Virus record (IMG/VR): IMGVR_UViG_3300020044_000898
Coordinates: 1-24,337 of that record
From: a virus
Lineage: Duplodnaviria; Caudoviricetes
Direction: 5' to 3' (one strand)
DNA length: 24,337 nucleotides
The notes below the pieces were generated by a model that saw nothing but the letters and a program-made list of their open reading frames with translations, was not told the DNA's origin and made no database searches. Made by a program: the position numbers and the translations under genes. This document shows positions 1 through 24,337 of the stretch, piece after piece (position 1 is the stretch's first letter; each line of letters starts with the position of its first letter).

Positions 1-1896
1 GTTACTCCTGTAGAGCGTGCGCGAATTACCACCACTGGCCTGTCTTTGGCAACGGGTATTGTGTACCAGATCAACAGTGTGAACGTTTTAAGCTCCACCG
101 GTCTTGGATCAACTGTTGTCAGCTCTTCGCTCACCAGCGTGGGGACTATCGCAACGGGGACGTGGCAGGGCACTGTGATTGGCGCTACCTATGGCGGCAC
201 AGGCATCAACAACGGAACCCGAACGCTGACCATCAACACCAACGCCGGAACAATTGAGTTCAGCGGTGCATCCACCACGATGACTTTCCCGTCCACCAGT
301 CAAACGCTGGCGGGTCTGGCCCTTGCTCAGACATGGACGGCTGCGCAGACGTTCCGCGCCGCAAGCTCGGTCCGGGCAGAAGCAGCGGCAACACAAGACG
401 CAATCGTGCTGGCTGGGCGTGCAGGGGGCACTGGCTCCTTTGCTGTGAGCTTGACACCAACCACGTTGTCTGCAAACCGTACCGTTACCTTGCCAGACGG
501 CAACGTGACAATTCCATCTGGCACTGTGGCCGTTCTCGGCACAGCTCAGACTTTTACTGCCGCTCAAACCTTCCGAGCAACCGATGCGGTTCGTTCTGAG
601 GCGGCAGCAACTCAAGATGCAATCGTGCTTGCGGGACGGGCAGGCGGAACTGGCTCCTTTGCCGCAACAATCACCACTGACACTCTTGCCGCAAGCGTGA
701 CTCACACGCTCCCAGCCATCACTGGAACTTTGGCAACACTCGCCAATACTCAGCAGACTTTTACTGGTTCAACATTAATTATTCCGACAGCTAACAGCGC
801 AATAATTACGATTGGTGCAATACCTCAAACCGGAACCATTACGGTTGACCGATCACAGGCAACGCACACATTGGATGTTGGGGTTGGCCCCACATTAAGC
901 GGAAACACCAAAACGATAAATTTTGGAACTGCTGGTGCGTCTGGTTCAACCACAAACATAAATATTGGTTCCGCTGTGTCTGGTGCAACAACCACCACAG
1001 CAGTTAGCGGAAACTTTACAGTTCAAGGCGTAACTGTTGGCCTTGGTGGTGGGGAGGTATCTACTAATACGGCTGTCGGTGTTCTTGCTTTGTCGTCAAA
1101 CACGACATCAGGCAACAACACCGCTGTTGGTAATTTAGCCCTTGTAAATTCCGATGGAACTAATAATACGGCAGTTGGGGCAGAGGCGATGCGCAACGTC
1201 ACGACGGGAGCCGATAACATTGCTATTGGCTATGCGTCGCTGTTTAATGGCTATACCGGAAGTAACAATATTGCTATCGGTGCAACTTCAATGTACAACA
1301 GCAGTGTTACGGGCAGTAACAATATTGCCGTAGGAAAAAACTCAGGGCTTAATATTGATGCGGGGTCTTTCAATACGTTTATTGGAACTTATTCCGGTCA
1401 AAACGTCACTACTGGCTCTAAAAACGTAATCGTTGGTTGCTACACCGGCGTCGCTGCGCCAATCTCCGGAACGGGCAGCAACTGGATTGTTTTGAGTGAT
1501 GGGGATGGTAACGTCCGTCAATCATTTGACCCGTCAGGTAATTCGCAGATGGGTTCTGGCGCAGCGGTTGTTTACTGCCCAACGCCATCAACGATAACTG
1601 CGGCGGCAACATTAACAAACGCAGACATTCAGGCGCAAATAGTTAACACAACGGGTGCAACAGGTTATACGGTTACGCTGCCTCTTGGGACAACTTTAGA
1701 AACGCTTATTCCTTGGAGTTCTGTTGACCTTGGGTATGATTTTTATGTCATCAACTCAGTACCCGCCAACATTACTATGGCGGCAAATACTGGCGTGACA
1801 ATTGTGGGTAGAACCCTTGTTGCAACCAACATTTCTGGACAGTTTAGGATTCGCAGAACGGCTGCAAACACATTCATTGTTTACCGCATTAACTAA
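1..1896 (+). CDS. Tail fibre / receptor-binding protein, 5'-truncated
   Basis: Frame is open from base 1 (VTPVERARITTTGLSLATG...), so the start at 46 is not real. T/G/A-rich, with a 73-aa-period internal duplication, NTAVG/NIAIG beta-roll-like repeats (~1066-1440) and a C-terminal small beta-sandwich-like domain. Confidence 0.8.
   Translation, partial: VTPVERARITTTGLSLATGIVYQINSVNVLSSTGLGSTVVSSSLTSVGTIATGTWQGTVIGATYGGTGINNGTRTLTINTNAGTIEFSGASTTMTFPSTSQTLAGLALAQTWTAAQTFRAASSVRAEAAATQDAIVLAGRAGGTGSFAVSLTPTTLSANRTVTLPDGNVTIPSGTVAVLGTAQTFTAAQTFRATDAVRSEAAATQDAIVLAGRAGGTGSFAATITTDTLAASVTHTLPAITGTLATLANTQQTFTGSTLIIPTANSAIITIGAIPQTGTITVDRSQATHTLDVGVGPTLSGNTKTINFGTAGASGSTTNINIGSAVSGATTTTAVSGNFTVQGVTVGLGGGEVSTNTAVGVLALSSNTTSGNNTAVGNLALVNSDGTNNTAVGAEAMRNVTTGADNIAIGYASLFNGYTGSNNIAIGATSMYNSSVTGSNNIAVGKNSGLNIDAGSFNTFIGTYSGQNVTTGSKNVIVGCYTGVAAPISGTGSNWIVLSDGDGNVRQSFDPSGNSQMGSGAAVVYCPTPSTITAAATLTNADIQAQIVNTTGATGYTVTLPLGTTLETLIPWSSVDLGYDFYVINSVPANITMAANTGVTIVGRTLVATNISGQFRIRRTAANTFIVYRIN
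325..714 (+). repeat. In-frame duplication in the tail fibre (copies ~325-495 and ~544-714, 219-nt period)
   Basis: AQTWTAAQTFRAASSVRAEAAATQDAIVLAGRAGGTGSFA...TLP vs AQTFTAAQTFRATDAVRSEAAATQDAIVLAGRAGGTGSFA...TLP. Confidence 0.9.
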
Positions 1897-1941
1897 GGCA
1901 AGCCGCCAGCCTTTGATGGCGGCACAACAAAAGGAAATGAA

Positions 1942-2193
1942 ATGGGAAACAACACAAACCCCCAGCTCATGATTGATGGCGTTGAGTACGATGTTGAAAA
2001 GCTGAACGAGCAGCAAAAGGTTATTTTGAACCACGTTGTTGATCTGGAACGCAAAGTAGCATCTGCACGGTTTAACCTTGACCAGCTTTCTGTTGGTCGA
2101 GACACATTCTTGGACATGCTCAAGAGGTCATTGCAAGAGCAATCTACGCAAGCAACTGAGAATGTTGAGGTCGCAGAAAGTATTGAAGGTTAA
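1942..2193 (+). CDS. Small coiled-coil protein, DUF6447-like; possible tail fibre chaperone
   Basis: AAGGAA SD. IDGVEYDVEKL followed by an amphipathic helix; lies directly after the fibre gene. Confidence 0.55.
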   Translation: MGNNTNPQLMIDGVEYDVEKLNEQQKVILNHVVDLERKVASARFNLDQLSVGRDTFLDMLKRSLQEQSTQATENVEVAESIEG

Positions 2194-2195
2194 GC

Positions 2196-2411
2196 ATGTC
2201 AGAAGTCCACGAACTCGCTACAGAGACTGATAAACGCCTAAGTGTCCATGAGGCTGTTTGCGCCCAACGGTACGAAGGCATTCAGGCTAGGTTTGACGAT
2301 GGTTCCAAGCGCATGACCAAGATAGAGTATCTGCTGTATGCGGTGATCATCTTGGTGATGTTTGGACCCGGAGTTGCTGCCGAGTTCGTTAAAAAGTTGT
2401 TTGGCTTTTGA
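2196..2411 (+). CDS. Small membrane protein (coiled coil plus C-terminal TM), XhlA/holin-like
   Basis: RLSVHEAVCAQRY...RMTKIE followed by the hydrophobic YLLYAVIILVMFG; first gene of the lysis cluster. Confidence 0.6.
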   Translation: MSEVHELATETDKRLSVHEAVCAQRYEGIQARFDDGSKRMTKIEYLLYAVIILVMFGPGVAAEFVKKLFGF

Positions 2412-2413
2412 TC

Positions 2414-2506
2414 ATGAAAGAATGGGCCAGCAGTTTTATCGCTGCGGCCCTTCTTGTTGGGTTTATCGTTTGGTGCGCCAAAGTATTTATTGAGGTGTTG
2501 CGATGA
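2414..2506 (+). CDS. 30-aa single-TM peptide (not in the ORF track)
   Basis: MKEWASSFIAAALLVGFIVWCAKVFIEVLR*. It fills the gap exactly and its TGA overlaps the next ATG (ATGA at 2503-2506). Confidence 0.65.
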   Translation: MKEWASSFIAAALLVGFIVWCAKVFIEVLR

Positions 2507-2949
2507 TTGCAGAAATTGCTGCTGCAAATGCTGCGTTTGCTGTGATCAAAACGGCCCTTGCCAACGGCAAAGAGTTGTCTGCCCTTGGCTCCAAAGTATT
2601 TGACTACTTTGACAACAAAGCAAAGATTCAGGAGAGGGCCACAAAAAAAGGTGGCAGCTCCGACTTGGAAGAATTTATGGCGCTTGAGCAGTTGCGCCTT
2701 CAAGAAGAGGAACTGCGTGAGCGTATGGTCTATGCCGGTCGTCCGGGCATGTGGGAGGATTGGGTCAAGTTCCAAGCCGCTGCCGCTCGTCGCAGGCGAG
2801 AAGAAAAAGAAGCTGAGGCAAGGCGTGTTGCGCTGAGAAAGAAAAAGGTTGAGCAGCTTGTTGAGTATGTTGTTCTTGGCCTTGCAGGCGTTATTCTGGC
2901 GGCACTCATAATTTACGGGGTTTCGTTGTACGTGAGGCATTTGAGATGA
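2503..2949 (+). CDS. Coiled-coil membrane protein with C-terminal TM, lysis-cluster associated
   Basis: GAGG SD and ATGA coupling on both sides; charged helix followed by YVVLGLAGVILAALIIYGVSLYV. Confidence 0.7.
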   Translation: MIAEIAAANAAFAVIKTALANGKELSALGSKVFDYFDNKAKIQERATKKGGSSDLEEFMALEQLRLQEEELRERMVYAGRPGMWEDWVKFQAAAARRRREEKEAEARRVALRKKKVEQLVEYVVLGLAGVILAALIIYGVSLYVRHLR

Positions 2950-3560
2950 GCAAGGGGTCAGGCTCCGACTCAATGCTCGACAAGGTGCTTGGGTATGTGG
3001 ACTCGCCTTTCAAGCTGTTTGCCATCATCCTAATGGGTGTGCTTGCGTTCTCGGGCTACTTCCTGTGGCAGAACCAAGAATTCATGCGCGATGCCTACAA
3101 GGAGTCCAAGAAGCTGCCGGAGATCAACACCTCTCGGACAGATGATGCCAGTGCCATGCTGTTCAAGAAAACCGGCGCAACGGTGGTGGCGGTGTTCAAG
3201 GTCAACCCCTTGTTTGGAAGCCGGGTGCTTTACAAGGCTTACACAAAAGACGGACGAGATAAGACGATTGAGGACATTGACGTTGGCTTGTTCAGCCAAA
3301 ACGCAGCCAACAACGCTGATGTGATCAAGCTGATGACCAACGAAGTGCCGTGCTCAGAATACAGATACGCCCAGTCTGAGGTGGGTCTGTGGTACATCGA
3401 GAAGGGTGTAACCTTTACCTGCCGGATAAGCGTGCCGCCTGACAGCCATCGGTTTGTTGGGCAGATTACTGTGGGCTGGGCGCAGCAGCCCGAAAGCTTG
3501 GAGCAGATTAAATTCATGCTGGAGATCGCCAGCGCCATGTTGACTAAAAGGGGTAACTGA
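2946..3560 (+). CDS. Putative T4 T-like holin (single N-terminal TM plus GAF-like soluble domain)
   Basis: 204 aa with one TM (KLFAIILMGVLAFSGYFLW). GATVVAVFKVNP and FVGQITVGW resemble my recollection of T4 T (EADFSAVYSFRP, YAGTITMYW). Two Cys; located in the lysis cluster. Confidence 0.55.
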   Translation: MSKGSGSDSMLDKVLGYVDSPFKLFAIILMGVLAFSGYFLWQNQEFMRDAYKESKKLPEINTSRTDDASAMLFKKTGATVVAVFKVNPLFGSRVLYKAYTKDGRDKTIEDIDVGLFSQNAANNADVIKLMTNEVPCSEYRYAQSEVGLWYIEKGVTFTCRISVPPDSHRFVGQITVGWAQQPESLEQIKFMLEIASAMLTKRGN

Positions 3561-4063
3561 TGCTTTCACTATTTTCAACTCTTGGGGGTCTGCTGATCTC
3601 CGGCCTTCCCAAACTGCTGGAATACTTCCAAAACAAGGCCGACCAAAAGCACGAGCTTGCGCTGGCTGGTATCCAGACCGAACGGGAACTGCAACTGGCC
3701 GCTGCTGGGTTTGCTGCCCAAGCCCGTGTGGAGGAGATTCGCACTGAGCAGGTGGCAATGGAGACCGATGCCCGGATGACTGAGGCGGCGCTTGCCCATG
3801 ACGAGAAAGTGCTTGAGAAGGCCAGCAAGTGGGTTGCCAACTACGTGGGCACTGTGCGCCCCACCGTGACCTACATCTTCGTGCTGGAGCTGGTGGCAAT
3901 CAACGCCTTCATGGCGGTCTACCTGTGGAACCATCCCCACCTGATCCAGAATATTGACGATGTCATCAAGTACGCAGACCTGATCTTCTCCAGCGACGAG
4001 ATGGCGATGCTGGGTGGCATCATCGGTTTCTGGTTCGGTAGCCGCCAGTGGAGCAAGAAATGA
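3560..4063 (+). CDS. Holin, 3TM GTA-holin-like family
   Basis: N-terminal hydrophobic segment, W...VRP motif before a TM, and C-terminal IIGFWFGSR; upstream of the endolysin. Confidence 0.7.
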   Translation: MLSLFSTLGGLLISGLPKLLEYFQNKADQKHELALAGIQTERELQLAAAGFAAQARVEEIRTEQVAMETDARMTEAALAHDEKVLEKASKWVANYVGTVRPTVTYIFVLELVAINAFMAVYLWNHPHLIQNIDDVIKYADLIFSSDEMAMLGGIIGFWFGSRQWSKK

Positions 4064-4752
4064 TTGGGGTTTACGCCATAGTCAACACATCGAGCCAAAA
4101 GGTTTATGTGGGCAGCAGCAAGAACGTCAATAAGCGGTTCTTGTGCCATGCTTCGTTCCTTAGAAATGGTAAGCATCACTGCGCCCACCTTCAAAGCTCT
4201 TTTGATTTAAACGGCTCAAAAGCGTTTCAGTTCCGCGTCCTTGCAGAATGCGCAACGCGAGAAGAGGCTCAGGAATTGGAGCAGGCTATGCTCGACATTT
4301 GGCATGCAGATTTTTACAACGCATCCAAAAGAGCGGACCATCTTCATCGGCTTGGAAGGCCGCTAAACGAAGTTACGAAACAAAAAATTGGCGACAAGAA
4401 CGCAGGCGCATTTAGATCGCCAGAGCAGCGAAAACTAATCTCAGATTCACTGAAAAAACGCTACCAAGAGGGCATGCAAAGCCCGCAACTTGGAAGAACG
4501 CACAGCGACGAGGCAAAGGCCAAGATTAGAGCAAAACGCGCCCTTCAAGCCCCTGCAAACCTTGGAAGGGTGGCGTCTCAAGAAACCCGCTTGAAACAGT
4601 CATTGGCGAAAAAGGGTAACCGTTGTCACGCGAAAACTGTATGCACGGATACGGCGTGCTTTTTTGGACTTGATGTCGCGGCGCAGCACTACGAAGTTTC
4701 AAAACCCACTTTCCGCAGAATGATGCAACGAAATGGTTGGAGCTTTTTGTGA
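4060..4752 (+). CDS. Free-standing GIY-YIG homing endonuclease with NUMOD3-like repeats
   Basis: GVY-x10-YVG with conserved R (KRF), E (ELEQ) and N (FYN) as in I-TevI. NUMOD3-like GRPLNEVTKQKI, GRTHSDEAKAKI and GRVASQETRLKQS. Start taken as ATG 4060, overlapping the holin TGA. Confidence 0.9.
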   Translation: MIGVYAIVNTSSQKVYVGSSKNVNKRFLCHASFLRNGKHHCAHLQSSFDLNGSKAFQFRVLAECATREEAQELEQAMLDIWHADFYNASKRADHLHRLGRPLNEVTKQKIGDKNAGAFRSPEQRKLISDSLKKRYQEGMQSPQLGRTHSDEAKAKIRAKRALQAPANLGRVASQETRLKQSLAKKGNRCHAKTVCTDTACFFGLDVAAQHYEVSKPTFRRMMQRNGWSFL

Positions 4753-5255
4753 AAACTTCGGACGCCGGTTTGCACTTGATGCACAAATTTGAGGGGTTTC
4801 GTAACCGTCCGTACTTATGCCCGGCCCACATTTGGACTTGCGGTTGGGGAACCGTCCTTTACCAAGAACAGATCAGGCTCCCTATGGTGCGCGTCGAGGG
4901 CAAAGAAGTTCCGATGATTCGCAAAGAGTACCCGCTACGTTTGGAGGATAACCGTGTCTGGTCCAAAGAAGAATTGGCTGCGATGTTCAAAAATGACCTC
5001 GCTGGCTTTGAGCGTTCTGTTTTACGACTTGTTCCCGGCGTACTTGGGCATCAGGGCCGGTTTGACGCTTTGGTATGTCTGGCCTATAACATAGGCGCGG
5101 GCAATCTCCAGCGGTCCACCATCCGGATGAAGGCCAACCGTGGGGACTGGGAGGGGGCGGCAGAGGCTTTTAGGGCTTGGACCAAGGGTGGGGGTAAGGT
5201 TTTGCCGGGGCTTGTCAAGCGCCGAGAGGCCGAAATTGCGCTGTTTTTGAGTTAA
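4749..5255 (+). CDS. Endolysin, GH24 phage lysozyme
   Basis: E-x8-C-x5-T catalytic triad (EGFRNRPYLCPAHIWT), FDALV..AYNIG and LPGLVKRREAE. GTG start at 4749 after GGAG; no SAR segment. Confidence 0.92.
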   Translation: MKTSDAGLHLMHKFEGFRNRPYLCPAHIWTCGWGTVLYQEQIRLPMVRVEGKEVPMIRKEYPLRLEDNRVWSKEELAAMFKNDLAGFERSVLRLVPGVLGHQGRFDALVCLAYNIGAGNLQRSTIRMKANRGDWEGAAEAFRAWTKGGGKVLPGLVKRREAEIALFLS

Positions 5256-5286
5256 GTGCGAAAATACGGGCAGGCGTTGTGCAAAA

Positions 5287-5315
5287 GTGACAAATTCACG
5301 GTTAAGAATTAAAAT
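5287..5315 (+). promoter_or_regulatory. Sigma70-type promoter upstream of the tail/ejection genes
   Basis: GTGACA-17 nt-TAAAAT in the only sizeable AT-rich gap (5256-5341) of the late region. Confidence 0.6.
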
Positions 5316-5341
5316 ACAACCACAAACGAAAGGCATCTGGG

Positions 5342-5977
5342 ATGACGACAGCAAGTGTAATGACCTACGACTCGTTGGTTGAAAACATCCAGTCCTATCT
5401 GGAGCGCACGGACGCAGCCACTCTTGACAAGATCCCGCTGTTTATCATGCTGGCCGAGCAAACCATTGCCAGCCAGATCAAGTTTCTCGGGAACCTGATA
5501 GTCAACACCAGCACCTTGGTGGCAAGCCAACCCGTTATTGACAAGCCTGCACGCTGGCACAAAACAGTCTCAATGAACATCACGGTTGCGGGTGTTCGCC
5601 AGCCTGTTTTGCTTCGCAAGTATGAGTACATGCGGGAATATTGGCCCAATGCCACGGCAACGGATGTACCCAAGTTCTATTGCGACTACGACTACACCCA
5701 CTGGCTGGTCGCCCCAACTCCCGATTTGGCATACACCTTTGAGGTGATCTATTACGAGCGTGTGCAGCCTTTGGACTCAACCAATCAAGTCAACTGGTTC
5801 ACTCAATACGCTCCTCAAGCCCTGCTGTATGGCTCACTTTTACAAGCCATGCCGTTCCTCAAGAACGACAGCAGGATTCCAATTTGGCAACAGCAGTACC
5901 AAGGCATCATGCAAGCATTGATGGTCGAGGACAAGCTTCGGATTGCCGATAGACAAGCAATGGCGGTGGACTCATGA
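5342..5977 (+). CDS. Head-tail adaptor / tail tubular protein A-like
   Basis: TYDSLVENIQSYLER...FIMLAE, PKFY, VAPTPD.AY..EVIYY and NW....PQALLYGSL; size and position typical of podophage adaptors. Confidence 0.75.
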   Translation: MTTASVMTYDSLVENIQSYLERTDAATLDKIPLFIMLAEQTIASQIKFLGNLIVNTSTLVASQPVIDKPARWHKTVSMNITVAGVRQPVLLRKYEYMREYWPNATATDVPKFYCDYDYTHWLVAPTPDLAYTFEVIYYERVQPLDSTNQVNWFTQYAPQALLYGSLLQAMPFLKNDSRIPIWQQQYQGIMQALMVEDKLRIADRQAMAVDS

Positions 5978-7200
5978 GCTTTAACAGCCCCTTTAGCGGT
6001 AACGTTGTCCAACCGACAGACGTTAGCTTCGTTTCATACACAATTTCAGCAAACACCCAGCTACAGTGGCCCATCAACAGTGAGCCAAACGTAGACTACG
6101 CCGCGCGGATCATTCAGGTCACGGCGACAGCAGGTAGCCTGAATCTGATCATGCCTCCGGCCAACCAAGCTTCGGTCGGTCAAGATGCTCTGATTCGTAA
6201 CGTGGGGTCTAACACGTTCACCGTGTTGGACTATGCCGGGAATACGATCATTGCCGTTGCCGCTGGTCAGGCTCAGTACATCTACATCACCAGCAACGCA
6301 ACCACCGCAGGCACATGGGGCATCATTGCGTTCGGCACAGGAACCTCATCCTCGGACGCTGCAACCCTTGCTGGCGCTGGCTTGGTGGCGCAATCGACCA
6401 CATTGAATCAAAGCCACCCATCGTCTTACATCGCAGACGGCGACACCTTTGTGGCCTCAGATCGTGCCCAGATGCACATCTGGACTGGCGGCGCAGGAAC
6501 CATCACTCTTCCGCTGGTGACCGATGTCGGTGACAACTGGTTCATCATGGTTCGCAATGCTGGCTCAGGGACTTTGACAGTCAACACCTCGGCGGGGCAG
6601 CTTTTTGACAACAACACAACAAAGCTGTTTCAGCCAAGTGATTCGGCGTTCATTGTCTGCACCGGAACCGACTACCTCTCAGTGGGTTATGGTCAGGGAA
6701 CCGACTTCTCATTCTCTGCGCTGTCTTATGCAGTTGTGTCGGGAACATACACCCTGACTGCTAACGAGGCATCCAACACCATTCAGGAGATCACCGGAAC
6801 CCTGACTGGGGCTGTGACGATTGTTTACCCGCCTGTGGTGAACTTGTACGTCATCAGCAACCAAACATCCGCAGGCGGCAACACATTGACCGTCAAAACT
6901 GCAACGGGTCTTGGTGTGGTAGTTCCTCCGTCCTCGCAAGTCACCGTGATTTGCGATGGCGTGAACTTCTACAACGCTAACACGACTCAGATTGGCGCAA
7001 CAGCCATCTCCCTGATTTCCGGATCTGCGGCATCGCCTGCAATTAACTTTATTGCGCAAACCAACACTGGCATGTTCTACAGCACCAACACTGTGGCGTT
7101 CTCTGTCATCGGTACGCAGCGACTTTCTGTGACGGTCAACGGCATTACCGTGAATGGTGTTGGCACGTTTATCGGCGGCATTACTGGGGGCACTTTCTAA
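5974..7200 (+). CDS. Virion structural protein, tail fibre/appendage-like
   Basis: Three similar beta-rich units (..xxP....G....xxN.G..TxTV) and a C-terminal GSAASPAINF..QTNTGMF motif seen in fibres; lies between adaptor and nozzle. Confidence 0.6.
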   Translation: MSFNSPFSGNVVQPTDVSFVSYTISANTQLQWPINSEPNVDYAARIIQVTATAGSLNLIMPPANQASVGQDALIRNVGSNTFTVLDYAGNTIIAVAAGQAQYIYITSNATTAGTWGIIAFGTGTSSSDAATLAGAGLVAQSTTLNQSHPSSYIADGDTFVASDRAQMHIWTGGAGTITLPLVTDVGDNWFIMVRNAGSGTLTVNTSAGQLFDNNTTKLFQPSDSAFIVCTGTDYLSVGYGQGTDFSFSALSYAVVSGTYTLTANEASNTIQEITGTLTGAVTIVYPPVVNLYVISNQTSAGGNTLTVKTATGLGVVVPPSSQVTVICDGVNFYNANTTQIGATAISLISGSAASPAINFIAQTNTGMFYSTNTVAFSVIGTQRLSVTVNGITVNGVGTFIGGITGGTF

Positions 7201-10200
7201 TGACCGAAAAAGTTTTTGCCCTTGACACGCAACCCGGCATTCAACGGGACGGTACTGTCTTCGACAAGATTTTTTACACTGACGGTCAATGGGTTCGTTT
7301 CCAGCGTGGGCGACCCAGAAAGATGCTTGGATACTCTCAGATCACTGATCAACTGGCTGGCCCCTCACGGGGCATTTTTCAAGATTCAACATCGGGCTTG
7401 AGCCGCATCTACAGCGGTTTTGAAAATGGCTTGCAAGTTGTCTCTTTGAACAACGTTGGCGTTGGCTCATCAACATCCGACTTCACGTTTGGCGGCGAGA
7501 TATTGACCCTGTCGTCAATCATCTCTGGCGGCACAAACTACACAAACGGCACGTACCAAAATATTCCCTTGACTACCGTAACTGGCATTGGAACTGGCGC
7601 AACCGCCAACATGACCGTTTCCGGAAATGCGGTGACATCGGTCACTTTGGTCAATGGTGGCAACGGGTACTCGTACCTTGACGCGCTGTCGGTGGCTCCA
7701 TCATCCATTGGTAATGGAATTGAGACCACCTCATCGTTGGTTGGGGGCACTTTGTATGGCAACGGAAGCTACCTGTCGGTTCCTTTGATCTACGGCTCTG
7801 GATCACCAGCAGCGGGTGGATTGGGGTCTGGTGCAACAGCCAACATCACTGTGGTTGGTAATGCGGTGACAAGCGTGTCAATTCAAAACGCTGGCATCGG
7901 GTACACCGTCAATGACGTTTTGACTTGCCAGAGCAACTTCATTGGCGGTGGAAGCGGCATCATTAGCTCCTACGGTGGCTTAGTTGGTGGTCAGTTCTAC
8001 ACCTCTGGCGTTTACGCAAACGTGGCGTTTACTGGTGGTTCGGGGTCTGGGGCCAAGGGGACCGTCACCGTTGGAACCGACTCAATTGACTATGTTTACA
8101 ACATCGTCAGCGGAGGTAATTACACCAACGGAAGCTTTTCCAATGTCCCGCTCACAGGCGGGTCTGGAACTGGGGCGACTGCCATCATCACCGTGTCTGG
8201 CGGCAACGTCATTGACGTGACCATGGTCTACGGTGGCGACAACTACGTTGCCAACGACGTTCTCTCAGCAACTGCGGCAAGCATTGGAAACGGCATCGCC
8301 ACCATCTCGGTGACCAACATTGGCTCTGGCTACCCTGATGGCGTTTACTCCAACGTTCCACTGACCAACGTGTCTGGAACCGGCTCTCTTGCTTTGGCGA
8401 CCATCACCATCTCTGGTGGCACTGTGGTTTCATGCTCCATATCCTATGCAGGTATTGGCTACGCAGTCACTGACACCTTGACGGCAAGCAACGCCAACCT
8501 TGGTGGGGCTGGATCTGGATTCCAAGCGCAACCTGCAACCATCAGCGCCTCGGCTGGATTTCAGTGTCAGGTCAACTCTGTGACCACTGGATCTGTGACC
8601 AAAGTGGTCTTGACCAGCGACGGGCTAGGCTATGCCGCAGGCGACATCCTGAGTGCTCCTGCTGACGACATTGGAAAGAAAAGCGGCATCATTGGCGCAC
8701 TTGGCGGCATTACAGGGGGTGGTTTTTACACAAGCTCCACCACGGCAACGGGAGTTGGCTCCATCTCCGGAACTGTGATGAACATCAGTTCGGTGTCCAA
8801 CGGCTCTTACGTGACCGGTCAAACCATCACTGGAATAGGTGTATCGCCTGACACCACCATTACCTCGTATGGAACGCCAACAGCCACTTTAGCAACCGTG
8901 GTGATCACTGGAACAAGCGGGGAATTCAGTTGCACCTCAACCACTTTGGCGGTTGGCAACACGGTGACCATCAGCGGGACGTTTGGGGGTACTGGAAGCA
9001 TCACTGGTTACGTTGACCCAACCTCTTATCTGATCTCGGACACCAACGGCATCACCACATTCAGGTTGACCACCATGTCTGGCGCGGCAGTGGTCACAAC
9101 AGCCGGTACGCCAACAGGACTGACCTACAAGCTTTACGGTGGAACTGGTTCCTATAACGTCAGCAAATCTCAGACGGTAACCTCAACCACTCTTTCTGGC
9201 CTTGGCATCTTCAGAAACACTCCACTGACTGGCGGGTCTGGATCTGGAGCCACAGCCAATGTGACGATCACGGGCGGGGTGGTGTCAAACGTTACGTTGG
9301 TTGATCCGGGGGTTAATTACGCCACCGGCGACAACTTAACCGCTTCTTTTGCGGGTGTAACCAACGGCGTAGCAAGTGGAACTGCGCTTGTCGGTGGCAG
9401 TTTGTACACCAACGGATCATTTGCAAGTGTGCCACTTACGGGCGGCACGGGCGCTGGAGCCGTGGCAACAATTACCGTTTCAGGAAACACTGTTGTTGGT
9501 ATTGTGCTGACAAGCCCCGGCACGGGTTACACGGTGGGAGACACTCTTACCTGCGCTGCCAGCTATATTGGAAATGGTGTTGATGGCGCACCAATTTCCA
9601 CCTTTGGAGCCAACTACCCCGATGGGTCTTATGGCAACGTTCCGCTGACGGGCGGCACTGGTAAGTTTGCGACGGCAAACATCACCATCACGGTTGGCGC
9701 TGTGACGGCTTTCACAATCAACAGCCGTGGTGTTGGCTATACGGTGGGCGACACGCTGTCTTTCAGCGCCGCACTAATTGGCGGGAGTACCAACGGTATT
9801 GGGACTCTTGGAGCCATCACCGCAGGCTCAAACTACACCAACGGCGTGTGGACAAACGTTCCTTTGACTGGTGGCGCAGGCACTGGCGCAACAGCTCAAA
9901 TCACTGTGGCTGGTAACGTGGTGACCGCAGTCACCATCACCAGCAAGGGTAACAACTATGCGGTGTCAGATGCCATGTCTTGCCTTGCAAAGTACATTGG
10001 CAGCGGCATCAGCGCCGCTGGAGCTATCAATGCTGGATCTGGGTACACGGGCAACGGCATACTAACTATTGGCACGATTGTCGGAGGAAACTCTTACACC
10101 AACGGCCTTTACGCTGGGGTGGCGGTTACGAGCCTGACTGGCTCTGGCGCTGGTGCTATTGCAACGGTTACCGTATCAGGAGGATCTGTTACCTCTGTTT

Positions 10201-12317
10201 CTTTTGTCAGCGCACAAGACAGGGGTTACGGATACGCTGCGAGTGATTCATTGACAGTTGATTCATCTCTAATTGGTGGCACGGGCACAGGGTTTTCTTT
10301 TCCTGTTGCCATGGTTGGCCCGGCTACCTTCACGAATGTTGCGCTGATTGGTGGAACTGGCAGTCTTGCGACTGCCAATATTGTGGTTGATGGCGGCAAA
10401 GTATCTTCCTTCACCTTGGTTGATCGAGGCATCGGTTTTACCGCTGGCAACTTGATGTCGGCAAATGCTTCCGACATTGGTGGCACGGGTTCAGGATTTT
10501 CTTTCCCCGTGACGGCAGTTTATGCCAGCAGCGGATTTTCTGTGCCTGTTGCGACCGTGGTGACAAGTTCGGGCTTCACCAGCGTTATCACCGCCCCCTA
10601 CGCAAGTTCGGGGTTCCAATTTAACGTGGCATCTCTTGGCAGCGCAGGAGGCTTTGGCATTCCCGTGACCTCTGTCTTGTCAAGCAACGGTTTTCAGTTT
10701 GCTGTTTTGGCAACCACGGCAAGCTCAGGCTTTCAGTTCAATGTTGGATCAATTTACGCAAGCTCAGGCTTTTCAATTGAAGTGGAGTCTTCAGAAAACG
10801 ACTTTGAGCAGAATGTAGACAACTTGTGGCAGTTGGACACCCTCTACAACGTAGCAGGCGGGGTCAATACGGTGTTGGCGCATCCGGGGCAAAACCTCAA
10901 TCAAATTGACAGCGCCATCAACACCAATGTGTTTTACGGCCCAGTCACCAGCACGACCATGGCCCCATTGAAAGACACCGGAGGAGCGAACCCCACCAAC
11001 AACTTCATTGAGGTCAGTGGTGGTGTGGTGGCCCTTCACCCGTATGTCTTTGTCTATGGCAATGCGGGGTTGATCAAAAACTGCTCTGCTGGAGATCCCA
11101 CTGACTGGAACAGCGCCGATGCCAACGAGGTCAACGTGGCCGCTGGCAAGATCATCAAGGGCTTACCCGTCAGGGGTGGCTCTAACTCGCCTTCTGGGCT
11201 GTTCTGGAGCCTTGATAGCCTGATTCGCGTGTCCTACATCGGTGGCGTGGGAACTCCAGCGCAATACTGGCGCTACGACATCATCTCCAGCCAGTCTTCC
11301 ATCATGTCGTCGCAGTGCGTGATTGAGTACGATGGAATTTACTACTGGATCGGAACCGACCGATTCTTGATGTACAACGGCGTTGTTCAGGAGATCCCGA
11401 ACAACATGAACCAGAACTACTTCTTCGACAACCTGAACTACGATCAGCGTCAAAAGGTGTGGGCGACCAAGGTTCCACGGTTTGGTGAGGTGTGGTGGTT
11501 CTATCCTCGCGGCGACTCGACAGAGTGCAACGATGCCATCATTTACAACATCAGGGAAAAGACTTGGTATGACGCTGGCACGGCTTTGGGGTCGCAGCGG
11601 TCAGCCGGGTATTTCTCGCAGGTATTTCGCTACCCCGTGATCTCCTCTAACGAGGTGAACGCAACTGGCGGGATGTATACCGCTTCAATCAGCGCCGAAG
11701 GGGCGGGGTATACGGACGGTGTATATCCTTACATTGACGCTGTCGGTGGCCCCGGAACGGGTGCAACCTTGACCTTAACGGTTTCCGGTGGCAAGGTCAT
11801 CAAACTCGTGGTGAACAACAAGGGTACGGGCTACACCGCTGGCAACGGCTTTACGGCCTCCATCCCCGGCTCACCTTCGGCCAACTTTGCTGGAATCGTT
11901 GACAGCACCTGCGACTTTGTCTCCCTCTGGAGGCACGAGACCGGCACAGATCAGGTCTACGGTGTCAATTCAAACGCCATTGAGAGCTACTTTGAGACCA
12001 ATGACGTGGGTTGGGTATCGGGTGGACCCTCTCAAGCCGCTCCGGTCGGAGAGAATAAGTGGCTGCACATTGAGCGCGTTGAGCCTGACTTCATTCAGAA
12101 CGGGGAGATGAGCCTTTACATCATCAGCCGCCCCTACGCGCAGTCGCAAGACATCATCAGCAGCCCCTATCCATTTGACCCCGACACCAATAAAATTGAT
12201 ATGCGTGAGCAGGGGCGAGAGCTTCGCCTGCGCTTTGTCAGCAACGTGACGGGTGGCGATTATCAGGTCGGCAGGGTGATCGTCAACGTTGACTTTGGAG
12301 ATGTCCGTGGTTACTAA
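7200..12317 (+). CDS. Tail nozzle / DNA stabilization protein (P22 gp10 / tubular B-like) with a giant nested-domain insertion
   Basis: N-terminal PGIQRDGT...WVRFQRGRPRKM and a C-terminal propeller-like region (YYWIGTDRFLMYNG, FGEVWWFYP, IERVEPDF, REQGRELRLRF) flank a Gly/Thr-rich insertion at 7497-10793. Confidence 0.75.
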   Translation: MTEKVFALDTQPGIQRDGTVFDKIFYTDGQWVRFQRGRPRKMLGYSQITDQLAGPSRGIFQDSTSGLSRIYSGFENGLQVVSLNNVGVGSSTSDFTFGGEILTLSSIISGGTNYTNGTYQNIPLTTVTGIGTGATANMTVSGNAVTSVTLVNGGNGYSYLDALSVAPSSIGNGIETTSSLVGGTLYGNGSYLSVPLIYGSGSPAAGGLGSGATANITVVGNAVTSVSIQNAGIGYTVNDVLTCQSNFIGGGSGIISSYGGLVGGQFYTSGVYANVAFTGGSGSGAKGTVTVGTDSIDYVYNIVSGGNYTNGSFSNVPLTGGSGTGATAIITVSGGNVIDVTMVYGGDNYVANDVLSATAASIGNGIATISVTNIGSGYPDGVYSNVPLTNVSGTGSLALATITISGGTVVSCSISYAGIGYAVTDTLTASNANLGGAGSGFQAQPATISASAGFQCQVNSVTTGSVTKVVLTSDGLGYAAGDILSAPADDIGKKSGIIGALGGITGGGFYTSSTTATGVGSISGTVMNISSVSNGSYVTGQTITGIGVSPDTTITSYGTPTATLATVVITGTSGEFSCTSTTLAVGNTVTISGTFGGTGSITGYVDPTSYLISDTNGITTFRLTTMSGAAVVTTAGTPTGLTYKLYGGTGSYNVSKSQTVTSTTLSGLGIFRNTPLTGGSGSGATANVTITGGVVSNVTLVDPGVNYATGDNLTASFAGVTNGVASGTALVGGSLYTNGSFASVPLTGGTGAGAVATITVSGNTVVGIVLTSPGTGYTVGDTLTCAASYIGNGVDGAPISTFGANYPDGSYGNVPLTGGTGKFATANITITVGAVTAFTINSRGVGYTVGDTLSFSAALIGGSTNGIGTLGAITAGSNYTNGVWTNVPLTGGAGTGATAQITVAGNVVTAVTITSKGNNYAVSDAMSCLAKYIGSGISAAGAINAGSGYTGNGILTIGTIVGGNSYTNGLYAGVAVTSLTGSGAGAIATVTVSGGSVTSVSFVSAQDRGYGYAASDSLTVDSSLIGGTGTGFSFPVAMVGPATFTNVALIGGTGSLATANIVVDGGKVSSFTLVDRGIGFTAGNLMSANASDIGGTGSGFSFPVTAVYASSGFSVPVATVVTSSGFTSVITAPYASSGFQFNVASLGSAGGFGIPVTSVLSSNGFQFAVLATTASSGFQFNVGSIYASSGFSIEVESSENDFEQNVDNLWQLDTLYNVAGGVNTVLAHPGQNLNQIDSAINTNVFYGPVTSTTMAPLKDTGGANPTNNFIEVSGGVVALHPYVFVYGNAGLIKNCSAGDPTDWNSADANEVNVAAGKIIKGLPVRGGSNSPSGLFWSLDSLIRVSYIGGVGTPAQYWRYDIISSQSSIMSSQCVIEYDGIYYWIGTDRFLMYNGVVQEIPNNMNQNYFFDNLNYDQRQKVWATKVPRFGEVWWFYPRGDSTECNDAIIYNIREKTWYDAGTALGSQRSAGYFSQVFRYPVISSNEVNATGGMYTASISAEGAGYTDGVYPYIDAVGGPGTGATLTLTVSGGKVIKLVVNNKGTGYTAGNGFTASIPGSPSANFAGIVDSTCDFVSLWRHETGTDQVYGVNSNAIESYFETNDVGWVSGGPSQAAPVGENKWLHIERVEPDFIQNGEMSLYIISRPYAQSQDIISSPYPFDPDTNKIDMREQGRELRLRFVSNVTGGDYQVGRVIVNVDFGDVRGY
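7497..10520 (+). repeat. Eleven copies of a ~70-85-aa beta-module, several interrupted by insertions
   Basis: Consensus GG..YTNG.Y.NVPLTGG.G.GATA.ITV.G..V..V......G.GY...D.L......IG; a twelfth copy lies at ~11667-11909. Confidence 0.9.
10521..10793 (+). repeat. Seven tandem 13-aa (39-nt) xxSSGFxxxVxxx units
   Basis: YASSGFSVPVATV / VTSSGFTSVITAP / YASSGFQFNVASL / GSAGGFGIPVTSV / LSSNGFQFAVLAT / TASSGFQFNVGSI / YASSGFSIEVESS. Confidence 0.92.
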
Positions 12318-12561
12318 CATTGGAGTTCTCTACGACCCAAGGAACCATACTTTTGAGTCGTGGGCAAGCCTGATGTGCGAGTTGTACGCTCCGCAGCAAC
12401 TCATGGTTCCCAACATGGACACTGACTGGAAAGAGTGGGGAAACTCACTGAAGGCTATTGACGTATTCACAAACGAAGGCGCACCCTCAACAGAAGGGTT
12501 CCTCAACTGGCAAGACTGGGCATCGGCTCTTATGGGAGCAGTGAACCCAGCATCAACATAA
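12301..12561 (+). CDS. Small Trp-rich protein, probably virion associated
   Basis: YDPRNHTFESWASLMCEL...WQDWA; overlaps the nozzle stop. Start is ATG 12301 or GTG 12307. Confidence 0.65.
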   Translation: MSVVTNIGVLYDPRNHTFESWASLMCELYAPQQLMVPNMDTDWKEWGNSLKAIDVFTNEGAPSTEGFLNWQDWASALMGAVNPAST

Positions 12562-12580
12562 AGAAGTGTAAGGAAAGAAT

Positions 12581-15337
12581 ATGAACGACGCCGCCGTCAG
12601 TCAAGATACGTGGGATTATTATGCAAAAGTTGTGGAAGATGAAAAAGCAGCCAATATTCAACGTGAACGCGATGAAGCATACGCAAGATATAAAGCTCCC
12701 GCTGGGGCTTTTAAAATTCCTGACTTTAAACCCGACCCAAGAACGGGCGGATTTCTCTACAAAGGTCATGGTGGTCAACCGGTCTATTACGACGGACAAA
12801 TTATTGGCTATGATTTTGTCCAACACGATATTCAGCCGGGGATAATGTCCCACTTTACTACGGATTTGGAAGGAAACGTAGTAAAGCACCAGTATTCACC
12901 AGAAGGGGAAGATCTCACCTTTAAAGACATAGTGAAGATGAGTGTACCGTTCCTATTGAACGTTATTCCCGGCGCAGGAGCTGCTCTTGGTTCTATTTTT
13001 GCTCCAACCGCTCAAGTGGCAACTCAAGCGGTAATTGGGAATGCGCTAATCAGTGGAGTTATGGCAGAGGCAAATGGCGGGGACTTTTTAGAAGGTGCTG
13101 TTGCCGGAGGGCTTAGCTCCTACGCAAGCACCACACTCACTCCATCTTTATCAGATGCACTAGGTGGTGGCACTGCGGGTGAAATTGTTTCCAAAGCAAT
13201 TGTTGGCGGCGTAAGGTCAGAACTATCGGGTGGTGATTTTTCTACTGGTGCGCTTACCAGCGCAACCAATTCTGTAATTTCCACAGCCTTGGATCGAATT
13301 CCACAGTTTGAAGGTTTAACCGATGACCAGCAATCTGCCATTGTTAATTTGGCAACCACCGCCGCACTTTCGGGAAAATTGACTGAGCTTGATATAGTAA
13401 ATTCGCTTTTTTCGTCAGTTATTAAAACAGCACAGACAGGTCAAGCTCCATCATCTAAAGATTTTGAAAATAAAAACTTTGCGCCCGGAGGTGCTGATTA
13501 CATTGAAATGAGTTCAAGAGTTTCCGGTGGTGGCGACGATGATCTGGTTAGTGGTGGTGAAGCCGCAGATACTGACGTAATTGATGATGAAACGGCAAGC
13601 TCTATAGGTGGCGGCAATATAGATGGAGGCGGCGGCTCTAGCGATAGCTTTATAGATTCGATTGTTCTTGCGCCAGACGAGGAGATTGAAGGCACTCGTA
13701 TACGTGAAGATGGCTCAGAAAGTGCAACGATCAAAAGAGTCAACCCAGATGACCCAGATGAGGTTGTCTACTATGAAGCAGTAAAAGATCCCGTAACTGG
13801 CGAAATTTCTTACGAGTGGGGTGGTCCAAGTTTTGATGAAGATAACAACATAATTCAAGAGGGATCAACAACAATATCTAGTGGGTCAAAGCCATCTTGG
13901 ACGTGGAATTCAGAAAAAGACAGTTCCTCGTCAACTCAAGAAAACGAAACTCAAACCGGATCACAAGATCAGGGTGGTGTTGATGTTGATGAAGGTGTAC
14001 GTACAGGTCAATGGCAAACCGTTGGTGATAATCGCATTTTCATTCACGATGACGGCACTGCAACCGTTATCAATCCAGCGGCTAACTATGAAGGAACTCT
14101 TAACCGTGAAAAGGTTGAGGAGTTAATTGATCTTGGACTTCTGCAACCTGCACTTTCCAACCTTTCAACTCCTACAGATGAGCAAACCACAAGTGTAGAA
14201 CCTGAAGATGATGAAGTTGTAGTTACAGCTCCAAGACCTGAAGATGATGAAGTTGTAGTTACAGCCCCAAGAATTGAGCCTGAAGATGAAATTCCAGAAA
14301 TAGTCGTTACAGCTCCAAGACCTGAAGATGATGAAGTTGTAGTTACAGCCCCAAGACCTGAACCTGAAGATGAAATTCCAGAAATAGTCGTTACAGCCCC
14401 AAGGCCTGAACCTGAAGATGAAATTCCAGAAATTGTAATTACAGCTCCAAGGCCTGAACCTGAAGATGATGAGGTGGTCGTTACAGCTCCAAGGCCCGAA
14501 GAAGAAGTTCCCGTAGAGGAAGAAAAAACAGGCGGTGGCGGTGGTGGTGGCGGTGGCGGTGGTGGTCCAACAACCATAAAGCCAAGGGGTGTTTTACCCA
14601 CTTCAAGTGATCCCAATTCACAGGCCAGCCCCTCGCAAAAAGGCGTGCTTCCCGCAGGCAGTCCTTTTCAGCAGCCATATCTCAACATTGGATTATCAAA
14701 AGACAAGTTCATCGACCCCTTGTCTCGGCTTTATCAAATTCAACAAGCAACCCAACAAGGTGGAGGAGGCAACTTGTCTCAAATGATGTTCCAACAATTC
14801 AATCCTTCGGCATACCAATCAACTGCTGAAGAAACCGAGGCTCCTGATATGGATGACTCCTACTACAACTATGGGGACGCAAATGATTCATACGATGCAA
14901 ACCCTATAGACCCTTACACCCCCAGTCCTTACAGCCCATCTCCTTACGCCATGGGATATGAATCTCAGGCGCTTGGCGCAGCTCAGGGCGGGGCAATCAT
15001 GGCGACCCCATTGATGGCAAGGGGCGGTAAGACTCTGCCCCTGAACGTCAACGGAGTCTTGCCAACGGTCAGCCAAGGGCGAGAGAACTTCAAGCATGGC
15101 AAACACGTTGCTGGCGATGGAGATGGTCAGTCGGACGACATCCCCGCATGGCTGGCCGATGGCGAGTTTGTTTTCCCCGCTGACGTTGTGTCTGCGCTTG
15201 GAAACGGCTCAACCAAGGCCGGAACAGATAAACTATACGAAATGATGCACAGCATCCGTCAGCACGCAAGATCGGCAAAGCCCAAAGACTTGCCGCCACC
15301 AGCCAAAAAGTCCCCTCTGGACTACTTGAAAGCATAA
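12581..15337 (+). CDS. Large acidic internal virion / ejection protein
   Basis: AAGGA SD. Gly/Ala hydrophobic helices (GGDFLEGAVAGG), acidic low-complexity middle, repeat array, Gly12, and C-terminal GDGDGQSDDIPAWLADGEFV domain; follows the nozzle. Confidence 0.7.
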   Translation: MNDAAVSQDTWDYYAKVVEDEKAANIQRERDEAYARYKAPAGAFKIPDFKPDPRTGGFLYKGHGGQPVYYDGQIIGYDFVQHDIQPGIMSHFTTDLEGNVVKHQYSPEGEDLTFKDIVKMSVPFLLNVIPGAGAALGSIFAPTAQVATQAVIGNALISGVMAEANGGDFLEGAVAGGLSSYASTTLTPSLSDALGGGTAGEIVSKAIVGGVRSELSGGDFSTGALTSATNSVISTALDRIPQFEGLTDDQQSAIVNLATTAALSGKLTELDIVNSLFSSVIKTAQTGQAPSSKDFENKNFAPGGADYIEMSSRVSGGGDDDLVSGGEAADTDVIDDETASSIGGGNIDGGGGSSDSFIDSIVLAPDEEIEGTRIREDGSESATIKRVNPDDPDEVVYYEAVKDPVTGEISYEWGGPSFDEDNNIIQEGSTTISSGSKPSWTWNSEKDSSSSTQENETQTGSQDQGGVDVDEGVRTGQWQTVGDNRIFIHDDGTATVINPAANYEGTLNREKVEELIDLGLLQPALSNLSTPTDEQTTSVEPEDDEVVVTAPRPEDDEVVVTAPRIEPEDEIPEIVVTAPRPEDDEVVVTAPRPEPEDEIPEIVVTAPRPEPEDEIPEIVITAPRPEPEDDEVVVTAPRPEEEVPVEEEKTGGGGGGGGGGGGPTTIKPRGVLPTSSDPNSQASPSQKGVLPAGSPFQQPYLNIGLSKDKFIDPLSRLYQIQQATQQGGGGNLSQMMFQQFNPSAYQSTAEETEAPDMDDSYYNYGDANDSYDANPIDPYTPSPYSPSPYAMGYESQALGAAQGGAIMATPLMARGGKTLPLNVNGVLPTVSQGRENFKHGKHVAGDGDGQSDDIPAWLADGEFVFPADVVSALGNGSTKAGTDKLYEMMHSIRQHARSAKPKDLPPPAKKSPLDYLKA
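14198..14494 (+). repeat. Seven in-frame PED(D/EIP)E(V/I)V(V/I)TAPR repeats
   Basis: Near-identical DNA units of 36-48 nt (cctgaagatga...ttacagcyccaag), followed by a 12-Gly run at 14531-14566. Confidence 0.95.
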
Positions 15338-15347
15338 GGAGAAAACC

Positions 15348-16421
15348 ATGGGTTCAATATTCCAAGGCGGTCCACTGCCAGATGTAAAAACAACGACCTC
15401 GGTCAACCCCAATGCGCCAAGCTACTACACCGACTACATGTCGGCGCTGTCAAGGGCTGGGACGCAACAATTGGGGCTTCCATCTAGCCAGTTGGTGGCA
15501 GGCTTTAGCCCTTTGCAGCAGCAGGCGTTTGCGCAGCTTCCCAATGTGTCTGGCTCCTACAAACCTACACTGACTTCTGCCATAAACACGGCTTCTCAGG
15601 GTGCGGCAGGAATCACCCCGCAGGGCATTGAATCCATGCTCAACCCGTACACCAGCAACGTGGTGGACGAGATGGCTCGGTTGACCAACCAGAACGTCAA
15701 GAGAAACGTCATTCCACAGCTCAAGGGCGCATTTGTGGGTTCTGGCGGCTTGGGTGGTCAACGCTACGCCAACGCTGCTGGTCAAACCATGGGCGACATT
15801 CAGTCCACGTTGACTGGGCAGCAGCAGGGCGCTTTGTCTACCGGGTATTCGGAGGCTTTGCGGTCAGCTCTGGCAAACGCCCAGCAAAAGACCAACGCCG
15901 CACAAATTCAAGGCAGTTTGGCGCAACAGCAGCAGGCTCTAGGATTGGCTGGCATCAACGCTCAACTGGGTGCTGGTGCTCAACAGCAGGCTCTTGAACA
16001 GGCCCGTATCAACGCGCCCCTGCAAAACGCAATGAACGCCTCAGCCCTCATGCGAGGCTACAACGTGCCCATCGGGACGACAGAGACGTTTGTTGGCCCC
16101 AAAGCTGGCGTGTATGCGCAATCCCCGCTGTCTCAGATTGCAGGCTCTGGGGCTTTGGTCAATGCTTTGTTGGGTGGCAAGGGTTTACAAGGACTTCTCA
16201 AAGGTGTCTCAATAGGAGGTGGAGGGGGTGGTAGAACATTTGGCGGTCCAAACACAAACTACGAATCAGTTTTTGATCCCGGCTTTATGCCAAACCCAGA
16301 TTACGAACACGTTTTTGATCCCGGAATTTCTATTGATTACGATCAATATAACTTTAATCCGGGATATGACGACTACTACCAAAATGAAGGATACGATGAC
16401 TATTACGACCCAGAAGGTTAA
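15348..16421 (+). CDS. Ejection / DNA pilot-like protein
   Basis: AGGAG SD. Q/A/G-rich, with VAGFSPLQQQAF, LNPY..NVVD and SPLSQIAG motifs; Tyr/Asp-rich tail. Confidence 0.65.
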   Translation: MGSIFQGGPLPDVKTTTSVNPNAPSYYTDYMSALSRAGTQQLGLPSSQLVAGFSPLQQQAFAQLPNVSGSYKPTLTSAINTASQGAAGITPQGIESMLNPYTSNVVDEMARLTNQNVKRNVIPQLKGAFVGSGGLGGQRYANAAGQTMGDIQSTLTGQQQGALSTGYSEALRSALANAQQKTNAAQIQGSLAQQQQALGLAGINAQLGAGAQQQALEQARINAPLQNAMNASALMRGYNVPIGTTETFVGPKAGVYAQSPLSQIAGSGALVNALLGGKGLQGLLKGVSIGGGGGGRTFGGPNTNYESVFDPGFMPNPDYEHVFDPGISIDYDQYNFNPGYDDYYQNEGYDDYYDPEG

Positions 16422-16445
16422 GTAAACGATCAGCAAAGGTAAATC

Positions 16446-17981
16446 ATGGAAAAGAAACTACCGTCCCTCTACTCTTCTGATCCAGAAGATCAGGAGCTGA
16501 TCACCGAGATCAAAGATCAGTATAAAGACCTGAGTGAGTCCTTGAAGTCGAGGAAGCTACCCTTTGATCCGAAGTGGATGGCCTTGGCTCAGGGCTTTCT
16601 TGCGCCCACCCAGACAGGCTCTTTCGGTGAGTCTCTTGGTTACGCCGCCAAGGGCTACAACGAGGCCGCTCTTGCAGAGGAAAAGACTGCCCAAGAGCGT
16701 GCTGCGCTGAGACTGCAACTGGCTCAGGGCGAGTTGGCCCAGCGTCAGTCCACGCGCAAGGCAAAGATGGGTCAAGACATCCTCATGGGTGGACTTCCAA
16801 CTGGGCCTCAAGGCGCAGCACCTACGGGCATGACCCCTATGGGCGCAACCCCTGCTGGCGCAACACAGCCGCAAGCTTTGCGTGATATTACGGTGAACGA
16901 TGTCCGAACAGCCATGGCGGTTGATCCAGAGCTTGGAAAATCCCTGTCTGACATCTTGAAGCTTCAGGGTGAGCGATACAAGATCGCCATGAATGGCACG
17001 GTGTACGATACTGTTGAGAAAAAATATGTGACCGGATTGCAGATCCCGGGGCAAACACCTTCGCTCTTCACTATCCCAGAGATTAACGACAAACTCAGCA
17101 TGATGCCTTGGCAGTACGAGCAATATCAAAATGCTCGAGAAAAGGGAATGGGCAGGGATTGGGTGAAAAACTTCATGTCGGATGAACCAGTGCCCATGGG
17201 TGAGGTCGGCAAAGCTCCAGCCGCCCCAAGCGCAGCAGGCAGAGTGACGTCTGCCCCACCCTCAGACACTTCAGCATCAAGCCTTGCAGCAAAAGAAAAG
17301 GCAAAAGAAACCACCGCTGTTGAACGTGCCAAGGGTGAGAACACCCGCTTTCAGTCCATCGTCAACAACGCTGAGACTGCTGGTAGCCGCCAAGCGATGT
17401 ACAACGCTTTGGGAGGGATTGCCAAGCGTCAAGATGCAAATCAAATCTTGGGTGTGTTTGAAGACAACGACCTGTCGTCTGCACTGCTCAAGCTGGCAGA
17501 AACCAGTGGCAAGGGCTTGCCGCAGATCAACGAGATTCGTGAGATCTTCACCAACTTTGGTTTGGACAAGAAGCTCAAGGCCGATCAACTCGCTGCTGCT
17601 CAGATGATTGCTCAGATCAACTTGGATTTGCGAAAGATCAGCAGGACTCCGGGCGAGGGCGCTTACTCCGACTTGGAAACCAACATGATGTTGGCAGCGG
17701 GTCCAAGCATGAAGGACACCCCACTCGGTTTGCAAAAGAAACTTTCCTTGTTGGGTGCTCGTGCTGATTTTGAGAGAAGCGTTTCTCGCGGCTTGCTTGA
17801 CAGCAACATGGATGCAGACAAGTTCAAGCGTTCCGAGCAGTACGACAGGCTGATTGATGGCTACAACCAAAAACTGGTTTCCATCATGTTCCCGAATCAG
17901 AACGTTAAAGCACCACCCTCAAAAACACCCACGGTGGAAGAGGTTCGGAAAGCTCTTGCAAAGAAAAGAGGGGAAAATTAA
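16446..17981 (+). CDS. Ejection / internal virion protein
   Basis: LAQGFLAPTQTGSFGESLG followed by coiled coil; helical C-terminal half with GEGAYSDLE; position in the ejection block. Confidence 0.6.
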   Translation: MEKKLPSLYSSDPEDQELITEIKDQYKDLSESLKSRKLPFDPKWMALAQGFLAPTQTGSFGESLGYAAKGYNEAALAEEKTAQERAALRLQLAQGELAQRQSTRKAKMGQDILMGGLPTGPQGAAPTGMTPMGATPAGATQPQALRDITVNDVRTAMAVDPELGKSLSDILKLQGERYKIAMNGTVYDTVEKKYVTGLQIPGQTPSLFTIPEINDKLSMMPWQYEQYQNAREKGMGRDWVKNFMSDEPVPMGEVGKAPAAPSAAGRVTSAPPSDTSASSLAAKEKAKETTAVERAKGENTRFQSIVNNAETAGSRQAMYNALGGIAKRQDANQILGVFEDNDLSSALLKLAETSGKGLPQINEIREIFTNFGLDKKLKADQLAAAQMIAQINLDLRKISRTPGEGAYSDLETNMMLAAGPSMKDTPLGLQKKLSLLGARADFERSVSRGLLDSNMDADKFKRSEQYDRLIDGYNQKLVSIMFPNQNVKAPPSKTPTVEEVRKALAKKRGEN

Positions 17982-19379
17982 ATGGCTGAAGAGAAAACTC
18001 CAGTTCTTGACGAGAACCAGCGCCGTGTTGCTCAAAAGATTTTGGACATGGCCCCTAAGTATCAGGTCAACCCTGACTTTGCTTTGGCCGTTGCCATGGC
18101 TGAGAACATGTTCAAAGACAGAGAGTCTCAAAAGGGTGCTATTGGACCCATGCAGCTCATGCCTGACACCGCCAAGGGTTTACAGGTTGACCCATACGAT
18201 GAGGACCAAAACATTGAAGGTGGGCTGCGTCTGATCAGACAGTTGGCTGGACAAAAGCAGGTTGGGCTTGACCCGATACGAGTCTTGGCTGGCTACCACA
18301 GCGGCCCCAATTTGAATTTCTTCAACACCAACAACCCCGACGATCTTGGCCCCAACGCCCTGTCCTACATTGACAGGGTTGCCACCTTTGCTGGCGGGAC
18401 ATTGCCTCCTGTGCTTTTAAGTCAGGAAGCCTTTGAGGCAACCCAAGCCCCAGAGGGCAATGGCACGGTCGAGGTGTCAGAAGAGGATATGAGTAGGCAA
18501 GCCGCTGACAAGCGTATGCAGGCCATGCAAGCTTTGGGCGCTGGTGCAGGCGCTGTCGCTAGTACGGTCATGGACACCACTGGACGGGTCGGCAACAGGG
18601 TTGTAGACATGGCTGCGCAAAAAGCCGCCAACATGATGGCAAACCGCGCCCCCGCTGGCGCTTTGCCTACACCCCCCGGCGCTCCATCTGGCGCTCCAAC
18701 CCCCCAGCCATCGGCCCAGTCCACCCGCATCATGCAGGGCGGTCAGGGAGATCCACTGGGAACCACTGGCCGTGCCCGTCAAGAGGGCTACAACACCGAA
18801 ACGGCTCGACGCGCCGCTGTTGCCAACGAAATGAAGGCCACCAACCCGCAGGCTCGTCAGATCTTGGCAAACGCTCCGGGAATGACCTCTACGCCCTCTG
18901 GCGTGCTGTACCCAACCACCGAAATGCGTCCCACGCTGGGACCTCGGGGTCAGCGCACCCCGCCTATGCCTCCAGACATTGGCGGCGTGAGGCCCGGTGG
19001 CCCGTCCATGGGTCCAGCCTCACCTCCCCCTGCTGGCGCTTTGCCCACACAGAAGCCCTCAATGGCCCGTAGAGCGATTGATATGGGTCGCAGGGCTATG
19101 GACATCCCCGTCATCTCTCCGGCTGCTACAGGCGCTTTGGGAGGCTTTGGTGCGGTCACTGAGGCCAGCGATGCAGCCGAGAGGTACAAGCGCGGCGACA
19201 TGCTGGGCGCAGGCATCTCTGGCATTGGTGCTTTGGGTTCTGCCGCCGCCGTCATCCCGCACCCAATGACAAGGGTTGTTGGTGGCGGTCTGGCTATGGC
19301 TGCGCCCATGGCGAACATGATTGTTGACTACATGCGCGAATCCAGCCCACTGAGTCAAGCACAAAAGCCCACAAGATAA
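17982..19379 (+). CDS. Virion-associated lytic transglycosylase (SLT) ejection protein
   Basis: AVAMAE(N), SQKGAIGPMQLMPDTA, NIEGG and LAGYHSGP match SLT motifs; Pro-rich linker and hydrophobic Gly/Ala C-terminus. Confidence 0.85.
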   Translation: MAEEKTPVLDENQRRVAQKILDMAPKYQVNPDFALAVAMAENMFKDRESQKGAIGPMQLMPDTAKGLQVDPYDEDQNIEGGLRLIRQLAGQKQVGLDPIRVLAGYHSGPNLNFFNTNNPDDLGPNALSYIDRVATFAGGTLPPVLLSQEAFEATQAPEGNGTVEVSEEDMSRQAADKRMQAMQALGAGAGAVASTVMDTTGRVGNRVVDMAAQKAANMMANRAPAGALPTPPGAPSGAPTPQPSAQSTRIMQGGQGDPLGTTGRARQEGYNTETARRAAVANEMKATNPQARQILANAPGMTSTPSGVLYPTTEMRPTLGPRGQRTPPMPPDIGGVRPGGPSMGPASPPPAGALPTQKPSMARRAIDMGRRAMDIPVISPAATGALGGFGAVTEASDAAERYKRGDMLGAGISGIGALGSAAAVIPHPMTRVVGGGLAMAAPMANMIVDYMRESSPLSQAQKPTR

Positions 19380-19454
19380 CTCTTGTGGACTCCTGAATCT
19401 GGGGCTGTCTCTCCCCAGTGCTCCCGCAGTTGCCACGACAAACGGAGCCTTTTA

Positions 19455-19481
19455 GCCCCCCTCTTTAGGGGGGTCTTTTTT
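19455..19481 (+). terminator. Rho-independent terminator of the late operon
   Basis: GCCCCCCT-CTTT-AGGGGGGT stem-loop followed by CTTTTTT, at the convergence of the two gene blocks. Confidence 0.85.
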
Positions 19482-19710
19482 AGACTTCGCCTTTAAAGTC
19501 TTCCAGAGCTTTTGCAACCTGCGTGTTGAGGGACCGCACAAAGGTCACGCACTTCTTTCTTTCTGCGGCAACGATTGCGGGTGTTGCAGCCATCACAAAG
19601 ATGTTCGCAAGCTTGTTCAAGTCCTCTTCCAAGAAGTTGTAGTTCTCCTCAAGGTGAACCTCGTGAAAGGCTTTCTTGACCTGCTGGTCTGTCAAAAATT
19701 CGTTGCTCAT
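19480..19710 (-). CDS. Hypothetical protein
   Basis: 76 aa, ATGA-coupled to the upstream gene; contains the AAERKKC motif. Confidence 0.7.
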   Translation of the reverse strand: MSNEFLTDQQVKKAFHEVHLEENYNFLEEDLNKLANIFVMAATPAIVAAERKKCVTFVRSLNTQVAKALEDFKGEV

Positions 19711-20168
19711 TTTTTGCTTCCACGGTGTTTGCGGTTTGCCATGATCTCTCTGCCTCTTGGTGTCTGAGTCCAGTGCGGCTTTTTTTCTACGTGCTTGCGC
19801 AGTTGTTTGGTAAATTGCTTTTGCGCTTCATCCAACAAAACAGCCGTGGTCATTGGCTGATATGCGGACTCGCTGTATTCCATCCAGTCGTCTGCCAACA
19901 TGTCTGATTGCGACGCCAGCCAGCCGGGCAGATATGCCTGACGGCCATGAGCGTTTACAGTCCACATATTAATGTGAGGCAAGATCTCCAATTGAGTCAA
20001 GCCACGGCGCTTCAAAAATTCGGCATTGATGATGCCATTGGGCTTGATGTCATCAACATTGATCTTGTACCCGCCAGCGCGGATCAAGAACATGCCTTTG
20101 CCATTCCAGCCAGCCCGTGTCACGGGATGTCCTGCGTTAAGCAGGGTGATTGCTTCTCCGAATTTCAT
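19707..20168 (-). CDS. DUF2829-family protein (Tad2-like anti-defence sponge) with a basic C-terminal extension
   Basis: MKFGEAI..L..G..V.R.GWNGKGMFL and GWLASQSDMLADDW are the family's signature motifs; AAGGAG SD. Confidence 0.85.
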   Translation of the reverse strand: MKFGEAITLLNAGHPVTRAGWNGKGMFLIRAGGYKINVDDIKPNGIINAEFLKRRGLTQLEILPHINMWTVNAHGRQAYLPGWLASQSDMLADDWMEYSESAYQPMTTAVLLDEAQKQFTKQLRKHVEKKPHWTQTPRGREIMANRKHRGSKK

Positions 20169-20177
20169 TTTTTCTCC

Positions 20178-20327
20178 TTAAACAACCATAAGATAAAACC
20201 CGTGCAGGATGCCAATTGGAAACAGCAGCGCACCGGCAATCAAGAACCCCCACAACCCCTGCGCAAAGCAGGTAAAGATGTGGGTAAGCCATGCAACGAA
20301 GCACAGAACCCCAATAATCGCGCCCAT
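20178..20327 (-). CDS. 49-aa hydrophobic two-TM protein (not in the ORF track)
   Basis: MGAIIGVLCFVAWLTHIFTCFAQGLWGFLIAGALLFPIGILHGFYLMVV*; AGGAG SD; fills the gap. Confidence 0.8.
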   Translation of the reverse strand: MGAIIGVLCFVAWLTHIFTCFAQGLWGFLIAGALLFPIGILHGFYLMVV

Positions 20328-20339
20328 GGGGTTCTCCTC

Positions 20340-20555
20340 TTAAAGTTCGAGTCCGAGCTGAGATGAGTCTTTGTAGTTCTCAATCTCTTTGCCCTGCTGT
20401 GCCGCAGCAAATGCGTCCTCTGGAGTTGCCTTGCGCACGCTGAAGGTGCTAGAGGCCACATGGTTCAAAGCCTGCTGTGGGTTTTGTGATTTAACCAAAC
20501 GAGCATTGTTGAATGCGTCGGTCACAATGTAGATGCGAAAAGGTGATGTTGCCAC
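20340..20555 (-). CDS. Hypothetical protein ending in the clamp-binding-like motif QLGLEL
   Basis: GTG start at 20555 after AAGGA, just past the nuclease stop; RIYIV...RLVK...QQALNHVA. Confidence 0.7.
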   Translation of the reverse strand: MATSPFRIYIVTDAFNNARLVKSQNPQQALNHVASSTFSVRKATPEDAFAAAQQGKEIENYKDSSQLGLEL

Positions 20556-20565
20556 GATGAGATCC

Positions 20566-21327
20566 TTAGAGGTTGGTTTTGGCATAGTAAAAAGTCTTGA
20601 GTGCGTCGAACATTGCCCAGCCACGGGCAAGCTCTTCTTCAGTCCACTCTTTGACCACAACAAGCCCCGGCTCTGTGACCGAGACAAAGATGTTTGCGCA
20701 CCGGGCTTTTGGAAGATCCAAGCCCTGTCTGTATGCGGCAAGCTGCATGACGTTCTCGTCAAAACCAGCCACTTTCTCCAAAGACTCCGAGGTGAATTCC
20801 TTGGTCTTGAAGTCAATCACCACGCCGCCTATGTCTCGACTATGGAGGTCAACCTTTCCGGCAAAGCCTGACTCGGTGGCAAAGGACTTCTCCACCGCCC
20901 AAACAAGATTTCCAAAGTTGCCCTCGACCGCCTTGTAAACCGGCTCAAGGTAGGGCAGATCTTTTGCGTTGAGGTGGCCGTCAAAGAACTGTTCAATGGC
21001 CGCATGGACCTGAGTGCCACGCTCCGCCGCCTTTTTGGCCTGATCCTTGGAGTCGGTTTGGATGCGCTTGATGAACGATTCCTCGCTCTCGCCGTCACCC
21101 CTTGGGAGGGTTAGAGCTGCCAGCATCATCTGGTTCATCTTCCAAGCCTCTAAACCGGGGCTTGCGGCGGCTTTCATGATGGTGGTGACCGAGGGTAGCA
21201 GTCCCATCTTTTTAGCATCTCTAAGGGTCGTTGCGCGTGGCTCACCGTTCTTGGCGGTCACGGTGTAGGTGGGTGTCCCGTCCTTGGCGTACCAATGGGT
21301 GGATTCTTGTGGTCGTTCAGCAATCAT
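20566..21327 (-). CDS. PD-(D/E)xK exonuclease-like recombination protein
   Basis: LPSVTTI, AAERGTQVH, E, FAGKVDL, IDFKT and QLAAY motifs. Confidence 0.85.
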   Translation of the reverse strand: MIAERPQESTHWYAKDGTPTYTVTAKNGEPRATTLRDAKKMGLLPSVTTIMKAAASPGLEAWKMNQMMLAALTLPRGDGESEESFIKRIQTDSKDQAKKAAERGTQVHAAIEQFFDGHLNAKDLPYLEPVYKAVEGNFGNLVWAVEKSFATESGFAGKVDLHSRDIGGVVIDFKTKEFTSESLEKVAGFDENVMQLAAYRQGLDLPKARCANIFVSVTEPGLVVVKEWTEEELARGWAMFDALKTFYYAKTNL

Positions 21328-21671
21328 GTTGGTTCTACCTTTTTTAAAACTCGTTGTTGTCGGCCAAGACTTCCGGGCTGGCGAACGCCCGTGTCGTATA
21401 TCAACCCTTTGCGCAAAAGTGGCGCATAACGAGGGCTGATGGTTTGCACGCCATGCTTAGGAAAGTGCCTCATGATTTGGTCGGATGTGCATCCACTTGG
21501 GTACATGCAAATAACCTCGTAAACCATGCGCTCAAGACGCGCCGAATCAACCTTTTCCGCTGCCGCATGGCTAGTGTCTGGATCTGTGCTGCGTGCCATC
21601 TTCTGAGCGTTTGTCCCAAAAGATGGCATCGCAAACAGATCAAGCGTTTTGGTGTCTTGATCTGTTTTCAT
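21324..21671 (-). CDS. Putative winged-helix DNA-binding protein
   Basis: ARSTDPDTSHAAA motif followed by GCTSDQI...ISPRYAPLLRKGLIYDTG.R. Confidence 0.65.
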   Translation of the reverse strand: MKTDQDTKTLDLFAMPSFGTNAQKMARSTDPDTSHAAAEKVDSARLERMVYEVICMYPSGCTSDQIMRHFPKHGVQTISPRYAPLLRKGLIYDTGVRQPGSLGRQQRVLKKVEPT

Positions 21672-21673
21672 GA

Positions 21674-22312
21674 TCAGAAAGGAATGTCGTCGGCCATGTC
21701 ATCAAACGCACCTGCTGCCGGAGCCTCTGCTCGGTTTTTCAGAGCCTTGAACTCTGGAGAGGCCTCAATCTTGGCCTTCAGACCCTTGCTGAAGGTTTCA
21801 TACAGCACCCAGTCTGGCTCGGCCAAACGGAACAACTGGAGAGGGTTAACGCCTTGTGGCAGGCCAGCCTTTTTGATCATCCCCGGAACTGGCGAGATGC
21901 CAGCAACGTTTGAGTACATCTTGTTGTTTTTGCCCTCAACGTGGATGACGTTCAACATGCACCACTGGCCCAAAATGTTTTTTAGGTCAAAGCGATTGGC
22001 CTCTGCGTCCGTCCACGGCACTCCGCGCCAGCCTTGCAGGTCTTTGCGCAGGTTGGCGTTTTCGCTCCACGACAGGGTGTAGTTCTTGAACATCGCCAAG
22101 GGTTCGCCCTCTTCGGTCAACAGCGGTGAGCCGTCTTCCTCTTCGCCATGGATCTCCCAGCCCAGCATGACCTTGCGCAGAAACTTCTGCTGGCCCTGCC
22201 ACTCGGTGGCCTGTGTGCCCACATCAACGATGCGGTAGCAACGGGCAAGATGACTTCCGGGTGGGACCATCTTGAACTCTTTATTTCCTGTGCTTTCAAC
22301 AAAAAAACTCAT
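21674..22312 (-). CDS. Single-stranded DNA-binding-like protein (NGO0469-like)
   Basis: PPGSHLARCYRIVDVGTQ, YTLS..E.ANLRKDL..WRG, FDLKNILG..C and an acidic C-terminal DDIPF tail; adjacent to the exonuclease region. Confidence 0.7.
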   Translation of the reverse strand: MSFFVESTGNKEFKMVPPGSHLARCYRIVDVGTQATEWQGQQKFLRKVMLGWEIHGEEEDGSPLLTEEGEPLAMFKNYTLSWSENANLRKDLQGWRGVPWTDAEANRFDLKNILGQWCMLNVIHVEGKNNKMYSNVAGISPVPGMIKKAGLPQGVNPLQLFRLAEPDWVLYETFSKGLKAKIEASPEFKALKNRAEAPAAGAFDDMADDIPF

Positions 22313-22473
22313 TTGATTTCTCCAAAATTTTGATTAAATTTACTTTCCAGACTTTCTAGGGGATCGGGTAGTTGCTTTCTTCTCTGGTTCTCCTTTCTTC
22401 GCCATTGCTGGTACTCTGTTTGCGCTTGCGGGTCGTTCAACCACTGCTGGTATTCCTCCTCCAAAGAGTGCAT
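22309..22473 (-). CDS. Small hypothetical protein overlapping the upstream gene
   Basis: MHSLEEEYQQWLNDPQAQTEYQQW...; stop is ATGA-coupled to the SSB-like gene; start uncertain. Confidence 0.5.
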   Translation of the reverse strand: MHSLEEEYQQWLNDPQAQTEYQQWRRKENQRRKQLPDPLESLESKFNQNFGEIK

Positions 22474-22648
22474 CACCAAGGTCTTTGGGGAAGCTTGATC
22501 CGGTTGCTGTGATGAGGTTGACATCAATTGCTTCATGGAGTCCATCTCCTGTTCCAATAAAGTAAAAAGTTTCGCCAAGTTCGTTTTCGGCCATAACAAT
22601 GCCCACGATCCCGCGACCGTTGAACCACTTGCATTTCATCGGTGTCAT
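22340..22648 (-). CDS. Hypothetical protein
   Basis: AAGGA SD and ATGA coupling; globular-looking N-terminal ~63 aa followed by a basic low-complexity tail. Confidence 0.65.
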   Translation of the reverse strand: MTPMKCKWFNGRGIVGIVMAENELGETFYFIGTGDGLHEAIDVNLITATGSSFPKDLGDALFGGGIPAVVERPASANRVPAMAKKGEPEKKATTRSPRKSGK

Positions 22649-22935
22649 TTAGATCCTTTTTTGATTCGCTCAATAATTTCCTCAGCCCTATGGCTGGCGG
22701 TTTCAGATTTCATGTTTAAGGTCAAAACCTGAACCACGGTAAGCAGCTTGATGAACTGCTCTTGATCGTCCTCCTCAGAGGCCAACATTTTTGTCAGCAG
22801 ATAGCATCCAACATTACCCATGGCGCTGATTGCAAAGTCGTCACCATGTGATTCGGCCAGCGTTTCAAACTGTTTGAAAATGCTTTCAGCCATGCGCTCA
22901 GATGTTTCCATCATCAGCTCAATGTTGTAGCTCAT
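22645..22935 (-). CDS. Hypothetical helical protein
   Basis: 96 aa, ATGA-coupled on both sides. Confidence 0.7.
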   Translation of the reverse strand: MSYNIELMMETSERMAESIFKQFETLAESHGDDFAISAMGNVGCYLLTKMLASEEDDQEQFIKLLTVVQVLTLNMKSETASHRAEEIIERIKKGSK

Positions 22936-23156
22936 GCCTTCCTCGCTTTCATCATTGCGTCTGCCATTGCGTAGGCTTCTTTTGCGGTGTCATCCATCAA
23001 GCCCGTAGGGTACGATGATGCTGCGTACATGCCTTGCAATGCTGCTTTGGCGAACTCGTCGCGCATGGTCATGCCGGGGTGGTAGGCCTTGATGTTGTCG
23101 TCCTGCTCAGGCTCAATGAACGGGTAGGCCTGCATGTGTGCGTCTTTGACTTTCAT
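22932..23156 (-). CDS. Conserved small phage protein (GMTxRDxFA...AYxxADAM family)
   Basis: GMTMRDEFAKAALQG...AYAMADAMMKAR; start at ATG 23156 overlaps the upstream TGA. Confidence 0.8.
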   Translation of the reverse strand: MKVKDAHMQAYPFIEPEQDDNIKAYHPGMTMRDEFAKAALQGMYAASSYPTGLMDDTAKEAYAMADAMMKARKA

Positions 23157-23395
23157 TTGCCCACCACCACTGCAAGGATGATGAACAAGATTACCAAGCA
23201 GGTGTAGTACCAGATGGAGCCGCTGCTCATGAACCTGAAGCTGCGCACACCCAGCAGGGCAGATTGAATGATCTCGCCATCGTAGGTCAATTGCTGTGGG
23301 GGGCGTTGGTAGGCAATTCCGATTTGAACGCCTGTCTTGGTGGTGTACGGCAGCGGGATGCTGCTGACATGCTGGTATTCCTTGCGGTCTGTCAT
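23153..23395 (-). CDS. Small membrane protein, first gene of the leftward operon
   Basis: PYTTKTGVQIG motif and C-terminal TM (YYTCLVILFIILAVVVG); start at ATG 23395 lies downstream of the predicted promoter. Confidence 0.65.
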   Translation of the reverse strand: MTDRKEYQHVSSIPLPYTTKTGVQIGIAYQRPPQQLTYDGEIIQSALLGVRSFRFMSSGSIWYYTCLVILFIILAVVVGK

Positions 23396-23433
23396 TTTGA
23401 ACTTTCGAGTAACACGCCACATGGCGTAGCTGT

Positions 23434-23463
23434 ATTACACCACAACTTGAACTTCATGTACAA
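23434..23463 (-). promoter_or_regulatory. Leftward early promoter
   Basis: On the - strand: TTGTAC-18 nt-TGTAAT with an extended TGn. Confidence 0.55.
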
Positions 23464-23488
23464 GAATACTGGAGCGCAATGAAGGGTC

Positions 23489-23517
23489 TTTATTGATCTT
23501 GCTCTTCAAGGTATACT
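23489..23517 (+). promoter_or_regulatory. Rightward promoter for the cro-like gene
   Basis: TTTATT-17 nt-TATACT; ATG begins 8 nt after the -10 box. Confidence 0.55.
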
Positions 23518-23524
23518 CAGCCGC

Positions 23525-23725
23525 ATGAACCTGCAACAGTATTTTTCCGAAGAGCCTCGTGGCGCAAAGATTGAGATGGCCCGACATCTTGGGATCAGTG
23601 CTGAGTGGATGTCTAAACTGATCGCCAATAAGGTCAAGCCCAGCCCAGTGCTGGCAAGAGCCTTTGAGGATGCGACAAGTGGTCTGGTGACACGCAAGGA
23701 CTTGCGCCCGGATTTATTTGGATGA
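23525..23725 (+). CDS. Cro/YdaS-like HTH regulator
   Basis: 66 aa; MARHLGISAEWMSKL HTH and C-terminal ATSGLVTRKDLRPDLFG typical of Cro/YdaS proteins. Confidence 0.85.
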   Translation: MNLQQYFSEEPRGAKIEMARHLGISAEWMSKLIANKVKPSPVLARAFEDATSGLVTRKDLRPDLFG

Positions 23726-23741
23726 TATGATTTTTAAAAGC

Positions 23742-23823
23742 CCGGCTAGGTGGGGAGTAGCTACCCCACCGAAAAGTGTACTCCCCACCTGCCGGTGTCT
23801 TTTGTCAGGGAGCTTTGCGGAGA
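23742..23823 (+). ncRNA. Candidate structured cis-regulatory RNA in the leader of the replication gene
   Basis: 17-bp stem (23742-23759 / 23779-23795) competes with an alternative GGTGGGG/CCCCACC hairpin; contains an anti-SD CTCCC. Confidence 0.5.
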
Positions 23824-23829
23824 TGCTCA

Positions 23830-24337
23830 ATGCACTATTACCAATTCAACATTGGCGACTATCAGTCGCACACGGCTCATCTCGAGCCGCTGGAAGACCT
23901 TGCCTACCGCCGCTTGCTCGACTGGTGCTACCTGCACGAGCGTCCACTGCCAGACGACATCGAGCAGATCTCCAAGCTGATCCGCATGCGTTCGCATAGC
24001 GATTGCATTGCGTCCGTACTGCGAGAGTTCTTCGTTTGCACCTCAGAAGGATGGTGGAAAGAGCGCATCAGCAAGGAGATTGAGAAGACCGGGGAGAAGT
24101 CTCGCAAGGCATCCGAAAGCGCAAAGGCCCGTTGGCAAAAGGAAAAGAGTGATGCGAACGCATTGCCAGCGCAATCCGAACGCAATGCTACACAAGACAC
24201 ATTACCCAAGACACAAGACACAAAACCCAAGACACAGAAGAAAGCACCTGCGGTGCTTTGCCCTTCGGGCGTCGATGCCAAGGTGTGGAGTGACTGGTTG
24301 GAGATCCGCAAAGCCAAGGGCCTGCCTCTCACGGAGA
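23830..24337 (+). CDS. DUF1376/YdaU-family replication initiator, 3'-truncated (not in the ORF track)
   Basis: GGAG SD; MHYYQFNIGDYQSHTAHLEPLEDLAYRRLLDWCYLHERPLP...ASESAKARW...VWSDWLEIRKAK; open to the window end. Confidence 0.88.
   Translation, partial: MHYYQFNIGDYQSHTAHLEPLEDLAYRRLLDWCYLHERPLPDDIEQISKLIRMRSHSDCIASVLREFFVCTSEGWWKERISKEIEKTGEKSRKASESAKARWQKEKSDANALPAQSERNATQDTLPKTQDTKPKTQKKAPAVLCPSGVDAKVWSDWLEIRKAKGLPLTE
24110..24240 (+). repeat. Iteron-like repeats within the replication gene; putative origin
   Basis: CAAGACACA at 24193, 24207, 24214 and 24228, preceded by ATCCGAAAGCGCAA, ATGCGAACGCATT and ATCCGAACGCAAT. Confidence 0.55.

Follow-up and report, generated by a model that had tools for sequence, protein, structure and literature searches.

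The tail hub protein of a podophage carries 11 copies of a six-stranded beta module that are probably nested in each other's loops, and seven stacked strands at the end of the insert would finish seven open modules in reverse. The hub gene is located at 7200..12317 on the plus strand of the window, which is the whole 24,337-nucleotide stretch of viral DNA that was analyzed (IMG/VR record IMGVR_UViG_3300020044_000898). All hub features given below are on the same strand. The reading of the insert as nested beta-domains is supported, and the completion of the modules in reverse order, as a modelled pairing, is strongly supported by computation.

The 1,705-aa product is assigned as a podophage tail hub/nozzle from its homology to PDB entries, PHROG families, and phage RW. 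The hub core of ~520 aa is composed of aa 1-99, 1199-~1485, and ~1570-1705. In the PDB search, the hub was matched by 9NWI chain Y (513 aa, E 3e-9) and by the VP1 nozzle gp16 (8ZKK, E 5e-8). In PHROG, the C-terminal part of the hub corresponds to phrog_3287, and the repeats match fibre, baseplate, and virion proteins. The Pfam search of the 1,705-aa hub gave 0 hits, and no sheath family was found for it in Pfam or PHROG. Among cultured phages, the nearest relatives are Caulobacter phages, for example RW, whose insert-free hub of 510 aa aligns to the window hub on either side of the insert. RW gp68 100-395 aligns to window hub 1202-1507 (47%), RW gp68 372-509 aligns to window hub 1565-1705 (36%), and the N-termini align too. 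When the inserts are subtracted from the window hub, a core of ~510 aa is complete in this alignment.

The hub gene sits between the adaptor and ejection-protein genes, as podophage hubs do. An SU10-type adaptor gene is found upstream (5342..5977, plus strand; PF24175, E 1e-23), and a DNA ejection protein gene is found downstream (15348..16421, plus strand; phrog_4287, E 4e-9) in a podophage-type gene order; an SLT protein is also encoded downstream. 9NWI is one of the entries for phage Pa223, whose tail hub gp59 has 513 residues and is described as a hexamer of interrupted beta-propellers with an outward-facing fibre-attachment loop at 354-387 (bioRxiv 2025.06.11.659172). Pa223 gp59 (9NWI), VP1 gp16 (8ZKK), and RW gp68 share with the window hub a homologous core of ~510-520 aa and the gene order of adaptor, fibre-like gene, hub, and ejection proteins. 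These three hubs are bare, whereas the window hub has an extra 1,100 aa inserted around residue 99 and, close to where the fibre-attachment loop would lie, one more module. This latter module, M12, is complete and occupies a second hub loop at 11667..11903 (bounds approximate). Its C and E tokens lie at aa 1519 and 1542, and it is absent from RW gp68. Hub aa 1457 aligns to gp59 340, and M12 is by extrapolation placed near the fibre-attachment loop of Pa223 gp59.

Three other features were observed in the same window. A 616-aa fibre/spike-like protein is encoded at 46-1896, and a segment of ~60 aa is duplicated within it. A GIY-YIG/NUMOD3 homing endonuclease at 4048-4752 lies within the lysis cluster and overlaps the lysozyme start. 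A putative ejection protein (ORF 12581-15337) contains seven acidic repeats at 14204-14500, each ending in E[VI]V[VI]TAPR, which may resemble TonB boxes. At least three motifs of this type within one ORF were found in 0 of 86 loci.

The insert covers aa 100-1198 (~1,100 residues) and is composed of 11 copies of a Gly/Thr-rich module of ~84 aa with six beta strands. The layout of the module is A-[GG.NY.NG]-B-[GG.G.GA]-C-hairpin-D-[G.GY..GD]-E-[.IGG.G.G]-F. Seven modules end before the last strand (F), and seven strands of 13 aa each are stacked at the end of the insert. The C, E, and F strands were called as tokens by position-specific profiles trained on homologues. The insert holds 11 C, 11 E, and 11 F tokens in the order CECECCECEFFECECECECECEFCEFFFFFFFF. 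Closer 2 had a profile score of only 0.0 and was recovered through the rule of a 13-residue period. The strand order is a valid bracket string, as were 0.1% of 200,000 shuffled orders, which is a weak null.

By the strand profiles, the open modules M1 (7497..7712; strands A-E, outermost) and M2 (7713..7946) come first. The first half of M3 (A-C, 7947..8078) follows, and its C-D hairpin hosts a first side branch. This branch is made of the open module M4 (8079..8288) and, at its tip, the complete module M5 (8289..8543). An internal strand at 8544..8582 would complete M4, and the double F after M5 is kept in 79/79 stack-bearing homologues. M4 had been said in an earlier note on this DNA to be closed right after its complete guest, which agrees with this assignment. 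The second half of M3 (D-E, 8583..8675) is left open. M6 (8676..9356) is open as well, with its A-B loop split by a second side branch of 156 aa (8739..9206). In this branch, a "TG" beta-barrel (8739-8876 plus 9135-9206) hosts a "TNG" domain (8877-9134), which is E1-FCCH-like by language-model features (0.93).

The profiles then give the open modules M7 (9357-9572), M8 (9573-9782), and M9 (9783-10004). M10 is complete and forms the tip of the stem (10005-10049 plus 10317-10520), and its A-B loop hosts the complete guest M11 (10050-10316). Homologues of about 1,520 aa do not have the M11 guest. The closing strands c1-c7, 13 aa each, follow at 10521..10793, with M9, M8, M7, M6, M3, M2, and M1 as their respective putative partners. 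The deepest path in this parse runs through nine modules, hub>M1>M2>M3>M6>M7>M8>M9>M10>M11, and the overall shape is an 8-module stem that ends in a tip module and bears two side branches, M4>M5 and TG>TNG.

The earlier note's coordinates hold, with a few corrections, for the modules, for the seven that are truncated, and for the stack of seven 13-aa strands. M7 starts at about 9357 rather than 9354. The truncated modules do mostly end in IG as described, while M6 ends in SFAG. The innermost module closes at 10520 as claimed; this module is M10, which is interrupted by its complete guest M11. A monomeric rod of ~8 domains had been proposed; the 8-module stem is retained, and the plain rod is replaced by a branched tree. 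The DNA copies of the module are mostly 60-77% alike, and no array was reported by Tandem Repeats Finder on the hub gene; judged from the sequence, the module copies are old. The insert is not an assembly artefact because the same architecture occurs in 74/305 homologues from several sources.

The number of stacked strands was compared with the number of open modules in 305 hubs with both anchors, collected from protein searches and viral scans; 6 more hubs have one anchor missing. The terminal run of F strands is 7+1 in 74 of the 305 hubs (10 or 11 modules) and 3+1 in 5 of them (6 modules). The remaining 226 hubs have no stack: 157 are without the module, and 69 have complete modules only (one module in 53 hubs; two in 15 hubs, where the D-E loop holds the guest; and five serial modules in a single hub). 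The strand count had been expected to track the count of open modules, and it does, at 7:7 (74), 3:3 (5), and stack absent (226), with few independent count levels (0, 3, and 7 in this family) because many rows are close relatives. The automatic tokens are exactly balanced in 59 of the 79 stack-bearing proteins and off by 1-2 in the other 20. Those of the 20 that were checked by eye (P0067-72, P0069, and P0076) are detector misses at interrupted loops. The longest relatives, P0069 and P0076 (1,994 aa), have the 7:7 balance and, in addition, further foreign domains within M1, M8, and M9. The module-free hubs that were inspected join the DFT/F motif directly to N.F..NLWQFD, which agrees with the direct junction predicted for short homologues.

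The 13-aa repeats were never found without open modules, either in the 305 hubs or in a profile search with the stack. This profile gave 18 matches among 1.84 billion representatives, of which 2 are nested hubs and 16 are unrelated, mostly short tandem repeats; no genuine stack homologue outside nested hubs was found among these representatives. Smaller nests were seen by eye in other hub families, with 1:1 in P0243, P0244, P0245, P0257, and P0262, and 2:2 in P0260, P0247, and P0286. The carriers belong to the P22-gp10-like hubs (PF11134), apart from two further hub-like proteins in which this module also occurs. When the closer slots of the 3-class and the 7-class were matched by BLOSUM score, no clear mapping emerged. 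A tree of the 210-aa core (269 tips, two of them fragments wrongly labelled module-free) is poorly resolved with scattered architectures, and the number of origins can therefore not be counted from it.

The module is also used outside this nest. In P0242-P0263 (PF11134, P22 gp10-like hubs), P0247, P0286, and P0277 (sheath family), it is serial or nested 1-2 deep in the same loops. In the FlgE hook proteins P0264-P0266, P0270, P0272, and P0278, one of which is named Polynucleobacter sp., it occurs in about three serial copies.

The pairing order was analyzed with mean-field couplings learnt on 466 intact modules. These couplings contain the C-D hairpin and antiparallel A-F pairs. Each open module was scored against each closer, the scores were averaged over 58 seven-class proteins, and all 5,040 orders were ranked. 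For these 58 proteins, which represent one ancestral arrangement, and with the middle pair M6-c4 being the same in the reverse and forward orders, the reverse order ranks 1, 1, 1, 16, and 12 of 5,040 (10, 20, 40, 80, and all 528 couplings), and the forward order ranks 1,044-2,866. When all 87 stack-bearing proteins were left out of the training, the reverse order ranks 4, 1, 9, 8, and 5. The best of 100 controls with shuffled training reached rank 56. The window protein alone is not decisive, with rank 30-2,368 for reverse and 3,576-5,023 for forward. Part of the coupling signal may be co-inheritance rather than contact; a pairing is implied either way.

AlphaFold2 was used to model the insert and the stack. 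The closing strands are ordered only when the open modules are present, with pLDDT 79-90 versus 33-58. The stack alone is predicted as coil (pLDDT 33-58), and the 13-aa repeats do not form the solenoid of their own that had been named as a refuter. One structural alignment, which is weak, puts closer 2 in module 8, and this is the single pairing read from the model. The reverse-order pairing of strands 1-7 claimed earlier is supported by coupling ranks from 1st to 16th of 5,040 and by this one read-out (c2-M8). The single-chain model of the insert is well ordered with pTM 0.47, and because of this pTM a straight rod is not confidently predicted.

A route to this architecture can be proposed. 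In an intact module, the couplings suggest that strand A pairs antiparallel with the last strand F, which would bring both ends next to each other, and a module could therefore enter a loop without breaking its host. Inserted domains tend to have termini close together in the survey of PMC13114784. A copy placed in the E-F loop of another module would convert the host into an A-E body with a delayed F strand. Repeated E-F insertion would produce the stem from M1 to the tip, and insertions in other loops would produce the side branches M4>M5 and TG>TNG. Growth would thus proceed as whole modules enter permissive loops, with the stem using E-F and the branches A-B, C-D, and D-E. An exclusively distal position of the insertion loops was rejected, as homologues insert in the D-E loop too. 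Folding would go from the tip back towards the hub. If the hub is a hexamer like Pa223 gp59, six single-chain arms per virion would be expected, and each arm could reach up to roughly 30-35 nm if straight, at 13 extended residues per level. As to its role, an optional spacer or adhesion arm that extends the reach to the host surface is the mildly preferred proposal. It is favoured because the arm is dispensable in the family, its length is stepwise, no catalytic family was found, and exposed virion proteins and FlgE hooks carry the module.

For shape and role, the main competing explanation is a bush, compact or flexible, into which the nested domains would pack and which would armour or stabilize the tail. 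We regard it as rather unlikely, though a serious candidate. The pTM of 0.47, the two side branches, and the Gly-rich joints are in its favour, as is the lack of a catalytic or lectin family in Pfam (0 hits for the hub). The comparable insert SI3 is elongated yet flexible between its subdomains (PMC10895346). Against this packing, two chain crossings and a 13-residue returning strand per level would favour end-to-end stacking, the length varies stepwise among relatives, and the module is found on exposed fibre, baseplate, and sheath proteins.

A strand swap is improbable. Here the closers would complete the open modules of a neighbouring hub subunit, and the six inserts would form a cross-linked collar instead of free arms. 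The hub type is hexameric in Pa223 gp59, recursively inserted HABAS domains exchange secondary-structure elements (PMC11515920), and both the count balance and the couplings are blind to the difference between pairing within and between chains. On the other side, the lone chain is predicted by AlphaFold2 to be well ordered, and c1 follows directly after the last strand of M10 itself. A self-contained unit would also fit the nesting of the module at several sites and in further hub families, and its serial copies in FlgE hooks. Serial five-stranded domains followed by a solenoid or linker of 13-aa repeats, with equal counts by chance, are largely refuted and very improbable: truncated modules might fold anyway, as AlphaFold2 is not a stability test, and this hub family has just three count levels, but the stack is absent in 226/226 hubs without open modules and is predicted as coil alone, no free-standing repeat family was found in the 1.84 billion representatives, the reverse order is near the top of 5,040, and c2 was placed in M8 by the model.

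Beside the nested modules closed by returning strands, a second self-nest was found in the same hub family in a different loop. Inside the TG domain, n N-halves of the TNG domain come first and an equal number of C-halves follows. The balance of N and C halves was found in 47/47 proteins (40 by pattern and 7 by eye), with n=3 in 32, n=4 in 1, and n=5 in 14. For n=1, the TNG domain is intact, as in the window. The carriers are P0073 (about aa 205-635), P0079, P0081, P0085, P0088, P0096, P0110, P0114, and relatives. In an order test by similarity mirroring for n=5, with only 10 proteins parsed, the reverse order ranks 59 and the forward order 69 of 120. The middle slot is ambiguous when n=3 is mapped onto n=5. 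The single n=4 protein is without N2 and c4 of the n=5 class, which form a mirror pair; this is one protein, in which N1 is ahead by one point.

The principle of nesting is already known, as SI3 has been solved and the contractile sheaths have a "Russian doll" arrangement; no precedent with a nozzle as host was found in the literature covered. SI3 of the cyanobacterial RNA polymerase is the showcase of a 2026 ECOD survey, with six-level nesting (PMC13114784). It has eight SBHMs, several of which are built from distant parts of the chain, and is 150 A long (PMC10895346). Its domains are described as recursively inserted, and the mechanism of insertion is stated there to be unclear (PMC11515920). 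In SI3 as in the window insert, one small beta domain is inserted into itself and grows from one host loop, to form an elongated appendage with the chain running out and back and with branch points. The hosts differ, being the trigger loop of RNA polymerase beta' for SI3 and a virion hub for the window insert, and the latter is for this reason not a member of the SI3 type. Six levels are reported for SI3, and nine are deduced here. Unlike in SI3, the return path in the window insert is one 13-aa strand per level, and the copy number differs among close relatives. No SBHM or HABAS match for the module was among the fold-search matches listed.

The sheath proteins T4 gp18 and diffocin CD1363 are the ones described with the "Russian doll" domain arrangement (PMC6088184). 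Contractile sheaths nest 2-4 different domains, whereas the window hub would nest one domain in itself, nine deep, on a short tail. The module weakly resembles the barrel of T4 gp18 99-188, a fold match below the confident range. In the chaperone-usher pili, an incomplete beta domain is finished by donor-strand complementation with a strand from the N-terminus of the next subunit, and the polymer is rod-shaped. The window insert is alike in that a strand from elsewhere would complete a beta domain and a rod would be built. The strand comes from the next subunit of the polymer in the pili, whereas the window closers are likely the same chain returning. Background on T7 is given in PMC11784390. 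In a literature search that covered few subscription journals, neither a nested nozzle nor a phage structural protein with recursive insertion was found.

Deep self-nesting of one domain is rare in print, and the solved examples to date come mainly from cyanobacterial RNA polymerase. Such nested proteins escape Pfam (0 hits here) and are easily misread as tandem repeats. In protein design, the architecture could serve as a template for long spacers whose two ends both lie at the base. The hub family provides a graded natural series of 0, 1, 2, 5 serial, 6, 10, and 11 modules together with a second independent nest, and the folding of a chain with seven unfinished domains and the origin of self-insertions are therefore testable.

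Taken jointly, the two nests can be read as one history, to which we give an even chance. The hubs of freshwater podophages would have twice evolved recursive self-insertion to lengthen an appendage, once with a module closed by single strands (0, 3, or 7 open levels, nine at the tip) and once with an unrelated FCCH-like domain (N^n C^n, n = 1, 3, 4, and 5). Each virion would then carry six doubly anchored single-chain rods of tunable length, which would serve as receptor-seeking arms without trimerisation. If this joint reading is true, the nesting is deeper than the six levels in the 2026 survey of classified domains, and the hubs are a natural series for tests of the folding and origin of such proteins. 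For phage biology, the finding suggests that a long appendage can be made from a loop of the hub itself, and not from a separate trimeric fibre.
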